In this document: piece by piece, positions 1 to 64,000 of the stretch | Numbering within the stretch: the first letter of the stretch is position 1 | Layout: each line of letters starts with the position of its first letter | Origin: an uncultured Thermococci archaeon | GTDB taxonomy: Archaea > Methanobacteriota_B > Thermococci > Methanofastidiosales > B48-G16 | Assembly (NCBI GenBank): GCA_964595645.1 | Contig: CAZQQT010000001.1 | Location: 64,001 to 128,000 of the forward strand | DNA: 64,000 nt | Direction of reading: 5' to 3' | Position numbers and translations under genes: made by a program | Notes under the pieces: generated by a model | What the model was told of the DNA's origin: nothing | Seen by the model: the letters and a program-made list of their open reading frames with translations, nothing else | The model's database searches: none

Positions 1-890
1 GTTTCAATCCGCATTTCCTTTGAGAGAGACGAGTGGTGGACATCTATATCGGTATCCATTAAATTGAATCGCGATGAGAGAATTTCAGCCCTATCCCGGG
101 TGTTTACAAAGGTGAGGACACTCCTGTGCTGATCCACGAGTTCTCGGATCTTTCGCAATCGTGCAGCAGTTTCTGGTCCTATTTCGAGTTCGTCAGACCA
201 CTGGTAATCGTCATCTACAGGAGTGGGACAAACAATGGAGAGATCCATGTCCTTTGTTTCTGCGGTGTTCACGATTTCCACAGACCTGTTCCCTGCTAGG
301 AACTGTGCCACTTCCTTCGGCGATCCCACTGTCGCGGAAAGTCCTACTCTCAAAAACTCGCCTGCCCGTTCCACCAACCGCTCAAGACCGAGGGAGAGTT
401 GAAATCCGCGTTTGTCTACGGCGAGTTCGTGTATCTCATCTACAATCACATACTTCACTTTTTTTAGATGTTTTCTCATCACCTTTCCCACCATGATTGC
501 TTGGAGCGTCTCGGGGGTAGTGATAAGGATATCAGGAGGTGATAACGCCTGCTGCCGCCGCTGGTACTGTGTGGTATCTCCGTGGCGTACTTCAATCTGG
601 AGATCGAGATGCTCACACCACCATCTGAGCCGCCGGAGAAGATCTCTGTTGAGCGCCCGCAACGGCGCAATGTAAACTGCTTTTATTCCTTCTTCCTCCA
701 TTTCGCACACGTTTCCCAGAACAGGGAGAATCGCTGCCTCTGTTTTCCCTGATCCTGTTTTCGCAATAATAAGAGTATGGTTACCGTCAAGAATTTGTGG
801 AATTCCCAGTTTCTGGGGTTCTGTGGGTGATTCCCATTCTCGCTCTTCGAGAAGTTCCTGAACCTTGGGGTGCAGACGCTCGTAGACCAT
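1..890 (-). CDS. lhr: Lhr-family SF2 DEAD/H-box helicase, N-terminal part (runs off the window edge)
   Basis: Not in the ORF track; manual translation from ATG 890 gives MVYERLHPKVQELL...PTEPQ (Q motif), AKTGSGKT (Walker A), YIAPLRALNRD, VRHGDT, ILITTPETL, VIVDEIHE, GLSATVG. Confidence 0.9.
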   Translation of the reverse strand, partial: MVYERLHPKVQELLEEREWESPTEPQKLGIPQILDGNHTLIIAKTGSGKTEAAILPVLGNVCEMEEEGIKAVYIAPLRALNRDLLRRLRWWCEHLDLQIEVRHGDTTQYQRRQQALSPPDILITTPETLQAIMVGKVMRKHLKKVKYVIVDEIHELAVDKRGFQLSLGLERLVERAGEFLRVGLSATVGSPKEVAQFLAGNRSVEIVNTAETKDMDLSIVCPTPVDDDYQWSDELEIGPETAARLRKIRELVDQHRSVLTFVNTRDRAEILSSRFNLMDTDIDVHHSSLSKEMRIE

Positions 891-965
891 AACATTGTCC
901 CTCTGAAGAGAAGAATAAAAGGATTTCTATGGGGAGATGTACACAATATAATAAGTAGATGATCA

Positions 966-1727
966 CTACAAAAACCCAACTCTGATAATTCCAAACACGT
1001 ACAGTATCGTGACAATAACCGGCTGGTGGAGCAGGTAGATCTGGAGCGATTTCTTTCCCAGAAAAGAGAGAAGCCGGATAAAACGATGGTGGGAGAGATC
1101 CGGGAGAGAGAATCGTCGTGTGTAGTGAGGATACAGCGTGTTGCCCACAGCTAACCCTATGAGTACGGCACCGAACCATGGAAGTAGAGGGAAGTAATCT
1201 ACGGTGACAAACTGTTGCGGCCGGAACCCTATCCACAATAACCAAGGCCCTTCGACAGTTACTGTTGTTAAATAAAATCCAACGCCTATTACAGCAAATG
1301 CCAACAGGAGATTGGTGAAGCGACGGTGGATCACAGGATACGCGAGGATAATTGAGGTACCGATGAGATGGAGCACACCGAATCGAATATAATGGTCTCC
1401 CAGGAATACCCATGTGACTGCAGTAATGATCAGCCCCCATGAGAAGATCTTCAATCCTCTTGTGAGATACTTCCTCCAGAACGATTTGCCAGGGGTACGT
1501 TGGGTCGCGCGGGAGTAGCTGAGTGTCAATGAGACACCTACCAGTGATATAAATACGGTAGCCGTTGTCACGGCGAAATAATCCCAGAAATCAGACTGTA
1601 GAAACGCATACCCGCCGTGAAAGAATTTCAGATCGGTGATTGTGTTGGAAACTACCATCATGCAGATACCAATTCCTCGGAGCATGTCTACTTCCCAGAA
1701 TCGCTGCGTCAGCTGTGTGCCCATCAT
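966..1727 (-). CDS. DUF1624 / heparan-alpha-glucosaminide N-acetyltransferase-like membrane protein
   Basis: RFWEVDMLRG, IRFGVLHLIG, DYFPLLPWFG, LGKKSLQIYLLHQP motifs; multi-TM; start moved to MMGTQ. Confidence 0.85.
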   Translation of the reverse strand: MMGTQLTQRFWEVDMLRGIGICMMVVSNTITDLKFFHGGYAFLQSDFWDYFAVTTATVFISLVGVSLTLSYSRATQRTPGKSFWRKYLTRGLKIFSWGLIITAVTWVFLGDHYIRFGVLHLIGTSIILAYPVIHRRFTNLLLAFAVIGVGFYLTTVTVEGPWLLWIGFRPQQFVTVDYFPLLPWFGAVLIGLAVGNTLYPHYTRRFSLPDLSHHRFIRLLSFLGKKSLQIYLLHQPVIVTILYVFGIIRVGFL

Positions 1728-1797
1728 TCTCTTTTTTGAGTAGAACATATAAATCTCACGGCAAGAGGTATTTAAGGTTTGGAACCTCACGTGGAGT

Positions 1798-2616
1798 ATG
1801 GTGCGAATTGCATGTGTACAGGTGGGAGCGGAGAAAGATCGTGAGACGTCTCTTGCGAAGGTGGATCAGTTGCTCGAGAGTGCGTCGTCGCAAGGAGCAG
1901 CCATCGCATGTCTCCCCGAACTTACCGTGGATCAGTTCTTTCCTCAGTACTTCGGTGAGGAAAAGTTTTTCTCACTCGCAGAGCCGTTGGATGGTCCGCT
2001 TGTACGGCAGTTCCAGCAACTGGCGAAAAAATACCGTATCGCACTCATTCCCAATCTATACGAAAAGGGAGAGAAACCCGATACGTACTACGATACCTCA
2101 CCGGTGATCGATGCCAGTGGAACGCTTGTGGGATCGCAGCAGATGATGCATATCACCGAAGATCCGACGGAAGACGAAAAGTTCTACTACACTCCAGGGG
2201 ATCGGGGATACCATGTGTTTTCCGTGGCCGACGTTACAGTAGGTATTGCTATATGCTACGACCGCCATTTCCCCGAGCATATGCGGATTTTAACGCTTCG
2301 GGGTGCAGAGATCATTTTTGTCCCTACAGCCACTACCGCACTGCACAAAGAGGCGTGGGAAGTAGAAGCGAGGGCCAATGCTATTGTGAACGGTGTCTTC
2401 GTTGCACAGACAAACAAAGTGGGAAAAGAGGGAGATCTGGAGTTCTTTGGGAATAGTCTTGTGGTGGATCCGAAGGGTACAATAATTGCGAAGGCCTCGA
2501 GAAAGGAAGAACCATTAATCGTGGATATCGATCCAACACGTATTCCAGAGACGCGAGAGGAATGGCCGTTTCTTCGGGACAGACGGCCTGAAATCTACGG
2601 AGAGCTAACATGTTAA
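1798..2616 (+). CDS. Nitrilase-superfamily carbon-nitrogen hydrolase (beta-ureidopropionase / N-carbamoyl amidase-like)
   Basis: CLPEL (Glu41), EKFYYTPGD, ICYDRHFPE (Cys153), FFGNSLVVDPKG, FLRDRRPE; catalytic Lys position is Met. Confidence 0.85.
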   Translation: MVRIACVQVGAEKDRETSLAKVDQLLESASSQGAAIACLPELTVDQFFPQYFGEEKFFSLAEPLDGPLVRQFQQLAKKYRIALIPNLYEKGEKPDTYYDTSPVIDASGTLVGSQQMMHITEDPTEDEKFYYTPGDRGYHVFSVADVTVGIAICYDRHFPEHMRILTLRGAEIIFVPTATTALHKEAWEVEARANAIVNGVFVAQTNKVGKEGDLEFFGNSLVVDPKGTIIAKASRKEEPLIVDIDPTRIPETREEWPFLRDRRPEIYGELTC

Positions 2617-3152
2617 GGCTTCTTAAAGTTCAGCACGGTATCCTCAACAAGTGTACGGTTATGGAGTATCGTGGTCACGAGCTTCTTCTCAAAAAGGAAG
2701 TTCATCCGTTGCATTTCCTTATATACATCCTCGGTGTTCATATGTCGCGGATAGACAGAAATTAGCCCATCAGATTTAACTATTCGCTGTATCTTACATA
2801 ACAGTTCTTTTCTTTTGGAAGGAGTGAAATAGTGTGAGTGAAGTACATCATACAAAAGTACCACGTCGATGAACGTGTTATCTAATGGAATGTTGATCTC
2901 TCTTGTTGTATGGAGTATCTCAATATTTGAGAGATTCCGTGCATGGACCTTTCTTCTAACAGTAGATAGTCTATCTTCTCGTTTATCGAGCGCGTACACC
3001 TTTCCGTTTCTCCCAACAAGATGAGCAGCGGGAATGGTGTAGTAGCCACGTCCACACCCAAAATCGAGGACAGTATCACCATTACTGATACCAATATTTG
3101 TTAGAAAGTCCTCTGCATGTACTGTTAACCATTTTTCTACGTCATCTTCCAT
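2613..3152 (-). CDS. Class I SAM-dependent methyltransferase
   Basis: VLDFGCGRG motif I, VYALD motif II. Confidence 0.85.
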   Translation of the reverse strand: MEDDVEKWLTVHAEDFLTNIGISNGDTVLDFGCGRGYYTIPAAHLVGRNGKVYALDKREDRLSTVRRKVHARNLSNIEILHTTREINIPLDNTFIDVVLLYDVLHSHYFTPSKRKELLCKIQRIVKSDGLISVYPRHMNTEDVYKEMQRMNFLFEKKLVTTILHNRTLVEDTVLNFKKP

Positions 3153-3179
3153 TTTCTCAAGAACCGTCTATTTATTTAC

Positions 3180-3728
3180 TTAACGGGAGTACTTTCCCAT
3201 CAATGTAGCTTCAGCGAGAATGTGTCCGTCCATTGCATCGACGAGTCGTGCCTTCGTTGCTCCTTCTTGCAGATCGAGTGTCGTGTCGAGGGCGTAGAGC
3301 TTGAAGAAGTACCGGTGTGTACCCGATGGTGGACAGGGACCACCGTATTCGAGCTTCCCAAAATCATTTTTCCCACGAGAGTACGTGATTTTCTCGTCTT
3401 CTTCGAGTTTCGAAACCTCTGCGGGAATGTTCCATACTACCCAGTGGACCCAGGTTCCTGCAGGGGCATCGGGATCGTCTACTATCAACGCGAGGCTCTC
3501 GACGTCCTCGGGAATATTACTGAAGGTCAATGGTGGGGAGATGTCCGCACCGGCACACGTATACTTACTGGGAATCGTTCCCGCATGGACAAACGCACTG
3601 CTGGATATTTTCATGGATGATTCACCTCCTGATGGTGTAGTGGATTCCTTCTTCCCTGTGCATCCTGCGAAGAGTAAGAGACAGACAAGAACGAACCCTC
3701 CGATGCTGAATACATTCAGCTTTCTCAT
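3180..3728 (-). CDS. YbhB/YbcL (PEBP-family) lipoprotein
   Basis: LFAGC lipobox; DDPDAP, WVHWVVWNIP, YGGPCPPSGTHRYFFKLYALD. Confidence 0.9.
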   Translation of the reverse strand: MRKLNVFSIGGFVLVCLLLFAGCTGKKESTTPSGGESSMKISSSAFVHAGTIPSKYTCAGADISPPLTFSNIPEDVESLALIVDDPDAPAGTWVHWVVWNIPAEVSKLEEDEKITYSRGKNDFGKLEYGGPCPPSGTHRYFFKLYALDTTLDLQEGATKARLVDAMDGHILAEATLMGKYSR

Positions 3729-3767
3729 TACTAATAATCCCTCTTATTCCTTAAATATGTTGCGGAT

Positions 3768-4709
3768 TTAGTCCTCTTCGAACATCGGCCCTTCGACATC
3801 GCCGTCCTGATTATAGCCTCTTTGTTCCCAGTACCCTCGGTAGCTAGGATCATCGCTCAGCTCGATTTTCGTGACCCACTTGATCCACTTGTATCCCCAC
3901 TTTTCCTCGGCGACGAGTTGGGAGGGAAATCCTTTTTCTGGGGTAAGGGTCACGTTGTTCATTTTGTATGCGAGGAGAATATCGTTATCAACAATGTAGT
4001 CCAACGGCAGTGAGGTTGAGTATCCATCGTACGCGTAGAATATTACGGTGTTCGCCTGTGGAGTGATTCCAGCCATGTCAAGGAGATCTTTTACCAGTAC
4101 GCCTTCCCAGAGGATGGTGATACTCCATCCCTCCACACAGTGGAGGGCCATTACTTTCCGGTACCGTTGAAACGCGAGAACATCCTCGTAGGTGAGCTCT
4201 TTCTCTGCATCCACGAGCCCAGTGAGTGTTAACCGGTATGTATCTTTCTCGATATTCTGGGGACCTTTTATCGACGTAGTTCTCACCGCAGAAAAGGGAG
4301 TGAGTTTCTCCCCCTCATACTCTGTGATCTCGACATCGTCCAGATCCTTCACCGGAGACTCATCAGGTGATTTTGACTCTTCAGGAACTTCCGTACATCC
4401 AGATACCATCGCGAGACTCACAATGAGGGCAATGAGTAGTGTATTTTTCATTTTTTCATGGAATATTGTGCATGTCATTGCTACTATCCACCGCCAGTGA
4501 AGGAGAAGGTGGATAAGTACTAGGATCCCCATGAAAAGACCGCTCCAGTCGTGTATCTCAGAGAGCGTGTACATCGGGAGTGATCGGATACCGAGCACAC
4601 GAAGTACCGCCGGATATTTCACGAGAAATTTAATAAATCCTGTACCAAAATTTGCGATGAACAGAAATAGGAGCCCTATGTCAATGAAATAATTTATTTT
4701 TCGATCCAT
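3768..4709 (-). CDS. DUF4405-like haem-binding membrane domain fused to a sulfite-oxidase-family (MsrP-like) molybdopterin oxidoreductase
   Basis: N-term IHDWSG...LIHLLLHWRWI; internal lipobox MVSGC; LHCVEGWS (Moco Cys), GYSTSLPL, GYKWIKWV, GYWEQRGY. Confidence 0.8.
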   Translation of the reverse strand: MDRKINYFIDIGLLFLFIANFGTGFIKFLVKYPAVLRVLGIRSLPMYTLSEIHDWSGLFMGILVLIHLLLHWRWIVAMTCTIFHEKMKNTLLIALIVSLAMVSGCTEVPEESKSPDESPVKDLDDVEITEYEGEKLTPFSAVRTTSIKGPQNIEKDTYRLTLTGLVDAEKELTYEDVLAFQRYRKVMALHCVEGWSITILWEGVLVKDLLDMAGITPQANTVIFYAYDGYSTSLPLDYIVDNDILLAYKMNNVTLTPEKGFPSQLVAEEKWGYKWIKWVTKIELSDDPSYRGYWEQRGYNQDGDVEGPMFEED

Positions 4710-4781
4710 ATACAATTTTTGATAGAGAATGTTAAATACTTTTTGTGTGGATGTTTCTATCACAACGTTTTCAATCGATTC

Positions 4782-5093
4782 TCATCGTGGCTTCCACTGA
4801 TACTCTTTTAAATCGATGGTGCCATTCTCGTCGAATGTTACTCCCTCACGTTCCAGAAGTGCCTTCTGTAGTCCGTATCCACCGCCTCGAGGCAGCGATA
4901 TTTGTCCCTTCTTGTTTACCACCCGATGCCACGGGAGATCGTATTTTTTGGATGAGGAACTGAGTACCCACACTACCTGCCGTGCACCCCGTGGATTTCC
5001 TGCGGCAACAGCTATCTGACCATAGATCGCGACTTTTCCCGATGGAATTTGTTTGATAATCGCTCGTACGCGCTGTGTGAAGGATGCAGACAT
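4782..5093 (-). CDS. Alkyltransferase-like (ATL/YbaZ) alkylated-DNA-binding protein
   Basis: IPSGKVAIYGQIA, GARQV, PWHRV (Trp in place of the MGMT Cys), LLEREGV. Confidence 0.88.
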   Translation of the reverse strand: MSASFTQRVRAIIKQIPSGKVAIYGQIAVAAGNPRGARQVVWVLSSSSKKYDLPWHRVVNKKGQISLPRGGGYGLQKALLEREGVTFDENGTIDLKEYQWKPR

Positions 5094-5134
5094 ACAGTAG
5101 TCTTTCTTCGCAGTGTATAAAATCTTTGCTGTGG

Positions 5135-5939
5135 TTATGTAACATCAACGTTGAGTCCCTTTTCTAGTTCCTCGTGGGTGGTACTGTCCGCCACTTCCCA
5201 AAACCATTCCTCAGCCTCGGCACGGTTGGCACGAACAGTTTCTGGAGTTGCGGCAAAGGCGAGTCTCTGTAGCCGTGTTACTACTTCAGCTGGTAGATCG
5301 TAGTGAATGTACCGGTAATAGAAGTTGTAGTGGAGCGGACAGTACTTCATTCTGAGGACCTCCACGAGGGGCTTGTAGGTGAAGTTCAGATAGAATAGGA
5401 GGGCCTCGATATCATTCTCCCGATGTAACTCTTTGAGTGTCAAGACCTGAAACAGCTGGAACGTCACTTTGAGCTCCTCCAATCTCGATTCAAGTTTTTG
5501 TAGAAAGGTTTCTCTGTTCACAGGATTATTTTTTACGATGTCCGCTTTGTCAAAATGAATCGTGGGCTCACCGTGGATCTCGTACTGAAGAAACTTATCC
5601 TCGCTGGATCGCTTCATGAACACAGTATCCAAGAAAAGGAAAGGGCTTGTCTCCCTTGAGGGTACAGAAAACTTGGGAGTGTCCGTGCCATGTAGGTTCT
5701 GGAAGTCTGTGCCATAGATCGATCTCCGAGAGGGTCAGCAGTGCTTTTTTCGTTGCACCGATGGTCTCTTCCACCCGTTCATCATCGCAGGCAATGTACA
5801 GATCAATATCCGACCACTCATCAATTCTGCCAAACCCCGCAGCACCCGCTTCCCACAAGGCATAGACATAATCCAACGGCTTGAGGCGCTCGATGAGTGT
5901 TGTTATAATAATTTCACGTCTAAGAGACTTTTTCTTCAT
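5135..5939 (-). pseudogene. Frameshifted Pol-beta-type nucleotidyltransferase domain protein
   Basis: ORF 5595-5939 (WEAGAAGFGRIDEWSDIDL) joins ORF 5135-5632 if one G is removed from AAGGGAGACA near 5653, giving LKETSPFLFLDTVF. Confidence 0.75.
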
Positions 5940-6064
5940 TTTTTTTCAATCTCCTTTTTTGTATTCTTCTATGTAACAGTATATAAATTCTTCATAGAAT
6001 ACTTACCTTCTACGGGACACGATACGAAAGAAAAATACTTATAAGAAAGAAGAGTTCCTCCTTC

Positions 6065-7396
6065 ATGCTGAGAAAACGGTTATGGAATCTGGCGTGGCCC
6101 GCCATCATGGCAAACGTGAGCACAACACTTGTCAGTTTGATCGATATGGTGATGGTGGGACAGCTGGGCTCCCTCACCGTGGCGAGTGTCGGACTAGGAG
6201 GACAGTTTTCATGGTTCATGATGCCGTTAATGTTTGCTATCTCCACGGGGACGATTGCAATCGTGGCCCGGTATATCGGTGCGGGAGATCCAGAGACAGC
6301 CGGAAGAGTCGCTGAACAGAGCATCTACCTCTCCTTCTTCATGAGCATTCCGGTGATACTAGTAGGTGTAGTGTTGGGAGATAACGCGCTGGCATTGATG
6401 GGTGCTGAACAGGAGGTGATAGAGCTTGGATATTCATACATACGGATTATCTTTGCCTTCTACTCCTTCCAATTTGTGGGCTTCACCGTTCTCGCTGCAC
6501 TTCGAGGAGCTGGAGACACGAAAACACCTATGAAACTCACGATACTCACTAATATCAGTAATGTGATTCTCAACTATCTTCTCATTTTTGGGATGTATGG
6601 ATTTCCTCGCTTGGAGGTTCAAGGAGCGGCATTGGCCACAGGAGCATCGTGGTTACTTACCTTTGTTGTGGGCTACGTACTCCTCACCCAGGGAAAGCTT
6701 GTGTTGCGTCTCAATATGCGATACACACTCGATAGAGCAATTTCCGTCCGAATTTTGAGGATCGGTATGCCCGCTACCATAGAACAGTTTGTGTTCAGTT
6801 TTTACAATTTCATCTACATCAGTATCATTACCAGGTTCGGTACCTTAGCGCTGGCTGCGCATCAGATCGGACTGCGCGTGGAGAGTATCGCCTATATGCC
6901 TGCCTTCGGATTCAATATTGCTACCGCATCGCTAGTGGGGCAGTATCTTGGATCGGAAGAAGAGGAAAATGCAGAAAAAACAGTGCACGAATCTCTTAAG
7001 ATGGTATCACTCTTCATGGGGGTGATGGGTGTGATTCTCGTCATCTTCCCGAGGTATCTCGTGATGCCTTTCCTCGACAGTGCAGACCCTTACTACGGAG
7101 ATGTCCTCCATCTCGCCTCCATCTACCTCATCATCGTCGGTATCTCAGAAGTTCCATTAGGATGGATTTTCTCGCTGAATGGTGCGCTACGAGGTGCAGG
7201 AGATACCCGATCCCCCTTATATGTGACTATTGTGAGTAAATTATTTTTTAGGCTTCTTCCCTCGTTTATTCTTGGATTCACCCTGGGCTATGGAGTAATG
7301 GGCGCGTGGGCTGCCATGACTATAGAAACGTTCACCACTGCAGCCATGCTCTACTGGATATTTAGACGAGGGAAATGGAAACATGTGAGCGTCTAG
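6065..7396 (+). CDS. MATE family efflux transporter
   Basis: LAWPAIM, LIDMVMVGQLG, two LRGAGDT(K/R)xP repeats, about 12 TM. Confidence 0.93.
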   Translation: MLRKRLWNLAWPAIMANVSTTLVSLIDMVMVGQLGSLTVASVGLGGQFSWFMMPLMFAISTGTIAIVARYIGAGDPETAGRVAEQSIYLSFFMSIPVILVGVVLGDNALALMGAEQEVIELGYSYIRIIFAFYSFQFVGFTVLAALRGAGDTKTPMKLTILTNISNVILNYLLIFGMYGFPRLEVQGAALATGASWLLTFVVGYVLLTQGKLVLRLNMRYTLDRAISVRILRIGMPATIEQFVFSFYNFIYISIITRFGTLALAAHQIGLRVESIAYMPAFGFNIATASLVGQYLGSEEEENAEKTVHESLKMVSLFMGVMGVILVIFPRYLVMPFLDSADPYYGDVLHLASIYLIIVGISEVPLGWIFSLNGALRGAGDTRSPLYVTIVSKLFFRLLPSFILGFTLGYGVMGAWAAMTIETFTTAAMLYWIFRRGKWKHVSV

Positions 7397-7448
7397 CGTG
7401 CCTCTCATGGAAGGTATATTTTAAATATCGCTTCGTGGAGTAGTATCT

Positions 7449-8144
7449 ATGCGAAAGGTCGTGCTCACGCTGAACACAGAGAAGATCTCTACTTTCTTCC
7501 CCCAGTTTATGCAGGAGATATTTGAGATGGTCGAGTATATCGAGGGGAAGGCACTCCTGAAACTTGACTTTGAGAAGGGAATCAAGATCGTGGTATGCGA
7601 TATAAAAATGAAGGAAGGGCACACACTGGATGATCTGTCTCTTCCCGAGTACTCAAATCTCACGCTCATGGAACAAAAGGGAGACACGTACACATGTTTG
7701 ATCAAAGCCAAGTTTAAAAGCCTCTATAACACAGATGCCGACTTTTCCAAGGAACAGCTCGCAAGATTTACGGAAGCGTTTAATGTTGGGGATATGATAT
7801 TTGATTTCCCAATGTACTTCTCAAAGGAAAAATTAGTATTTTCTATAATCGCGGACAACGAGGAGATAAAAAGGATGCTGGATATGGTGGAGCCACTGGA
7901 TATCATCGAGAGTGTCTCCTTCCACCCAGCTGTTATCTCCGAGTACAACGTGCTTTCCTCTCTCACTCCACGTCAACGCGAGGTGCTCCTCACTGCAAAA
8001 AAACGGGGATACTACGAGATTCCGAGAAAGATAAACGCTGCCGATATTTCGAAGGAATTTGGAATCAGCAAGGCAACAACACTTGAACATCTACGAAAGG
8101 CCGAAAATCGTATTATTTCGTCGCTTCTCGCAGGCGTCAAGTAG
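7449..8144 (+). CDS. Bacterio-opsin-activator-type HTH (HTH_10) transcriptional regulator
   Basis: C-terminal LTPRQREVL...GYYEIPRK...GISKATTLEHLRKAENRI. Confidence 0.88.
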   Translation: MRKVVLTLNTEKISTFFPQFMQEIFEMVEYIEGKALLKLDFEKGIKIVVCDIKMKEGHTLDDLSLPEYSNLTLMEQKGDTYTCLIKAKFKSLYNTDADFSKEQLARFTEAFNVGDMIFDFPMYFSKEKLVFSIIADNEEIKRMLDMVEPLDIIESVSFHPAVISEYNVLSSLTPRQREVLLTAKKRGYYEIPRKINAADISKEFGISKATTLEHLRKAENRIISSLLAGVK

Positions 8145-8215
8145 AGAATATCATTACGTTTTTCGATGAAACAATGATCGTCAAAAGTCTCTAATTTTTA
8201 TACATATACCTGTGT

Positions 8216-8230
8216 AAAAAGCTTTTTAAA
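8216..8230 (+). promoter_or_regulatory. BRE/TATA promoter of the pur operon (probably leaderless)
   Basis: AAAAAG-C-TTTTTAAA ends about 22 nt upstream of ATG 8252. Confidence 0.55.
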
Positions 8231-8251
8231 TCACGCAGTGTAAACACAAAC

Positions 8252-8374
8252 ATGGGAAAGATCGATGAGAATAGTTCCATACTCATCTCAAAAAATGGAG
8301 CGAAGTACTCTTCTACTGGAACAACTCTTGTCAACGGTTATGCGAATGGCATTGATTGTCAGGTGGTTGCGTGA
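8252..8374 (+). CDS. 40-aa leader ORF overlapping the purS start
   Basis: MGKIDENSSILISKNGAKYSSTGTTLVNGYANGIDCQVVA; stop forms a GTGA overlap with the purS GTG. Confidence 0.45.
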   Translation: MGKIDENSSILISKNGAKYSSTGTTLVNGYANGIDCQVVA

Positions 8375-8574
8375 CGAAAGTGTATGTGAAATATAAAGAA
8401 GGAATTATCGATCCCGAGGCTGAAAATACAAAGAAAGCATTAACAACGCTGGGCTACGATGTTGCCGATGTGAAGATCTGGAAAGTCTATGAGCTGACAA
8501 CGGATGATGATGTTGAAGAGATGGTTGAACGATTGCTGGCAAACCCTGTGATCCATGAGTATAGAATAGAGTGA
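8371..8574 (+). CDS. purS: FGAM synthase subunit PurS
   Basis: KEGIIDPEAE, ERLLANPVIHEY; GTG start after AGGTGG RBS. Confidence 0.93.
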   Translation: MTKVYVKYKEGIIDPEAENTKKALTTLGYDVADVKIWKVYELTTDDDVEEMVERLLANPVIHEYRIE

Positions 8575-8578
8575 GCCC

Positions 8579-10846
8579 ATGGTTGAAGAAATATCCCTTG
8601 ATGCGGACGACGAGGTCCTCAAGGAGCTCAGTCAAAAACTCGGTATAGGATTGAATTTGGAAGAAATGCATTGGGTACGGGACTATTTCGATTCTGAAGG
8701 GAGAAATCCTCGCGATATTGAGCTTCAGGCTGTTGGACAGGCGTGGAGTGAACACTGCTCGTATAAGTCATCAAAACCCATACTACGGAAGTTTATTTTC
8801 GGTATAGAAGCAGAACAAAATCTAAAGGTTATTGAGGAGGATGCAGGTGTTGTGGAGTTTGATGATGACTACGCGTACGTTGTTGCACTCGAAAGTCACA
8901 ATCATCCCTCAGCAATAGAACCCTACGGGGGAGCGGCCACGGGAATCGGAGGGATTCTTCGGGACGTTGTCTGTATGGGCGCGCAACCGGTAGCCCTGGT
9001 TGATCCGTTGTTTTTTGGCAGCCTCAATTTTGAGTACAAAAATCTTCCCCAAGGAGTGAAACATCCACAGTTTATTCGTGATGGTGTCATCGCTGGAATC
9101 CGTGACTACGGAAATAGAGTTGGCATTCCCACCGTTGCAGGAATGATATATCACGATAACTCGTATCTCACAAACTGTCTTGTGAACGTTGGCTGTGTGG
9201 GTATTGTTGAGAAGGATCACATCACGAGCAGCCGAATCTCCAAAGATACGGGAGAAACAGGGGACGTGTTTCTCTTACTGGGAGGCCGAACAGGACGAGA
9301 TGGTATCCATGGCGTCACCTTCGCCTCCACAGAACTCAAAGAAGAATCGGAAAAGGAAGATAGGAGCGCCGTTCAGGTAGGAAATCCGATTATCAAGGAG
9401 CCATTGATACACGTCTGCCTTGAGGCTGTGGAGAGGAACCTGATTAAAGCGATGAAAGACCTCGGCGGAGGTGGATTGAGCTGCTGTGTTGACGAGATGG
9501 CATATCCACACTTTGGCGCTGAAGTCACCTTGGACAAAGTGTTCCTGAAAGAGGAAGATATGGAGCCATGGGAGATATGGATTTCAGAGTCGCAAGAACG
9601 AATGATGATGCTCGTGGACAACGAGAATGTCAATGAGATCATTGATATCTGCGAGCTCTGGGATATTGAGTACGGTATCATCGGTGAGCTCACGGAAGAT
9701 AAACGGATAAAGGTTACCTACCATGGAGAACAGATTCTCGACATGGACATTGGGTTTCTCGTGGAGCCGCCGGAATATGATAGACCATACACGATACGAG
9801 AAATAGAGGAACAGGAAGAGGAAACAGAGGAGCCGCAGTATGAAGAAACGATCCTTGAACTTCTGAGCTCCCAAAATATACGGCGGAAGGACCTTGCGAT
9901 ACAGCAGTACGATCACGAGGTGAGGGCGTGTACAGTGACCAAACCGCTCCAAGGAAAAATTGAATCGCCTACCCATTCCGATTCCGTCGTTATGAAACCT
10001 CTCCCTACTAGATGGCAAGGAATAGCTCTGGCCACGGACAGTCATCCCTCCCTCATGAAGAAAAGCCCTTACTGGGGAGCACGGTACATTGTGGACGAAG
10101 TCTGTAGGAACATTATCGCATCGGGAGCCCGACCCCACTCCTTCGCGGACTGCCTAAACTTCGGCAACCCGGAGAAAGAGGAGCGGATGGGCGAGTTCTA
10201 CGAGGCCTGCCGAGGTCTCGGTGAGTATGCAAAGGCACTGGGCATTCCCTTTGTGTCCGGCAACGTGTCCTTCTACAATGAGAGTGAGTACTACAGTGTG
10301 ACGCCCACCCCTGTCGTTCTTGGTATAGGTATCATCGATGACATCAGAAAGAGTATCACTACAGATTTCAAGAGTAATGGCGATCTGATCATCCTCATCG
10401 GGGATCTGAAAAAAGAGATGGCAGGTTCCGCCTACTACAACCTTCAGGGGTATGAGTTTGGGCATATGCCCAAATGTGATCCAGAGAAGCTCAAGAAGAA
10501 AATGAATGCGCTACTGGAAGCAAAAAATTTCATTGAGGCATGCCACGACGTGAGTTCGGGGGGTCTGGCTGTGACTGTGTGCGAGATGATGGTGGGGGGA
10601 GATATCGGCGCATCTCTCGATCTGAGCGGGATCTCTATGAGAACAGATTATTCACTGTTCTCCGAGCCATCATGTTTTGTCTGTGAGATACAGAAAAAGC
10701 ATTTTAATGAGTTTGTAAAAATAATGGAGAACCACAACGTCAGTTACCACGAAATAGGCAAGGTGTCTGGAGAAGCACTGGAAATTGTAGACAAAGACAA
10801 AAAAATAATGCTTCCGCTTTCCAAAATAAAGGAGGCGTTTTTATGA
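8579..10846 (+). CDS. purL: FGAM synthase subunit PurL
   Basis: WSEHCSYKSS, ESHNHPS, GGAATGIGGILRD, DLGGGG, SESQERM, DCLNFGNPE. Confidence 0.97.
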   Translation: MVEEISLDADDEVLKELSQKLGIGLNLEEMHWVRDYFDSEGRNPRDIELQAVGQAWSEHCSYKSSKPILRKFIFGIEAEQNLKVIEEDAGVVEFDDDYAYVVALESHNHPSAIEPYGGAATGIGGILRDVVCMGAQPVALVDPLFFGSLNFEYKNLPQGVKHPQFIRDGVIAGIRDYGNRVGIPTVAGMIYHDNSYLTNCLVNVGCVGIVEKDHITSSRISKDTGETGDVFLLLGGRTGRDGIHGVTFASTELKEESEKEDRSAVQVGNPIIKEPLIHVCLEAVERNLIKAMKDLGGGGLSCCVDEMAYPHFGAEVTLDKVFLKEEDMEPWEIWISESQERMMMLVDNENVNEIIDICELWDIEYGIIGELTEDKRIKVTYHGEQILDMDIGFLVEPPEYDRPYTIREIEEQEEETEEPQYEETILELLSSQNIRRKDLAIQQYDHEVRACTVTKPLQGKIESPTHSDSVVMKPLPTRWQGIALATDSHPSLMKKSPYWGARYIVDEVCRNIIASGARPHSFADCLNFGNPEKEERMGEFYEACRGLGEYAKALGIPFVSGNVSFYNESEYYSVTPTPVVLGIGIIDDIRKSITTDFKSNGDLIILIGDLKKEMAGSAYYNLQGYEFGHMPKCDPEKLKKKMNALLEAKNFIEACHDVSSGGLAVTVCEMMVGGDIGASLDLSGISMRTDYSLFSEPSCFVCEIQKKHFNEFVKIMENHNVSYHEIGKVSGEALEIVDKDKKIMLPLSKIKEAFL

Positions 10847-11619
10847 TTGCAATTCTTCGAATGGAAGGCACCAATAACGAACAAGAGATATACAACTCCT
10901 TTGCAGCGTTAGACTGTTCTGTGGAGATGGTTCACCTGAAGCAGTTCACTGGGGAAGCAAGAAAAGAGTTGTGTCGAAATATTTTTGACTATGAAGGGAT
11001 CATGATTCCCGGTGGATTTTCTGTGGGCGACTACGTGAGGGCAGGTGCGATCTTCGGTGCCAGACTCAAGAAGATCCAGGAAGATCTTGAGGAGTTTGTG
11101 AAGGATGGGAGGATCATTGGGGGCATCTGCAACGGATTCCAGGTACTCACTGAAGTGGGACTGTTGCCCGGAAACGATGATATCATTGTCCCCAAACCAC
11201 AGATTTCACTGGCAGTGAACGATTCCGGCCGATTTGAGTGTAGACATATTTTTTTAAAGCATGAAAATCCATGTCATTTCACAGAAAAGTACAAGAAAAA
11301 TGAGATCCTACAGGTTCCAATTGCCCATGCGGAGGGAAAGTTTATCACATCTCAGCGAATCCTCGACGCACTCAACGAGAACAACCAAATAATATTCAAG
11401 TATGTCAATAGATCCGGAGAGTACACAGGGTATCCCTCGAATCCCAATGGTTCAATGGAGAATATTGCAGGGATATCCAACCCGGAAGGTAATGTATTTG
11501 GGATGATGCCGCATCCCGAACGAATATTCTACCCCTATCTCCACCAGGAGAAAAAGACAGCTGGAGATGGGAGACGATTTTTTGAGAGTATTGTAGCATA
11601 TATAAGGAGGAGAGGATAA
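10843..11619 (+). CDS. purQ: FGAM synthase glutaminase subunit PurQ
   Basis: PGGFSVGDY, GICNGFQ, PIAHAEG, GMMPHPER. Confidence 0.97.
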   Translation: MIAILRMEGTNNEQEIYNSFAALDCSVEMVHLKQFTGEARKELCRNIFDYEGIMIPGGFSVGDYVRAGAIFGARLKKIQEDLEEFVKDGRIIGGICNGFQVLTEVGLLPGNDDIIVPKPQISLAVNDSGRFECRHIFLKHENPCHFTEKYKKNEILQVPIAHAEGKFITSQRILDALNENNQIIFKYVNRSGEYTGYPSNPNGSMENIAGISNPEGNVFGMMPHPERIFYPYLHQEKKTAGDGRRFFESIVAYIRRRG

Positions 11620-12980
11620 TGTGTGGTATTATAGGAATTAAAGACAAAGATGTGTCGTATTCCATATGTAGGGGCTTAAACGTGATTCAACATCGTGGAC
11701 AGTCCTCATGTGGAATAATAACGGAGTATAATGGAAAATACTATATGAAAAAGGACGAAGGACTTGTCAATAATGTTTTCGATCAGCAAAGTCTCGTTGA
11801 TCTTCTCGGTGATGTCGGTCTAGGGCATGTGAGGTATCCTACAGTGGGTACCGATCCGAAAAAGAATGCCCAGCCCTTTTTCACACTCGATCCACGAATT
11901 GCAATGGTCCACAACGGGAATGTGTCCAACTACTACCAGTTAAAAGAGGAGCTTCTACAAAACGGACGAAAGATTGAGACTGGATGTGATGTGGAGGTGA
12001 TACTCCACTGTCTGGCCGAGGAACTCAAAGAAACGAAGGATATTGAGGACGCGGTCTATAATGTAATGGAGCGGGTAGAGGGATCCTACTCATGTTTGGC
12101 ACTGGTCGGTGATACACTTGTTGCATTCCGCGATCCCTACGCGATACGTCCCTTCGTATATGGAGAGAACGGTTCCTCGTACACCTTTGCCTCAGAGTCT
12201 TCTGCATTAGATCTCATGGGGTACACACTGAAACGCGATCTGAAGCCGGGTGAGCTCGTCATTGCGGACGATGGCGTTGAGAGTACTGTGGTAAACAATA
12301 AGGGACGGAGACACTGCATGTTTGAGTATGTATATTTTTCACGCCCTGATTCTGTCATAGAGGGAAAAACAGTCTATAACGTTCGGTTGAAACTCGGAGA
12401 AAACATTGATTTCGATAAAGATGCTGACATTGTCATTCCCGTTCCTGACACGGCACGACCTGCCGCCCTTGGTTTTTCGAAAAAGCATGGCATCGAGTAT
12501 AAGGAGGGACTGTTAAAGAATAGGTACACGGGAAGAACATTCATCATGCCAACACAGAAAAAGAGAGAGAAGGCAGTAAAACGAAATTTAAACTGTATAA
12601 AAAGTGTTATCAAAGATAAAAAAGTTGTTGTCTTCGATGATTCGATTGTACGGGGGACGACGTCAACACGAATTGTGACATTACTGCGGAGTGTAGGAGC
12701 CGAGGAGGTACATTTTGTTTCCTCATGTCCCAAGATTCTCTATCCCTGTTTCTACGGTATTGATTTCCCCTCGAAGGAGGAACTCATCGCGAGAAGAGAT
12801 TACAAAGAGGTGATCGGTGCAGATTCGGTTACCTACCCGAGTATTGACGGACTAAAAAAGGCGATAGGAACAAAAAATCTCTGTATGGCATGTCTCGATG
12901 GCGATTACATAATAGAACCGAGAGAAACATTTGCCACGAAGCGGCGAGAAGAGCGGGAGGAAATGGAGGTGGTACAGTGA
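11619..12980 (+). CDS. purF: Amidophosphoribosyltransferase
   Basis: N-terminal MCGIIG, QHRGQ, GHVRYPT, CMFEYVYFSRPDS, DDSIVRGTT. Confidence 0.97.
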   Translation: MCGIIGIKDKDVSYSICRGLNVIQHRGQSSCGIITEYNGKYYMKKDEGLVNNVFDQQSLVDLLGDVGLGHVRYPTVGTDPKKNAQPFFTLDPRIAMVHNGNVSNYYQLKEELLQNGRKIETGCDVEVILHCLAEELKETKDIEDAVYNVMERVEGSYSCLALVGDTLVAFRDPYAIRPFVYGENGSSYTFASESSALDLMGYTLKRDLKPGELVIADDGVESTVVNNKGRRHCMFEYVYFSRPDSVIEGKTVYNVRLKLGENIDFDKDADIVIPVPDTARPAALGFSKKHGIEYKEGLLKNRYTGRTFIMPTQKKREKAVKRNLNCIKSVIKDKKVVVFDDSIVRGTTSTRIVTLLRSVGAEEVHFVSSCPKILYPCFYGIDFPSKEELIARRDYKEVIGADSVTYPSIDGLKKAIGTKNLCMACLDGDYIIEPRETFATKRREEREEMEVVQ

Positions 12981-14254
12981 AAGTTCTCCTTATCGGGCAC
13001 GGCGCCCGGGAGCACTGCATTGCAGAAGCGCTGGACTGCGAGCTCTACAGCTTTATGAAGAACAGGAATCCCGGTATCATGGAGCTTTCCGAAGAGGCTG
13101 TAATCTCGGAGCTCAACCTTGAAAAACTCGGAAAGTTTGCCAAACGGGTAAATCCAGACTTTGCGGTAATAGGGCCAGAAGGACCACTGGAGAAGGGGGT
13201 GGTTGATCATTTACGATCCCTCGATATCGCATGTTTCGGGCCTCCAAAGCAACTCGCACGCATAGAAACGAGCAAAGCGTTCACTAGGGAACTGATGGAG
13301 AAATATAACATACCTGGTACTCCCGAGTTCAGAGTATTCGAGAGCATGGACGGTATGAAAGCGTACATGAAGGACCTCGACGATTTTGTGGTAAAACCGG
13401 ATGGACTCACCGGTGGAAAGGGCGTGAAGGTGCTTGGAGAACATCTCGACGGCATCGAGGACTCGTTGGCCTACGCAGAGAAAGTGCTGACTAACCACGA
13501 CTCTGTGATTGTAGAAGAACGGCTGGATGGAGAGGAGTTCTCACTTCAGTGTATCGCCGATGGAAAGCATCTCGCCACCACTGTCCCAGCACAGGACCAT
13601 AAGAGAGCATACGAAGGCGACGAAGGACCCAATACAGGTGGAATGGGATCATATTCTATGGAGGATCATCTTCTTCCATTTTTAGAGAAAAAAGACATTG
13701 AAAAAGCAAGAGAAATAACGACCAAGGTAATGGACGCGTTGTATAAAGAAACAGGAGAGTACTACATTGGGATTCTATACGGCGGATTTATTCTCACGAA
13801 AGACGGTGTGAAACTTCTGGAATACAACGCTCGACTGGGTGATCCCGAAGCCATGAACGTCCTCCCCATACTGAAGAATGATTTTGCAGAGGTGTGTGAG
13901 TCTGCGATTCATCAAAAATTAACAGGAATGGAGTTTGAGAAGAAGGCTACCGTCTGTAAGTACGTTGTTCCTAAGGGTTACCCCACAAACCCAATACCGG
14001 GTAAACTCGAAATTCCTGAGAGGGATGCTCGGCTGTACTACGCCTCAGTGGATCTTCGAGAGGACGGCCTCCACATGACAACTTCACGGGCCGCTGCCTT
14101 CGTCGGTATCGCTGACACAATCACAGAGGCTGAAACCATCGCGCAAGACGCCGTGGAGAAGGTAAAGGGGAACATACGGTACAGGAGTGATATCGGTACC
14201 CAGGAACTGCTACAGCGGCGGATAGATCATATGAAGGGGGTAAGGGGAAAATAA
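12977..14254 (+). CDS. purD: Phosphoribosylamine-glycine ligase
   Basis: KVLLIGHGAREH, VKPDGLTGGKGV, QDHKRAYEGDEGPNTGGMGS, EYNARLGDPE; GTG start overlaps the purF stop. Confidence 0.97.
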   Translation: MKVLLIGHGAREHCIAEALDCELYSFMKNRNPGIMELSEEAVISELNLEKLGKFAKRVNPDFAVIGPEGPLEKGVVDHLRSLDIACFGPPKQLARIETSKAFTRELMEKYNIPGTPEFRVFESMDGMKAYMKDLDDFVVKPDGLTGGKGVKVLGEHLDGIEDSLAYAEKVLTNHDSVIVEERLDGEEFSLQCIADGKHLATTVPAQDHKRAYEGDEGPNTGGMGSYSMEDHLLPFLEKKDIEKAREITTKVMDALYKETGEYYIGILYGGFILTKDGVKLLEYNARLGDPEAMNVLPILKNDFAEVCESAIHQKLTGMEFEKKATVCKYVVPKGYPTNPIPGKLEIPERDARLYYASVDLREDGLHMTTSRAAAFVGIADTITEAETIAQDAVEKVKGNIRYRSDIGTQELLQRRIDHMKGVRGK

Positions 14255-14270
14255 ACATCGCTAGTGCTTT

Positions 14271-14948
14271 CTATAACTTTTTAAAGTCTTTACTCTTTAT
14301 AAAATTCCTCACTTTTTCTGATGCATTGGTGTGTAGTGGCTTGCCGTGGCCACTCAATAGGATATCAAACTCGAACTCTGCGATTTTCTCGATAGAGCGT
14401 TTTGCCTCTGTCATATTAATGGTAGGAGGACTGGGTGGCCCTCGAAGCGTTCCTCCGCTGACGCGAAGCGTGTCACCTACAAACATCATTCCCCGTTTCT
14501 CATCGTAGAGTGCAATACTGCCTGGCGTGTGTCCCGGTGTCTCTATCACACTGAATTCCCCAATTTTTCCGTTTTTTATTCTTTTATCGGGATATACAGA
14601 TCCAAATCGTAATAAAAACGAAATAATTCTGGAGAACACACTGAATCCTCGGGAAGAGGGAAGTGGTTCTTCTCCGGCGAGCGCTGCAGCATCCTTCTCG
14701 TGAATGAGTACCTCTGCACCGGTGCGCTCTTTGAGTTCTTGTACACCCCCAACATGATCCAAATGAGCATGGGTGAGTACAATCATTGAAAGTTCGGAGG
14801 GAGTCATTTCACACGAGTTTATATAGTGAAGGATCTTTTTCGCGTTCCTTGGAAGTCCTGTATCTACAAGTAGTGGATTTTCATCCATCACAAGGTAGAC
14901 ATTACCATTCACCCCGTCAACCCAGTGCACACTCTCTATAATTTCCAT
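14271..14948 (-). CDS. MBL-fold metallo-hydrolase
   Basis: THAHLDHVGG, TPGHTPGS, FVGD, LSGHG. Confidence 0.92.
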   Translation of the reverse strand: MEIIESVHWVDGVNGNVYLVMDENPLLVDTGLPRNAKKILHYINSCEMTPSELSMIVLTHAHLDHVGGVQELKERTGAEVLIHEKDAAALAGEEPLPSSRGFSVFSRIISFLLRFGSVYPDKRIKNGKIGEFSVIETPGHTPGSIALYDEKRGMMFVGDTLRVSGGTLRGPPSPPTINMTEAKRSIEKIAEFEFDILLSGHGKPLHTNASEKVRNFIKSKDFKKL

Positions 14949-14981
14949 GTCTATACTCTCTGTTCTGCTCCTTATTAACTC

Positions 14982-16478
14982 TCACTCATCGTCAGGATCG
15001 GGATCGTCGAGTGGTACCCCCGCACCGGTCGGCTCCCCAGTGATTATCTTCTCTCGCCACCATCCCTGAGCGTAAAGAACCACCGCAATCCCTGCGCCCA
15101 CGACGTTGCTCAATGCCATGCCAACGAAAATACCCCTCGCGTACATTCCAACGATAAAGGCGAAGAGATACGCCAATGGGAGCCTCAGTCCCCACAATCG
15201 GATCAGACTCAGAACCATCTGCTGTGCGGTATGTCCCGATCCGCTGAAAATTGACGATATGCCCCTGAATATTCCAAAAAACGGCATAGCGAAGGCAAAG
15301 ATCATGAGAAACTCTGCACCCATCTTGATGACTTCTGTTCTGCCCGGAATGAATATACCGATGAGGACGTTCCGGAGTAAAAATACGGCCACAGCAAATA
15401 CTGCGGTGAGTGCAAGTATTGACAGTAATCCCTTTTTCGTGACTTCATCGGCCCGTTCCTTCATATCGGCACCGAGACTCTGGCCAACCATGGTGCTCAT
15501 GGCCATGGCCAGCCCCCCAATCACGAGGAAGCTGATGGTGAGGATCCTGTTTCCAATACCATATCCTGCCGATGCTATTTCTTGGTTCGGCACTCTGTTA
15601 ATCAGTCCCCAGAGAATGATGAATCCAACAGCAGTGCCGATTCTCCCGGCTGAGGCAGGAACACCCACCGAAATAAACTTTTTGATCCGCGACAGATCTG
15701 GTGTGAGGTACGAGAGATCCAGTTCGATTCCCAGTTTCCCTGAAAAAAGAGTATACATGCCCCAGAGAGCCCCTATTCCTCGGGTGGAGATAGTGGCAAT
15801 GGCTGCACCTTGCACCCCCATTTTTGGCACAGGGCCAACTCCAAAGATCAATATCGGATCGATCACAAGGTTGAGGAGTACCGAGACAGTGGTGATCTTC
15901 ATGGGGGTAATGGTGTCCCCCCATCCTCTCAATACAAATCTGAAGGCAAAAAAGAGAAACATGAAGGGAAGACCCAGACATATAACTTGCATATACTGCG
16001 TTCCGTACTGCGTGAGGTGTGCAGCCTCTTCACCTGTCCCTGTGAGGATATCGAGGAAATATGGGATGAGAAAATACCCAGCAATCCCAATGAGAAGGGA
16101 GAAGAGTATTGCAAGAATGTAGAGCTGCCCCGCATCCCGAGATGCCTCGTCAAACTGTTTTGACCCAGTATGTTGCGAGACTAGTGCCAAGGCGGCAACA
16201 CCGAATCCCATCCCTGCAGACATCATCAGAAACACGAAGGACCATGACATGCTTACAGCACCCACTGAGTAGGTGGCTTCAGGTTGGGGGAGATGTCCGA
16301 GCCAAAAAGTATCGACAAGGTTATACAGTGTTCGAAGGAAGGTGGCAATCATTAACGGCCATCCCAGTTTAAATAGAGTGGGGATTACGTCTCCCTCGAG
16401 GATCTCTTCCTTCTCGGGACGACCCATTTTTTCTTTTAATGATACATGTATAGCTTTGAGATTCGCGGTAAGGGTCAT
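14982..16478 (-). CDS. MATE family efflux transporter
   Basis: LYNLVDTFWLG, LRGWGDTITPM, NLVIDPILIFG, GVQGAAIAT; start chosen after AGGTGG RBS. Confidence 0.92.
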   Translation of the reverse strand: MTLTANLKAIHVSLKEKMGRPEKEEILEGDVIPTLFKLGWPLMIATFLRTLYNLVDTFWLGHLPQPEATYSVGAVSMSWSFVFLMMSAGMGFGVAALALVSQHTGSKQFDEASRDAGQLYILAILFSLLIGIAGYFLIPYFLDILTGTGEEAAHLTQYGTQYMQVICLGLPFMFLFFAFRFVLRGWGDTITPMKITTVSVLLNLVIDPILIFGVGPVPKMGVQGAAIATISTRGIGALWGMYTLFSGKLGIELDLSYLTPDLSRIKKFISVGVPASAGRIGTAVGFIILWGLINRVPNQEIASAGYGIGNRILTISFLVIGGLAMAMSTMVGQSLGADMKERADEVTKKGLLSILALTAVFAVAVFLLRNVLIGIFIPGRTEVIKMGAEFLMIFAFAMPFFGIFRGISSIFSGSGHTAQQMVLSLIRLWGLRLPLAYLFAFIVGMYARGIFVGMALSNVVGAGIAVVLYAQGWWREKIITGEPTGAGVPLDDPDPDDE

Positions 16479-16619
16479 TGCTCCACCTGGGTCTCTTTCG
16501 TTGGTACCACCATGCAGTGGTATCGGGCATTTATAAAGGTTCGGTGGCACCAGATAAGAAAAGGTTTGAACGTTATAAAAAGATTTATATACCGTATTTC
16601 AAAGAAGGGAAAGAGAAAA

Positions 16620-17816
16620 ATGGGAGAGAAAGAGGAAAACATTTCGTACCCATATGAATTTGACGAAGAAAAAAGAAGAAAAGCACGAGTATACTCCACT
16701 CAAAAGCTCTACACAGGACTAATTCAGAGGACGGTTATCCCCCTCGTTATTCTCCTCGTGTTTCATTTTGCATCTATCTCAAAGAAATTAGAAACTTTCG
16801 TGTTCAGCGTCATATCGGGGAGCATGATAGACTACTACTGGATCGGTGCAGCAATATTCATCCTCCTCTTACTTTCCATCCTGTTTCTTGTCGGATTGCC
16901 GATCGCTTACTATTCAGGATATCTCCTCGAACATCGGTATGATCTAAGCAACCAAACATTTGGTGAGTGGGGAAAGGATCAGATAAAATCCCTTGTACTA
17001 TCGCTCGCACTCGCTACGCCGCTGATACTCAGTGTCTTCTACCTGGGCGATACCCATCCAACGATGTGGTGGTTGTATACCGGTGTAGGATTTTTTATTA
17101 TCACAGGAGTGTTTATGAACATTTATCATATCGTGATACTCCCTCTCTTCTTCACTACTGATGAGCTGGAGGACGAGGATTTACGTCAGCGTCTTCTCAC
17201 CATCGCCGAAGAAAGCAACGTCCCGACGGTAGAAAAAATAATAGAGATCAAGGCGAGCGAAAAAACTGAGGGAGCAAACGCGATGTTCGGGGGCATGGGG
17301 AGAACAAAAAGGATCTTTCTTTACGATACTCTCCTCGAAAAATTCCACAAAAAAGAAATAGAAGGCGTTGTCGCTCACGAAATGGGCCATTACGTGAACA
17401 AAGATATACTGCGCTTCATTGTGCTCGAAGGCATAGAAATTTTCCCTATACTTTATATTACAAGAGTACTGTTTACCCGTTGGGGCAGTTTTGACAGTAT
17501 CGCATATCTCCCCCTTTTCATGATGATTCTCTTTGGCCTGTACAGCGTGGCCAGTCCTCTCTCCTTGGCGTACAGTAGACATAGAGAGCGAATGGCGGAT
17601 GTATTTGCACTCAATGTTGTCGGTGAGTCGAAACCGATGATCTCTGTGTTCAAGCGTCTCTCAGATATTGATTTAATTGAGACGGATCCACCTCGCATTG
17701 TTGAGATACTCTTCTACTCTCATCCCTCGCCGAAGAAAAGAATCGCCATGGCAGAGCAATATTTCACTGATTCAGAGCAATCACAGCCATCCGAACCTCA
17801 TATCCTACGAAAATGA
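16620..17816 (+). CDS. M48 (Ste24-like) membrane zinc protease
   Basis: ANAMFGGMGRTKRIFLYDTLL, HEMGH, SRHRERMAD, YSHP; multi-TM. Confidence 0.92.
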   Translation: MGEKEENISYPYEFDEEKRRKARVYSTQKLYTGLIQRTVIPLVILLVFHFASISKKLETFVFSVISGSMIDYYWIGAAIFILLLLSILFLVGLPIAYYSGYLLEHRYDLSNQTFGEWGKDQIKSLVLSLALATPLILSVFYLGDTHPTMWWLYTGVGFFIITGVFMNIYHIVILPLFFTTDELEDEDLRQRLLTIAEESNVPTVEKIIEIKASEKTEGANAMFGGMGRTKRIFLYDTLLEKFHKKEIEGVVAHEMGHYVNKDILRFIVLEGIEIFPILYITRVLFTRWGSFDSIAYLPLFMMILFGLYSVASPLSLAYSRHRERMADVFALNVVGESKPMISVFKRLSDIDLIETDPPRIVEILFYSHPSPKKRIAMAEQYFTDSEQSQPSEPHILRK

Positions 17817-17861
17817 GACACAGTATGAAAAAAAGCTGTGAACATGATGTTCAAAATTTCT

Positions 17862-18335
17862 TTATTTCTCTTGAAGATCCAACCAGTAGAGTACTACTGT
17901 TTCAGCATCTGAGAAGAGAGGCCCTATGTCAGTAATCAACGTAAATCCATGTTTTTCATAGAGGGCTCTCGCAGCTCTATTTTCTTTGGCTACAAAAAGG
18001 AATATCTTTCTAGGAGTAATATCAAATTTTTTAAAACGTTTCTTGACCGATTGAATAGTATGTGTCACCAGTGCAGATCCGATTCCCTTTCCTCTGTAGG
18101 CTTCTGCAACATGAACTTCCTCAATCTCCACGACTCCTGCCTTCGGATCCTCCTTCATATGCTACTGCAACACACCGACGATAGTACCTTGGTGTTTCGC
18201 GATAAGAGTAACATTATGGGAGGTATAGCACATTACCCGCTGTTCAATAAGTTTGTTTATTTCATAATGTTTAAAATAGTCAAATAGTTGATTTCTATCT
18301 TTTTCCGTTGCTGTCGTTACCGTTATGTTCCTCAT
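17862..18335 (-). pseudogene. GNAT acetyltransferase interrupted by an in-frame TAG
   Basis: Continuous frame MRNITV...IVGVLQ*HMKEDPKAGVVEIEEVHVAEAYRGKGIG; TAG at 18162-18164. Confidence 0.75.
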
Positions 18336-18447
18336 AATCCCAACAACCATCACTATGATTAAATACTTTTTGAAAATACGCACTGACTTCATACATAGAA
18401 ATATTTAAATAGAGACTCCGTTCTAAAGAATAGAAAAGGTGTTTTTA

Positions 18448-18792
18448 ATGGCAGAAAAAAAGATAATAGCGTTTTGTGGATTGCTCTGTAATGAATGTCC
18501 TGCTTTCATCGCGAAAAGAACAGACGACGATGAATTGCGGGAAAAAACTGCAGAGCGATGGTCGACAGAAGAATTTCCTCTTGAACCAGAGGATATTAAC
18601 TGTGATGGATGTGTGCACGGAGAAGAAATACTCACATTCTGTACCGTGTGCGGAGTACGGAGATGTGGAGTGGAACGGGGCGTTGAGAACTGTGCGTACT
18701 GTGTAGAGTATCCATGTAAAAAACTTGAGAACCCGTGGAGTCACAATCCTGAAGCAAAAGAACGGTTGGATGCAATACGGAAAGGATGCTGA
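18448..18792 (+). CDS. DUF3795 Cys-rich protein
   Basis: AFCGLLCNEC, CDGC, CTVCGVRRC, NCAYCVEYPC. Confidence 0.85.
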   Translation: MAEKKIIAFCGLLCNECPAFIAKRTDDDELREKTAERWSTEEFPLEPEDINCDGCVHGEEILTFCTVCGVRRCGVERGVENCAYCVEYPCKKLENPWSHNPEAKERLDAIRKGC

Positions 18793-18899
18793 TACTACGA
18801 GAACGCTAGAAAAAAAATGATAAAACTAGACGATTTGAAGAGAGGAAACAATGAGTGATAAAAGAAAAAGATATACGGATAAGGACGCGTCTATGTAAT

Positions 18900-20006
18900 A
18901 TGTATCGTCAGATCAGTGGGCTCTTCCTGCTATTCGTACTTCTCGGACTGATGGCTGGATGTCAGGAGAAGGCTCTCGTAAAAGAGGAGCCGGTGAGTAT
19001 GGTCTGTCGGCTTATGGGCGAGAGTAAAACGACAAACGCCGCCGGAACAGTCTGGGAGGGCGACCTCGGGGTCATGTTCACGCACCAACAGCAAATATAC
19101 TTCCTTGCAGGTGATACGATGGGTTCAGGGATATTTGCGCCCAATGCCATTGCGTATACGAACGATCACCGACCAGGAGCCTGTCTTGAGCTTCAGTGGA
19201 AAACAGATTCCAAGGGGAATCCACAGGCATTTTTTCCTCGGATTGATCCTGATTCCACCGTTCCAGCAGGAGCTATAAGCATCAATAACGTCATATACGT
19301 CTTTATGATGGACGTGACACACTGGGGTGATAGTGAATCACCGGAAACACATGCACGCCCCCTTTTGATAAAATCAACGGATAATGGTACAACTTTTTCG
19401 TTGGTCTGGACAGGTGAAGTGAACGGAAAATTTGTGAATATCGCACCGGTGATTTCTTCCCACCCTCACGATCCGACACGTCCCATGCTCTATCTTCTGG
19501 CCTCTGGAACGTACAGGAAATCTCCCATCTATCTCGCGATGACCGATCTCGGTACAGTCGAGGACAAAAGGAGCTACCGGTATTTCGCTGGATATAAAAA
19601 CGGGACCTCGGTATGGGTCGGAGATCAGGCAGCGGCTACTCCTGTGGCGGACGACGTCCGCGTGGGAGAACTTTCAGTAGCATGGAACGAGTATCTCGAT
19701 CAGTGGCTTCTCTCGTATTTTGATTATACACCTACAGGAAAGGGAACTATGTATTTCAGAAAGGCGCCAACACTGTGGGGTTCGTGGTCGGAGCCTGTGG
19801 AGGTATTCAGTGGAACTGCCCAGTACGGATGGTATAAAAAAGAGAAAACAAGTAAAGGCGTTGTAGACTGGGGAGGGCCGTACGGTGGATATCTCTTGCA
19901 GGAACCCACTGATCATAATGGAAAAATCGTCTATTTTACCCTCTCATTGTGGACCCCTTATACTATCTTTTTAATGAAAGCAGATCTTAAGGAGATTTTT
20001 GAATGA
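18900..20006 (+). CDS. DUF4185 (GH183-like) lipoprotein
   Basis: LMAGC lipobox; GDLG...YFLAGDT, VGELSVAWNEYLDQWLLSY, WGSWSEP, PYGGY, YFTLSLWTPY. Confidence 0.75.
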   Translation: MYRQISGLFLLFVLLGLMAGCQEKALVKEEPVSMVCRLMGESKTTNAAGTVWEGDLGVMFTHQQQIYFLAGDTMGSGIFAPNAIAYTNDHRPGACLELQWKTDSKGNPQAFFPRIDPDSTVPAGAISINNVIYVFMMDVTHWGDSESPETHARPLLIKSTDNGTTFSLVWTGEVNGKFVNIAPVISSHPHDPTRPMLYLLASGTYRKSPIYLAMTDLGTVEDKRSYRYFAGYKNGTSVWVGDQAAATPVADDVRVGELSVAWNEYLDQWLLSYFDYTPTGKGTMYFRKAPTLWGSWSEPVEVFSGTAQYGWYKKEKTSKGVVDWGGPYGGYLLQEPTDHNGKIVYFTLSLWTPYTIFLMKADLKEIFE

Positions 20007-20088
20007 ACAACAATCCTATCGAAAAGAGTAGTAATGATAAGCAAAGTATACGCAACATCTATTGAAAGAAAAAAGAAAAAAAAAGTCG

Positions 20089-20481
20089 TTATTCGATCAT
20101 TTTTTGTTTGAGCATATCCCACTTCTCATCGAGTATTGCCGACGTTATCTCGCCATTTTCGATAGTGATATGCGCTTCATGGGGTGTGAGTACCTGTGTC
20201 ACCATCTTACCGCTTCTATCGCCATAACCACCGTGCCGTGAGGTAAAGGTGAAGACGAAAGTGTAGCAGTGCTCGCATTCAGCAATATCCGGGTAGAGTG
20301 TTTCTTCATGTTGAAGATCCATCCCATCGTACGCATAAGTTGGCGAGGTTTCCACAAACTCTCGTGCGATTTCTCTACTTTTCTCTTCTGTCATTGCGTT
20401 TTCTTCACCAATACATCCAATGATCCCTGCCGTAGTCAGGGAAAGTAACAATCCCAGTGTATACCAATTCTTCTTTTCCAT
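20089..20481 (-). CDS. Hypothetical lipoprotein
   Basis: IIGC lipobox; SPTYAYDG, FTSRHGGYGDRSG...QVLTPH, AILDEKWDML. Confidence 0.75.
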   Translation of the reverse strand: MEKKNWYTLGLLLSLTTAGIIGCIGEENAMTEEKSREIAREFVETSPTYAYDGMDLQHEETLYPDIAECEHCYTFVFTFTSRHGGYGDRSGKMVTQVLTPHEAHITIENGEITSAILDEKWDMLKQKMIE

Positions 20482-20613
20482 GTTTTATCACCTCTTTTAA
20501 TTTGTTCTCACACGGGTTTAGAGGATTTGGTATAAAAACGTTTGTATTAGCTTCAATTCCTATTGAAGTTATCATATATGGCGGAAAATCACCTGCAGAA
20601 AAAGAAAAAAACT

Positions 20614-21084
20614 CTATCCTTCTGAAGGATAGAGATGAACTCCGTAGTAAAATACATCCTGTTCTGTGTAGGCGTTTCCTTTCTCTATCCGAGCGGTAAA
20701 ATCAACTTCCCATTTCTCGTCTCTCGGGTTCTTTCCCCATCCTTTTACTATTACTTCGAAATTCAGGTCCTTTACTTCACCGGATTTCAGATTTTCTATT
20801 TCAAATCGTTCTTTCTCCATTTCTATTTCTTCTGGCAGCTTAAAATCCTTTAAAATCACTTTTTCCAATGTTTTATCTGTTTTATTTTTTATATAGAGCG
20901 TGTAATCTACAGTAACGTCTCCTGTTTTTTTATCCTGAGATTTTATTTTAAGCTCTGCATTCACATTTAGCGCATTTTCCGGTTTTGGTGGGGGTGATTC
21001 CTCACATCCGGTGAGGAATGTTGCAATTGCTACTAGGGAAAGCACTATGGCAATTGTTTTTTTGTGCGACATGATTTTGTTCAT
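20614..21084 (-). CDS. Hypothetical lipoprotein (Ig-like/CARDB-like beta domain)
   Basis: FLTGC lipobox; YIKNKTDKTL...IENLKSGE pattern. Confidence 0.7.
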   Translation of the reverse strand: MNKIMSHKKTIAIVLSLVAIATFLTGCEESPPPKPENALNVNAELKIKSQDKKTGDVTVDYTLYIKNKTDKTLEKVILKDFKLPEEIEMEKERFEIENLKSGEVKDLNFEVIVKGWGKNPRDEKWEVDFTARIEKGNAYTEQDVFYYGVHLYPSEG

Positions 21085-21222
21085 GACCTCTTCCTTTTAT
21101 AAAACTTTTGCAGGATTTTATACGGTTACAATAGTATGTGCTATAGTATATGTTGTAATAAAGTGGCCCTATATATCCAAACTAGAAGAAGCTACATCGG
21201 AAATATTTTGGCATTCGCTCTT

Positions 21223-21777
21223 TTAGAGGCCAACGGACTCTGTCAAGTACATGAGTAGAAGAAAGAGCAGTGAGAGAAGGAGCATGACAATCCACGGATT
21301 GAGATGAAGCAGCTCTGGAATAGTTACTGGCCCCATCTCATTTTCGTGAATGAATGTCTCCCGTATTCTTGGGTAGACCGAAGCAAAAACGCCTGCACCA
21401 ATCATGATACCCACCACACCGATCATTGCATGAAGAGAGCCTGTCCCCATGGCACCAGCGGCTGTGCCGGGACAGTACCCAAGTAGCGCAAAGCCAGCAC
21501 CGAAGATGAGACCTCCACTAAGAATCGCCCTCACTCTGCACGGTTTGGGATGGAGCTCAGCATAGTCGAGTGTCACGAGGACATACAGCCCTATCATCCC
21601 TGTGATTACCGCAGTAGCGATTATTTTAAATACTCTAAAATCTTTCAGGAGAAGCTGATTAAGAATGAGGGAATACTCAGTTACACCACCCTTATCGAGA
21701 AGAAATCCAAATACAATGCCGATCCCGAAGCCAATGATGAGTTGCACTCTTTTCTTTTTGTGCAACGCTTCAAGCAT
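21223..21777 (-). CDS. YeeE/YedE-family sulfur-compound transporter half (PmpA-like)
   Basis: GIVFGFLL, GGLIFGAGFALLGYCPGT; start directly follows the upstream stop. Confidence 0.88.
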   Translation of the reverse strand: MLEALHKKKRVQLIIGFGIGIVFGFLLDKGGVTEYSLILNQLLLKDFRVFKIIATAVITGMIGLYVLVTLDYAELHPKPCRVRAILSGGLIFGAGFALLGYCPGTAAGAMGTGSLHAMIGVVGIMIGAGVFASVYPRIRETFIHENEMGPVTIPELLHLNPWIVMLLLSLLFLLLMYLTESVGL

Positions 21778-22293
21778 CTATCCACCTCCAAAAAGGAGGA
21801 ATGCGGTGAAGATTCCCCCGATGAAGAACATGATGAGTGCTAACCAGCTTCCTACGGCGAGCTGCAATGTCCCGCTAATACCGTGTCCACTCGTACAGCC
21901 ACCGGCCATCCGCGCGCCGAATCCAATGAGAATTCCGCCGATAAGCGCGGCGAAAAATCGCAAGATAATACTTCCACCAAATGTGTTGTTCCATAGCGTG
22001 GGGATCAGTTCAATTCTGAAACTTCCGGAAATGAGTGAGGAGAGAAATGCTCCAACCACAACACCGAGGACGAGCATCCACTCCCAGTCGATGGTTGGAA
22101 GAAACTCTTTGTAGTAGAGCCGTTCCTTTACTTTTTCACCACGTAGTGCCGTCTCAGTCATTCCTGCTGTTCGGGCGTATGCAGTGGAACATCCTATCGC
22201 CTTGTCAGACAATAGGAAGCTCAACCACACTAGCACACCGATCCCCATACCGACGACATAGGGTGACCACAGTTCCTCGAAAAGAGGATTCAT
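21778..22293 (-). CDS. YeeE/YedE-family sulfur-compound transporter half (PmpB-like)
   Basis: WSPYVVG, IGCSTAY, GFGARMAGGCTSGHGISG. Confidence 0.9.
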   Translation of the reverse strand: MNPLFEELWSPYVVGMGIGVLVWLSFLLSDKAIGCSTAYARTAGMTETALRGEKVKERLYYKEFLPTIDWEWMLVLGVVVGAFLSSLISGSFRIELIPTLWNNTFGGSIILRFFAALIGGILIGFGARMAGGCTSGHGISGTLQLAVGSWLALIMFFIGGIFTAFLLFGGG

Positions 22294-22333
22294 TGGATAG
22301 CCCGCCTGGACATCTCAGGTTTTGGTCAAAAAG

Positions 22334-22927
22334 TTAATGGAGTATTTCTGCAAATACTTCATGCGGCGTGATGCAGATATGTGGCATTATTTCTTTAAAC
22401 CCTTCTATTATCTCGGGGAGTTCGTGAAATTTTTCATGCGATTCTCTGTCTTTCCAGTAGGTTAACATCACGTACTCAGTAGGTTTAATTTTAATTTCTT
22501 CATACTCACCAGGAATCATTTCTCCACCGAATGATATATTTGTTGTTCTCACTACCTTTGTGCCGATAAATCCCTTCTTATCCATGGTTATTGTGCAGAG
22601 ATCCTCTACTTTTTCTTCAAATTCCTCTTCATGGCCCGGTTTGACTGAGAGATAGTTAACTGCTACGATAATGGGCTTACCAACGTATTCATAGTCGTCC
22701 AGTGTGGATGGTGGTATCTCCGAAGCATTTATGTCGTTTTCCGTGAGATACTTTACCGCCATTTTCGATCGCTTGGCTCGTGGACCACAGTAGACTTTCA
22801 CATCTTTATCCTTCAGAAAATCCAGATAGAACTCAAGATCCCATACTGGAATGTTCAATGCACCTTTTATATGGTTTCTATAGTATTCTTCTCTTGTTTT
22901 TACATCTAGAATCAAATCTTTTCCCAT
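22334..22927 (-). CDS. Rhodanese domain fused to an ABM-fold domain resembling one half of sulfur oxygenase reductase
   Basis: LDVKTREEY..HIKGALNIP, VYCGPRAKRS; C-terminal LCTITMDKKGFIG, TYWKDRESHEKFH, PHEVFAEIL. Confidence 0.75.
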   Translation of the reverse strand: MGKDLILDVKTREEYYRNHIKGALNIPVWDLEFYLDFLKDKDVKVYCGPRAKRSKMAVKYLTENDINASEIPPSTLDDYEYVGKPIIVAVNYLSVKPGHEEEFEEKVEDLCTITMDKKGFIGTKVVRTTNISFGGEMIPGEYEEIKIKPTEYVMLTYWKDRESHEKFHELPEIIEGFKEIMPHICITPHEVFAEILH

Positions 22928-23073
22928 ATTTATCCTCTCCTTTCCGTTGAATTTCTATAGAAGGATTTATTACTAGCTATATAAAATTATCGTTCGAATT
23001 TCGGATCAATAAAAGGAAATATGTTCGAACTAAGTACTACACTCATAAAAAAGGATAGAAAAAAGAAAAAGAT

Positions 23074-23394
23074 TTATGTATGCTCGAGTCCCTCAAGCAT
23101 ACCTTTCATATTCTCAATGTACTCCTTGAATGCCTTTCTCCCCGTGTCAGTGAGAGAGAGCATTGTGTGAGGTTTTTTATCGACGAACTCTTTCGTGATC
23201 TTGACATATCCCGCATCTTCGAGTTTACTGAGGTGTGAGGAGAGGTTCCCTGAAGTCAGTTCCGTCTGTCGTTTGAGAAAGAGGAAGTCCGCGCTTTCCA
23301 CGACGTAGAGATGTGCCATGATGTTCAGTCTGGCAGGTTCATGAATTGTCTTATCGATCTCTCCAATGGACTGAAGATCATCTTCGTGTGTCAT
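23074..23394 (-). CDS. Winged-HTH (HTH_34, ArsR/MarR-like) transcriptional regulator
   Basis: IDKTIHEPARL, LTSGNLSSHLSKLEDAGYV, LTDTGRKAF. Confidence 0.9.
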   Translation of the reverse strand: MTHEDDLQSIGEIDKTIHEPARLNIMAHLYVVESADFLFLKRQTELTSGNLSSHLSKLEDAGYVKITKEFVDKKPHTMLSLTDTGRKAFKEYIENMKGMLEGLEHT

Positions 23395-23974
23395 TGAATA
23401 CCTCCTTCGTTTTCAGACTAGGATATTTTCGAAGGAATCGAATAAACAGTCCCATTCCGATAGCCATCATTATAGTTCCCGGTATAGCATATGCTATGGC
23501 AGGAAGGGGTTGATCGAGGAGTTCTCCTGCCCCAAACGTTGCAGCTATCAATATTCCATATATATAAAGGCGTTTAAACTCCATATAGTATGCCACCATA
23601 CTGAAAATAAATGTTATCAGTATGAACATAAGCACACTCCTCACCAAGACCGAGAAATCGGGAAATAAGACCATCAGCACCGTACTTGTGACGAACACTG
23701 ATATGACGAGCCCTAGTATTAGCTCTGTCCGCTTTTTTTGTCGTTCGGGTCCAAACTTTACCCGCCCTAAGCGCGGAGTAGTAATCAGTTTTTTCCCTGC
23801 AACCATCCCTCCAACTGCCACGAATATGAGGAGCGTGGTATAGGGATTACCGGTGTATGTTCGAATTGCTCCTACCAGCATCATCATGCCAAAAAACATA
23901 TCCCACATACCGTCTTGGAAGTAAGAAGTCCACGCTTTTTTCTCGATTTCTTGTAGGTCAATACTCTGCGTCAT
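23378..23974 (-). CDS. Hypothetical multi-TM membrane protein
   Basis: YFQDGMWD, ITTPRLGRVKF, RFLRKYP; overlaps the regulator start. Confidence 0.75.
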   Translation of the reverse strand: MTQSIDLQEIEKKAWTSYFQDGMWDMFFGMMMLVGAIRTYTGNPYTTLLIFVAVGGMVAGKKLITTPRLGRVKFGPERQKKRTELILGLVISVFVTSTVLMVLFPDFSVLVRSVLMFILITFIFSMVAYYMEFKRLYIYGILIAATFGAGELLDQPLPAIAYAIPGTIMMAIGMGLFIRFLRKYPSLKTKEVFNDTRR

Positions 23975-24247
23975 AAGTATCACTCACCTTCTTTTCTAGT
24001 TCTTTTATATTCATAGTTTCTGTCATTTTTTGTCACCTTTACATAACATATATCTTCGCCCTTTAAAATGTTTGTATCACAAAGTAGTTTACTGAATAAA
24101 AAGAATAATACCTTTTGATGTATATAACTAATTTAGTATTATACAAGCGAAAAGTTTATATACAAGAATTTACTTGTACAACGTAGAGAAGCCCTTAGAG
24201 TTACCACCTGAAAGGGCAGAGATACCCCGATAAAAAATTAAAGGATT

Positions 24248-24715
24248 ATGAATTTCAGAAAAGCACGGGCAGATGAAGCTCAACGGATACACGAGATACT
24301 GTTGGAAGCATTCGCGCCCTATAGGTATCAGTATACCCCAGAAGCGTACTATGCGACAGTTCTTTCTCCACAGAAGATTACAACACGGATACACAGTCCA
24401 GATATGCAAGTGTTCGTCGTTGTGGATGTGAATAAGATTGTCGGAACTCTCTCCGTACGAAAAGAAGGAAAGCAATTGCATTTCCAGAGTATGACAGTAG
24501 ACCCTAGCTATCAGAGAAGAGGGGTTGGCCGATATATTCTCGAAGAAATTGAGCAGTATGCAAAAGGAACAAACTGCAGAACACTTTTATTAGAGACCTA
24601 TGCCCCCCTCAAAAAGGCTATATATCTGTACGAAAAATTTGGGTTCCAACGGACAGGGAAGGAGAGGACGTATCACGACATCGTTATCTTTGAAATGACA
24701 AAGAACATTTTTTAA
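24248..24715 (+). CDS. GNAT acetyltransferase
   Basis: VDPSYQRRGVG, AIYLYEKFGF. Confidence 0.88.
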   Translation: MNFRKARADEAQRIHEILLEAFAPYRYQYTPEAYYATVLSPQKITTRIHSPDMQVFVVVDVNKIVGTLSVRKEGKQLHFQSMTVDPSYQRRGVGRYILEEIEQYAKGTNCRTLLLETYAPLKKAIYLYEKFGFQRTGKERTYHDIVIFEMTKNIF

Positions 24716-24752
24716 TAGAATAATTTTTATAAAAGAAAGAGCATTTCATCAT

Positions 24753-25337
24753 ATGAAAAAAACTGATATTACTATTGAATTGTTAACCCCAAAAAATATT
24801 GAAGACAGGCTCTATCTCTGTTGGGGACATCGTGAAGACTGGAAAACGTTAGAGATTGTACAAGAATCTAGAAAATGGCTGAAAAATGTTAGTGCTCATT
24901 CTGCACTGATCACGTACATCGCCTACAAGGAAAAAACTCCTGTAGGAATGATAGAGGTAGTCTCCGTGACATCATTAAAAAAATTTGGGCTATGTTCATG
25001 CCGGTGGGAGGAGGGCAGCAACTATCCTTCGAAGAATGAAATTGAAAGGCTCACAGCAACATACCCGCGGGACATATTTCTCTCCTGTCTTTGGGTAAAA
25101 GAAGGGTATCAACGTCAGGGCGTTGGAAGTAGTCTCCTCGGTCATTTTCTCACCAGTGAACTCATCAAAAAAGCTGAAGGGGTACTTGTGTACGTCCACA
25201 AGCCGGAAGCCACGTGGGATGCACATTTTCATTGGCCCGTTGGACCTAGGGATCTTTATTTAAAGAGAGGATTCGTTTCTCTCCAAGAAATCAATAGTGG
25301 CTATCTACTTCGAAAACAGATCGTAAAAGATAAATAG
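24753..25337 (+). CDS. GNAT acetyltransferase
   Basis: CLWVKEGYQRQGVG, LYLKRGF. Confidence 0.8.
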   Translation: MKKTDITIELLTPKNIEDRLYLCWGHREDWKTLEIVQESRKWLKNVSAHSALITYIAYKEKTPVGMIEVVSVTSLKKFGLCSCRWEEGSNYPSKNEIERLTATYPRDIFLSCLWVKEGYQRQGVGSSLLGHFLTSELIKKAEGVLVYVHKPEATWDAHFHWPVGPRDLYLKRGFVSLQEINSGYLLRKQIVKDK

Positions 25338-25357
25338 CCAGACATGAGATTATCCTC

Positions 25358-25849
25358 ATGGCTATAGACATTCTCGTCGTATATGATTCTAAAACAGGAA
25401 ATACCGAAAAGATGGCTTTCGCTGTGGCCGATGGTGTGAAGGAGGTAGAAGGTGTCACTGCAATCGTGAAAAGGGCAGAAGAGACGACGCTAGATGACTT
25501 ATTGGCGGCCAATGGGATAATCGTTGGGTCACCAACATACTACGGACAGATGTCGTCAAAAGTAAAAGCATTGTTTGATAAATCGGTGAAAATTCACGAG
25601 AAACTCGCCGGAAAGGTGGGCGGGGCGTTTACCAGTGCGGGTGGCACTGCTACCGGCGCAGAAACAACACTTCTATCTATTGTGGAGGCAATGCTGATCC
25701 ACGGGATGATCGTGCAGGGGAGATCTGACACCATGCATTACGGTGCTGCCGCTGTGAGTACTCCCAATAAGAAGGAACAAACCTTGTGTAGAGAGCTTGG
25801 GAAACGAACTGCAGAGCTTACAATAAAACTCGCAGATGGTAGAAAATGA
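25358..25849 (+). CDS. WrbA-like flavodoxin / NAD(P)H:quinone oxidoreductase
   Basis: YDSKTGNTEKMA, GSPTYYG, GKVGGAFTS. Confidence 0.88.
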   Translation: MAIDILVVYDSKTGNTEKMAFAVADGVKEVEGVTAIVKRAEETTLDDLLAANGIIVGSPTYYGQMSSKVKALFDKSVKIHEKLAGKVGGAFTSAGGTATGAETTLLSIVEAMLIHGMIVQGRSDTMHYGAAAVSTPNKKEQTLCRELGKRTAELTIKLADGRK

Positions 25850-26226
25850 AGAAAACATACATTCTTGGAATTCTTATAGGTGAAGCTCCTACTAAAGAAA
25901 AGGCACAATCTATTGTTCTTAACAGCACTTGTCCCTACTGCGCGTGTTATACGTACTCCGATCGGACGGTTGTAGGTGTGTTTACCATGCCACCGGATCA
26001 CAAATGGTGGCTGGAGTGGGTAAAAAGAGAACCAAAAAAGACGATAGGACTTAGTAGTGCCGATGTGTTCTTCACGGAAGGGATAGAGGCATCGAGTCAG
26101 TGGTCGCGTGGAGAGGTAACACCCACAGACGAAGAGGCTCCGTGCGGCGCCAGATGTAATTCATGTCCAATGTATCGGGACCCATGTGAGGGCTGTCCCG
26201 CCACGAGCTATTATAGGGAGAAGTAG
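25846..26226 (+). CDS. Hypothetical Cys-rich protein
   Basis: ATGA overlap with the flavodoxin; CPYCAC and C-terminal PCGARCNSCPMYRDPCEGCP. Confidence 0.7.
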   Translation: MKKTYILGILIGEAPTKEKAQSIVLNSTCPYCACYTYSDRTVVGVFTMPPDHKWWLEWVKREPKKTIGLSSADVFFTEGIEASSQWSRGEVTPTDEEAPCGARCNSCPMYRDPCEGCPATSYYREK

Positions 26227-26248
26227 ATTTTGTTAATTTTTTAAGTTA

Positions 26249-28408
26249 TTACGCCAACGCACTTTCCTCTGTAGAGTCACGGCAGTAGAGACAGGCAGCA
26301 TTAACTTTTTCTATTCGTTGTTTCATGTCCATGAGAGAGAGTGAAAAGGGGAGATTGAACACATTCAGGTCGGCTTGAGGGGCCTCCTCCAAGAATTCCT
26401 CGAAATCTTCATCGACAACTAGCACTCTGTTGACGGGGATTCGGGCCATTTTCCCCAGTCGCTCCAGCTTCTCTCGGCCCGATGCGATTTCCTCCTCGCT
26501 GTCGACAACGGTAATAATGTTGAGCACACCTCCCCAGTTGATATGTAGTTTGTAGGCAATGAGAATTGCCAGATCACAGTTGGGAAGTTTCATTTCTGGC
26601 CCCCACGTGAGACAGTCATGCGGGATCCATAGGTTAATGGTATGCCGTCGGCCCAGCCCCGCTTCAGGATGGCCACCAAACAATGCAATTCCCGTTGTCA
26701 TTTCTCTTGCCTTGTCCAGCAATATGCTCATTTCATCGTTCATAGGGTCGCTCCGTGGCATCCGTAAGAATGTCACATTTGGGCTAATAGTGAGCGTTTT
26801 AATGTCTGCATTCCTATCGTAGCGTCTCGAGAAAATTTTTCCCCTTTCACTACCGTGTAATCGCTGTAAATACCATCCTCCCGAAGTTCTCGAGCGATGG
26901 ATTCTAAATGTGTCGGCATATTTTCTTCGTTGGTGGTATTGATACCGAGTATCGTGACGGAACCACGAGGAAACGCAATATCGCGGATGAGTTCCAGCAC
27001 ACCGCGTACTTTGGTGGATTTCTCAGTCGGAATTAGTAGATGAGGGCGCCACGCGCGCTCTTGGGAACGTGGAAGATGTTCTGATTTTTTTGCAGCCCAT
27101 TCAGCCAGTGCAACGAATAGACTACTCCGCACGTCTCCATAGGGTGTTTTCCTTTTCAGTGTCCGGTTCATCAGTATATAGTAAAAGACAACGACTACGA
27201 AAATAGCACTTAGGCTAAAGGTAGGGTTGATGATAAACATGGCGAACAAGCAACCTACTGTACCCACAAGAGGTACAATACGCGGTACTTTTAAAAGTGG
27301 GCGAAAACTCACGAGTTCTAGGCTCTGTTCAATGAGAATCACGAGATTCAGCATGGTGTAAGTTATCAGGAAGAACATGGTGATCAGGGGTGCGATAGTG
27401 TTTAACTCCCGCAGTAGCAGTGCTCCGATTGCGATGAGACCAGTGACGAGGACGGCATGTTTCGGTTCCCCTGTTTCGGAACGTCCGGACAGCCAGGAAC
27501 TTCCAGGTAGTACATTGTGTTCACCCATGGCTTGGAGAATTCGTGAGGCGCCCACCAGCGAGTTGAGCGCCGAGGAAAATGTGGCCGCCAATAGCCCGGC
27601 CAGTACCACCTCAGGGAGCCAGGCAATATCGATGAGGATCGTCAGGTTATCGATCAACGTTGACCGAGGAGCGGAGCCTGCCAGCCAGTAGGCGAGCCCT
27701 AGGTACACAATAACGCTGACACCAATCGCTGCTATGGTACCTCGGGGGATGCTCTTTTTTGGATGATGAAGTTCCCCTGACATGTTTGCACCGGCCATGA
27801 TTCCAGTAGCGGCTGGAAAAAACACTGCGAATACTGTCCAAAATGGATGTTTCATCCGTTGTTGGTACTGTGAGTGCAGGCGTTGAGGGCGGTCCTCCTG
27901 CAATCACCGATGCCAGTGATGCTATTACCACTGCCAAAATCACATACTGCAGTCGGAAGGATATTGCTGTACTGAGGAACACTAGCCCAAATAGAAAGCC
28001 GAATGCAACAAAATCAATCAATAAGGAGGAGAGATCAGGAAGTAGTATCCTGAGACCAGCTCTGAATCCAAAAATATACATGGCTGTTGATAGTGACAGT
28101 GAAAGGTAGAGGGGCACACCGATACTTCCTCCTACCTCTAGTCCAAGGGATCGGGAGATAATGGAGTAGGCACCACCGGATCCGATTTTCATATTGGTGA
28201 CAATTGAAGACATAGAGAGGGCGGTCAGACTTGTAATGAAAAAGGCCAGGAGAATAATAGCCCACGCGCCAACGACTCCCACCTTGCCCACTACCCACCC
28301 TAGACGCAGAAACATGATAACGCCTAAGATTGTGAGAACTGTGGGTACAAAGACACCTTGGAAGGTCCCGAACTTGGTTATTTCCTTCGTTTCTTGTTCC
28401 TCAGGCAT
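26249..28408 (-). pseudogene. Cation-chloride cotransporter (SLC12/APC)-like permease with two frameshifts
   Basis: Collinear fragments KFGTFQGVFVPTVLTILGVIMFLRLGW, FWTVFAVFFPAATGIMAGANMSGEL, and a C-terminus ending DSTEESALA; frame breaks near 27845 and 26785. Confidence 0.82.
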
Positions 28409-28441
28409 CTCCTTATCCCTCTATTTCTTCTTGGTTTCCAT

Positions 28442-29290
28442 CTACTCTTCTGCCATCAGGATTTCTTCTGGAGGGTATTTCTTTTTTACCTCCCGTTCAT
28501 AGTAGTAGTTCCCAAGATAAGAAGCTAAAATTGACGTGAGAGGGAACAGATAGATACATGAGCCAAGGAAAAGCCCCATATTTCGTGCAATTCTCGTCCT
28601 ACGATAGAGCCCTCCAAGTGACTGTTTTGTGAGGTGAAGCGCGATATTCCAGCTGCATCCCAGAAGTTGGGTCAACGGGGTCAACTTTCCTTCTACAGAA
28701 GTTGCCTTGTTCTTCACGGCAGTATAAAATTCTTCTTTTGTTTTCCCCTCGAACATCGTATAGCAGTTTCCTATCATCCGTTCCGTGTGCGCATCACTTC
28801 CTGCCAGTGCAGCCTTTTTCAGTATTTTGTTTGTTTCGTGAGCCTTCCTATTCAAAATTCCATCTCTGTGGAGAGCGTTGAGTGTTTCTATCCCATCAAA
28901 GTCCAGTGTCATTATTTTTTTGCCCAGACTGGGACAGATAATACTGTATGGGTGGGGTGCGATGGCAAGACCGCCCTGTTCGTGGATTCTCTCCACAGTC
29001 TCTTCACCAGAGAGATCTCGGGGAATTTCTTCATTGAGGAAGAGTCCCAGTACCTCCCCATCGGATGTAGTGATTTCCTCCCCAACGATTACCTTCGAAG
29101 GAGCATACTTTTTTGTCAGAAAGGCACCCTCTAAGGTATTGTGATCTGTAATCGCAATGAGATCCATTCCGTTTTTCTCGGCATATTTTATCACTTTCCG
29201 AGGTTCCGCAATAGAATCCGGAATAAAGGAAATATGATTCGTTCCACCGGAATATTTGGTGTGGATGTGACTATCTACTTTGGATCTCAT
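28442..29290 (-). CDS. PHP-domain metal-dependent phosphoesterase
   Basis: DSHIHTKYS, AITDHN, GEEI, APHPY, GSDAH. Confidence 0.9.
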   Translation of the reverse strand: MRSKVDSHIHTKYSGGTNHISFIPDSIAEPRKVIKYAEKNGMDLIAITDHNTLEGAFLTKKYAPSKVIVGEEITTSDGEVLGLFLNEEIPRDLSGEETVERIHEQGGLAIAPHPYSIICPSLGKKIMTLDFDGIETLNALHRDGILNRKAHETNKILKKAALAGSDAHTERMIGNCYTMFEGKTKEEFYTAVKNKATSVEGKLTPLTQLLGCSWNIALHLTKQSLGGLYRRTRIARNMGLFLGSCIYLFPLTSILASYLGNYYYEREVKKKYPPEEILMAEE

Positions 29291-29429
29291 ACTTCTTTAA
29301 GAGAGCGCTACTATATAAAACTATCTATAATATTTTCATCCAAAAATTTCTTTAGATGCAATAAGAAGCATATTTTCCAGAGAATAACGAATAGAAAGCC
29401 TTATAAAATACAAACACACAATACATCGT

Positions 29430-29903
29430 ATGCAAATCACAACAGCGACACCTTCTCAGTTCTCTGGGATTGTGGAGTTGTGGAAGGAGTTTATGGACTA
29501 CCATAAAGAGATCGATCCCCTTTTTACCCGAAGTGAGAAGGGACACATCAGTTTTATAGACCATGTAGAAGAACTGCTTGAGAAAGATACTGCACATGTG
29601 CTCGTGGCGTTGGACAGGGAAAAGGTAGTAGGATATGCCATTGCTGAGATAACTATACGTCCTCCCGTGTTCCAAGAGAGAACCTATGGGGTTATTTCAG
29701 ACATAGCGGTGACATCGTCATATCGGCGGCAGGGTATTGGGAGCAAAATGGTTGGAAAGATACGGGAGTGGTTCCATTCACGAGATGTCACGAGGATAGA
29801 ACTCCGTGCTGTTTCAGAAAACGACGTAAGCTGTGCCTTTTGGGGAAAACAGGGATTTAGAGAGTATATGCGCGTGATGTACATAAATACAGAGGACGAA
29901 TAA
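29430..29903 (+). CDS. GNAT acetyltransferase
   Basis: DIAVTSSYRRQGIG, FWGKQGF. Confidence 0.88.
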   Translation: MQITTATPSQFSGIVELWKEFMDYHKEIDPLFTRSEKGHISFIDHVEELLEKDTAHVLVALDREKVVGYAIAEITIRPPVFQERTYGVISDIAVTSSYRRQGIGSKMVGKIREWFHSRDVTRIELRAVSENDVSCAFWGKQGFREYMRVMYINTEDE

Positions 29904-29946
29904 CTTTTTAAAATATGCCCTCACACTCTTTGAGAGGCATGATTAT

Positions 29947-30528
29947 ATGCATAACGAAATACCAGAGGAGAAGATATTCTTTACCGAAATGCAGACAGTG
30001 ACAATCCAGGATCTTGATGTCGCCGGATACATTCTCGATATCGGAGGGGGCGGAGAAGGGATTATCGGGGGGTTAAAAGGTAGCGAAGTTATTGCCATTG
30101 ATCTGAGCCGGAGAGAACTTGAAGAGGCACCGGCCGGACCGTTAAAGATCGTAATGGATGCGAGGGATCTCCAGTTTCTGGACGAGACATTTCATGTTGC
30201 CACGTCGTTTTTCACGTTGTTGTATATTGAACCTGCGGATCGCAAAAAGGTCTTTCAGGAGATTCACCGTGTGCTGAAACCAAATGGAAGATTCTTGCTG
30301 TGGGACACAGTGATTCCGTCGCAGGGTGTAGAGGAGAAAGAGTTTTTTGCCGTGCGGCTGAAGGTAACACTGCCGAGAGAAGAAATCCAGACAGGGTACG
30401 GTGTACCGTGGAAGGATCGGGAACAGGATGTGCAGTACTATATCGATCTCGCTGAAAAAACGGGATTCGAAGTGATGGATCGTGAAGAACACGATCAAGT
30501 ATACTTTTTAGAGTTAAAGAAGAAATAG
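29947..30528 (+). CDS. Class I SAM-dependent methyltransferase
   Basis: ILDIGGGGEG, MDARDLQF, EIHRVLKPNG. Confidence 0.88.
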   Translation: MHNEIPEEKIFFTEMQTVTIQDLDVAGYILDIGGGGEGIIGGLKGSEVIAIDLSRRELEEAPAGPLKIVMDARDLQFLDETFHVATSFFTLLYIEPADRKKVFQEIHRVLKPNGRFLLWDTVIPSQGVEEKEFFAVRLKVTLPREEIQTGYGVPWKDREQDVQYYIDLAEKTGFEVMDREEHDQVYFLELKKK

Positions 30529-30550
30529 GGTATTTTTCTCTGTTTATTTA

Positions 30551-30937
30551 TTATTTCTCCATTTCTTTCAGCCTTTTCAGCGCCTCAGTGTATCCTTCGT
30601 CCTGTTGTGCCCATTCCTCGAGGTCTTTACAGGGGAACTCTTCACACTCACAGCAGAATGTATGCCCTCTTTTATCCACACAGCACTGAAGTATCCAGCA
30701 GTCGGGCGACCAGTGAATCGTACGGTTGTCACGACAGCCTTTACAGTACATCCCCTGTTCGAGTACTTCATCTACTCCCTCATCTTCTTGAAGCCAGCCT
30801 TCTTTTTTAAACCAGGCGACAACACACTGCGCAGCGTCAGGGTCCTCAGGGACTTTGCGTATGTCGCAGGACCCACAGTTCAGCCCGCAAACAGCAATAT
30901 ACGTGTCTTTTCTTTCAGTCTTTTCCGTGAGAATCAC
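30551..30937 (-). CDS. DUF3795 Cys-rich protein
   Basis: AVCGLNCGSC, CKGCR, DCWILQCC, CCECEEFPC. Confidence 0.82.
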   Translation of the reverse strand: MILTEKTERKDTYIAVCGLNCGSCDIRKVPEDPDAAQCVVAWFKKEGWLQEDEGVDEVLEQGMYCKGCRDNRTIHWSPDCWILQCCVDKRGHTFCCECEEFPCKDLEEWAQQDEGYTEALKRLKEMEK

Positions 30938-30992
30938 CCTGTTGTATACTTTTGGAAAGGACTATTTATTTTTTTCTACACGGGGGAAATGA

Positions 30993-31721
30993 TCATTTTT
31001 CACATATTTTTACTGTATTCTTTACCGCTCCATCCATCACATTAATGTCCCTGAGCACAGCATGCTCCTCCTTGATTTCAATGACGTTAAATGACGGGTA
31101 CGATCGCCCCTTCAACCGTCGTGAGGTGGCGGTCCCCGCTGTAATGAAATATGTATCTTCTAGTTTCCATATCCATGGGACATGTTTGTGCCCGGAAAGA
31201 ACGATATGCACCCCCAGATCAATACAGAGCTGTAGAACGTCTCCTGAATCTACAGGAATATTTCTCTCCCTCCCTGTACCTGGAATTGGGATGAGGTGGT
31301 GGTGCATCGCGAGTATTCTTGTCTTGTTTTCCGCGGTCAGACGTTCTTGTATATAGGGGTAGTTCTCCCGCCCTATGTGGCCATCATCGATATCCGGATC
31401 CGCGGAGTCGATCCCTATAACTACTACCTTCTCGTTCTCATAATATGGAAACCGCGTGCCGTACAGTTCCTCAAAGATGGTGTACCCCTTGTTCCGTGCA
31501 TCGTGGTTTCCGGGTACAATTATTTTGTGTGCCGTGTGGAACTTTTCGATATAGGAGGGTACCATCTCGTACTCAAATGGATAGCCATCATCGGTAAGGT
31601 CTCCCGTGATCACGAGTATCTCTGGATTAATAGAATTCACGTGCTCAACAACATGTTCTCCCCACTCAGTCACAAAATGTGGACCTGTCAGATGGAGATC
31701 TGAGATATGAACGATTTTCAT
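30993..31721 (-). CDS. Calcineurin-like metallophosphoesterase
   Basis: SDLH, TGDLTD, PGNHD, MHHH, SGHKH. Confidence 0.92.
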   Translation of the reverse strand: MKIVHISDLHLTGPHFVTEWGEHVVEHVNSINPEILVITGDLTDDGYPFEYEMVPSYIEKFHTAHKIIVPGNHDARNKGYTIFEELYGTRFPYYENEKVVVIGIDSADPDIDDGHIGRENYPYIQERLTAENKTRILAMHHHLIPIPGTGRERNIPVDSGDVLQLCIDLGVHIVLSGHKHVPWIWKLEDTYFITAGTATSRRLKGRSYPSFNVIEIKEEHAVLRDINVMDGAVKNTVKICEK

Positions 31722-31929
31722 ATTTACTCTCCTCTTCTCTGTAATGCACTTCTCACTCTTTTGTGCGTGAGTATTTTTATTATTTTCCTTCTTTTAGTAT
31801 CTACTTTTTTCTAGTGACACATAAGATACATGCTTCTATTTTTAAAAAGAACAACATGTATTGTATAACGAAAGACTTATAGAATAATAAGTTTTAAATA
31901 ATACAAATAAAAAAGAGAGAGTGAATTAT

Positions 31930-32418
31930 ATGAATCCACTTATCGTCTACTACTCGCGAACAGGAAACACAAAAAATGTTGCCGAGATGATTGCACATCT
32001 TCTTGACTGTGAAATAGCGCCAATTATCGATACTGTAAATCGGTCCGGTCTTCTTGGATTTCTCCGTTCTGGATGGAGTGCGAAGAGGGGGACCATGACT
32101 GAAATCGAGGCGATGACCTACGATCCCTCCACGTACGATGTTGTCATTGTCGGTACCCCTGTGTGGGCCGGCACTGTCTCCACACCGGTGAGGACCTTTC
32201 TCCATCAGTATAAAGATCGGTTACCCTCCGTAGCCCTCTTTGCCACTCATAAGAGTGAAGACGCCCAGGATGCATTTACTGAGATGAAAAAAGAATGTGA
32301 GAAGAAACCTGTTGCGCTCCTCGGTCTCGGAGAAAAAGAGATAAAAAAGGATCAATGCTCTTACAAAGTAAGGGAGTTTGTGGACACGTTGGAGAACGAG
32401 ATGCATGTCGAAATATGA
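31930..32418 (+). CDS. Flavodoxin family protein
   Basis: YYSRTGNT, VGTPVWAG. Confidence 0.88.
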   Translation: MNPLIVYYSRTGNTKNVAEMIAHLLDCEIAPIIDTVNRSGLLGFLRSGWSAKRGTMTEIEAMTYDPSTYDVVIVGTPVWAGTVSTPVRTFLHQYKDRLPSVALFATHKSEDAQDAFTEMKKECEKKPVALLGLGEKEIKKDQCSYKVREFVDTLENEMHVEI

Positions 32419-32450
32419 GAGGGATCGTCTCCTGTTTTCGGAGTGAGATC

Positions 32451-32882
32451 ATGGAAAGAAAAAAAATTCTCTTCATCTGCACCCATAACTCAGCGCGGTC
32501 ACAGATGGCAGAGGGATTATTGAGAGTACGGTACGGTGATAGCTATAGAGCATACAGTGCAGGGATACAGGCGACAGAAGTACGACCAGAGGCCATTAAG
32601 GTAATGAAAGAGATCGACATTGATATCTCAGATCACCGGAGCAAAAGCATCGAAGAATTCCAAAATACGACGTTTGATGTTGTTGTGACTGTCTGCGACC
32701 ATGCGAATGAAACCTGCCCCTTCTTTCCAGGGAAAAGACACCTTCATAAGGGATTTCAGGATCCTAACGAGTGTACTGGGAACGAAGAGGAGAAACTCGA
32801 ATGTTTTCGAAGGATCCGGAACGAGATCGAAGAGTGGATTGTCGCATTTTTCGGTAATAAAGACTATAAAGAGTCTATTTAA
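32451..32882 (+). CDS. arsC: Arsenate reductase (LMW-PTP family)
   Basis: FICTHNSARSQMAE (CX5R), VTVCDHANETCPFFPG, FQDP. Confidence 0.88.
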   Translation: MERKKILFICTHNSARSQMAEGLLRVRYGDSYRAYSAGIQATEVRPEAIKVMKEIDIDISDHRSKSIEEFQNTTFDVVVTVCDHANETCPFFPGKRHLHKGFQDPNECTGNEEEKLECFRRIRNEIEEWIVAFFGNKDYKESI

Positions 32883-32915
32883 ATGCGGTATTCAACGAAG
32901 GAAATCGGAACAACG

Positions 32916-33446
32916 TTATGAGATCTTGTCGATCATTCGTTGTGAGAGATTGAGGTGGTCACGTTCTATTTCCACCAATGCTGTGAAAAACTCCACAAGT
33001 TCTGGCTCTACTGCTTCTGAGGCAAACTGTTTGTAGTGCTCTATCGCCCTATCTTCTCGTTCATGCGAATCTTTGTAGTTATCCAGCGCCTCTGAAGCAC
33101 ATTTTTCAAATTTTGGGATTTCTTTTTCGGGGACATCGATTAATTCTGCCAGCGCTTCTGCATGTTCTGCTTCTACTTTTCCCAATCGTTTAAAAATCGC
33201 TGCATCCTTTTCCGATTTAGTTTTTTTCGATGCACACTTATAAAATTTTGCGTTGTCTATCTCAAGATCTATCGCTTTCAAAATATTCTCTCTACTCTTT
33301 TCGCTGACGTTATCAGCTCTCAACCGCGTGTAATCTTCTATTTTTTTGATGTACTTTTCATGCGCTCCACAGTACGGACAGTTTTTTGGTTTGGTCTCAC
33401 CGAGGTACGTCTCTCCGCACACTTCACATCTAAACGGTTCAAACAT
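32916..33446 (-). CDS. Rubrerythrin-like protein (N-terminal rubredoxin, ferritin-like di-iron domain)
   Basis: CEVCG...CPYCGA; EAEH and ERDH ExxH motifs. Confidence 0.88.
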   Translation of the reverse strand: MFEPFRCEVCGETYLGETKPKNCPYCGAHEKYIKKIEDYTRLRADNVSEKSRENILKAIDLEIDNAKFYKCASKKTKSEKDAAIFKRLGKVEAEHAEALAELIDVPEKEIPKFEKCASEALDNYKDSHEREDRAIEHYKQFASEAVEPELVEFFTALVEIERDHLNLSQRMIDKIS

Positions 33447-33554
33447 ACTTATACTTCGCGATGAGGTATAAAAAGGTTAGTGCACAAGAGTCCATAACTG
33501 ACAATCCTCAGCATAACGCCGAGAGTTATACCTCTGAGGTCTTTTCAGGTTTTT

Positions 33555-33983
33555 CTATTCCTTAAATTTCTTTTTAAGAACTTTATAAGCTTCTTTCGGG
33601 CTATTGCAATCCCAAATCAGCTTTTCAATAGGGCATTGCCCATTTTTATTTCGGTTCATGATCATGGGTACTGTGGTGTCGGCCTCCGCATAAATGTCAT
33701 GTTCACGAAGTAGGTTGTATGCAGGCTGGCTCATCACAGGGCTGTACACCGCCGCAATATCTGCATACACACTAAGAAAGGCTACTGCTTTCCCCACGAT
33801 CTTATCTGCCACACTCGCTCCTTGTACCTTCAAATGCACTGCAGAGAAGAAGGGGGCAACTCCTCGTTCTGCTGATTTTGCAATAATTTTTTTATCGTTG
33901 ACGATAACGAACGTGAGCTTGTTTTCTGTCAATGCTTTCTTCGCATATTCCAGATCTGCATTATCCTGATTCAGAGTGTTCAT
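33555..33983 (-). CDS. DUF1893 (TM1506-like) protein
   Basis: RGVAP, VADKIVGKA, IMNRNKNGQCPIE. Confidence 0.85.
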   Translation of the reverse strand: MNTLNQDNADLEYAKKALTENKLTFVIVNDKKIIAKSAERGVAPFFSAVHLKVQGASVADKIVGKAVAFLSVYADIAAVYSPVMSQPAYNLLREHDIYAEADTTVPMIMNRNKNGQCPIEKLIWDCNSPKEAYKVLKKKFKE

Positions 33984-34179
33984 AAAATTTTCCTCTTGGA
34001 CTAGATATGAGTACGTCTATACACTTTGCTCTTTTATATCCTTATCTTTCGTGGACATAATTTCCTCCCCTAGTTACACTATACCTGATAATAAAAAAGA
34101 AATTTTTTTCTGTTAGAGAAGGTAGAAAAAAAATGCAAAAAGAAAAAAGCCGCGAGGTATTGTAACTAAATTTTAGAAT

Positions 34180-34245
34180 TTACATTTTTTGTTTCTTTCT
34201 TTTCATCTCGCGTTCTATTATGTATATCCATTCCATTCCTTCCAT
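34180..34245 (-). CDS. Candidate 21-aa small protein MEGMEWIYIIEREMKRKKQKM
   Basis: GAGGTGA RBS 5 nt upstream; T-rich terminator-like tract downstream. Confidence 0.4.
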   Translation of the reverse strand: MEGMEWIYIIEREMKRKKQKM

Positions 34246-34402
34246 TTTTCTCACCTCATATTTTATGATAGTACGTGATATTCCATTTCATATTCCCAAT
34301 CGTTTCAGTTTTTCTTGCATATCTCCTTTCATTTCCGTACATGAGTATCACCTACTGGATGGTGCATCGCATTTTTCACAACGTCTGATATTGTTTTCAT
34401 TC

Positions 34403-34419
34403 CAGTTTTACATTAACAT
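34403..34419. promoter_or_regulatory. Perfect inverted repeat, candidate operator in a divergent promoter region
   Basis: TTAACATC-T-GATGTTAA, upstream of TATA TTTATAAA (34451) of the wHTH regulator. Confidence 0.55.
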
Positions 34420-34495
34420 CTGATGTTAACAATCACTGTGGATGGGAACATTTATAAAGCTTTCGGTTGTATGATACGTGGAAGGTGACGATCTC

Positions 34496-35083
34496 ATGAC
34501 AGAACAAACGATGGTGAAGGTCCTCAAGGATCCACAACAGAAGAAGCTCCTTGACAACCCAAACTATTCTCGCATTTTAAGTATCATGCGGGATCAAGAA
34601 CTCACCATAAAAGAGATTCACAAACAGTTTAACAAAAATTACGAGGACAAGAAAGCATTAATGTCTATATACAGATACATGCAAAAACTTGTAGCCAATG
34701 ACCTTGTTTTTGTGAGCAAGGAAAAGATAAAAAGAGGACATCTCATAGAAAGCTACTACTCACGAACTGCCAAATTTTTCCTTTTTGCAGATAAATTGAC
34801 AGATAAAAATATTCTTAATGCTACCATTGAGTTGTTTAAAAGTATCTATACTCTTAACGAAGAAAAGGAAAAGAAACTTCAGAAGTTACTATACGAACAC
34901 GGTGAAAATTCACGCCGGTACCATGAGACATTTTACGCAGAATTTGGGGGGAAAATACTCGAAATAGAAAAAAAATACGGGTTTAAAGTCATGAAAGAAG
35001 CAGCGTACGCTACGCATGAACTTACATATTTCAAAAAAAATCCCGAAGTACTTGATCGGCTCTTCAACATACTTGAAGAATGA
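34496..35083 (+). CDS. Winged-HTH transcriptional regulator
   Basis: ILSIMRDQELTIKEIH, SIYRYMQKL, ESYYSRTAK; AGGTGA RBS. Confidence 0.8.
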   Translation: MTEQTMVKVLKDPQQKKLLDNPNYSRILSIMRDQELTIKEIHKQFNKNYEDKKALMSIYRYMQKLVANDLVFVSKEKIKRGHLIESYYSRTAKFFLFADKLTDKNILNATIELFKSIYTLNEEKEKKLQKLLYEHGENSRRYHETFYAEFGGKILEIEKKYGFKVMKEAAYATHELTYFKKNPEVLDRLFNILEE

Positions 35084-35131
35084 AAAACAGAGCAATCACA
35101 TACTTTAATAAAATGTCCGTTGAATATACTG

Positions 35132-36058
35132 CTACTCCTTTACCCAGTGCATAACAGCGTAGCCATCTATATATTCAGAGATAATACCTTTTTCAAGCAT
35201 TCGAGAGAAAATATTGAGGATTTTGTCATGTATCGTGTAATCTTTGGGAAGAAAAAGATTTATCATACAGTAGTCTTCTATTTTATGGAATGTGGAACTC
35301 GTGGGCAGGTGGGAAAATAATGTGGCGATATACCGTTCATACGGTGTACGGAAACAGAATGTATGGCTCGTGTATGATAAAGATCCTTCTGGGAAGTAGT
35401 ATGTTGAGATAGCACAGTATTTTTCCAATGTCTTTTTCCACGCGATGTATTTTCTCCAGCTGATCAATGACTCTTTTCTAAATTCATTGAATGACTTCCT
35501 CAAATTTTCCTTAAAATAGTGATAAAGTTTCCATTCTTCCTCATCCCACTGTGGAAACTGCGCTTTTTCTCCATAGGAAAATTTCTGTAGGTACTGTTCC
35601 GCCAGAAGCTCATTTATTGGCTCGAAACATTCCCTCCAGGATGTGTAGGGAACCTTCGGAGAAAAAACAACTCCTCTCTGCCCCTTTACTACGGCCTCCT
35701 TGTATCCTGGAATCTTCGAGAGCTTCATGGGTTCCGTGTATGTGAGCATAAAATCCCAGTTTCCCTGATAGATGCAAAGATACTCTACGCCTGGAACGTT
35801 TTGCAGTTCCTCAAATGCTTTATTTTTGTCGTCTACAAGAACCAATGCCGATTTTTTTTCCGGGTGATACTTTAATCTTATTGATGGATTCCAAATTACA
35901 TTTTCTTCTTCAGCTTTTCTTGCGTACCGATTGACAGTTGATATTGAGCGTTTTAAGGATTTTGCTATCTTTTTATCAGTTATCCATGGATTATCATACC
36001 TTTTATAGTATATTTGGTATTTGAGATGCATTTTCTCCTTTTTGGAGAGTCTTGTCAT
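35132..36058 (-). CDS. Putative wHTH (Lrp/AsnC-like) DNA-binding protein
   Basis: N-terminal KKIAKSLKRSISTVNRY HTH; internal second HTH-like segment. Confidence 0.65.
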   Translation of the reverse strand: MTRLSKKEKMHLKYQIYYKRYDNPWITDKKIAKSLKRSISTVNRYARKAEEENVIWNPSIRLKYHPEKKSALVLVDDKNKAFEELQNVPGVEYLCIYQGNWDFMLTYTEPMKLSKIPGYKEAVVKGQRGVVFSPKVPYTSWRECFEPINELLAEQYLQKFSYGEKAQFPQWDEEEWKLYHYFKENLRKSFNEFRKESLISWRKYIAWKKTLEKYCAISTYYFPEGSLSYTSHTFCFRTPYERYIATLFSHLPTSSTFHKIEDYCMINLFLPKDYTIHDKILNIFSRMLEKGIISEYIDGYAVMHWVKE

Positions 36059-36177
36059 TTTTTTCACCGGTATGTATATAACACAGGAGGTAATTATATA
36101 CTGAAGTAGTAATCCCTACTCCTATATAAATGTTGGGAGGATGATAATTCGATAATAGGAATATAAATGATATAAAA

Positions 36178-36342
36178 ATGGCGATGGAGGATTGACTCAT
36201 TTTTGAAACCTCCGAAACCTTTTCAGTCCTTCATCGCCGTCTCCTTTTCTGCAGGACCGAATAAAAACTTCACGGTTAGATGAAGGGTTCGGAGAACCCT
36301 TAGAGATGAAATTTGTTTCTCTGCTCCAACTAGTTTGACCGT
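36178..36342 (+). ncRNA. Candidate structured RNA: 18-bp stem-loop followed by a three-way junction
   Basis: 36178-36195 pairs fully with 36223-36240 (3 G-U); 36272-36280 pairs with 36334-36342, enclosing two hairpins. Confidence 0.4.
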
Positions 36343-36398
36343 AGAAAAAAGAGCCACAGAAAGAAAAAATTTAAATATTATCCAACTGAAGGAGGAGT

Positions 36399-37004
36399 AT
36401 GGATTTGAGAATTATTGCAATAGTCTTTGTTATTATCAATATACTTATATATTCTTTTATAATCAAGAAACTACGGGAGAGAGGTGAGGAGGGTCTTTCT
36501 CTTTTTGGGAAATCGGATCGTGAAAAATCGAAAAAAAAATTACGGCCTGTCATGCCCGAGCCAGAAAGCAGTGCCACATGGAATGAGGACTTTGAAGAAG
36601 ATCTGGGAAAATTTGAAAAAGATATAGAAGAGGAAATAGGTAGGTACTGGGAGAAGGAACCGGAAGAGAGGCCGGAGAAGGAAGGAAGATTTGAGGAAGA
36701 AGAACCCCCCCAACGAGAAGAGAGTGAAGAGGATGTAAGGGCAAGAGTAACCGATGAGGAGAGACGAGTGAAATTACTTTGGAAAAATTATGTACAGAAA
36801 CTCGATAAATTTATAGAAAAGCTTGAAAAAGGAAATCCGAGCAAATACTTCGAGTATTATAAGGAATATGAGAATTTAGACAAATTCTATTCTCGGTTTG
36901 TATTTAACTTTGGGCTGTACCTCGATGAAATTGAAAAAAATAAGGCATCTGGAAGACTCGGGTACTGTTCCACCCTTCTTAAGGAGATGCTGAAGGAGAT
37001 GTGA
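36399..37004 (+). CDS. Hypothetical single-TM protein with acidic linker and helical C-terminal domain
   Basis: N-terminal TM, E-rich middle; GAAGGAGGAG RBS and TTTAAATA box. Confidence 0.75.
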   Translation: MDLRIIAIVFVIINILIYSFIIKKLRERGEEGLSLFGKSDREKSKKKLRPVMPEPESSATWNEDFEEDLGKFEKDIEEEIGRYWEKEPEERPEKEGRFEEEEPPQREESEEDVRARVTDEERRVKLLWKNYVQKLDKFIEKLEKGNPSKYFEYYKEYENLDKFYSRFVFNFGLYLDEIEKNKASGRLGYCSTLLKEMLKEM

Positions 37005-37040
37005 AAACCTTTATATACTACGTTTTCCTTATTTTCACCA

Positions 37041-37577
37041 ATGAAAACAGAATGCCCAAACTGCAAAACAGAGGTGAAGAAGGATTGGAATTTCTGTCCC
37101 CATTGTGGCGTAATGGTAAATACTTATAAGAGAGGGGAGGTTACCGCAGTGGACGATCTTGCGACACTGAACATTATGGAAACACCGAAGCAGGGTGGGA
37201 TAAGCATCTATGTCAACTCCCATAATTCGGAAAATCCCGAGGTGAGAGTTTCAGCCTTTGGAGATTTTAAAAAATATGAATCAGAATTAAAGCGTAGAAT
37301 GGGAGTTCTAGATAGTAAAAATGCTAAAAGGGATCCTGAAATTATAAAAGAGCCTGAATCTATACTGAAAAGAGACAAAAGAAAAATTACAGTGAAAGTG
37401 CGGGTTCCTGAGTTAAAAGAAGAGAATATTAAAGTGCGGAAGTATGAGAATTCTATAGAAATTAAAGGGTACGCTGGAAATAAGCTATATTACAGCTCTT
37501 TCGAGGTTCCCAATAACTCAGAAATAGTGAATAGGAGTCTCAACGAAGGCATTTTTACTTTAATTTTGAAAGTATAA
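37041..37577 (+). CDS. Zinc-ribbon plus Hsp20/alpha-crystallin domain protein
   Basis: CPNC...FCPHCG; VPELKEENIKV...SIEIKG...NEGIFTLIL. Confidence 0.78.
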   Translation: MKTECPNCKTEVKKDWNFCPHCGVMVNTYKRGEVTAVDDLATLNIMETPKQGGISIYVNSHNSENPEVRVSAFGDFKKYESELKRRMGVLDSKNAKRDPEIIKEPESILKRDKRKITVKVRVPELKEENIKVRKYENSIEIKGYAGNKLYYSSFEVPNNSEIVNRSLNEGIFTLILKV

Positions 37578-37630
37578 GTGCAAAAAATATTTAAACAGGA
37601 CTCACGTATATTTCTACGAAAGGTGTAATT

Positions 37631-39532
37631 ATGGCGTTGAAGGCCAAATCTATACTAAGAAAATTAAGAAAAAAGAAAAAATCTTCGAAGAAAGAATCCA
37701 AAAAATCTAGTTACGATAAATTTAAGGAGAAGAAGGAATACGATAAGATTAAAAAATATGCAGAAGAATACGGCCCCCTACCCGGTGAATCAAAGGAAAC
37801 AAGAATAAATATGGGCGATGGGAGAAAATCTGGAGAGTCAGAGGAGCCACAATCTTCCCAACGTGATTCCTCTCCTCGAGAAGAGAGTTCCCAGAAGCGG
37901 GTGCGTGCTGGAGATGCCACATTTGTTATTGAAGGCCCAGTAACCTTTGAGGGAGGTGTCATCCCCTCAATGGAGGAAGAAAAGAAGATTTTGAAAAAAG
38001 AAGACGATGTCCTGGCGATTCCGGACGAATGGAAAACAATGGATTATACCGGTCACGACGAACGGTATGCGCTCCAGGAAAACAAAAGTTTTGCACACAT
38101 CTACTGGGATAAGGAGAACGAAGTATTGCAGTATGATGTGATCGAGCCTAAAATGAGCAGTGATGAGGAGAAGTCCCTGATCAGAATTGAAGGGATCCTT
38201 GGCGAGGAACTGGAAGCGGATTTCCAGAAACTCGGTGAAAGTGAAGAGCTTGTAGCGTATATACGGACAAAAGTTAGGGAAGTCTGTAGTGAGCTGGGAA
38301 TCAAACTCTCGAAGGAGAGTTTCGAGAAGGTAATGTACTATATCACCAGAGATTATATCGGGCTAGGAAAAATTGAGCCCCTTCTTCACGATATTCACAT
38401 TGAGGATATCAGCTGTGACGGTACCGGAATTCCCGTCTACGTAGTGCACAATAAGTACGGCAGCTTGCCGACCAATATCTCCTTTAACTCTGATGATGAG
38501 CTGAACGGTCTCGTAATCAAAATGGCACAGCGATCGAACAGACATATCTCTGTATCCAGCCCCCTCCTCGATGGGAGACTTCCCGATGGAAGCCGAGTAC
38601 AGGCGACCTTTTCACGAGAAGTCACACAACACGGACCCACGTTCACGATACGAAAGTTCCAGACAGAACCCATGACCCCCACCATGCTCATCAACTACAA
38701 ATCATGTCCACCGCGACTCTTTGGCTACATGTGGCTCGCCCTTGAGCACTCGTATACTGCATCCACCCTTGTGTCAGGTGGTACTGCGACGGGAAAAACA
38801 TCAATGTTAAATGCGCTTTCTCTCTTTCTCCCATCCACCGCAAAAATTGTGACAATAGAGGACACGCAGGAGCTCAACCTCCCCCACGAACACTGGATCC
38901 CCTCAGTTACAAGAACGGGATTTGGTGGAATGGATGTGTCCGGAAAAAAACAGGGAGAGGTTACCATGTTCGAGCTGCTGAGGGCAGCACTTCGACAGCG
39001 GCCTGATTACCTTGTGGTGGGAGAGATCCGAGGTGAAGAGGCGAACGTGATGTTCACCGGTATGGCGACAGGCCACCCTGGAATGGGAACAATCCACGCC
39101 GATTCCATGGAAGCACTGATCAACAGGCTCACCACACGGCCGATAGAACTTTCACCTGCGCTACTGCAGTCTCTGAGCGTCGTCGTCCTTCTCACCCACG
39201 CAAAAAAAGGAGGAAAGACGATACGACGAACGAAGGAGATCATGGAGATCACCGGTGTCGATCTGAAGGCTGGAGAACCGATCTACCAGAAGGTGTTCGA
39301 ATGGAGCCCCTCCGAGGATACCTTTAAGTTCGTGGCGAGGGAATCAAATGTGGTGAAACGAATCGCGCTCTCCCGTGGAATGGAACAGGAAGAGGTATGG
39401 GAGGAAATCAACAGACGGAGCAAAGTGCTCACATGGATGGCATCGAATAATATTGTGCACTATAAAGATGTGGGCAGAATAATTCAGGCTTACTCACGAA
39501 ATCCAGATAAAATATTAGATAGAATAAAGTGA
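37631..39532 (+). CDS. Type II/IV secretion / pilus assembly ATPase (PilB/FlaI/TadA family)
   Basis: IEDISCDG, LPDGSRVQ, FTIRKF, Walker A GGTATGKT, IEDTQEL, ALRQRPD, GEIRGEE, GHPGMGTIHA. Confidence 0.95.
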   Translation: MALKAKSILRKLRKKKKSSKKESKKSSYDKFKEKKEYDKIKKYAEEYGPLPGESKETRINMGDGRKSGESEEPQSSQRDSSPREESSQKRVRAGDATFVIEGPVTFEGGVIPSMEEEKKILKKEDDVLAIPDEWKTMDYTGHDERYALQENKSFAHIYWDKENEVLQYDVIEPKMSSDEEKSLIRIEGILGEELEADFQKLGESEELVAYIRTKVREVCSELGIKLSKESFEKVMYYITRDYIGLGKIEPLLHDIHIEDISCDGTGIPVYVVHNKYGSLPTNISFNSDDELNGLVIKMAQRSNRHISVSSPLLDGRLPDGSRVQATFSREVTQHGPTFTIRKFQTEPMTPTMLINYKSCPPRLFGYMWLALEHSYTASTLVSGGTATGKTSMLNALSLFLPSTAKIVTIEDTQELNLPHEHWIPSVTRTGFGGMDVSGKKQGEVTMFELLRAALRQRPDYLVVGEIRGEEANVMFTGMATGHPGMGTIHADSMEALINRLTTRPIELSPALLQSLSVVVLLTHAKKGGKTIRRTKEIMEITGVDLKAGEPIYQKVFEWSPSEDTFKFVARESNVVKRIALSRGMEQEEVWEEINRRSKVLTWMASNNIVHYKDVGRIIQAYSRNPDKILDRIK

Positions 39533-39536
39533 GCGT

Positions 39537-40436
39537 ATGGCGGATGAAAAAGGCACCCTTGTGAGGTATGGAAAGTTTTCCCACAGGCTGTTACATGGGT
39601 TTGTGCAACCGATGTTAAAGTACTTTGAAGACCTCTCTCCGTACTTACGGAAGGCCGATATCTCCATGAATCTCGGTGCGTATGTATCTGCAATGATAAT
39701 GAGCTCTCTCATTGTGTTTGGCGTGGTGTTTTTCCTCTTCGTCTTTTTTTATCCAATATTCTCAACAATTTCTATTTTTGAACAGGTTTCTTATTCAATG
39801 TTTACTGGTTTAGTATCTATTTTCTCTTTAATAGGAATTTTCTTCTTTTTTTGGCTCTACCCATCGTTTAAAACCTCTGAGCGGAAGAGAAAGATCGAAA
39901 ACGGGCTTCCCGCCGCAGTGGATACCATGGCGACGATTGCGAGTACTGGTGTGCCCCCCGCAGTGATCTTCTGGTCTCTCGTGGAGTACCGAAGACACGG
40001 AGAAATCTCGCGGGAAGCGGAGAAACTGTTGAACGATCTCGAGCTCTTCGGGCTCGATCTCGTCTCGGCACTTCAGCGGGCCGCCATGCGCTCTCCGTCC
40101 CCTTCATTGAGCGAGATGTTCTGGAAAATGATTGCCACTATACGAACGGGCGGTGATCTGAAGGAGTACCTCTACGTGGAGGGAACGAAGCTCAGAGAGC
40201 GACAGAGGAGACAGATAGAGGAGTCGATCGATACCCTCGGGATGGTGGCAGAGCTATATGTGACAGCGCTGGTACTCGGTCCTGTCTTTATCATTATTAT
40301 GGTGAGTATTATGGGGCTTATGGGCACAGGAACGGAGACGCTGACGATGCTTCTGCAGGCGCTCATCTATATAGGATTACCCGTAGGTTACGCACTGATC
40401 CTTATTATCATCGATCAGGTCCAGCCGGAGGTGTAA
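39537..40436 (+). CDS. TadC/PilC-type (T2SSF domain) membrane platform protein
   Basis: RKRKIENGLP, MATIASTG, GLDLVSAL..RSPS, IRTGGDL. Confidence 0.9.
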   Translation: MADEKGTLVRYGKFSHRLLHGFVQPMLKYFEDLSPYLRKADISMNLGAYVSAMIMSSLIVFGVVFFLFVFFYPIFSTISIFEQVSYSMFTGLVSIFSLIGIFFFFWLYPSFKTSERKRKIENGLPAAVDTMATIASTGVPPAVIFWSLVEYRRHGEISREAEKLLNDLELFGLDLVSALQRAAMRSPSPSLSEMFWKMIATIRTGGDLKEYLYVEGTKLRERQRRQIEESIDTLGMVAELYVTALVLGPVFIIIMVSIMGLMGTGTETLTMLLQALIYIGLPVGYALILIIIDQVQPEV

Positions 40437-40440
40437 GCTC

Positions 40441-41253
40441 ATGAACAAAATGAACTATGTGTTTTTTGGCGTCAGTGGAATTCTCGGTGTGATTGTGTTT
40501 CTTGTGGGATTCCTGTATTTTCGGGACTCGATGTTTTTCTCAGGGTTCCTGCTCGCGGCATTTTTCCTGATCTTCGGACCGTATCTTATCTACAAGTTCA
40601 GAGAGCAGGCATGGATATCAGAGATAGAGGATCAGTTCCCAGATTTCCTTCGAGCGCTGGCGGAGGCCCAGCGGGCGGGCATGACGCTCCCACAGGCCGT
40701 CTATATGGCACGAAGTGACGATTACGGAAGGTTGAGTCCGGAAATCAAGAAGATGGCTGCCCAGATTTCGTGGGGTCTTTCATTTAGCGATGTACTCTCA
40801 CAGTTTGCAGAGCGGTCCAAAAGTGGAAAGGTGCAGTCAACGGTCTCGCTCATTATCGTGGCGCACCATGCCGGTGGTGATATCGTCCAGATTCTCGAGG
40901 CGGCATCGGACTCTGCGAGAGAACGGCAATCCTTGGCAAAGGAACAGGCCTCACAGATGCAGCAGTATGTAGGTATTATCTATATGGCGTATTTTATCTT
41001 CATTGGTGTTGTGTACCTGATAAAAACGCAGTTTATTGAAGTGTTCGGTGATATCACGCTCCCCATGCAGTCAGAGCCGATTCCGGTGGATATATACAAT
41101 GAACTCTTTTTTGCAATGTTGCTTATCCAGGGAGGCCTCGGTGGACTGGTGGCTGGAAAGTTCTCCTCCGGATCTATCTTCGCCGGATTGAAACATAGTA
41201 TTCTCCTAATCATAGTTGGATATCTCGCATCTGTTTTTGTACTAGGGCTGTAG
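40441..41253 (+). CDS. Second TadB/C-type (T2SSF domain) membrane platform protein
   Basis: IEDQFPDFLRALAE..AGMTL, YGRLSPEI, ISWG, AGGDI, GLVAGK..GLKH. Confidence 0.9.
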   Translation: MNKMNYVFFGVSGILGVIVFLVGFLYFRDSMFFSGFLLAAFFLIFGPYLIYKFREQAWISEIEDQFPDFLRALAEAQRAGMTLPQAVYMARSDDYGRLSPEIKKMAAQISWGLSFSDVLSQFAERSKSGKVQSTVSLIIVAHHAGGDIVQILEAASDSARERQSLAKEQASQMQQYVGIIYMAYFIFIGVVYLIKTQFIEVFGDITLPMQSEPIPVDIYNELFFAMLLIQGGLGGLVAGKFSSGSIFAGLKHSILLIIVGYLASVFVLGL

Positions 41254-41265
41254 AAATAATACCAT

Positions 41266-41279
41266 GGAAAAGTTTAAAA
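41266..41279 (+). promoter_or_regulatory. BRE/TATA promoter of the pilin operon (probably leaderless)
   Basis: GGAAAAG-TTTAAAA about 25 nt before ATG 41304; no RBS in between. Confidence 0.55.
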
Positions 41280-41303
41280 GATTAGGAAACGCTAGTTAAT
41301 ATA

Positions 41304-44300
41304 ATGAATAAAAAAGCTCAGTCAGAAGTGATCGCAGTAATGTTAATTTTAGGGATTACAGTAGCTGCTGTAGCTGTGGCGTATAGATGGGCGGCACCCC
41401 GTGTTCAGGAAAGCCAGAATAAATCACGAATCGATTCTATGATAGGATTTATGGAGGAGCTGGATAGGAAGATCCGTGAGGTTGCGAACGCTGGAGAGGG
41501 ATCACAGCGGTTTATTGATGTTGAGTTCGATAAAGGACAGATTTTGATTCATCCTCCTCCAGGAAATAACGTCATGTATCAACTTGTTTCTTATACTCTC
41601 ACACCAGCAGAGCTCCCTGCCAATAAGAATCTACCGTACGGGAGCTATCTCCGGATACGACAAAACGAGGAAAATCAGGATATCATCGAAGTAGTGTTAG
41701 AGTATACAGATGTGGAGCTAGAGGCCGAAGTTCCGGAAGCAGAGGAGGTAGTACTATCCCCAATGCGATACACTATTTACATACGAAATATGGGAGGAAA
41801 CGTCGTGAGGCTCAGCCGAGAACCGGCGTATATTGGGACGACAGAACGGTTTCTGTTGAGCGGCTATGTCTATGATAACTCGGGAGATGAGGGTATACAG
41901 CTTTCTCCAGACGCCGATGGCGATTATATCAAGGATGAGGAGAACGAGATCATCCCTAATGCGGAGATCTTACTTCTCGATTCGCAGGGAAATGTCGTAA
42001 CCTCGACGCGAAGCAACTCCCACGGAAAGTATGCGCTGTTACTGCAGCGGCGGCTTACTGCGGAAGCTGGGCAGTACTACTTTGTGGTGAGTAAAAGTTC
42101 CTACGTAATGAAAGAGTGGGATGGCTCAGTGGAAAATGTCAAGTGTGAGAAGTATACGAAGGATTTCGATTCAACGTCTCCCGAGGGCTGGGATTTCAGT
42201 GTGAGCCCGTATGAAGATAGAGACGAGATCAGAATAGATTTTCCGCTCTACAAGGTTGAGCCACCAGACGTGCTGGAAAACGCGCCGATAGCGATAATCG
42301 TCGATCATCAAATAACAGAAAATAAAGGAATTGTTTATGATATCCGCGATGCACTGGACAATGATGAAAATACGCACTGCGGGAAGTTTATCGTGTATGG
42401 AAATGTTTCAAACCCAGATCAAACAGTAGCTGGGGAGTACTTCCAGTATCCCGGTACGAGTGATCCAATCTACGCGTATCCGCTGGAGTGGCTGTTAGAC
42501 CCCGATGAAGCGAGAGGAGTCGATGAGTACGGGTGGGGAGACGCCGATCTCAACGACAGGTTTACCCAAGTAGCTTCTATCGGTGGAGAGGAGGACAAGA
42601 TTGACTACCATGATTTCTCGTTGATAGTAGTAGGTACAGGCGCCATTCAGCAGAGTGGGCTACTTACCACACTCCAAACATACCGGGATACCTTCACCAA
42701 CTTCGTGTCGTTAGGGCGATTCACACTGAACGGTATTGAGTACGCCCGAGGATTAGTAGTTTTCCCACAGATACAGGGTTATGGATCGTATGATCCACTC
42801 TTGTACTACTATGATGGTACAAAGAGACCTACAGGCTCATATACGTACGACGATGGAGTAGAGGTAACCGATGAAACGATGGAGTCTATGCACAATGACG
42901 GGGAGGTCGATGAGAACTTCTTTTTGCAGGATGCGATGGGCCATGATGACGAACGGTACGGCAGTGAAGAAGCGTATTCATGGCTACCGCAGTTTATGGG
43001 GGAGGATTTAAGGCTTACTTCCTTCACCGGCGTGACAAACTCCCAGGGAATTACTATTGCTACTCTTACATCATTCTCAACGCCACAGGACGTGGTACTT
43101 CAGGCTACGGCACAGGGTGCATCTGTGCAGACCTCCATTGAGTTCTTCAGGAGAATCACCGTGGAGACACGCCATACGACTCTCGGAGCGAATGGGGCGG
43201 ATGAAACAACCATTACTGCCACGGTACGGGATGAGAACGGAGTGTTAATGGACTCGGAAAACGTTACATTCACTACTGATGCAGGAACGTTTGCGGAGAA
43301 CCCTGGAAATCAAACATACTCTCTTACTACTGATAGCGATGGAGTTGCGACAGCGACACTGGTCGCTGGCTCCAGTGCTACAACAGCTACTGTACAATGT
43401 GAACTTGACGCAGATTCGAGTGTGTATGGGACTTTGGAAGTTGATTTTGATACAGGAATCACATTCAGACTTACCGAGGAGGATGATAATGGCGATGGCA
43501 CATTCAATGATAGTGGCGATTACTTTGATTACAAACTTGCAGCTGATGGATCCTCCCAAGCGAAATTTACTGCCGCTGTTGTAGCACCAAGCCTAGTAAA
43601 CCCGATATCAGGACAAAAAGTTTATTTTTACACGGATCACGGATCATTAAGTAGTAGTACAGCCACTGCAGATGCGAACGGAAACTGTGAGGTAACACTC
43701 ACCTCAGATGCTCAGCCGAGGAAGGATAATACCGTGATGGCCGAGATCAAACTCTACGATAACGGAGAATGTGTGTACAGTGATGAAGATGCCAATAATG
43801 AAGTAAGTGCTGGTGATATACGGCTCGATTCAAACTGTGGCGATGTGAATTCGACTGTGACAAGTGGTGATTCAGACATCGGGAATGAACTCACAGAATT
43901 TAACTTCTACGAGAAATACTACGACGATGATGGCAGTGGAAATTATACTTCAGCTGATACAGTGTATAGAGATACCAATGATGATGGCGATGTTGATGCA
44001 GGAGATTACAGAATCACGTATTACCATCAGGGAGGAGCGGATGAAGAAGCTCCTGGAGAGGTGCAGGCAGGAGATAATGACGTTGGAAACGTGCTTACAG
44101 CCTTTGCGTCTGAGGAAAAATTTGTTAACTCCACGATCAACTACCAGAAAACGGTGGATATAGATTTTGTCGGTACACACGCCTATACTACTCTCACTTC
44201 GGATCTCGGCGAGATACCGCTCACGCGGCTTGGAGACACTCCGATTGTTGCATTTACAGAGCTCACCGCAACGGTTTACGACTCTCAGGGGACGGCGATC

Positions 44301-45395
44301 CCCGCGTATATCGAGTCCAATGAGCTTACCTTCTCCACGACCTTGGGTCATTTCCCGTACTCCCAGGATAAAGACGGAGATTCCAGTAATGGCTGGCAGA
44401 GGGATACGGATAACGAAGGAAAAGCCACTATTATTCTGTATTCCTATGAGGATGATAACGATGTGATCGATGGGAGTGCCGGAGAAGAGGCAGTATCAGG
44501 GACGGCTACCGTCTACGAGAAGATCACTGGAGAACCGGACAGCACCAAACGGCATACCAGCGTTGATTTCGTCTCTGGGATCTGTTTCCCCTCCTGCCCC
44601 TCGATATTTGAGATAGAAAACAGCACGTCAATCAGCACACAGGTTTATGACAGTGAGGGGGAAGGCATTCCCGGTGTAAAGGTTACCTACTCCCTCGATC
44701 CGGAATCTGCAGGAAGTGTGGTACCCGATGAGAGTAATAAGCGATACAACTTCTACGAGGTTCATAGGACGAGAGGAGGAGTGTACGCATTTTATTATCT
44801 CGACTTTTGGTGGTGGGGGATAGAAGGTGAAGGTATCGATACATTCGAGGAGGGAAATATTCTGTACGATCACGAGGGGGCTCATGGGGAATATTCAGTA
44901 GATGTGTGGGTAAAGAAAACCTTTGACTACGATGCCACCAACTCGAAGATCACTGGATATACTGGTAGCGAGATCTTCTCAGATTTTGCCAGTTACGAGA
45001 TGGATCTCGATGTCCATGGACTATTCGATATCACCGATACCGGATGGGAAAACTTTGATGTCGCGATGATAGAGAAGGATCTTCCGAGAAAAACTCATAA
45101 AACCACATATCTTACCATATATACAGCAGAATATATAGTCTACGAGATACAGGGGGGTCCCACCATGCTCATCAAGGAAAATAGGGACGAATATAATGAA
45201 ATGGTGCAGAATGTCATACTTACTACCATCGATTTTGATAGGTATGGGAATAACTACGGACAGCATGACGGCGATTCTACTACGTTAGAGACAGACGGAA
45301 ACTTCCACACGGATGTCCCCGGGCAACGATCAAACGCGATAGAGATAGAGAAAAACATGGTTCTGTACGCTATTGGTCATGAAGAACTCATCTAA
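41304..45395 (+). CDS. Giant class III prepilin-like adhesin (1363 aa) with invasin/Big-1 Ig repeats and Ca-binding loops
   Basis: MNKKA/QSEVIAVMLILGI signal; ANGADETTITATVRDENG..VTFTTDAG..TTDSDGVATATL repeats; DxDxDG-type loops. Confidence 0.8.
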   Translation: MNKKAQSEVIAVMLILGITVAAVAVAYRWAAPRVQESQNKSRIDSMIGFMEELDRKIREVANAGEGSQRFIDVEFDKGQILIHPPPGNNVMYQLVSYTLTPAELPANKNLPYGSYLRIRQNEENQDIIEVVLEYTDVELEAEVPEAEEVVLSPMRYTIYIRNMGGNVVRLSREPAYIGTTERFLLSGYVYDNSGDEGIQLSPDADGDYIKDEENEIIPNAEILLLDSQGNVVTSTRSNSHGKYALLLQRRLTAEAGQYYFVVSKSSYVMKEWDGSVENVKCEKYTKDFDSTSPEGWDFSVSPYEDRDEIRIDFPLYKVEPPDVLENAPIAIIVDHQITENKGIVYDIRDALDNDENTHCGKFIVYGNVSNPDQTVAGEYFQYPGTSDPIYAYPLEWLLDPDEARGVDEYGWGDADLNDRFTQVASIGGEEDKIDYHDFSLIVVGTGAIQQSGLLTTLQTYRDTFTNFVSLGRFTLNGIEYARGLVVFPQIQGYGSYDPLLYYYDGTKRPTGSYTYDDGVEVTDETMESMHNDGEVDENFFLQDAMGHDDERYGSEEAYSWLPQFMGEDLRLTSFTGVTNSQGITIATLTSFSTPQDVVLQATAQGASVQTSIEFFRRITVETRHTTLGANGADETTITATVRDENGVLMDSENVTFTTDAGTFAENPGNQTYSLTTDSDGVATATLVAGSSATTATVQCELDADSSVYGTLEVDFDTGITFRLTEEDDNGDGTFNDSGDYFDYKLAADGSSQAKFTAAVVAPSLVNPISGQKVYFYTDHGSLSSSTATADANGNCEVTLTSDAQPRKDNTVMAEIKLYDNGECVYSDEDANNEVSAGDIRLDSNCGDVNSTVTSGDSDIGNELTEFNFYEKYYDDDGSGNYTSADTVYRDTNDDGDVDAGDYRITYYHQGGADEEAPGEVQAGDNDVGNVLTAFASEEKFVNSTINYQKTVDIDFVGTHAYTTLTSDLGEIPLTRLGDTPIVAFTELTATVYDSQGTAIPAYIESNELTFSTTLGHFPYSQDKDGDSSNGWQRDTDNEGKATIILYSYEDDNDVIDGSAGEEAVSGTATVYEKITGEPDSTKRHTSVDFVSGICFPSCPSIFEIENSTSISTQVYDSEGEGIPGVKVTYSLDPESAGSVVPDESNKRYNFYEVHRTRGGVYAFYYLDFWWWGIEGEGIDTFEEGNILYDHEGAHGEYSVDVWVKKTFDYDATNSKITGYTGSEIFSDFASYEMDLDVHGLFDITDTGWENFDVAMIEKDLPRKTHKTTYLTIYTAEYIVYEIQGGPTMLIKENRDEYNEMVQNVILTTIDFDRYGNNYGQHDGDSTTLETDGNFHTDVPGQRSNAIEIEKNMVLYAIGHEELI

Positions 45396-45404
45396 GGTGA
45401 CTAT

Positions 45405-48400
45405 ATGGGTAGAGGTCAATCAGAAGTAATCAAGGCATTGTTGCTTTTAGGAGTGATGGTAGCTGTAATGATCTCGTATATTGGGATGACCTCTAACTTT
45501 ACATCTTCCTACGAAGAAGAACTTGTGACCCGATCCTTCAGAAATCTAGCAGAGTATATCATTCAAACCGTACATCAAAACAGTGCTGCACTTGGAGGCT
45601 CGCCCGCAGCCTCCGAAAACGTGGAGTATGTTGTCGTGAATCTCGATCTTCCAAAACAAGTAGGAAATCACTACTACACAGTGAAAGCATCAGGTGATAA
45701 GCTCACAATTTACGCGAATGATGATCATGATCTTCGCGTGGAGTATCCGCAGGAAGGAATAAAAGGATTCTCCATCACAGGGCAGATTGCAAGTATCTCT
45801 GAGAACTTTTACATGAGCATCGGCAACAAAGAGAAAAAGGCGAGTCTGTTTTCCTCGAAAATCCTCTATTCTGGGGAGGTAAGTCCTGGAATAGGGGGTA
45901 CCGAGACCTTGTTTAGGTACACAGTAATATTCCAGAACTCAAAAAACGAAGCTCCTGACAATGTATATGTATACATAAACGATAACGCTGAGAACGAGCA
46001 GGATATGGTACAGCATTCAATGAGTAAGGTAACACAAAGTATGTACTCGGAGGATCTAAGAGACGGTGATTTCACCAATGGGGAGCTCTACTACTACGAT
46101 GTGACACTCTCGGAAATACGCGAGTACAGATATTATTTTGAGTGTGAATACGACAACAAAACAGATACATTTCCTGTTGGTGAAATTTCAGGACCGGAAA
46201 TACCTGTCAATATAAGTTTGAGATCGGATAAGGAAGTGATAGAGGCAGGTACAGAAACAGCCACATTAAATTTGAAGATTACGGATAAAGATGGAAATGC
46301 AATTTCAGGTCTCGATGTGAAGTTCACCGCTACTTTTGGACGGTTTAGCAATGGTGATAACGAACATACAGTTTCTACTGATACAAATGGGGAAGCTACA
46401 GATGAATTTAAAAGCAACGTTACTGGAATAGCACAGATTGAAGCAGAGGTACAGGGGGAGAAAGAAAGCGTAGAGATCATCGTTCACGGAGAAATGGATT
46501 ACATTGTGATAGAGTTCTACGACGGGACTCCTGTGGGCGATATCTCTCTCCGCGTCGGAGAACGTACTACCTTCTACGCCAGGGGTTACGATGCTTCTGG
46601 ACTTCTGGTGGGCGATGTTGAGGCGAATTGGAGTTCCTCTGGCACGCTGGAGGAAATAAGTGAACAAGGGACCTCACTGGAGTTTATTCCTACTACAGAA
46701 GGCGAAGGAAAGATCTACGCCACCTACACAGTTGATCCCAGTATAGAGGACAGTACTGGCACGATCAACGTCTACGGAAGTATCTACGAAATACGGATTG
46801 TCGATGATACGGCCAGCGATGAGAGTGTGGGGAATATCTCCATGACTACTGCAGATACACTCACACTCTATGCAAAGGGGTACGATGCCGAAGGGAATTT
46901 TGTGAGTTTTGTGAAAGTTGACTGGAACCGCTCCTCTGGCAATTTGGACGATCTCAACTCCCCCACTACAAGTACCACCTCTGTGACATTCGAACCGCAC
47001 ACGGCCCATACCAGCGGTGTGATCCAAGCGACGAAGGGATCCTATCAGAAGTTCACCGGAACGATCACAGTCAGCCATGATCCAGATGTGAACGCTATAG
47101 AAATTTATGACAATAGTGGAAGAGTTTCGAGTCCATGGACTCCCGAGAAAAATACAGAACACGAACTATATGCCAAAGGCGTAAGTACCTCAAACAGCGA
47201 TGACCCCATAGAAGATGTTTATGTGACATGGAGCGTTACTGGTGATATAGGTACCGTGGATCCTTCAGAAGGAGCACAAACCACGTATAGTACGGGAGAT
47301 AATGCTGATAACACAGGAACGATTGAAATTGACTGCGGGTGTTATACCGACTCTGTGAACGTCGAGGTGCAGTCCTCTTGTCCATTTATATATTCCTATT
47401 ACAATAATAGTTGGCATTACGAACACGAGTCTTACCCCTTCGCTATCGCACAGTCTTTGGAGTACACCTCCTACGAAGTGATAGATCATCCTGCAACGCA
47501 TTTCAGGCTCAGTGAAGAACGGGACGAAGTTTCGTACACCGATCAAATATACCTCATGGAGGTGGAAGAGCACGTGTATCCGGATATCCATGGAGATCTC
47601 CATCGAATCAACGAGAGGATCCTTCCCACTGCCGCATATTCAGAAGAAGAAAACGTCCTAAATACACTACAGAAAAAGGATTCTAAGTACTGGATACAGG
47701 GGAGTAATCCGGATTTCAGCGACTCACTAATCATGGAATTTGATAACGTGAAAAAAGGAGAGGCAAAGCTGTTTTTGACGATACGAGAAGCAGAGAGGGG
47801 CGTGTATCTCCTCCGATCTACCCATGAGCACATGGGAATCAACAACATGGGGACCTTTTACAGATTTGTTGAAGATATACCCCTCACCAGATCGCTCTTC
47901 GTTCAGACAGTGAGACGGGAGTTTTTCATCCATGTAGACGTGTGGAATGGAAAGAAATGGGTGCGACAGGGAGAGTTCGGTGTAGGAAGAGAGAGTTTCA
48001 TTGATACTGTAATTCCTGTAGAATTGTATTCATCCAATGCAAAAATTAGACTTTCTACAGGTTCGGGTGCCTACGAGATAGATTACGCGTGTATAGATAC
48101 CACCAAAGATGGAAATATCGATTATCGTATAGTAAAGCCGATTGCAGCAAAAAAAGATGGAAAAAATGTACTTCCACTAATATCAAGGAGCGATGATACC
48201 TATCTCCAGATGTTTAGGGGAGATTTGGTGGATCTTCGCTTCGACATAGAGAAAGACCGCAACTACATCGTTGCTGTGGAGGGATACTACCACCCCTTCT
48301 TTGGAGAAACCTACGTGAGTAAAACTGAGTTCATGAAACGGTTCGTTGATTTCCTGAGAGGTATCACGGAGAGGGGATTTGTTGGAGAATTATTCGAGGG

Positions 48401-48410
48401 TGAAGAATGA
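45405..48410 (+). CDS. Giant class III prepilin-like protein (1001 aa) with Ig-like repeats and a C-terminal SCPFIY domain
   Basis: MGRG/QSEVIKALLLLGV signal; LDLPKQVGNHYYTV pilin-like head; Big-1-like repeat; YA(R/K)GYDAxG repeats. Confidence 0.8.
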   Translation: MGRGQSEVIKALLLLGVMVAVMISYIGMTSNFTSSYEEELVTRSFRNLAEYIIQTVHQNSAALGGSPAASENVEYVVVNLDLPKQVGNHYYTVKASGDKLTIYANDDHDLRVEYPQEGIKGFSITGQIASISENFYMSIGNKEKKASLFSSKILYSGEVSPGIGGTETLFRYTVIFQNSKNEAPDNVYVYINDNAENEQDMVQHSMSKVTQSMYSEDLRDGDFTNGELYYYDVTLSEIREYRYYFECEYDNKTDTFPVGEISGPEIPVNISLRSDKEVIEAGTETATLNLKITDKDGNAISGLDVKFTATFGRFSNGDNEHTVSTDTNGEATDEFKSNVTGIAQIEAEVQGEKESVEIIVHGEMDYIVIEFYDGTPVGDISLRVGERTTFYARGYDASGLLVGDVEANWSSSGTLEEISEQGTSLEFIPTTEGEGKIYATYTVDPSIEDSTGTINVYGSIYEIRIVDDTASDESVGNISMTTADTLTLYAKGYDAEGNFVSFVKVDWNRSSGNLDDLNSPTTSTTSVTFEPHTAHTSGVIQATKGSYQKFTGTITVSHDPDVNAIEIYDNSGRVSSPWTPEKNTEHELYAKGVSTSNSDDPIEDVYVTWSVTGDIGTVDPSEGAQTTYSTGDNADNTGTIEIDCGCYTDSVNVEVQSSCPFIYSYYNNSWHYEHESYPFAIAQSLEYTSYEVIDHPATHFRLSEERDEVSYTDQIYLMEVEEHVYPDIHGDLHRINERILPTAAYSEEENVLNTLQKKDSKYWIQGSNPDFSDSLIMEFDNVKKGEAKLFLTIREAERGVYLLRSTHEHMGINNMGTFYRFVEDIPLTRSLFVQTVRREFFIHVDVWNGKKWVRQGEFGVGRESFIDTVIPVELYSSNAKIRLSTGSGAYEIDYACIDTTKDGNIDYRIVKPIAAKKDGKNVLPLISRSDDTYLQMFRGDLVDLRFDIEKDRNYIVAVEGYYHPFFGETYVSKTEFMKRFVDFLRGITERGFVGELFEGEE

Positions 48411-49288
48411 ACTCTAAAGGAATCAGCATACCTGATAATCTCGTTGCGTTTTTACTTTTTTCAATATCATTCGTGTACATAGTCTCTGTTATGTCCGGGT
48501 ACATTTCACCTTATTTAGAAAGAGAAGAGTACGGACAGGTAGCTATGGAAGGTTATACTGCACTGGAAAAGATAATTAGCGATCCGAGTGTGGGCATTGT
48601 AACGCGGGATCATGTATTAAATTACGATCAGTTGGTAGAGTTGAGAGCCGATCCTGACTCGTACGAGAAGTTGAAGGAAAATCTTAATGTAAGAAACGAC
48701 TTTGTGATTGAGATAGCATCGAACATTTTTACCGCTGACACAGTGGGTGTTGTGGGAAGTGATGAAGTGAATGCGACTCCTCCTATCGTCCCTCCAGAGG
48801 AATATGATTGGGAAACTACACCATTGAAATACACAGTACTTCCAGTAACTATCGGAGGAGAGGAATACGAAGTAATGAGTGTTCCCAAAGAGGTCGATGG
48901 CGAATGGGTTTACTGGAAGGTCTATATCGATACAAACAAAAACAGGGATTTTCAGGACGAAGTAGATCGAGGATTTTATGGATACGAAGACGGTACTCCT
49001 CGGAGCGGATTTATTGAAGGAGATATATTTCAGATTCAACAAGCTCCCACCCGAATCGAGAGTTTGCGCATAGTAGGCATCGACCCCAGAGGTTACAAAG
49101 TATATTTCCTGAATAAGAAGGCAGTAGATATATGGATCGGCGACCCATCGATGGTGAAATACTTTCCGGATGAGGGAAAGGAAGTTCCGACAGGAGGAAG
49201 CATAATAGCGGTTTATACCCGGTTAGTGCTCGTAGAGCAAAACGGAGAGCTACAGGAAAAAAGACTTATTTTCACGATGAGGGATTGA
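48407..49288 (+). CDS. Class III prepilin-like protein (minor pilin)
   Basis: MNSKG/ISIPDNLVAFLLF signal; ATGA overlap with the upstream gene. Confidence 0.72.
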   Translation: MNSKGISIPDNLVAFLLFSISFVYIVSVMSGYISPYLEREEYGQVAMEGYTALEKIISDPSVGIVTRDHVLNYDQLVELRADPDSYEKLKENLNVRNDFVIEIASNIFTADTVGVVGSDEVNATPPIVPPEEYDWETTPLKYTVLPVTIGGEEYEVMSVPKEVDGEWVYWKVYIDTNKNRDFQDEVDRGFYGYEDGTPRSGFIEGDIFQIQQAPTRIESLRIVGIDPRGYKVYFLNKKAVDIWIGDPSMVKYFPDEGKEVPTGGSIIAVYTRLVLVEQNGELQEKRLIFTMRD

Positions 49289-49290
49289 TC

Positions 49291-50370
49291 ATGGACAATA
49301 AGGCGTATATGAGGACACTCGAAGCATTTCTCTCTGCTATAATAATGATAATGGCTATCAGCTTCATGATGTCAGAGGAACAAATCAGCTATACTGCTGC
49401 TCCCAGTTCTGAAGTAGTAGAAGGAAAAAACTACGTATATGATGTCCTTGCAGTCATAGAAAACTCTAAAATCCATGGTCAAGGAAAATTATCCTATTAC
49501 ATAGCCCACAGAGACACTAGTAGTCTTCAAAGAGATATTGAGGGCTATATTGAGAAAGAGTATACCTATCAGATGGAAGTGTATAAAATGAGGAGTATTG
49601 TCGTGGATACAAGCAGTATTGCTGTCACCGATCCTGCTACGGGAGATCTTACCAATGGGTATACCATCACCTCTGATATGAACTACAATGATATCTGGCA
49701 CTACTACGAAGGGGGTCTTTTCGATCTGCCCATTACCGTTCGCATGTTAGTGACAGATCACAATGATGAACCAGGATACGATACACTCTATCTCAATTTT
49801 GATCATGACGATTCCAATTTTACCAACATGGATACGTGGGAGCATGGAGATTATTCATGGGAATTGTATAGTATGAGAGAATTGCAGGTGGGAGATGCCT
49901 TCCTCATCAAAAAAGAAGTGACAGATGAATACACCTTACTTTATAAGTATACTGTAAACAGAATTGCACCAGACGGAAAAAGTGTAGCGTTTTCCCTTGA
50001 AAAAGTTGATATGACGCTGTACACGCTCCCCTATGAGATTGATATTTTTGACTGGACAACACGTTTCTCCTATACCGATGGTACACTCACCGTCGAGTTG
50101 AATGAAAGTGGGGAGTACCGAACGCTTGCCCAGAATCTCGAGAAGGGGGATTTTGTAGAGATAAACAGATACATCGGATATATCAATTCCCTCAGTTCTG
50201 CGTACCTTTCAGTTGATTTCCATGGATACAAACACCAGATTATGGGAATGGGACGTGGAGGAAAGGTCCACACTGCTGTCTCTGCAAGAAGAATAATTAA
50301 CGTGAGAGAGGGCGATGATCTAGACATATATTATGTGTACCTCGTGAGGGGGAGGGGAGAAAGTGAATAA
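49291..50370 (+). CDS. Class III prepilin-like protein (minor pilin)
   Basis: MDNKA/YMRTLEAFLSAIIM signal; C-terminal VSARRII...IYYVYL. Confidence 0.72.
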   Translation: MDNKAYMRTLEAFLSAIIMIMAISFMMSEEQISYTAAPSSEVVEGKNYVYDVLAVIENSKIHGQGKLSYYIAHRDTSSLQRDIEGYIEKEYTYQMEVYKMRSIVVDTSSIAVTDPATGDLTNGYTITSDMNYNDIWHYYEGGLFDLPITVRMLVTDHNDEPGYDTLYLNFDHDDSNFTNMDTWEHGDYSWELYSMRELQVGDAFLIKKEVTDEYTLLYKYTVNRIAPDGKSVAFSLEKVDMTLYTLPYEIDIFDWTTRFSYTDGTLTVELNESGEYRTLAQNLEKGDFVEINRYIGYINSLSSAYLSVDFHGYKHQIMGMGRGGKVHTAVSARRIINVREGDDLDIYYVYLVRGRGESE

Positions 50371-53056
50371 AAAGTCTCAATTCTACCTGATCCTCACGGT
50401 GTTCATTGTGAGTGCATTTTTAGTGATCTCTTCTAGTCTGACCTCGTATAAAAAAACGACCCAGAGAACTATCGAGATCCCCTATTCCGATCTCCCCCAA
50501 GTTACGGCTTCCTTAGCGAATTCTGCAAGAAATAACTTAGAAATGGCATTTGAGATGGTAGAAACAACAGGGAATACCTCTTATCTCACAGAAGGTGTTT
50601 CAGATCTCGTTTCTGGACAATATCTCATACAAGAGGGAGAACTAGGCTATTTTTTAGATAATTTTGACCTCGGGGTCTATAATATTTCCGATCTTTCTGT
50701 TCTGGGTCCTGCAAGCTGTGAGATAGGCCTCCCTGAAGCTAAACTTTTTCAGGCTGCTGAGGAAGGTACTAATAAATATTCTATAGAGGCGACCCCGGGG
50801 GTGGGAAATATCCTAATAGAACTGAAGGACCCTTCCGTAGCGTTTGATTATCGAACAAATCCTTACGTATATAAAATCGATACAGACGAAGATGGGACGT
50901 ACGAGGAAGTCATATACCTTACCTACGACTATACGTCCTCCAGACGGCTCACAAAAGAGGACGAAACGTATATTCTGGGTGAAACTGCACGCGTGTACGC
51001 CGATGATAGCAACACTGTCTCACTAAAATTCAGTAATATGAAGGAGGAACACTTTTTCACCCTTAATTACCCAAGTATCACTGATGGAACAGATACCTAC
51101 TCTAAAGGAGAAATACTTGCAATAAAAGAGAACGATCAGATTCTCGGGTTGCTGATGGTTGGCAAGGTCGATGTTCAGAACAGATACATGGATTATATTG
51201 TTCTCAATCTTCAGAAAAAGCTGTCCGGTCAAGAAAAACGGAAAGTTACCTTCGATCCCTACCCAAAGGAGGGACTCAAAGATAACAGTATCTACTGCAA
51301 TGTGTACCCAGAGACAGCAAATCGTGGAGAAAAAGTTGTCATCACGTCCATTGTCCACAACAACCTTTCCACTGCGATTTCCGACGAAGATTTAGCATGT
51401 ATCTATAGAAAAACAGGTACAGGGAGTTTTGAAGGAAAGAACTTCTCGGAGATAGAACCTTTTGGCTTCTTTATTTCAGAACCCCTTGCAGAAAAAGCGT
51501 ACGAACAGGAAATAGAGGTAACTGATCCCGCCGTCATTGAAGAGATAGGATACCATAAAAACGTAGGGGTAGATGTACGAGATAGTGGAACAACCTTCGC
51601 TATCCTTGGGAATTCTGGAGATCTAAGTGATCTCCTGACTGACCCTATTGAACTCTCAGAGGGAGAATCAGCGAACTTTCTGGGGAGCTATATTAAAGTA
51701 GTGAGTATTGAGGGGACCGACTATCCCTTCACCGTAACTGTGATCTTGCGAAATCCGTATTTAACAGTTTCCAACGGAGAAATTCTCGATTACAATGATC
51801 TTCCCGGTTTGGATGAGGTCTATACGCTTAATGTACGGAACAGCGGTCTTTTCTTTGGCGATCTCAGTGGTGTCGAGCCAGGAGACTGTTATGCATTTTC
51901 TTCCACTAACTATACCTATGTTGATCTCGATGGAGATAGTGCATATGATTATAATGAGACAATTGTTTTAGATTCAGATGGAGATAGTACTTACGATTCT
52001 GGGGAGGAGATAAAGGGAATTCCTCCCGCAGAAGGAACATCTTTAACAACGTTTTTAGCCACACAACATTACCACTATGCCGATATCGGCGATGTTCCCG
52101 GCTCCTACGATTCCGGCGATGTGATTTTTGAGGATACTGATGGTGAAGGAGACTACGATGTGGGTGAGCCGGTGATCCCGACATTCCACACTGGTGATTT
52201 CTTTGTCCTCGAGGATTACCTTTGTTTCATCGAGTCATACGACGATACAGAAAATTTCTTCAGGGTGGTACCAGTGTATACGCGAGGACAGCAGGAATCC
52301 TTCAGTTCAGGGGATTACAGGATTTTTGAGGGATTTGATGTAAACTACAATCCAGAAGCCTCAAAACTAGCGAAGTTTGAGTATGGGGGAAAGGGATGGC
52401 ACTTCCACGATGTGAGCGACAATACTGATATTTACTTCAACTCGTACAGCACCGTCTACGATGAGAACGCTACTGTAGACGATGGTGCAGTGGATGATGG
52501 TCTTGTCTACGCGTTTTTTGATGGTGATACTACAGAAGTGTACGAACAGGACTTTTATTATTTCAACGATTACGACGCAGGAGAGGATAATACCTACACA
52601 CTCTCCGGCTACACAGCGTGGGTGTTGATTGAGCCTGCCGATGGAACTCATCCGGATCAGTTTGATTTGAAGATAGAGGACTATGAAGGATCAGGGGAGT
52701 TCACTATCACTAATATACGAGAAGGGGACACATTTTTTGTCGCAGGACAAGGGTATAAAGTCATGGGGATCACAGGAACTGGCGTCTTTTTTACTCCCGT
52801 CCATTCCTACCAGTTCAACGTGGTCAATAATCTGTACAAGAAGAAGACTCTCGAGCCCGATCCCATTACAGATGACACATTGCGGATTCAGCAGTATACT
52901 TCCTTTATGGACGTATATACGTTTTACCCCGAGAAAGTAGGAACTTATTCCATTTATATTACCTACTACTATTGGAATGACTTAAATAATGATGACAGTA
53001 TTACAGAAGATGAGATTACCGTAGTGAGAGAACAACGGACCTTCACAGTTACTTAA
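50363..53056 (+). CDS. Large class III prepilin-like protein (897 aa) with acidic Ca-binding repeats
   Basis: MNKKS/QFYLILTVFIVS signal; DLDGD, DSDGD, DTDGEG, DLNNDD loops. Confidence 0.75.
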   Translation: MNKKSQFYLILTVFIVSAFLVISSSLTSYKKTTQRTIEIPYSDLPQVTASLANSARNNLEMAFEMVETTGNTSYLTEGVSDLVSGQYLIQEGELGYFLDNFDLGVYNISDLSVLGPASCEIGLPEAKLFQAAEEGTNKYSIEATPGVGNILIELKDPSVAFDYRTNPYVYKIDTDEDGTYEEVIYLTYDYTSSRRLTKEDETYILGETARVYADDSNTVSLKFSNMKEEHFFTLNYPSITDGTDTYSKGEILAIKENDQILGLLMVGKVDVQNRYMDYIVLNLQKKLSGQEKRKVTFDPYPKEGLKDNSIYCNVYPETANRGEKVVITSIVHNNLSTAISDEDLACIYRKTGTGSFEGKNFSEIEPFGFFISEPLAEKAYEQEIEVTDPAVIEEIGYHKNVGVDVRDSGTTFAILGNSGDLSDLLTDPIELSEGESANFLGSYIKVVSIEGTDYPFTVTVILRNPYLTVSNGEILDYNDLPGLDEVYTLNVRNSGLFFGDLSGVEPGDCYAFSSTNYTYVDLDGDSAYDYNETIVLDSDGDSTYDSGEEIKGIPPAEGTSLTTFLATQHYHYADIGDVPGSYDSGDVIFEDTDGEGDYDVGEPVIPTFHTGDFFVLEDYLCFIESYDDTENFFRVVPVYTRGQQESFSSGDYRIFEGFDVNYNPEASKLAKFEYGGKGWHFHDVSDNTDIYFNSYSTVYDENATVDDGAVDDGLVYAFFDGDTTEVYEQDFYYFNDYDAGEDNTYTLSGYTAWVLIEPADGTHPDQFDLKIEDYEGSGEFTITNIREGDTFFVAGQGYKVMGITGTGVFFTPVHSYQFNVVNNLYKKKTLEPDPITDDTLRIQQYTSFMDVYTFYPEKVGTYSIYITYYYWNDLNNDDSITEDEITVVREQRTFTVT

Positions 53057-53303
53057 GTTTGCGTATTCTATCTGTATCTTTTAAGAGCCTTTCTCTTCTT
53101 TTTTTTGCTTTATTCGCTTCATCTTCCTTTTCACCTATTTTTATGAGATAGGTACCCAATAAAATAAGTAAAATGGCAGCACCTGTAAAGATAAGCATTG
53201 TAATTGGATTTTTTTCTTTCATAATATCTGAAATCGTTTGAAGTGCTATGACAGCCAAAAAAATAAAGCAAAAAGCACCTAAGATGGATTTCACGGATAC
53301 CAT
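53049..53303 (-). CDS. Small hypothetical 2-TM protein
   Basis: Two hydrophobic segments and a basic tail. Confidence 0.6.
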   Translation of the reverse strand: MVSVKSILGAFCFIFLAVIALQTISDIMKEKNPITMLIFTGAAILLILLGTYLIKIGEKEDEANKAKKRRERLLKDTDRIRKLK

Positions 53304-53454
53304 TGCATCACTAATTAATTATATTACTTTTTTACTTTTAAACTTTTTGTACTAACTCGTGAGGAGATAATGTTAAGAAAGACGTTACATCGCAGAAAAA
53401 TATAAAAAGACTTTGAAATAAAGAAGAGCAGGAAGATATTGTAGGGAGATCTGA

Positions 53455-53847
53455 ATGGAAGAAGAGCGATGGCTAAGACAATCGATAAAAGATTTAGAAA
53501 GTGCGAGAGATAGCTTGAGCAGTAATCACTGCGAGTGGTCCTGCTTTCAAGCGCAGCAGGCTGCTGAAAAAGCCCTTAAATCATTTCTTTACTCCAAGGG
53601 ACTACGAGCCATACTGACTCACTCAGTGAGAGATCTCACTATGAAATGTTCAGAATATCACACTGATTTTGAAACGCTCGTGGAGGAAGGAAAAATTTTG
53701 GATGCATTCTATATCTCGACACGGTATCCAAATGGATTGGTTGGGGAGAGTATCCCCGCAGAATATTACACGGAGGAGGACGCTGAGAAATGCATAAAGT
53801 ATGCCGAGTTGATATTGAAAACCGTGAGAAAATTTATGAAAAATTAA
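53455..53847 (+). CDS. HEPN domain protein
   Basis: WSCFQAQQAAEKALKS, THSV, YISTRYP. Confidence 0.9.
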   Translation: MEEERWLRQSIKDLESARDSLSSNHCEWSCFQAQQAAEKALKSFLYSKGLRAILTHSVRDLTMKCSEYHTDFETLVEEGKILDAFYISTRYPNGLVGESIPAEYYTEEDAEKCIKYAELILKTVRKFMKN

Positions 53848-54113
53848 AAGAACTTTCCGATGAATTAAAAAAAGAATATAATGCAACGATTTACCTGTAT
53901 GGATCGTTCGCCAAGGGGAGTTTTAATGAAGCAAGTGATATCGATCTCATTATCGTCGGTGAGTTCTCTGGAAGGATGCATGAACGGATAAAGACTATCT
54001 TAGATATGACACTATTACCTGTTGAACCTCTCGTGTATACAGAGGAGGAGTTCGACGGGATGAAGGAGAAACCATTTTTAAAAGAGATCCTGAAACACTC
54101 CATCGAGTTATGA
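53790..54113 (+). CDS. Minimal nucleotidyltransferase (MNT), partner of the HEPN protein
   Basis: LYGSFAKGSFNEASDIDL (GSX10DXD), PLVYTEEEF. Confidence 0.9.
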   Translation: MHKVCRVDIENREKIYEKLKELSDELKKEYNATIYLYGSFAKGSFNEASDIDLIIVGEFSGRMHERIKTILDMTLLPVEPLVYTEEEFDGMKEKPFLKEILKHSIEL

Positions 54114-54129
54114 AAACAGTCGCACAAAG

Positions 54130-55218
54130 TTATTCCCCAAGGAGATGCTCAATGAATACCGTCGCGTACTCTCCCTTCGGAAGAAAAAATTCACAGTGAA
54201 GCGTATCATTTTTGTGGTTCCAAGAGAAATCCTCGTATTCTCCTACGAGTTTCCTGTACGTCCCCCTCACACTTAAAAAAGGCAATTTTTCCATGGTGAA
54301 GTCTTCTAACGATACGTTTTCTCGTTTCAGCAGCATGTCAAGATCATTTTTCGTATCTCCGTACACACGAGTTTTATACCCTATGATGGGGAGCACCGGT
54401 GAGTACTCCCCTTTCCGCGCCCTTTCAAGAGTGGAGGCGGTCACCTTTGCGTACGCCCGCTTTTCGAACTTCTCGGTGCAGATAATATCACCTACGATAA
54501 TATCATGGAGATCCATTCGCTCCAGCCGCATGGTAAGGAGTTCGTTGAAAAGATAGCTTTGGTAGGCGTGAATGTACAGTCTTAGTACATGAGCGGGTAC
54601 CGATTTCAGCGCCTGGAGATAGTCTTCCCCACGAGCCAATTTTCTCAAGACTCGTTTTTCGTACGTATGCGGATACTGTTCGAGCAGTGTCTCGTACTCT
54701 TCGTTTTCTACTGCCTCCTCCATTCCCTCTTGCATTACCAGCGTTTTCACCGCTGCTTCGTAGTCACCTCTCACCATCTCACGTCCGACGTCTTCATTCC
54801 CCCCGAGCCGCTGTTCTCCGAAGCGATTGGGAAATGCGTCTGGAACAGTATTTGGTGGAGAAGAGACATCTCTCACAACGATTTCAAACCGATTCCCTCT
54901 ATGATCGCCTATCTGTATCTCATCCCCTCTCTCTATCTCCGAGATCGTGATATTTTTTAGGTCTATTGCGGAAAGATCCTCTCTTTCTACCCCCTTCACT
55001 GAAACCTTCTGTTGCGTGACAGCATGTTTGTCCTTCAATCCTGCGTAGCCAAACCGCTGAAAGGGAATCCCCATTTCCCTCGCGATCTTCTTTATCGCGC
55101 CTACTGTGTTTTCATTCCTCTTTTTCAGCGTGAAAATTACACAGTCATTCTTGCGGTGTGTGATATCTATCACTTCTTCTACGCAAAAATCTTCCGGATA
55201 CCGTTTTAAAGTTGGCAT
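54130..55218 (-). CDS. truD: tRNA pseudouridine(13) synthase
   Basis: PEDFCVEE, GYAGLKDKHAVTQQ, GNRFEI, PNRFGEQR, HAYQSYLFN, FFLPKGEYAT. Confidence 0.95.
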   Translation of the reverse strand: MPTLKRYPEDFCVEEVIDITHRKNDCVIFTLKKRNENTVGAIKKIAREMGIPFQRFGYAGLKDKHAVTQQKVSVKGVEREDLSAIDLKNITISEIERGDEIQIGDHRGNRFEIVVRDVSSPPNTVPDAFPNRFGEQRLGGNEDVGREMVRGDYEAAVKTLVMQEGMEEAVENEEYETLLEQYPHTYEKRVLRKLARGEDYLQALKSVPAHVLRLYIHAYQSYLFNELLTMRLERMDLHDIIVGDIICTEKFEKRAYAKVTASTLERARKGEYSPVLPIIGYKTRVYGDTKNDLDMLLKRENVSLEDFTMEKLPFLSVRGTYRKLVGEYEDFSWNHKNDTLHCEFFLPKGEYATVFIEHLLGE

Positions 55219-55220
55219 AA

Positions 55221-55709
55221 TTAGAAGGGGTATTCTTGTGCATCGACGTCGTAAATGACGAACTCTTCACCATCAAACGCCATGTTGATATTTGGCATCC
55301 TGAAAAACATGGGATAAATGAATCGAAGGTTATCTTCGTATAACTCATACCTCTCTCCATTTTTAGTGAGAATCACATACTCCCTGTACTCATCGTTGTA
55401 CCGGATATTTTCGATCTCCTTCGCGTCCAATTCCCGGATTCCTTCGCAGTATTTTTCCATTTTTTCGTGGTATATTGTACTGTTTTTAATGTCGAGGTAT
55501 ATAAGTCGGCAGAACATTACTCGTGTGTAGTAGTTCTGTAGCTCTTCCACGTACGCAAATTTATCGTACTTTTTGTGCCGTTTCCTTTTCTGTTTCTGCT
55601 GTCGTCGATAAAAATCTTTTGTATCCTCTACTTCTTTAATTATCTCCTTTTTTCTCTCGTGGAGTTTCTGAAGGATCTCTGTAATATCACCGAGGATCAC
55701 ATCTCTCAT
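55221..55709 (-). CDS. Hypothetical protein, probably co-transcribed with truD
   Basis: 162-aa ORF ending 2 nt before the truD start; TTTAAATA box upstream. Confidence 0.7.
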   Translation of the reverse strand: MRDVILGDITEILQKLHERKKEIIKEVEDTKDFYRRQQKQKRKRHKKYDKFAYVEELQNYYTRVMFCRLIYLDIKNSTIYHEKMEKYCEGIRELDAKEIENIRYNDEYREYVILTKNGERYELYEDNLRFIYPMFFRMPNINMAFDGEEFVIYDVDAQEYPF

Positions 55710-55857
55710 TGCTGAAGGTATCTCAATAAAATATTTAAAACTTTGGTAGGAGTTTGTAGAAAGTTTTACGAAAGTTTGTTACTTTATATTTGTCAGAATA
55801 TCAAAGATGTTGTTTTTTTGTAACCTGTTCTTTTTTACGCATCGTTCTAATTTTCTC

Positions 55858-56214
55858 TTACTTACTTGTTTTTTTGAATCCCAATTTTTTTATCAGATCT
55901 AAAGTTTTTTCTCTTTTCTTTTTATCTTTCGCAGATGTTTCATCAAGATAAAAGGGACAATTATTTTTCCTTGTATCCCGCTCTCCTACTACTTGGACAA
56001 CGTAGTCACATAACGCACATCTCTTATCTTCTCCAACCCCCGTTATTTCTATTTCCGGAATATTGTTCCATACAGAAACTTCAAAATACGGAGGACCTTT
56101 GATAGAAGAATTGTCATATATCTTTTTCATTGCTTTTGAGAGTACTTCTTGAACTTCTTTCTCTGTGTTATTGAAAATCCTCAAATAGCACTTGAACAAT
56201 CTCATTTGTACCAC
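55858..56214 (-). CDS. Hypothetical protein (AT-rich)
   Basis: 118-aa ORF with CALC and a distal Cys; no family recognised. Confidence 0.55.
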   Translation of the reverse strand: MVQMRLFKCYLRIFNNTEKEVQEVLSKAMKKIYDNSSIKGPPYFEVSVWNNIPEIEITGVGEDKRCALCDYVVQVVGERDTRKNNCPFYLDETSAKDKKKREKTLDLIKKLGFKKTSK

Positions 56215-56266
56215 CCATTTTAATTACTATAATACACATCGTGAAGTTTTTATCGTTTTCGGTTAT

Positions 56267-56356
56267 TCAAATTGTTATTTCAATTCGATATCTCTCAATT
56301 TCACTACCTTTATTTCCTGTCAAAAAAAGGATATGGGTATCAACGACAAGCTTCAT
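56267..56356 (-). pseudogene. PIN-domain (VapC-like) toxin remnant
   Basis: MKLVVDTHILF matches the PIN first-strand consensus (xxVVDTNxL); stops after 29 codons. Confidence 0.5.
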
Positions 56357-56626
56357 CTAAATCTTCTAATTTCAAGCCTTTTTCCTTCATTTTTCCCCTA
56401 AACTTTTCACTTACCTTTAAGAATTTTATTTTTTTTATATATCACTGTTGTTTCCCCCAATGAGTTCATCCATACTTCTCTTCCTCTATTTTTAGTTTCA
56501 AAATTTTTTGTTTTTTTGAGATACTCTTTCACTTGTTATAATCTTATAAAGTTTTCTCAGCTTTTACCCATAAAATGAGGTACCGGTCCACCATATCCAA
56601 AGAACATGTTACCATACAATGTATCC

Positions 56627-57061
56627 CTATACGTTCTTACTTCCTCGAGTATCCAAGCATCGATTACAGAGCATATCACACCGTTCGATATACTTGTTCT
56701 CCCGTGGGACGTGAGAGAACTCCACTCCCTCAAAATGTCTGCAGAGAGAGTAGACGGTGTCACGTAGGTCAGCAAGATGTTGTTTATTTGTTCTATACAC
56801 ACGATTTATCTGTTTCACGGCAAGTTCGCTGTCAGAATACACGGTGATTTTCTCCGATGTAGACTCCTGCGCTCTTTTCAGCGCATTGATAATCGCACTG
56901 TACTCTGCGGTGTTGTTTGTGCTTTCTCCGAGATAACCACAGTCCTCATCGAGTACCTCCCCATTTTTGACAAGGACAAATGCCCATGCAGCAGGACCAG
57001 GATTTCCCCGTGACGCTCCATCGGTGTAGATCTGCAGAGATCCAGTATCAGCAGTATTCAT
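56627..57061 (-). CDS. rnhA: Ribonuclease HI
   Basis: YTDGASRGNPGP, TNNTAEY, YSDSEL, HVPREN..CD. Confidence 0.93.
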   Translation of the reverse strand: MNTADTGSLQIYTDGASRGNPGPAAWAFVLVKNGEVLDEDCGYLGESTNNTAEYSAIINALKRAQESTSEKITVYSDSELAVKQINRVYRTNKQHLADLRDTVYSLCRHFEGVEFSHVPRENKYIERCDMLCNRCLDTRGSKNV

Positions 57062-57101
57062 ATGACTTCTCTCTCATATGTGTTCAAATGAAAAATAGAA
57101 G

Positions 57102-57386
57102 TTATCTTGCAAAAAGTTCCCTTTTCGATGTCTTTTTTGGAAGCCTCTTCGCGTCTACGATGATATAATCCTTAATTGCATAAAAAGCTCCAAAAGGAAT
57201 GAGAACAAATCCTTCTTTGTCTGTCATTAACTCCTTTTCAACACCCTCTGTAGCCGGATCAACGATGAAAGCCATCACCTTTCCTGTATCGTTATCGGTT
57301 ACAATATCAAAAAGTGTTCCTATTTCGTGTCCCTGTTCTGTCACTACCCGTCTATCTCTCAGTCTACTCGCTGCAATTTTTGCCAT
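57102..57386 (-). CDS. PRC-barrel protein (CdpB-like)
   Basis: VVTEQGHEIGTLFDI..DTGKV, LIPF..AIKDYIIV. Confidence 0.82.
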   Translation of the reverse strand: MAKIAASRLRDRRVVTEQGHEIGTLFDIVTDNDTGKVMAFIVDPATEGVEKELMTDKEGFVLIPFGAFYAIKDYIIVDAKRLPKKTSKRELFAR

Positions 57387-57513
57387 GACAGATATGTTTC
57401 GTGTGGAGGAAATAAAAAGGTTTCTGCATTCCGTCCAAAAATATAACTATTAGTAATGATACCGAGGGAAAAATATATAAAAATATCCATTACGGAACTA
57501 CTATCGTGATACC

Positions 57514-58671
57514 ATGAAGAAACTTTTTACCTCTGAATCTGTCACAGAAGGGCATCCAGATAAAATAGCCGATCAAATATCGGATGCTGTACTGGATGCA
57601 ATCATCGCTGAGGACACACAGTGTAGAGTTGCGTGTGAGACGCTTGTGAGTACTGGCCTCTGTCTCATCGCCGGTGAAATTACCACAGAGACATACGTGG
57701 AACTGCGCGACATTGTGAGGGGAACGATACGGGATATAGGCTATACAGAACCAGAATATGGATTTGATTACGAAAACTGTTCCGTACTAGCGGCAATAGA
57801 AGAACAGAGCCCCGATATTGCCAGAGGCGTGAACAAAGGTGACGAGGAAGAACAGGGGGCTGGAGATCAGGGGCTGATGTTTGGATATGCCACGAACGAA
57901 ACGAAAAATTTGATGCCCATGCCGCTGGATTTTGCCCATAAACTCACAAAAAGACTTGCGGAAGTACGAAAAAAGAAAATACTAGACTATTTACGGCCAG
58001 ATGGGAAATCTCAAGTAACAATAGAGTACAATAATGATAGTTCCCCAAAACGCATTGAGGCCATTGTCATCGCTGCACAACACGACGAGGATGTTGATGA
58101 GGAGACAGTGAGAGAGGATATCGAAGAGCATGTGATTGAAACAGTTGTTCCGCCGGAATTCCTCGATAAAGATACCTCATACCACGTGAATGCGACAGGC
58201 CGCTTTGTGAGAGGAGGTCCCGCGGCGGACGCAGGTCTTACCGGAAGGAAGATCATCGTTGATACGTACGGTGGTGTGGGAAGCCATGGCGGAGGCTGTT
58301 TCTCAGGAAAGGATCCTTCCAAGGTGGATAGATCGGCATCCTACATGGCGCGGTACATCGTCAAGAATGTCGTTGCTGGAGGGCTGGCCGATGAGTGTGA
58401 GCTTCAGATCGCCTATGCCATTGGTGTGGCGAACCCCGTGTCACTGTTCATCGACTGCCGCGGAACGGAGAAAGTAGATATAGAGCAGATCGAGGACGCG
58501 ATACACAATAATTTCAATCTTCGACCGGCAGAGATCATCAAGCATCTGGATCTACTGAGGCCGATCTACAAAAACACAGCTGCCTACGGGCATTTTGGAA
58601 GAAACAACCCTGATTTCACATGGGAAAAAACAGATATGGCCGATGTATTACGAGAGGAGGTCGGGCTTTAG
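57514..58671 (+). CDS. metK: S-adenosylmethionine synthetase, bacterial/eukaryotic type
   Basis: [63 protein letters not shown]. Confidence 0.96.
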
Positions 58672-59139
58672 TAGGGATGAGAGGTCCCATCCATACCTCT
58701 TCTTAAATCTTTTTCTCTTCAATTGAACTGCGTTCTCTCTGCACCACTGGATAGGGAGACTCTTCCTTTGCAATGCGTTCCTTACCTCCATAAACTTATC
58801 GATATCTATCAGGTACGCTTCGTTGATTTTTTCATCTGCCCTCCTCTTCCCGTTCCTGAAATTGACGAATACAAAAGATTTGTTCTTTTTTAATTTCTTT
58901 GAAAAAGAGATGAGGGACTCCAGCTGGTGTTCAGTGATATTTTTGAAGGGCAAACTCTTCCTTTTCGTCTTTTTTGCTTCCAATGCATAGTTGCACGCTT
59001 CTGTAAGTATAAGGAAATCATAAGGGGATTTATAGTACTTTCTCACACTGTCAGGGTATTTGATAAAATAAATACCTTCTTTCTCCCTTAAATACTTCAA
59101 ACTGTTTTTTATCTCTCTTTCTGTGATATTCGAGGTCAT
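58648..59139 (-). CDS. RecU-like PD-(D/E)xK Holliday junction resolvase
   Basis: SPYDF...[21 protein letters not shown] and late RKSL match the RecU pattern EAKxTxxxxxPxxNxxxHQ...RKS. Confidence 0.72.
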
Positions 59140-59140
59140 T

Positions 59141-60292
59141 TTATCCGTACATACTGCTTTTTTCTATCTCTTCCTTTTTCCAACATTTTCTGAGCGCCTT
59201 TTCAAAATCTTCGTGATGCACGATGTCCCGTCCCTCTCTAATTGCTGCCATTCCTGCTTCGGTACATATCATCTTGATATCTGCTCCTGTAGCCTCCTCC
59301 ATGCCCTTGGTTATCTTTTCGAGATCGACATTCTCGATGTTCATTCCGGCAGTATGAATTTTTAAAATCTCGAGCCTTCCTTCGTAAGAGGGAAGTGGGA
59401 TCTCAATCCTTCTATCAAATCTTCCCGGCCTCATAAGCGCCTCGTCCAAGATATCTGCTCTGTTCGTGGCTGCAATTACTTTTACTTCTCCCCGTGCGTC
59501 AAACCCGTCAAGTTCGGAGAGAAGCTGCATCATTGTCCGCTGTACCTCTCTATCACCAGACACAGAAGAGTCTGTTCTTTTACCGCCAATGGCGTCAATT
59601 TCATCGATAAAAATAATACTCGGTGCTTTATCTCTTCCTAGCTTAAACACTTGCCTCACGAGCTTGGCACCTTCTCCAATGTATTTCTTCACGAACTCGG
59701 AGGCCACAACTCTAATGAAGGTGGCATTTGTCTCGTTCGCCACCGCCTTTGCGAGAAGTGTTTTTCCGCATCCCGGTGGACCATAAAATAATACACCGTT
59801 TGGTGGTTCTATTCCTACCTTCCTGAAGTGTTCCGGGTTTTTTAACGGCAATTCTACAGTTTCCTTCACGTCCTGTATTTGCGCTTCCAGTCCACCCACG
59901 TTGTTATATGTGGTAATCGGGGAGTTCACAATTTCCATGCCGCTGACCGCCGGGTCCTTGGATGACGGGAGAACTTCCATGACAGAGAGTGTCCGCTGGT
60001 TCAGCGCCACTCTGGTACCTGGAAAAATCTCATCTTTCTCGACGTTCCCAGATGCCGACACAACAAAATCAGTGCCGGAAGAGCTTTTTACGACGATTCT
60101 ATCGTCATTCAGCACGTCAAGAACAACTGCTGTGATCAAAGGAGGAGAACGTAGTCTTTCCAGCTCTCTTTTTAGTTCCGAAATCTTTTTTTCAAGTTTA
60201 TATTTTTCAGTCTCTACATTTCTCTTCTCCAGTTTGAGATACTGGATTTTCTTCTTTAAAACGTCTCTATCGGTCCCTACTGCTTCGGCCAA
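59141..60292 (-). CDS. pan: Proteasome-activating nucleotidase
   Basis: Coiled coil plus OB domain, [26 protein letters not shown]-terminal HbYX (MYG); TTG start. Confidence 0.95.
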
Positions 60293-60378
60293 TATATCCT
60301 CTCCTTCAATCTTCAGTTAGATTGCTCCACTACTACATTTGTAGGTAAAGTATTTAAATAACTTTTGGTGAGTGTTTT

Positions 60379-60867
60379 ATGATGAGATGTGAAATTTGCG
60401 GGAAGAGAATTAGAGGAAATGCGAAAGAAGTATACGTAGACGGCGCAAAGCTGGAAGTATGTAAAAGATGTGCGAAACATGGAACAGCAGTTGAGCCTCA
60501 CGAGAAGAAACGATCCCGTTCTAGAAGTAAAAAAGGAAAGAGTGAGCCCAAAAAGAAAAAAAGCTATTCGAGAAAGAGAGATGACCGGAGAATTATTCCC
60601 AATTACTCGGAGGTGATACGAAATGCACGTGAAGAGATGGAACTTTCACAAAAGGATCTTGCTTCTAAAATCAATGAAAAAGAATCTGTTATTCATCGAC
60701 TGGAAACAGAAAGCATGCTTCCTACCATAAAACTCGCTAAAAAACTAGAGAAGGCCCTCAATATTAAAATAATGGATAAAATATCAAAGGATGTTGACCT
60801 CCCAAAATATGAAAAGGGATCAAAAAGCCTCACGATAGGGGACATCATCGAGATAAAGAAGAAGTAA
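60379..60867 (+). CDS. mbf1: Archaeal multiprotein bridging factor aMBF1
   Basis: CEICG...VCKRCAKHG zinc ribbon; IRNARE..LSQKDLA..E HTH; TIGD; next to pan. Confidence 0.93.
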   Translation: MMRCEICGKRIRGNAKEVYVDGAKLEVCKRCAKHGTAVEPHEKKRSRSRSKKGKSEPKKKKSYSRKRDDRRIIPNYSEVIRNAREEMELSQKDLASKINEKESVIHRLETESMLPTIKLAKKLEKALNIKIMDKISKDVDLPKYEKGSKSLTIGDIIEIKKK

Positions 60868-60992
60868 TAGGTTCCTGCGAACTTTACAAAATTATACAAT
60901 CTTTAATAGGTATTGCTTCAATTTTTTTATAAAAAATTTTTCTAACTGGTATTATTCAAATCAGTTACCTTTGTTAACATTATTATACGAAT

Positions 60993-62538
60993 ATGGAGAT
61001 AAAATATCTTTTAGTAGCTTTCCTGTCTCTCCCCATGATTTTTGCCATTCACACCGTGTCGGCAGAGGAAAAGAAAGGGTATCTAATTCTTGTGGATAAT
61101 GATCTCTTAGGAATAGAGGGAATTGAAGCACTCTCGACATACCACAGTGCTGAGGTTATCTATAAAGATCTTGGATCGGATCCAAGTTTCTCAGATATCA
61201 ACCGTATTTCACCGAAAAAGGATATACGATATCTCTACAGGATTTTATCCTGTGACGGATGAAAAATCATGTGAACAATGGGCGTCTTCTATTGTAGAGC
61301 ATCCATATCCTCCGCGGAAAAAGGCACTGTTTATTACTTCCGTGACAACGTCAACGAATAAAGTGGTTCAGGGGGAGTGCAATTCAGAAGCTTTCACGAT
61401 ACATTTTTTTGGAAGGGGCCGAGATAAATGAATCTACGGTAGTATCATCAATAAAACAGGCGGATTTTGTTTGGATGGAAGGACATGGTGGGGTGGTCCT
61501 ACAGGTGTCAATCTCGAACGGTATCAGTTCAACGATGAGAGTGTCCACGATTCATGGGGGAAGATATTCATTTTTGAGTCGTGTGATACAGGATGTATCT
61601 GGACCACAATGGATCCATTGGTACTCTCCCTTCTTTCCAGAGGAGCCCATGCCGTTGTTGGGTCTGTCGATATGGGTGGTGTTGGAGCAGTACAGGAGAG
61701 TACATCGTACTACTTCACCACACCCTCCGTTGATGTGGGAACAGCAGTACTGATAAATAATGCATATTTTACCACAATGAAGATTTCTGGGTACCCAAAG
61801 GCCGTTCTTTTTGGCGATCCATCTGTTCACACATTCAGCTCAGAGGTATTCCACATAGAAGAAACGGACAATGGATATGAGATAATAGACAGAACAACGA
61901 CACCACAGTTTGAAAAGATACTTCTTCTCCCGTCAACGGGTTACAGTTTCCTCTTCCCGACGAATAGAGGATATACATTCGCGACCTTCGCTGGATCGGG
62001 AGAGTTTAAACGAGGAATTGTTCCAACGATCACATATCTTTTTCCTCATTTTCGAAGATTTTTTAGTCCCGTGGATATTCTGGACAGTGTTGTTACGCGG
62101 ATATTTCCTCTCTTCATTCTCTTTGCAGCATTCATGGGATTCTTTTACCGAGACAGGATTAGAACGGTAGAAAAAAGGCAGGCAATGGTATTTGTGCTAT
62201 CATCTTTTTCAACACTTCTCTGTCTCATTTTGGTAGATAAAGCCACTGATACTATTGTGTTAGCAAGGCTTTTTCTTATATTTTTATCAATATTGGCAAT
62301 TATTTACTGTTTTGACACTTATAAAAAGAAAATTTTTATATCCACATTATTTTTCTTTCTTCCTTCTGTTTCTATCCTCATTTTTGCATTTTTAATGGAT
62401 TTTATCACGTTTCATTACTCACTGTTTATGTTACTGCTACTGTTTTTTGTTTCTCTTTTTGCCTCGGTTCTTCTTATAGGAATTTATCAGACGATGAAAA
62501 CACTTATACAGCGGATCGTGCAGCGTGCCACTAGATGA
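60993..62538 (+). pseudogene. Membrane-anchored C25 (gingipain)-like protease, fragmented by about three frameshifts
   Basis: Signal peptide, then fragments in shifting frames with EGHG, FESCDTG and VLFGDP; C-terminal TM helices; breaks near 61220, 61405 and 61490. Confidence 0.6.
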
Positions 62539-62665
62539 CCTCCTTGAGCCACCCCCAAATACAGGGATTCTATATAGGGTAAGTTCCTCTACATTCTTAA
62601 CAGTTATAATATCTTTTATTGTCTGAATACAACATGTAAGAACGCACGTTGTTTGTAAGATTATA

Positions 62666-62681
62666 CCGAAAGCTTTAAATA
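62666..62681 (+). promoter_or_regulatory. Canonical archaeal BRE/TATA promoter of the histone gene
   Basis: CCGAAA-GC-TTTAAATA; GAGGTGA RBS at 62719. Confidence 0.75.
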
Positions 62682-62730
62682 CCCCTTTATTCTAGATTCC
62701 ATTAGTATAAAAAAATAAGAGGTGACATAA

Positions 62731-62934
62731 ATGGCAGTATTGGCAAAAGCTTCAGTAGACAAGCTCATTAGGAAAGCAGGTGCAGAGAGAGTTAGTGAAG
62801 ATGCATCAAAAGAGTTAGCAAAAATACTGGAGAAAAAAGGTGTTGATCTCGCAAGAGAAGCGATTTCCCTTGCAGAGCACGCCGGACGAAAGACTGTAAA
62901 GAAAGAAGACATTGATCTTGCAACAAGAAAATAA
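62731..62934 (+). CDS. Archaeal histone (HMf family)
   Basis: IRKAGAERVS, AEHAGRKTVKKEDIDLA; 67 aa. Confidence 0.95.
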   Translation: MAVLAKASVDKLIRKAGAERVSEDASKELAKILEKKGVDLAREAISLAEHAGRKTVKKEDIDLATRK

Positions 62935-62937
62935 GAA

Positions 62938-62963
62938 TCTCTTTTTTTCTTTTTATTTTTTTC
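62938..62963 (+). terminator. Oligo-T archaeal terminator after the histone gene
   Basis: TCTCTTTTTTTCTTTTTATTTTTTTC directly after the stop. Confidence 0.6.
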
Positions 62964-63001
62964 ATACGGAAAATATTTATTAGAGACTTTCCACTATTGT
63001 A

Positions 63002-64000
63002 ATGATGTGTATCGAGCGTATCCTGGACGAGGGCGAACGAGATAATATAGAATTTAAGTCCTATCTCAATAGTAGGCATCTATCAAAGGAAAGAAAGCAG
63101 AAACTTGCCTCCCAGATGAAGTACAGACTGGAGCAGGGCAATGGTATAGCATACTATATTATCGGTGTCTACGACGATGGGAGTGTCTGCGACCTGTCTG
63201 AAAAAGAGCTTCTGGAAACATTAAATGTCATAGAGAAGGTGGCTGAGGAGGCAGGTGCAGCGATATCGGATATTGAGAGATTTAATGATAACGACACCTT
63301 CGCCCGGATTACAGTAAATAACAATCACGAAATACGAAATAAGAGTCATATCGTCATTGGTACCTTAGGGCATGTTGATCACGGAAAATCGACACTTCTC
63401 GGCAGTTTAATTACAGACGAAAAGGACAACGGAGCGGGAAAAACAAGAATATTTCTGGATTTTTTGCCCCATGAGATCGAGAGAGGGCTCACTGCCGAAA
63501 TCGCCTACACCGTCTACGGGTTTGATGGGAATGGCGAACCCATGAAACTCAGGAATCCGCTGAACAAGAGGGAAGTTGCCGGTGTAGTAGAGAATGCAAA
63601 GCGGTTGATATCGTTTGTCGACTGTCCCGGTCACGCTCCATGGCTTAGGACCACGATCCGGGGAATTCTCGGTCAGAAGGTGGACTATGCGCTTCTGGTC
63701 ATCGATGCATCGGAAGGAATCACCTCGATCACGAAGGAGCATATGGGCATCGCCATGGCGATGGATATGCCAATGATTATTGCGCTCACGAAGATGGATC
63801 GGGCACGTGAGGATGAGGTAAAAGAGATCGAAGAAAACCTTACCATCATGCTTAAAAAAATGGGCAGAGTCCCGTACAGGGTAAAAAGTACACCAATCGA
63901 GGTTACAAATGAAAAAATCGTACCCATTGTAGAGACATCGGCGGTGACCAAGGAGGGGTTCGATCTTCTCGACAGACTCCTCTACGCACTTCCAGAGATG
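63002..64000 (+). CDS. Archaeal GTPBP1-like translational GTPase, N-terminal part (runs off the window edge)
   Basis: Not in the ORF track; manual translation gives GERDNIEFK, LASQMKYRL, GHVDHGKST, HEIERGLT, DCPGHAPWLRTTIRG, TKMD, ETSA. Confidence 0.9.
   Translation, partial: MMCIERILDEGERDNIEFKSYLNSRHLSKERKQKLASQMKYRLEQGNGIAYYIIGVYDDGSVCDLSEKELLETLNVIEKVAEEAGAAISDIERFNDNDTFARITVNNNHEIRNKSHIVIGTLGHVDHGKSTLLGSLITDEKDNGAGKTRIFLDFLPHEIERGLTAEIAYTVYGFDGNGEPMKLRNPLNKREVAGVVENAKRLISFVDCPGHAPWLRTTIRGILGQKVDYALLVIDASEGITSITKEHMGIAMAMDMPMIIALTKMDRAREDEVKEIEENLTIMLKKMGRVPYRVKSTPIEVTNEKIVPIVETSAVTKEGFDLLDRLLYALPEM

Follow-up and report, generated by a model that had tools for sequence, protein, structure and literature searches.

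Sulfur oxygenase reductase (SOR), a 24-subunit nanocompartment enzyme that forms a hollow sphere, occurs in aerobic sulfur oxidizers, many of them thermoacidophiles. It requires O2, and its mechanism is still debated. SOR activity is abolished in the H86A, H90A, E114A, and C31A mutants (PMC7398979). The split transporter YedE1E2, in which one Cys per half is required, imports zero-valent sulfur for persulfide dioxygenase (PDO; PMC10812762), and a yeeE-yedE-pdo2 operon is under BigR control (PMC7315123).

We report here on a three-gene cassette from an uncultured archaeon that resembles each of these systems in part. The sequence-only reading of the window (the whole 64,000-nucleotide stretch of DNA that was analyzed) did not know the combination as a described system. 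This holds for one component: a split YedE1E2 importer together with PDO is already published in the two latter papers, and the new part of the cassette is its rhodanese/mini-SOR enzyme.

Gene organization of the cassette

All features of the cassette lie on the minus strand of the window:

22978-22986, minus strand: TATA-like TTTTATATA before the fusion gene (direct sequence reading)
22934..22986, minus strand: probable archaeal promoter and leader of the fusion gene (from direct sequence reading)
22934-22940, minus strand: Shine-Dalgarno GGAGAGG ahead of the fusion-gene ATG at 22927 (direct sequence reading)
22334..22927, minus strand: gene 1, rhodanese/mini-SOR fusion, 197 aa (open reading frame; Pfam Rhodanese, ABM, and SOR)
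22682..22927, minus strand: rhodanese domain, aa 1-82, PspE-size, with the catalytic Cys47 codon at 22787-22789
22337..22681, minus strand: mini-SOR domain, aa 83-197 (115 aa), ABM fold (profile, phmmer, and hhalign matches to SOR), with codons for Cys111 at 22595-22597, His164 at 22436-22438, His168 at 22424-22426, and Glu190 at 22358-22360
22294..22333, minus strand: 40-nt spacer from the fusion gene to YeeE half A, with a T5 run right behind the stop codon
21778..22293, minus strand: gene 2, YeeE/YedE half A, 171 aa, with Cys35 (IGCST) and Cys133 (GGCTSGH) (Pfam Sulf_transp, 3e-28)
21223..21777, minus strand: gene 3, YeeE/YedE half B, 184 aa, with Cys102 (GYCPG) (Pfam Sulf_transp, 5.9e-19; DUF6691, 25.4 bits)

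The coordinates in the open reading frame list agree with the earlier description of three co-oriented, closely packed genes: the gap is 40 nt between genes 1 and 2 and 0 nt between genes 2 and 3, where the gene 3 ATG abuts the gene 2 stop codon. Homologs of the cassette genes number hundreds to thousands, which implies that the genes are genuine and rules out chance open reading frames. The three genes may be co-transcribed. The 40-nt spacer contains no TATA-like element, which favors co-transcription in the window, but in many relatives the fusion and YeeE genes are divergent, convergent, or under separate promoters. Relatives carry TTATTTATA-type boxes 25-35 nt upstream of the fusion gene.

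A pair of TTCGAAC repeats lies in the promoter region of the cassette; related sequences occur in two relatives only, and the repeat is not enriched across the whole window. An upstream gene encodes an HTH_34 protein, which was rejected as a BigR/CstR-like persulfide sensor because it contains no cysteine. This gene and its membrane partner are also kept in a same-genus genome that does not have the cassette, where a large membrane-protein gene occupies the place of the cassette.

The fusion protein combines a rhodanese with an SOR-like ABM domain

The AlphaFold model of the fusion protein has two domains (pLDDT 84.9), and this architecture is shared by ≈100 homolog clusters of 190-200 aa. The protein scores above cut-off against Pfam Rhodanese (PF00581; 29.5 bits versus 22.2) and ABM (PF03992; 44.2 bits versus 23.1), slightly below cut-off against Pfam SOR (PF07682; 24.0 bits versus 25), and reaches 17.8 against the cut-off of 400 for NCBIfam SulOxRed (NF047630).

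The rhodanese domain matches PspE in profile searches of the PDB (1.5e-8) and single-domain rhodanese structures in VIA-align (Z 12.7-13.3), and its Cys47 and Arg53 are invariant in the alignment of the fusion family. A six-residue active-site loop is reportedly typical of sulfurtransferases. The loop of the window protein, C-G-P-R-A-K-R, is one residue longer than this canonical form, as is the loop of its YeeE-linked clade (C-G-P-R-x-K-R, seven residues); distant clades have a six-residue loop (C-x-x-G-x-R).

The fold of the C-terminal domain is one ferredoxin-like alpha+beta ABM unit, with Z scores of 11-12.5 to many ABM structures. SOR is absent among the 50 VIA-align matches listed, and Foldseek and VIA-align give the rhodanese and ABM folds only. 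Because the fold searches do not single out SOR, the evidence for a link to SOR comes from sequence profiles and from the conservation of residues. The top phmmer matches of the domain in the PDB are SORs (1.3e-5), a profile of the domain finds SOR in the PDB at 2.4e-10, and hhalign matches columns 5-114 of the domain to SOR 5-120 (94.6%, E 6.9e-8). The aligned pairs are Cys111 with SOR C31, His164 with H86, His168 with H90, and Pro188-x-Glu190 with P112-W-E114. Equivalents of His164, His168, and Glu190 are invariant (17/17 family members) and are shared by all three SORs aligned, the equivalent of Cys111 is present in 16 of the 17 members, Pro188 is at least nearly invariant, and a conserved SOR Trp is also retained. 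These results bear out the earlier reading of a rhodanese joined to a mini-SOR domain. The stretch of the fusion family equivalent to SOR Cys101/Cys104 has no conserved Cys, and the one Cys of the window protein there, Cys185, finds no counterpart across the family alignment.

A search of 1.84 billion representative proteins with the mini-SOR domain profile gave only 31 matches at E<=1e-3. Those examined, 15 of them as fetched sequences and further ones by look-up, comprised members of the fusion family, small proteins that stand alone, true SORs (three), and a single CT0912-like protein, with no generic ABM protein among them. By this sequence measure, the nearest relatives outside the fusion family are true SORs and a few stand-alone small proteins. 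Most of the stand-alone relatives retain the Cys, H[ED]xxH, and E. In Thermocrinis and in a Pseudomonadota MAG, such genes have no sulfur genes around them; the neighbors in these contexts are DsbD_TM and YaaD, and NUDIX and complex I. Within the partial coverage of our literature search, we found no described half-size SOR or rhodanese-ABM/SOR fusion.

The transporter halves and their bacterial relatives

Both products of the downstream genes, the sole YeeE/YedE pair of the genome, score above the cut-off of 27 bits for Sulf_transp (PF04143; 99.7 bits for half A and 69.2 bits for half B). The three Cys motifs named in the sequence-only reading (IGCST, GGCTSGH, and GYCPG) are present and conserved: in alignments of 25 homologs per half, Cys133 of half A and Cys102 of half B do not vary, and at least 90% of the homologs retain Cys35. 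Half A aligns to StYeeE 237-328, with its GGC opposite the StYeeE GGC at Cys293, and half B covers StYeeE 5-182 and places its Cys102 against the GGC at Cys91. The position of StYeeE C22 is a Thr in half B; half A has Cys35 there in its own repeat. Co-folding of half A, half B, and the fusion protein gave a score of 0.00, which is uninformative on binding either way.

Bacterial relatives of the YeeE pair are 46-66% identical to it. Directly upstream of the bacterial pair, at 15 of 17 informative loci, is a 475-aa Lactamase_B+Rhodanese protein that matches 3tp9 (1.4e-83), S. aureus CstB (3r2u; 1.4e-66), and BpPRF. This CstB-type PDO-rhodanese thus takes the position beside the bacterial YeeE pair that the fusion gene takes here. 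Pfam finds no Lactamase_B match in the fusion protein, whose fold is ABM. The different fold at the same operon position implies that the fusion is an analogue of the ETHE1/CstB PDO, and not a member of that family.

The halves could instead belong to an assimilatory thiosulfate uptake system of the TsuA/TsuB type, in which the rhodanese would replace YeeD as the thiosulfate-splitting acceptor and the ABM domain would be accessory or regulatory. Consistent with such a role, the best scores of the halves are to NCBIfam TsuA models (NF041049 / NF052577; 59 and 52 bits) and StYeeE structures, the one TusA of the genome is encoded away from the cassette, and the gene next to the same YeeE pair in two genomes of Thermoplasmatota encodes a class V aminotransferase that resembles cysteine desulfurases, a hint of biosynthetic sulfur trafficking. 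Nevertheless, we regard thiosulfate assimilation as unlikely. The TsuA scores are far under the equivalog cut-offs (400 and 645), an accessory ABM role leaves the strict conservation of an SOR-like Cys and 2-His-1-Glu set unexplained, and in bacteria the partner of the related pairs is a dioxygenase and no assimilation enzyme.

Linkage to YeeE is confined to a close clade

The fusion was found in Thermoplasmatota, Bathyarchaeota, Methanonatronarchaeia, Methanomassiliicoccales, and Syntrophaceae/Smithellaceae. The Bathyarchaeota, Methanomassiliicoccales, and Syntrophaceae/Smithellaceae are known mainly as anaerobes, and the host genome of the cassette (99.96% complete) encodes no heme-copper or bd oxidase. 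The proposed linkage of the fusion gene to YeeE stood up in the close clade, where 11 of 13 loci show it across five gene arrangements, but not in distant clades. It is absent at Bathyarchaeota/Hermodarchaeota loci and in a clade of Methanomassiliicoccales, other archaeal, and Syntrophaceae/Smithellaceae loci. YeeE is missing altogether from most fusion-bearing genomes beyond the close clade, which implies that the enzyme does not depend on this transporter. Four relatives have a ZIP-like gene between the YeeE and enzyme genes; the query used for this ZIP-like gene found no match in the host genome.

Outside the close clade, the fusion gene adjoins genes for rubrerythrin, nitroreductase, a ferredoxin-thioredoxin-reductase/rubredoxin protein, and a flavoprotein disulfide reductase. 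Together with the scarcity of YeeE in those genomes, the anaerobic host, and a Pfam ABM score that exceeds the SOR score, these redox-type neighbors would fit an ABM-family domain with a non-sulfur role, such as oxidative-stress or redox defense in anaerobes, for which the YeeE linkage would be secondary and loose. This explanation appears quite unlikely, since in every clade the rhodanese fusion is obligatory and the catalytic Cys invariant, which favors sulfur (or selenium) chemistry; moreover, SORs are nearest to the domain outside its own kind among the library matches examined, and the YeeE linkage has outlasted five rearrangements in the close clade. A selenium-trafficking unit akin to YedE/YedF (FdhT), in which the rhodanese would serve an MnmH-type selenium relay, is very improbable, because the weak matches that suggest it (33 bits for both halves to NCBIfam selen_YedE_FdhT; ≈1e-5 for the rhodanese N-terminus to MnmH models) score an order of magnitude below the cut-offs (350 and 241), the MnmH match is confined to 28 residues of common rhodanese core, TsuA-type matches are stronger, and no selenium gene was found near the cassette.

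Discussion

On balance, the gene content and residue conservation point to a patchily distributed accessory cassette that probably serves the import, relay, and conversion of sulfane sulfur. We read it as a putative archaeal analogue of the YedE1E2-PDO system in which the catalytic domain is new. What we infer for transport direction, substrate, relay order, iron binding, oxidant, and dimerization is as follows. The two YeeE/YedE halves would form a heterodimeric channel, through which a sulfur species would cross the membrane along the conserved cysteines. The sulfane sulfur handled may be zero-valent sulfur, polysulfide, or thiosulfate. Cys47 would accept it as a persulfide and then pass the persulfide to Cys111, and a mononuclear non-heme iron at His164, His168, and Glu190 would convert the persulfide sulfur to sulfite or thiosulfate plus sulfide through oxygenation, disproportionation, or both. 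The ABM-size domain probably homodimerizes, which would rebuild the barrel that one SOR monomer makes from two halves. The fusion would be an archaeal stand-in for the CstB/PRF-type fusions that accompany related YeeE pairs. Points against this scheme are the O2 requirement of SOR set against an oxidase-free host, the SOR score below cut-off, the seven-residue loop, and the lack of Cys101/Cys104 equivalents.

A bolder version of the sulfane-sulfur conversion model, which we consider conceivable but doubtful, is that mini-SOR represents a minimal and possibly ancestral SOR: a rhodanese-fed homodimer that would carry out SOR-type iron and cysteine-persulfide chemistry without aerobic respiration, and would either scavenge O2 using sulfane sulfur or disproportionate sulfur anaerobically. 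If this version is true, anaerobic archaea would have a first candidate for an enzyme that converts sulfane sulfur in the cytoplasm, and the debated mechanism of SOR could be studied on a tractable 13-kDa model. An SOR relative of one-third size that retains the residues needed for SOR activity in mutants and is linked to a persulfide carrier would offer a simpler system, and could show how SOR arose from ABM-type dimers. Its occurrence in largely anaerobic groups makes one ask whether it uses an oxidant, and which, and ties it to stress from oxygen or sulfide in sulfidic sediments. The cassette also suggests a non-orthologous replacement, with PDO-rhodanese in bacteria and the mini-SOR fusion in archaea beside related YeeE pairs, a pattern that would help annotate the thousands of split YeeE/YedE pairs in metagenomes.

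Comparison with known systems

The mini-SOR domain aligns over its full length with residues 5-120 of SOR, whose known structures include those from Acidianus ambivalens (2cb2) and Sulfurisphaera tokodaii (6m35). However, SOR has ≈308 aa and two ABM-like halves, whereas mini-SOR has ≈115 aa and one ABM-like unit, and SOR belongs to aerobic sulfur oxidizers, whereas mini-SOR carries a fused rhodanese and is encoded in MAGs from groups that are largely anaerobic. Unlike SOR, mini-SOR is unlikely to assemble into a 24-mer sphere.

The PDO-rhodanese fusions (CstB, 3r2u; Burkholderia PRF, 5ve3; Alicyclobacillus, 3tp9) are likewise two-domain proteins that pair a rhodanese with a 2-His-1-carboxylate iron site, which is predicted here, and they likewise adjoin a related split YeeE pair. 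Their catalytic domain adopts a metallo-beta-lactamase fold and has a His/His/Asp iron site, in contrast to the ABM/SOR-like fold of the fusion, and their domains run in the opposite order to the cassette protein, which has its rhodanese at the N-terminus. Judged by these comparisons, the likeness is one of analogy, not homology.

YedE1E2/PmpAB with PDO (Cupriavidus, Sinorhizobium, the A. baumannii BigR regulon, and Serratia) shares with the cassette paired half-size genes, key Cys (essential there, conserved here), and a cytoplasmic iron sulfur-oxidizing partner, which is predicted here. By gene layout and motifs, the cassette has the two adjacent half-size genes, the Cys in each half, and the association with a candidate persulfide-oxidizing enzyme that mark these systems. 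Their halves have ≈140 aa and two Cys, whereas the halves here have 171 and 184 aa and three conserved Cys, as in TsuA; no Cys-based ArsR/BigR-type sensor accompanies the cassette. Finally, TsuA-TsuB (YeeE-YeeD; 6leo, 8j4c) shows the same transporter family and largely the same Cys positions and has a small cytoplasmic sulfur carrier alongside, but its transporter is encoded by one gene and its partner has a TusA fold, whereas the cassette encodes its transporter in two genes and partners it with a rhodanese-enzyme fusion.

Organization of the cassette and its promoter region

The rhodanese/mini-SOR fusion gene (gene 1, "the enzyme") and the genes for the two YeeE/YedE halves, which together form the cassette, were expected from the sequence-only reading to be co-oriented and tightly spaced, and the ORF listing agrees, with all three on the same strand and spacers of 40 nt (gene 1/gene 2) and 0 nt (gene 2/gene 3).

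Genes of the cassette
22334-22927, minus strand, gene 1, rhodanese/mini-SOR fusion, 197 aa
21778-22293, minus strand, gene 2, YeeE/YedE half A, 171 aa
21223-21777, minus strand, gene 3, YeeE/YedE half B, 184 aa

Co-transcription of these genes is plausible, because a TATA-like element (TTTTATATA, 22978-22986) and a Shine-Dalgarno sequence (GGAGAGG) can be read ahead of gene 1, the upstream HTH_34 gene has a T-rich tract after its stop, and no TATA-like element was read in the 40-nt spacer between gene 1 and half A. Just upstream of the TATA-like box, the heptamer TTCGAAC occurs twice, ~30 nt apart (22992-23030), with one copy inside the palindrome GTTCGAAC. The heptamer is not enriched across the whole window, and TTCGAAC or CTCGAAC lies near the TATA box in the related loci L006 and L013, respectively. 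The pair is a possible operator.

Relation of the gene 1 product to SOR

Pfam placed a Rhodanese domain at aa 4-57 of gene 1 and scored ABM at 44 bits and sulfur oxygenase reductase (SOR) at 24.0 bits, against a cut-off of 25. The AlphaFold model (pLDDT 84.9) has two domains, a minimal PspE-like rhodanese (aa 1-82; Z ~13 to rhodaneses) and a C-terminal ferredoxin-like ABM domain (Z ~12 to many ABM proteins). Fold alone does not distinguish SOR from other ABM proteins. By contrast, sequence comparison does set SOR apart for this mini-SOR domain. SORs ranked first in a phmmer search of the PDB (1.3e-5), where ABM entries scored 0.08 or worse; the SOR match rose to 2.4e-10 with a 17-sequence family profile, and comparing the domain profile with three SORs by hhalign gave 94.6% probability (E 6.9e-8; columns 5-114 to SOR 5-120). 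Cys111 aligns with SOR Cys31, His164 with His86, His168 with His90, and Pro188-x-Glu190 with Pro112-Trp-Glu114. The equivalents of the two histidines and of Pro188-x-Glu190 are invariant in the 17 family sequences, and that of Cys111 is kept in 16. Alanine mutants of the SOR iron ligands and essential cysteine lose all activity (PMC7398979).

At E<=1e-3, the domain profile matched only 31 proteins in a set of 1.84 billion representatives. The matches examined (15 fetched sequences plus some identified by look-up) were fusion-family members, stand-alone proteins of ~110-170 aa, three true SORs, and one CT0912-like protein, with no generic ABM protein among them; most of the stand-alone proteins examined keep the Cys, H[ED]xxH, E pattern. 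The label "mini-SOR" thus stands, as a statement of homology with conserved catalytic residues (Cys111, His164, His168, and Glu190). The label does not place the domain in the SOR family: the domain is one third of the size of a SOR, falls below the Pfam cut-off, and has no conserved counterparts of SOR Cys101 and Cys104.

The stand-alone proteins with the pattern (P0110, P0112, P0113, P0117, P0122, and P0125; ~110-170 aa) include ones from Thermocrinis and Burkholderiales/Pseudomonadota MAGs and are named 'ligand-binding protein SH3' or HmoA in databases; no sulfur genes lay near theirs in the neighbourhoods viewed. In P0129 (317 aa), the C-terminal domain, CT0912-like_C in Pfam, is also hit by the mini-SOR profile; it retains HExxH and P-x-E without the Cys, suggesting that iron-binding ABM-like domains form a wider branch.

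Cysteines of the YeeE/YedE halves

Both halves score above the Pfam cut-off for Sulf_transp and are the only such pair in the genome (99.96% complete, 1.97 Mb). The IGCST, GGCTSGH, and GYCPG motifs noticed earlier were confirmed, with cysteines conserved among 25 homologs per half. Half A aligns to residues 237-328 of Spirochaeta thermophila YeeE, with its GGC opposite the GGC bearing Cys293, and half B to residues 5-182, with Cys102 opposite Cys91. The Cys22 position is Thr in half B, and Cys35 of half A occupies the equivalent place within half A's own repeat. A heterodimer of the halves would therefore keep a two-plus-one cysteine set.

Transporters split in this way are abundant: more than 6800 clusters were found at E<=1e-10, from anaerobic archaea and numerous phyla of bacteria. 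In two Thermoplasmatota loci (L096:3833-5011 and L126:5090-6289), the pair is flanked by an ATP10-like gene and a cysteine-desulfurase-like class V aminotransferase gene, a second, different partnership of the split transporter.

Linkage across the fusion family

The fusion family comprises ~100 clusters, those named being Thermoplasmatota or Bathyarchaeota, and the species-representative loci extend this range to Hermodarchaeota, Methanomassiliicoccales, Syntrophaceae/Smithellaceae, and, by one weak match, Desulfurococcales. A close clade of 13 loci including the window (>60% identity) shares a seven-residue rhodanese loop, C-G-[PS]-[RK]-x-[KD]-R, so that the extra loop residue and the YeeE linkage fall in the same clade. 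Seven residues is the loop length in Cdc25/Acr2-type members of the rhodanese superfamily, and the extra residue may reflect a different or bulkier substrate.

Arrangements of the enzyme gene and YeeE halves A and B in the close clade
Enzyme, A, B: window
A, B, enzyme: L105
A, B, ZIP-like gene, enzyme: L002, L004, L006, L013
Divergent: L001, L003, L014, L111
Convergent: L100, Candidatus Methanohalarchaeum (taxon name inferred)

Conservation of the linkage, proposed as a test in the sequence-only reading, was found in the close clade, where the YeeE pair adjoins the enzyme gene in 11 of 13 loci in these five arrangements, and not in the more distant fusion loci (0 of 12). We conclude that the partnership is real and limited to one clade, and that the enzyme can work without the transporter. 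One of the two close-clade exceptions lies at a contig end, and the other has its YeeE pair elsewhere, beside a class V aminotransferase gene. Seven of 10 genomes searched, all MAGs and one from the close clade, had no Sulf_transp gene. Neighbours in the distant loci encode rubrerythrin, nitroreductase, a ferredoxin-thioredoxin-reductase/rubredoxin protein, DUF202, and TspO.

Two further genes accompany the pair in some loci. In L002 (5229-5933), L004, L006, and L013, the gene between half B and the enzyme gene encodes a 234-aa membrane protein that weakly matches ZIP metal permeases (23 bits, below cut-off); it is degraded to out-of-frame fragments in L100 (5794-6830), was not found in the host genome with that query, and could supply metal. 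Just past the pair, L001 (2640-4013), L003, and L014, the three divergent loci among the species-representative fusion loci, encode a pyridine-nucleotide disulfide oxidoreductase that has a dimerisation domain and is a possible reductant-side partner; the bacterial pair in L115 and L139 has a homolog of it nearby.

The cassette is accessory: among 34 species genomes of the host's order, only this one has the full fusion, and in G015 (L147), a genome of the same genus, the cassette's place beside a retained HTH_34 and membrane-protein pair is occupied by another, large membrane-protein gene. In the window, the retained pair lies at 23074-23983 (minus strand), where the HTH_34 winged-helix gene overlaps by 17 nt the end of the gene for its partner, a 201-aa membrane protein that matched no Pfam family. 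We rejected the HTH_34 protein as a dedicated cassette sensor, because it is cysteine-free and is kept in G015 without the cassette. At 26249-28408 (minus strand), a prokaryotic cation-chloride cotransporter gene is split into three overlapping ORFs (AA_permease positions 1-164; 192-427 plus CCC_C_1st; CCC_C_2nd); it is either a pseudogene created by frameshift or an artefact of assembly.

Proposed pathway and alternatives

We favor, with modest confidence, a chain in which a sulfur species would pass through the cysteine-relay transporter, be carried as a persulfide on rhodanese Cys47 and then on Cys111 of the mini-SOR domain, and be converted at a predicted iron site of His164, His168, and Glu190; its steps past homology we infer. 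Thiosulfate uptake for assimilation, in which the rhodanese would stand in for the TusA-like partner YeeD, is unlikely, and an ABM function outside sulfur, to which the YeeE linkage would be secondary, is somewhat less likely again. Selenium trafficking is very improbable. For the persulfide chain, the main difficulty is the oxidant, since no heme-copper or bd oxidase was found in the host genome and several other fusion hosts belong to mainly anaerobic groups. Operons of YeeE with persulfide dioxygenase (PDO)-rhodanese also occur in the bacteria Desulfotignum, Desulfobulbaceae, and Syntrophus, and modules of this kind may therefore be used by anaerobes under transient stress from oxygen or sulfide. 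Elsewhere, the host genome encodes two TauE-type sulfite exporters.

Comparison with bacterial PDO-rhodanese modules

Among the closest half A relatives in species genomes, 20 bacterial loci (46-66% identity) were compared. In 15, a 475-aa Lactamase_B+Rhodanese protein is encoded immediately upstream of the YeeE pair, preceded in three by a Na/sulfate-symporter-like gene; three others lie at contig ends and two lack the Lactamase_B+Rhodanese gene. This protein matches 3tp9 (1.4e-83), S. aureus CstB (3r2u, 1.4e-66), the Burkholderia PDO-rhodanese fusion, and ETHE1. The place beside the pair is thus held by the rhodanese/mini-SOR fusion in archaea and by the PDO-rhodanese type in bacteria; both join an iron enzyme (iron being predicted here) to a rhodanese, but their folds are unrelated. 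The published record fits the fusion-YeeE cassette: the two-gene transporter YedE1E2 brings in zero-valent sulfur for PDO and requires a Cys in each half (PMC10812762), and a yeeE-yedE-pdo2 operon is under BigR control in Acinetobacter and Serratia (PMC7315123). No description of a half-size SOR or rhodanese/mini-SOR fusion was found in the literature searched, and databases name the fusion 'rhodanese-like', 'antibiotic biosynthesis monooxygenase', or 'HmoA'. The view that this is not a described system therefore needs narrowing: a module made up of a split YeeE pair, an iron sulfur enzyme, and a rhodanese is a known type, and what is new is the catalytic domain with its archaeal, anaerobic setting.

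Follow-up and report, generated by a model that had tools for sequence, protein, structure and literature searches.

A rhodanese fused to a single-lobe relative of sulfur oxygenase reductase, encoded beside YedE/YeeE-type genes in an anaerobic archaeon

The window, that is, the whole stretch of 64,000 nucleotides analysed here from an uncultured Thermococci archaeon, encodes a protein (P0001) in which a rhodanese domain precedes a domain resembling one lobe of sulfur oxygenase reductase (SOR). The gene lies on the minus strand, and the plus-strand frame across the same span is full of stops. Two genes for YedE/YeeE-type half-transporters lie downstream. The features of the locus are as follows.

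22334-22927, minus strand: whole gene of the rhodanese/SOR-like ABM fusion P0001, 197 aa, stop codon included (ORF list, translation)
22682-22927, minus strand: rhodanese domain, residues 1-82, with the Cys47 codon at 22787-22789 (Pfam, profile and structure match)
22337-22678, minus strand: SOR-like single ABM-fold lobe, residues 84-197 (Pfam, PDB sequence matches, hhalign)
22595-22597, 22436-22438, 22424-22426 and 22358-22360, minus strand: codons of C111, H164, H168 and E190, respectively
22934-22986, minus strand: putative promoter and translation signals (consensus reading of the sequence)
22978-22986, minus strand: putative promoter box TTTTATATA (by consensus only)
22934-22940, minus strand: putative Shine-Dalgarno sequence GGAGAGG, 6 nt before the fusion-gene ATG
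21778-22293, minus strand: first YedE/YeeE-type half-transporter, 171 aa (Pfam Sulf_transp, 99.7 bits, profile 172-309)
21223-21777, minus strand: second YedE/YeeE-type half-transporter, 184 aa (Pfam Sulf_transp, 69.2 bits, profile 8-149)

The first half-transporter gene is located 40 nt downstream of the fusion gene, and its product carries the Cys motifs GCST and GGCTSGHG and matches TsuA/YedE-type NCBIfam models, all under cut-off. The second gene abuts the first, and its product carries the Cys motif GYCPGT. The host genome encodes no other YeeE pair. Reading of the sequence also revealed a T5 tract right behind the stop codon of the fusion gene, which could split its transcript from the YedE genes. 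The residue numbers and strings quoted in an earlier note on this DNA (C47, C111, H164, H168, C185 and E190) were all found to be correct in the translation. The strand, the anaerobic host range and the gene contexts described below were absent from that note.

The fusion product, small and soluble, is well supported as a cytoplasmic, two-domain protein composed of a minimal PspE-like rhodanese with Cys47 and one ABM-fold lobe. Its structure model had a pLDDT of 88.4, with values of 93-98 in the rhodanese domain. This domain was recognized by Pfam Rhodanese (PF00581; 29.5 bits vs a cut-off of 22.2), by profile comparison with PspE (2jtq; E 7e-9) and by structural superposition on 3k9r (VIA-align Z 13.4, rmsd 1.6, 82 residues). 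It shares its fold, its size (~80-85 aa) and the placement of the catalytic Cys in a strand-helix loop with the single-domain rhodaneses, such as PspE and GlpE of E. coli and Alr3790 of Anabaena (3k9r); in the model, C47 lies between strand 43-46 and helix 52-63. Two differences from these proteins were found, namely the fusion to a SOR-like lobe and, in the clade of the window, an active-site loop that is one residue longer.

For the comparison of homologs, we used 62 species-level loci, comprising that of the window and 61 further full-length loci in species-representative genomes. Of the 62 loci, 60 have C47 and 59 have R53; gaps or one Lys account for the others. The loop of the window protein (YCGPRAKRS) is of the CX5R type, and the whole clade with 62-100% identity has the seven-residue loop YCGPRxKR[ST] rather than the six-residue CX4R loop, whereas the clades at 36-55% have the canonical CX4R loop, YC[DN][TS]GxR[AS]. 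The earlier caveat that the rhodanese loop is CX5R thus holds for the clade of the window, while other clades have CX4R. Bordo and Bork are said to have assigned the seven-residue CX5R loop, in 2002, to Cdc25/Acr2-type phosphatases and arsenate reductases. Because the loop has the length found in Cdc25/Acr2-type enzymes, the substrate of the rhodanese in this clade may differ.

Among solved structures, SOR (EC 1.13.11.55; PDB 2cb2, 6qjc, 7x9w and 6m35) was the closest relative of the C-terminal lobe by sequence. Specifically, SOR chains ranked first when the single sequence was searched against PDB with phmmer (E 1.3e-5), and SOR was also the best match of the family profile (E 1.9e-10), of which positions 86-193 aligned to SOR 7-120, whereas the best non-SOR ABM structures, among dozens in PDB, reached E values of only 0.0075-0.02. 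A comparison with a SOR alignment by hhalign gave a probability of 94.7% (E 6e-8, 110 columns). These three results place the SOR resemblance claimed in the earlier note beyond chance. Moreover, the lobe aligned separately to SOR 7-120 and to SOR 161-211, and when 1.84 billion representatives were searched exhaustively with the profile, only 31 proteins came back: members of the fusion family, true SORs and half-size proteins that stand alone and carry the C/HxxxH/E pattern. We therefore regard the C-terminal domain as a well-supported, specific relative of the catalytic N-lobe of SOR, as judged from sequence comparison.

The catalytic residues of SOR have counterparts in the fusion protein. 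C111, H164, H168 and E190 aligned to SOR Cys31, His86, His90 and Glu114 by phmmer, hmmsearch, MAFFT and hhalign alike. In SOR, the S-gamma atom of this Cys is some 9-13 A away from the metal. The SOR motifs given in the earlier note match solved SOR chains (VCMVTARHPGFVG, TFWKDWKDHEEMH and GPWEPIYEII), and the spacings that it gave hold as well (Cys-His, 53 vs 55; second His to Glu, 21 vs 23 intervening residues). Conservation in homologs, which had been proposed as a check, was nearly complete: C111 was kept in 62/62 loci, and H164, H168 and E190 in 61/62 each. In SOR, Fe is bound by His86, His90 and Glu114, and Cys31 is essential (PMC7398979). Meanwhile, C185 was not conserved, being Ser, Ala, Thr or Val in most homologs, chiefly Ser, and no CxxC motif was present, as the earlier note had cautioned. 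The missing CxxC is not disqualifying, because the C101A and C104A variants of SOR retain about 10% activity (PMC7398979).

We considered whether the lobe might instead be an ordinary ABM protein outside sulfur chemistry, such as a cofactor-free or quinol monooxygenase or an IsdG-type haem-degrading enzyme, in which the SOR-like residues would be superfamily heritage and the rhodanese regulatory or inactive. Pfam ABM (PF03992) was indeed the strongest family match (44.2 bits vs a cut-off of 23.1), the best structural matches were generic (for example, RslO4, LsrG, SnoaB and MM_1583), and some sources label homologs 'heme-degrading monooxygenase HmoA'. In addition, N91, W158 and H168 have the spacing of the IsdG Asn/Trp/His triad, a resemblance that would fit this explanation, but these positions also occur in SOR N-lobes. 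The PDB searches, read to E 1-10, brought up no IsdG or IsdI chain, as opposed to SOR at 1e-10. The SOR-specific Cys, first His and Glu, near-invariant in the 62 loci, also argue against it. As a control, generic ABM proteins were taken from class-level relatives (4 of 9 ORFs compared), and Cys, HxxxH and PxE were all absent from these four proteins of related archaea; the host genome itself has no ABM match besides the fusion. The invariant rhodanese Cys and the confidently predicted fold of that domain also speak against an inactive rhodanese. Overall, an ordinary ABM function is very improbable.

Fold comparison was less discriminating than sequence. The modelled lobe superposed on 7bio with a VIA-align Z of 12.7 (rmsd 1.7, 84 residues) and on SnoaB with a Z of 12.3, and the fold is common to small ABM proteins (SnoaB, ActVA-Orf6-type, LsrG, YgiN and IsdG) at Z 10.5-12.7. 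The Cys, the first His and the Glu of the fusion lobe are missing from generic members. SOR ranked 11th in Foldseek, with E-values similar to those of the generic ABM structures above it, and was outside the top 50 in VIA-align, where generic ABM proteins and rhodaneses filled the list. Fold ranking cannot separate a SOR-like from a generic ABM protein, and the absence of SOR from the VIA-align list is not evidence against kinship. The possibility raised earlier that the best matches would be generic ABM proteins was thus partly realized by fold, whereas SOR was best by sequence. The proposal of a SOR-like Fe/persulfide enzyme is supported in part, by the conserved catalytic residues and the intact fused rhodanese, while by fold generic ABM proteins match equally well or better.

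The fusion protein is related to SOR but is not itself a SOR, as it falls short of the curated cut-offs and has neither a second lobe nor the CxxC motif. Specifically, it scored 24.0 bits with Pfam SOR (PF07682), under the cut-off of 25, and 17.8 bits with NCBIfam SulOxRed (NF047630), for which the cut-off is 400. Both proteins have an ABM-type lobe with the motifs AxN, C-x2-T, GFxG, TxW, HxxxH and PxE; however, the fusion contains one lobe of ~113 aa, and SOR contains two in ~310 aa (about 300-320). The Cys101/Cys104 CxxC and the elements that build the 24-mer sphere of SOR are missing in the fusion protein, which in turn has an N-terminal rhodanese that SOR does not. The hosts also differ, being anaerobes for the fusion and aerobic sulfur oxidizers for SOR.

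Stand-alone half-size SOR-like proteins, for example in Thermocrinis and Burkholderiales, have the same single lobe and the same C/HxxxH/E pattern but no rhodanese, and are only 17-27% identical to the domain of the window. They are uncharacterized and mostly bacterial, with sulfur oxidizers among their hosts. Their names include 'ligand-binding protein SH3', ABM and HmoA. The nearest matches in a language-model search were clusters of 122-125 aa carrying the SOR and ABM Pfam families. A search for longer fused forms of the SOR-like domain found none, which is a weak negative; a 539-aa frame in locus L071, considered as a larger fusion, was a high-GC overlapping-frame artefact.

The fusion is well supported as an uncharacterized family, with about 100 clusters of homologous proteins (40-82% identity), whose hosts are anaerobic archaea together with a small number of syntrophic bacteria. 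Every host lineage among the species-level loci is anaerobic. One homolog, at locus L037 of Ca. Methanohalarchaeum thermophilum from an enrichment culture, is 73% identical to the protein of the window. The host genome is 99.96% complete and lacks mcrA as well as oxidases of the haem-copper and bd types, while superoxide reductase and rubrerythrins are encoded. Across 40 close GTDB relatives of the host, a search did not recover the full-length fusion protein, the other matches being rhodanese-only, so the gene is accessory.

The clade of the window (clade A) comprises 28 loci with 62-100% identity. A homolog of the first half-transporter gene adjoins the fusion gene in 17 of the 28 loci, and a homolog of the second in 18, in four gene orders; YedE is lacking in 10/28. 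The two-gene YedE1E2 system is an importer of zero-valent sulfur that lowers ROS, its typical neighbours are pdo/blh and ArsR/SmtB regulators, and in A. tumefaciens yedE1E2 lies upstream of blh (PMC10812762). In the BigR operon, the transporter is TauE-related (PMC5823870). Two further genes were considered as partners and rejected. The upstream HTH_34/ArsR-like gene, as a persulfide sensor of the BigR/SqrR type, encodes no cysteine, matches NCBIfam BigR at E 0.14 and is not a conserved neighbour across loci. A 201-aa membrane protein of the window, as a counterpart of a ZIP-like metal permease that lies ~70 nt upstream of the fusion gene in 10 clade-A loci, gave a BLASTP E of 2.0 and no family matches.

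The transporter linkage could also be accommodated by an O2-independent sulfur relay. In this case, the rhodanese would take thiosulfate or zero-valent sulfur from YedE/YeeE, as YeeD/TusA do for YeeE, and the lobe would carry, reduce or disproportionate sulfur, so that under anoxia sulfide becomes available to make cysteine and Fe-S clusters. The anaerobic host lineages, the lack of terminal oxidases in the host genome and the YedE/YeeE pair in 18/28 clade-A loci are consistent with such a relay. Additionally, the single TusA gene of the host is not beside YeeE, so the fused rhodanese could be the transporter partner, and no siroheme sulfite reductase was found in the host, leaving sulfite from an oxygenase without an obvious assimilatory fate. 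A 2-His-1-carboxylate Fe site, however, is typical of O2 activation, and such a site here would point away from an O2-independent process. Moreover, both activities of SOR require O2 and Fe (PMC7398979), and YedE1E2 pairs are usually coupled to the O2-dependent persulfide dioxygenase (PDO) (PMC10812762). A relay would also leave unexplained the rubrerythrin, ferritin, flavodiiron, superoxide-reductase and peroxiredoxin operons of the distant clades. We consider it rather unlikely.

In these distant clades the gene context is different. The fusion gene of the 36-46% clade is inside oxygen-defence operons in 10/22 loci, with neighbours encoding rubrerythrin, ferritin, peroxiredoxins, flavodiiron protein and desulfoferrodoxin; the other 12/22 loci have no oxygen-defence neighbours, and the bacterial loci were uninformative. 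In locus L060, which encodes a DHVE2 protein with the canonical rhodanese loop, the intergenic gaps of the operon are 4-15 nt, and there and in related loci the fusion gene lies directly between those for rubrerythrin and ferritin. The repair genes MsrA and MsrB are close by in some loci, and the other rhodanese genes of the host genome are ~1 kb from two rubrerythrins. Given these gene contexts, detoxification of oxygen and sulfane sulfur becomes a likelier role than energy-yielding sulfur oxidation.

The same neighbours would suit a factor that donates iron and sulfur to, or repairs, Fe-S clusters or iron centres damaged by oxidation, acting alongside ferritin and rubrerythrin. The rhodanese would then give persulfide sulfur, and Cys/His/His/Glu would hold Fe or a labile dimer-interface cluster for delivery. 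The position between rubrerythrin and ferritin, the nearby MsrA/MsrB genes, the rhodanese genes near rubrerythrins in the host and the ZIP-like permease upstream in clade A fit this role, although the ZIP assignment is below the Pfam cut-off (32.3 vs 35.1) and has no NCBIfam support. The conserved residues, however, copy the catalytic site of SOR and not a known Fe-S scaffold or a RIC/YtfE-type di-iron site, and the YedE1E2 linkage is better explained by sulfane-sulfur turnover. A repair function is therefore unlikely.

The reading that we prefer, and to which we give about equal chances of being right or wrong, is that the fusion is an iron-dependent persulfide oxygenase analogous to the PDO-rhodanese fusions. 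It is a good candidate for oxygen removal through the oxidation of bound sulfur. In its favour are the SOR-specific sequence match, the conserved residues, the two gene contexts, the PDO-rhodanese precedent and a host with superoxide reductase and rubrerythrins but no terminal oxidase. Two ABM lobes would pair into an alpha+beta barrel, each binding one mononuclear non-haem Fe. Homodimer prediction for the ABM domain (score 0.31, mark 0.42) speaks neither for nor against this pairing. Sulfane sulfur, with polysulfide, thiosulfate or a low-molecular-weight persulfide as its donor, would be loaded onto Cys47 of the rhodanese and passed on to C111, and the Fe site would oxidize the C111 persulfide with O2 to sulfite. 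This step would correspond to the oxygenase half-reaction of SOR, with the net chemistry of PDO, and the rhodanese may join sulfite with a second persulfide to form thiosulfate, as in PDO-rhodanese fusions. In the clade of the window, the adjacent two-gene YedE1E2-type transporter would import zero-valent sulfur. The role of the enzyme in these anaerobes may be to scavenge O2 independently of reductant, to keep sulfane sulfur in balance, or both, where oxic and sulfidic zones meet. Counting against this reading are the fold ranking, the scores under the SOR cut-offs, the missing CxxC, second lobe and 24-mer elements, the loci that lack YedE or oxygen-defence neighbours, the accessory status of the gene, the longer rhodanese loop, the T5 tract and the consideration that, in hosts without aerobic respiration, an O2-using enzyme would be sensible only as a defence.

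Joining PDO to a rhodanese is an established arrangement (PMC12934615, PMC9163753 and PMC5823870). PRF of Burkholderia/Paraburkholderia phytofirmans (5ve3), CstB of S. aureus and Blh of Xylella and Agrobacterium likewise join a sulfurtransferase to an Fe domain with a 2-His-1-carboxylate-type non-haem site, of the kind predicted here. The operon partners also correspond, since a transporter (YedE1E2 or TauE) and a regulator of the ArsR type are found close by (PMC5823870, PMC10812762, PMC12934615 and PMC9163753), although the neighbouring HTH_34 regulator in the window is cysteine-free and not a conserved neighbour. Homology is limited to the rhodanese domains (3tp9, 3r2u and 5ve3), and that of the fusion superposes on the PRF rhodanese with a Z of 11.0. 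The catalytic domain is of the ABM fold here and a metallo-beta-lactamase (ETHE1-type) in PDO fusions, so the relationship is one of analogy and not homology. The order also differs in that the rhodanese comes first.

Very few known enzymes attack elemental sulfur, and SOR, which is one of them, has been regarded as a speciality of aerobic thermoacidophiles. It is conceivable, but doubtful, that a homodimeric 'mini-SOR' is both an unrecognized reductant-independent O2 scavenger of anaerobic archaea and the pre-duplication form of the 24-meric SOR. Among the 20 near-invariant positions of the family, 72% are common to SOR N-lobes and 45% to SOR C-lobes, and this mosaic of N-lobe and C-lobe residues suggests the 'ancestral' status of the single lobe. 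If true, the origin of SOR by lobe duplication from a dimeric ancestor becomes experimentally testable, and archaea of sediments, vents and soda lakes would gain a new component of oxygen and sulfane-sulfur defence, a non-homologous counterpart of the bacterial PDO-rhodanese fusions that are paired with YedE1E2 sulfur importers. It would also correct the uninformative labels 'rhodanese-like', 'antibiotic biosynthesis monooxygenase' and 'HmoA' on ~100 protein clusters; such rhodanese or ABM pipeline labels, forecast in the earlier note, were seen in the source names of the homologs.

The coordinates claimed in the earlier note (22334-22927) hold a genuine 197-aa ORF on the minus strand, as confirmed by the ORF list and translation; on the plus strand, no open frame was found there, as stops close it. 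Every sequence string and residue number quoted was correct, and the motifs it gave for sulfur oxygenase reductase (SOR) were those of solved SOR chains in HMMER alignments. Pfam searches of the protein identified Rhodanese (29.5 bits, residues 4-57) and the antibiotic biosynthesis monooxygenase family (ABM; 44.2 bits). In the AlphaFold2 model, which was built from 35 homologues and is confident (pLDDT 88.4), residues 1-82 form a minimal rhodanese with Cys47 between a strand (43-46) and a helix (52-63), and residues 84-197 fold into a beta-alpha-beta-beta-alpha lobe, in which the beta2-beta3 loop (130-150) is long and of low confidence. Throughout the window's clade (62-100% identity to the fusion), the rhodanese loop has seven residues (CX5R); the canonical loop of six residues is present in the other clades.

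VIA-align comparisons of the fusion gave Z 13.4 against single-domain rhodaneses and Z 10.5-12.7 against small ABM proteins, and in the fold searches generic ABM proteins ranked level with or ahead of SOR, so that an SOR-like and a generic ABM domain cannot be told apart by the modelled fold alone. The earlier note had regarded best matches to generic ABM proteins as evidence against an SOR relationship; such matches were obtained by fold, but SOR was best by sequence. At the sequence level, the second domain is clearly SOR-like and not merely ABM. The best PDB matches were SOR chains for both the single sequence (E 1.3e-5, query 88-169 on SOR 6-91) and the family profile (E 1.9e-10, profile 86-193 on SOR 7-120, with a second match to SOR at 161-211), whereas generic ABM structures, of which the PDB holds many, reached only E 0.0075-0.02 against the profile. 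Additionally, hhalign against seven SORs gave a probability of 94.7% over 110 columns. When 1.84 billion representative proteins were searched exhaustively with the profile, only 31 matched, comprising the fusion family, stand-alone 110-150-aa Cys...HxxxH...E proteins, and true SORs (Ferroplasma/Acidiplasma and Thermodesulfobacteriota). All four alignment methods paired C111, H164, H168 and E190 with SOR Cys31, His86, His90 and Glu114, respectively. In four generic ABM proteins, taken from relatives of the host at class level, TxW was the sole motif kept.

Among other relatives of the SOR lobe, P0129 (317 aa, Psychroflexus) has a hydrophobic N-terminus and two lobes, the second with HxxxH and Glu and without the Cys. 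In the stand-alone proteins P0120 and P0125 (122 aa), the Cys is missing and the second His is replaced by Tyr.

Across 62 species-level loci of the fusion, C111 and W158 were found in all 62, N91, H164, H168 and E190 in 61 each, and Cys47 in 60; C185 was variable and not conserved. In SOR, His86, His90 and Glu114 are Fe ligands and Cys31 is essential (PMC7398979). A generic ABM or IsdG-type function is very improbable, because no IsdG-type chain was matched and the SOR-specific residues are near-invariant in the family. Of the 20 near-invariant lobe positions, 72% are shared with SOR N-lobes and 45% with SOR C-lobes, and four residues that match the C-lobe (E100, G135, P149 and Y152) have no counterpart in the N-lobe. 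Such a mosaic would be expected of an unduplicated SOR-type lobe, of which it is only suggestive.

SOR is a two-lobed monomer of ~310 aa with a CxxC motif, whereas the SOR-like part of the fusion is one lobe, lacks CxxC and falls below the curated score cut-offs (Pfam SOR score slightly under, 24.0 vs 25). The absent CxxC is not disqualifying, since SOR C101A and C104A keep ~10% activity (PMC7398979). The earlier note's interpretation of a minimal SOR-like enzyme is partly supported, in that the lobe is SOR-related and, judged from alignment, has the four catalytic positions. The most fitting place for the fusion is a new single-lobe family within the ABM/dimeric alpha+beta barrel superfamily, as a sister of the catalytic lobe of SOR and with a genuine rhodanese attached. 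Source annotations of its homologues were generic, and a literature search found neither a rhodanese/SOR-lobe fusion nor a half-size SOR described. The present analysis adds the archaeal family with the fused rhodanese, the anaerobic range of its hosts, its YedE1E2 and oxygen-defence contexts, and its proposed likening to fusions of persulfide dioxygenase (PDO) and rhodanese.

The fusion is carried by ~100 protein clusters and 61 further genomic loci, from Thermoplasmatota, Hadarchaeota, Thermococci, Ca. Methanohalarchaeum, Saliniplasma/Natronoplasma, Bathyarchaeia, Hermodarchaeota, Aenigmatarchaeota, DHVE2 and a few Syntrophaceae/Smithellaceae. To our knowledge, all these lineages are anaerobic. 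In the host genome (1.97 Mb, 99.96% complete), haem-copper oxidase, bd oxidase, mcrA and siroheme sulfite reductase were not found; a superoxide reductase and several rubrerythrins are encoded, and the fusion is the single ABM gene. Because it was not found among 40 host relatives from genus to class level, the fusion is an accessory, patchily distributed gene. A rubrerythrin gene lies ~10 kb from it (32916-33446, minus strand; Pfam match 32937-33290), and contig 9 carries the host's main superoxide reductase/rubrerythrin cluster. Outside the window, a second rhodanese/rubrerythrin neighbourhood is found on contig 8 (39201-43631). Two multi-rhodanese ORFs there, with frames of 481 aa and 310 aa and each with two rhodanese domains, are ~1 kb away from two rubrerythrin genes.

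Unbiased clustering of genes within 3.5 kb of the fusion revealed three patterns. In the 62-100% clade (28 loci, window included), a two-gene YedE/YeeE pair adjoins the fusion in 18 loci. Its halves in the window are swapped relative to the fused Pfam model:

21778-22293, same strand as the fusion, downstream: first YedE/YeeE gene, profile 172-309
21223-21777, same strand as the fusion, downstream: second YedE/YeeE gene, profile 8-149

The pair occurs in four gene orders (same strand downstream, convergent, divergent and same strand upstream), which argues for functional linkage and against inherited synteny. In ten loci of this clade (L015, L018, L021, L023, L025, L031, L032, L036, L037 and L050; e.g., L021:1121-1711), a ZIP-like membrane protein of ~200-230 aa (sub-threshold Pfam ZIP match, 32.3 bits) is encoded ~70 nt upstream, in several as a yedE-yedE-ZIP-like-fusion string; the window itself has no such gene. 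At the locus of a 79%-identical homologue, a Sulfotransfer_4 gene and a TauE-type sulfite-exporter gene (L004:8608-10184) are 3-4 kb away from the fusion and its divergent YedE pair.

In Bathyarchaeia, a conserved, ~130-aa DUF202-like two-helix membrane protein follows the fusion by ~30 nt in 7 of 12 loci (L040, L041 and L045-L049; e.g., L045:6608-6997). It also occurs at L001:6627-7025 and L006:5624-6016, and two loci share 69% identity in this protein. Rubrerythrin or MsrA/MsrB genes are near the fusion in some Bathyarchaeia loci. In the 36-46% clade, the fusion lies amid oxygen-defence genes in 10 of 22 loci. At the DHVE2 locus L060, flavin reductase, flavodiiron protein, peroxiredoxin and two rubrerythrin genes precede the fusion, and ferritin, desulfoferrodoxin, DUF308, 1-Cys peroxiredoxin and rubrerythrin genes follow it, each set in the order given, with gaps of 4-15 nt flanking the fusion. 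Bacterial neighbourhoods were uninformative.

Two-gene YedE1E2 transporters import zero-valent sulfur, decrease ROS, and adjoin PDO genes (yedE1-yedE2-pdo; yedE1E2-blh) and ArsR/SmtB regulators (PMC10812762). In addition, a rhodanese or DUF442 sulfurtransferase is a frequent fusion partner of bacterial PDOs (PMC12934615, PMC9163753, PMC5823870). This literature provides a direct parallel to the fusion locus in the window, in which the rhodanese/SOR-like gene takes the PDO position. Our mechanistic proposal is based on this parallel and on that position. The fusion would work as an Fe enzyme in dimeric form. Its Cys47 would transfer sulfane sulfur to C111, and the 2-His-1-Glu iron would then oxidise the C111-borne sulfur with O2 to sulfite. 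The rhodanese might also turn sulfite and persulfide into thiosulfate. For anaerobes at oxic-sulfidic boundaries, the benefit would be that O2 is removed without the use of NAD(P)H and that sulfane sulfur is controlled. An O2-independent sulfur relay or assimilation is a rather unlikely role for the fusion, and that of an Fe/S repair donor is slightly less probable again.

Plausible expression signals, read from the sequence, precede the fusion gene:

22978-22986, minus strand: putative archaeal TATA box, TTTTATATA
6 nt ahead of the ATG, minus strand: Shine-Dalgarno, GGAGAGG

Just upstream of this putative promoter (minus strand), TTCGAAC occurs twice, ~30 bp apart (GTTCGAAC at 23023-23030 and TTCGAAC at 22992-22998), and the pair could be an operator. 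At 23074-23983 on the minus strand, the gene of a multi-pass membrane protein (201 aa), without a family match, overlaps by 17 nt that of a cysteine-free, 106-aa HTH_34/ArsR-like regulator. These genes appear to form a two-gene unit of their own, and neither was conserved as a neighbour of the fusion.
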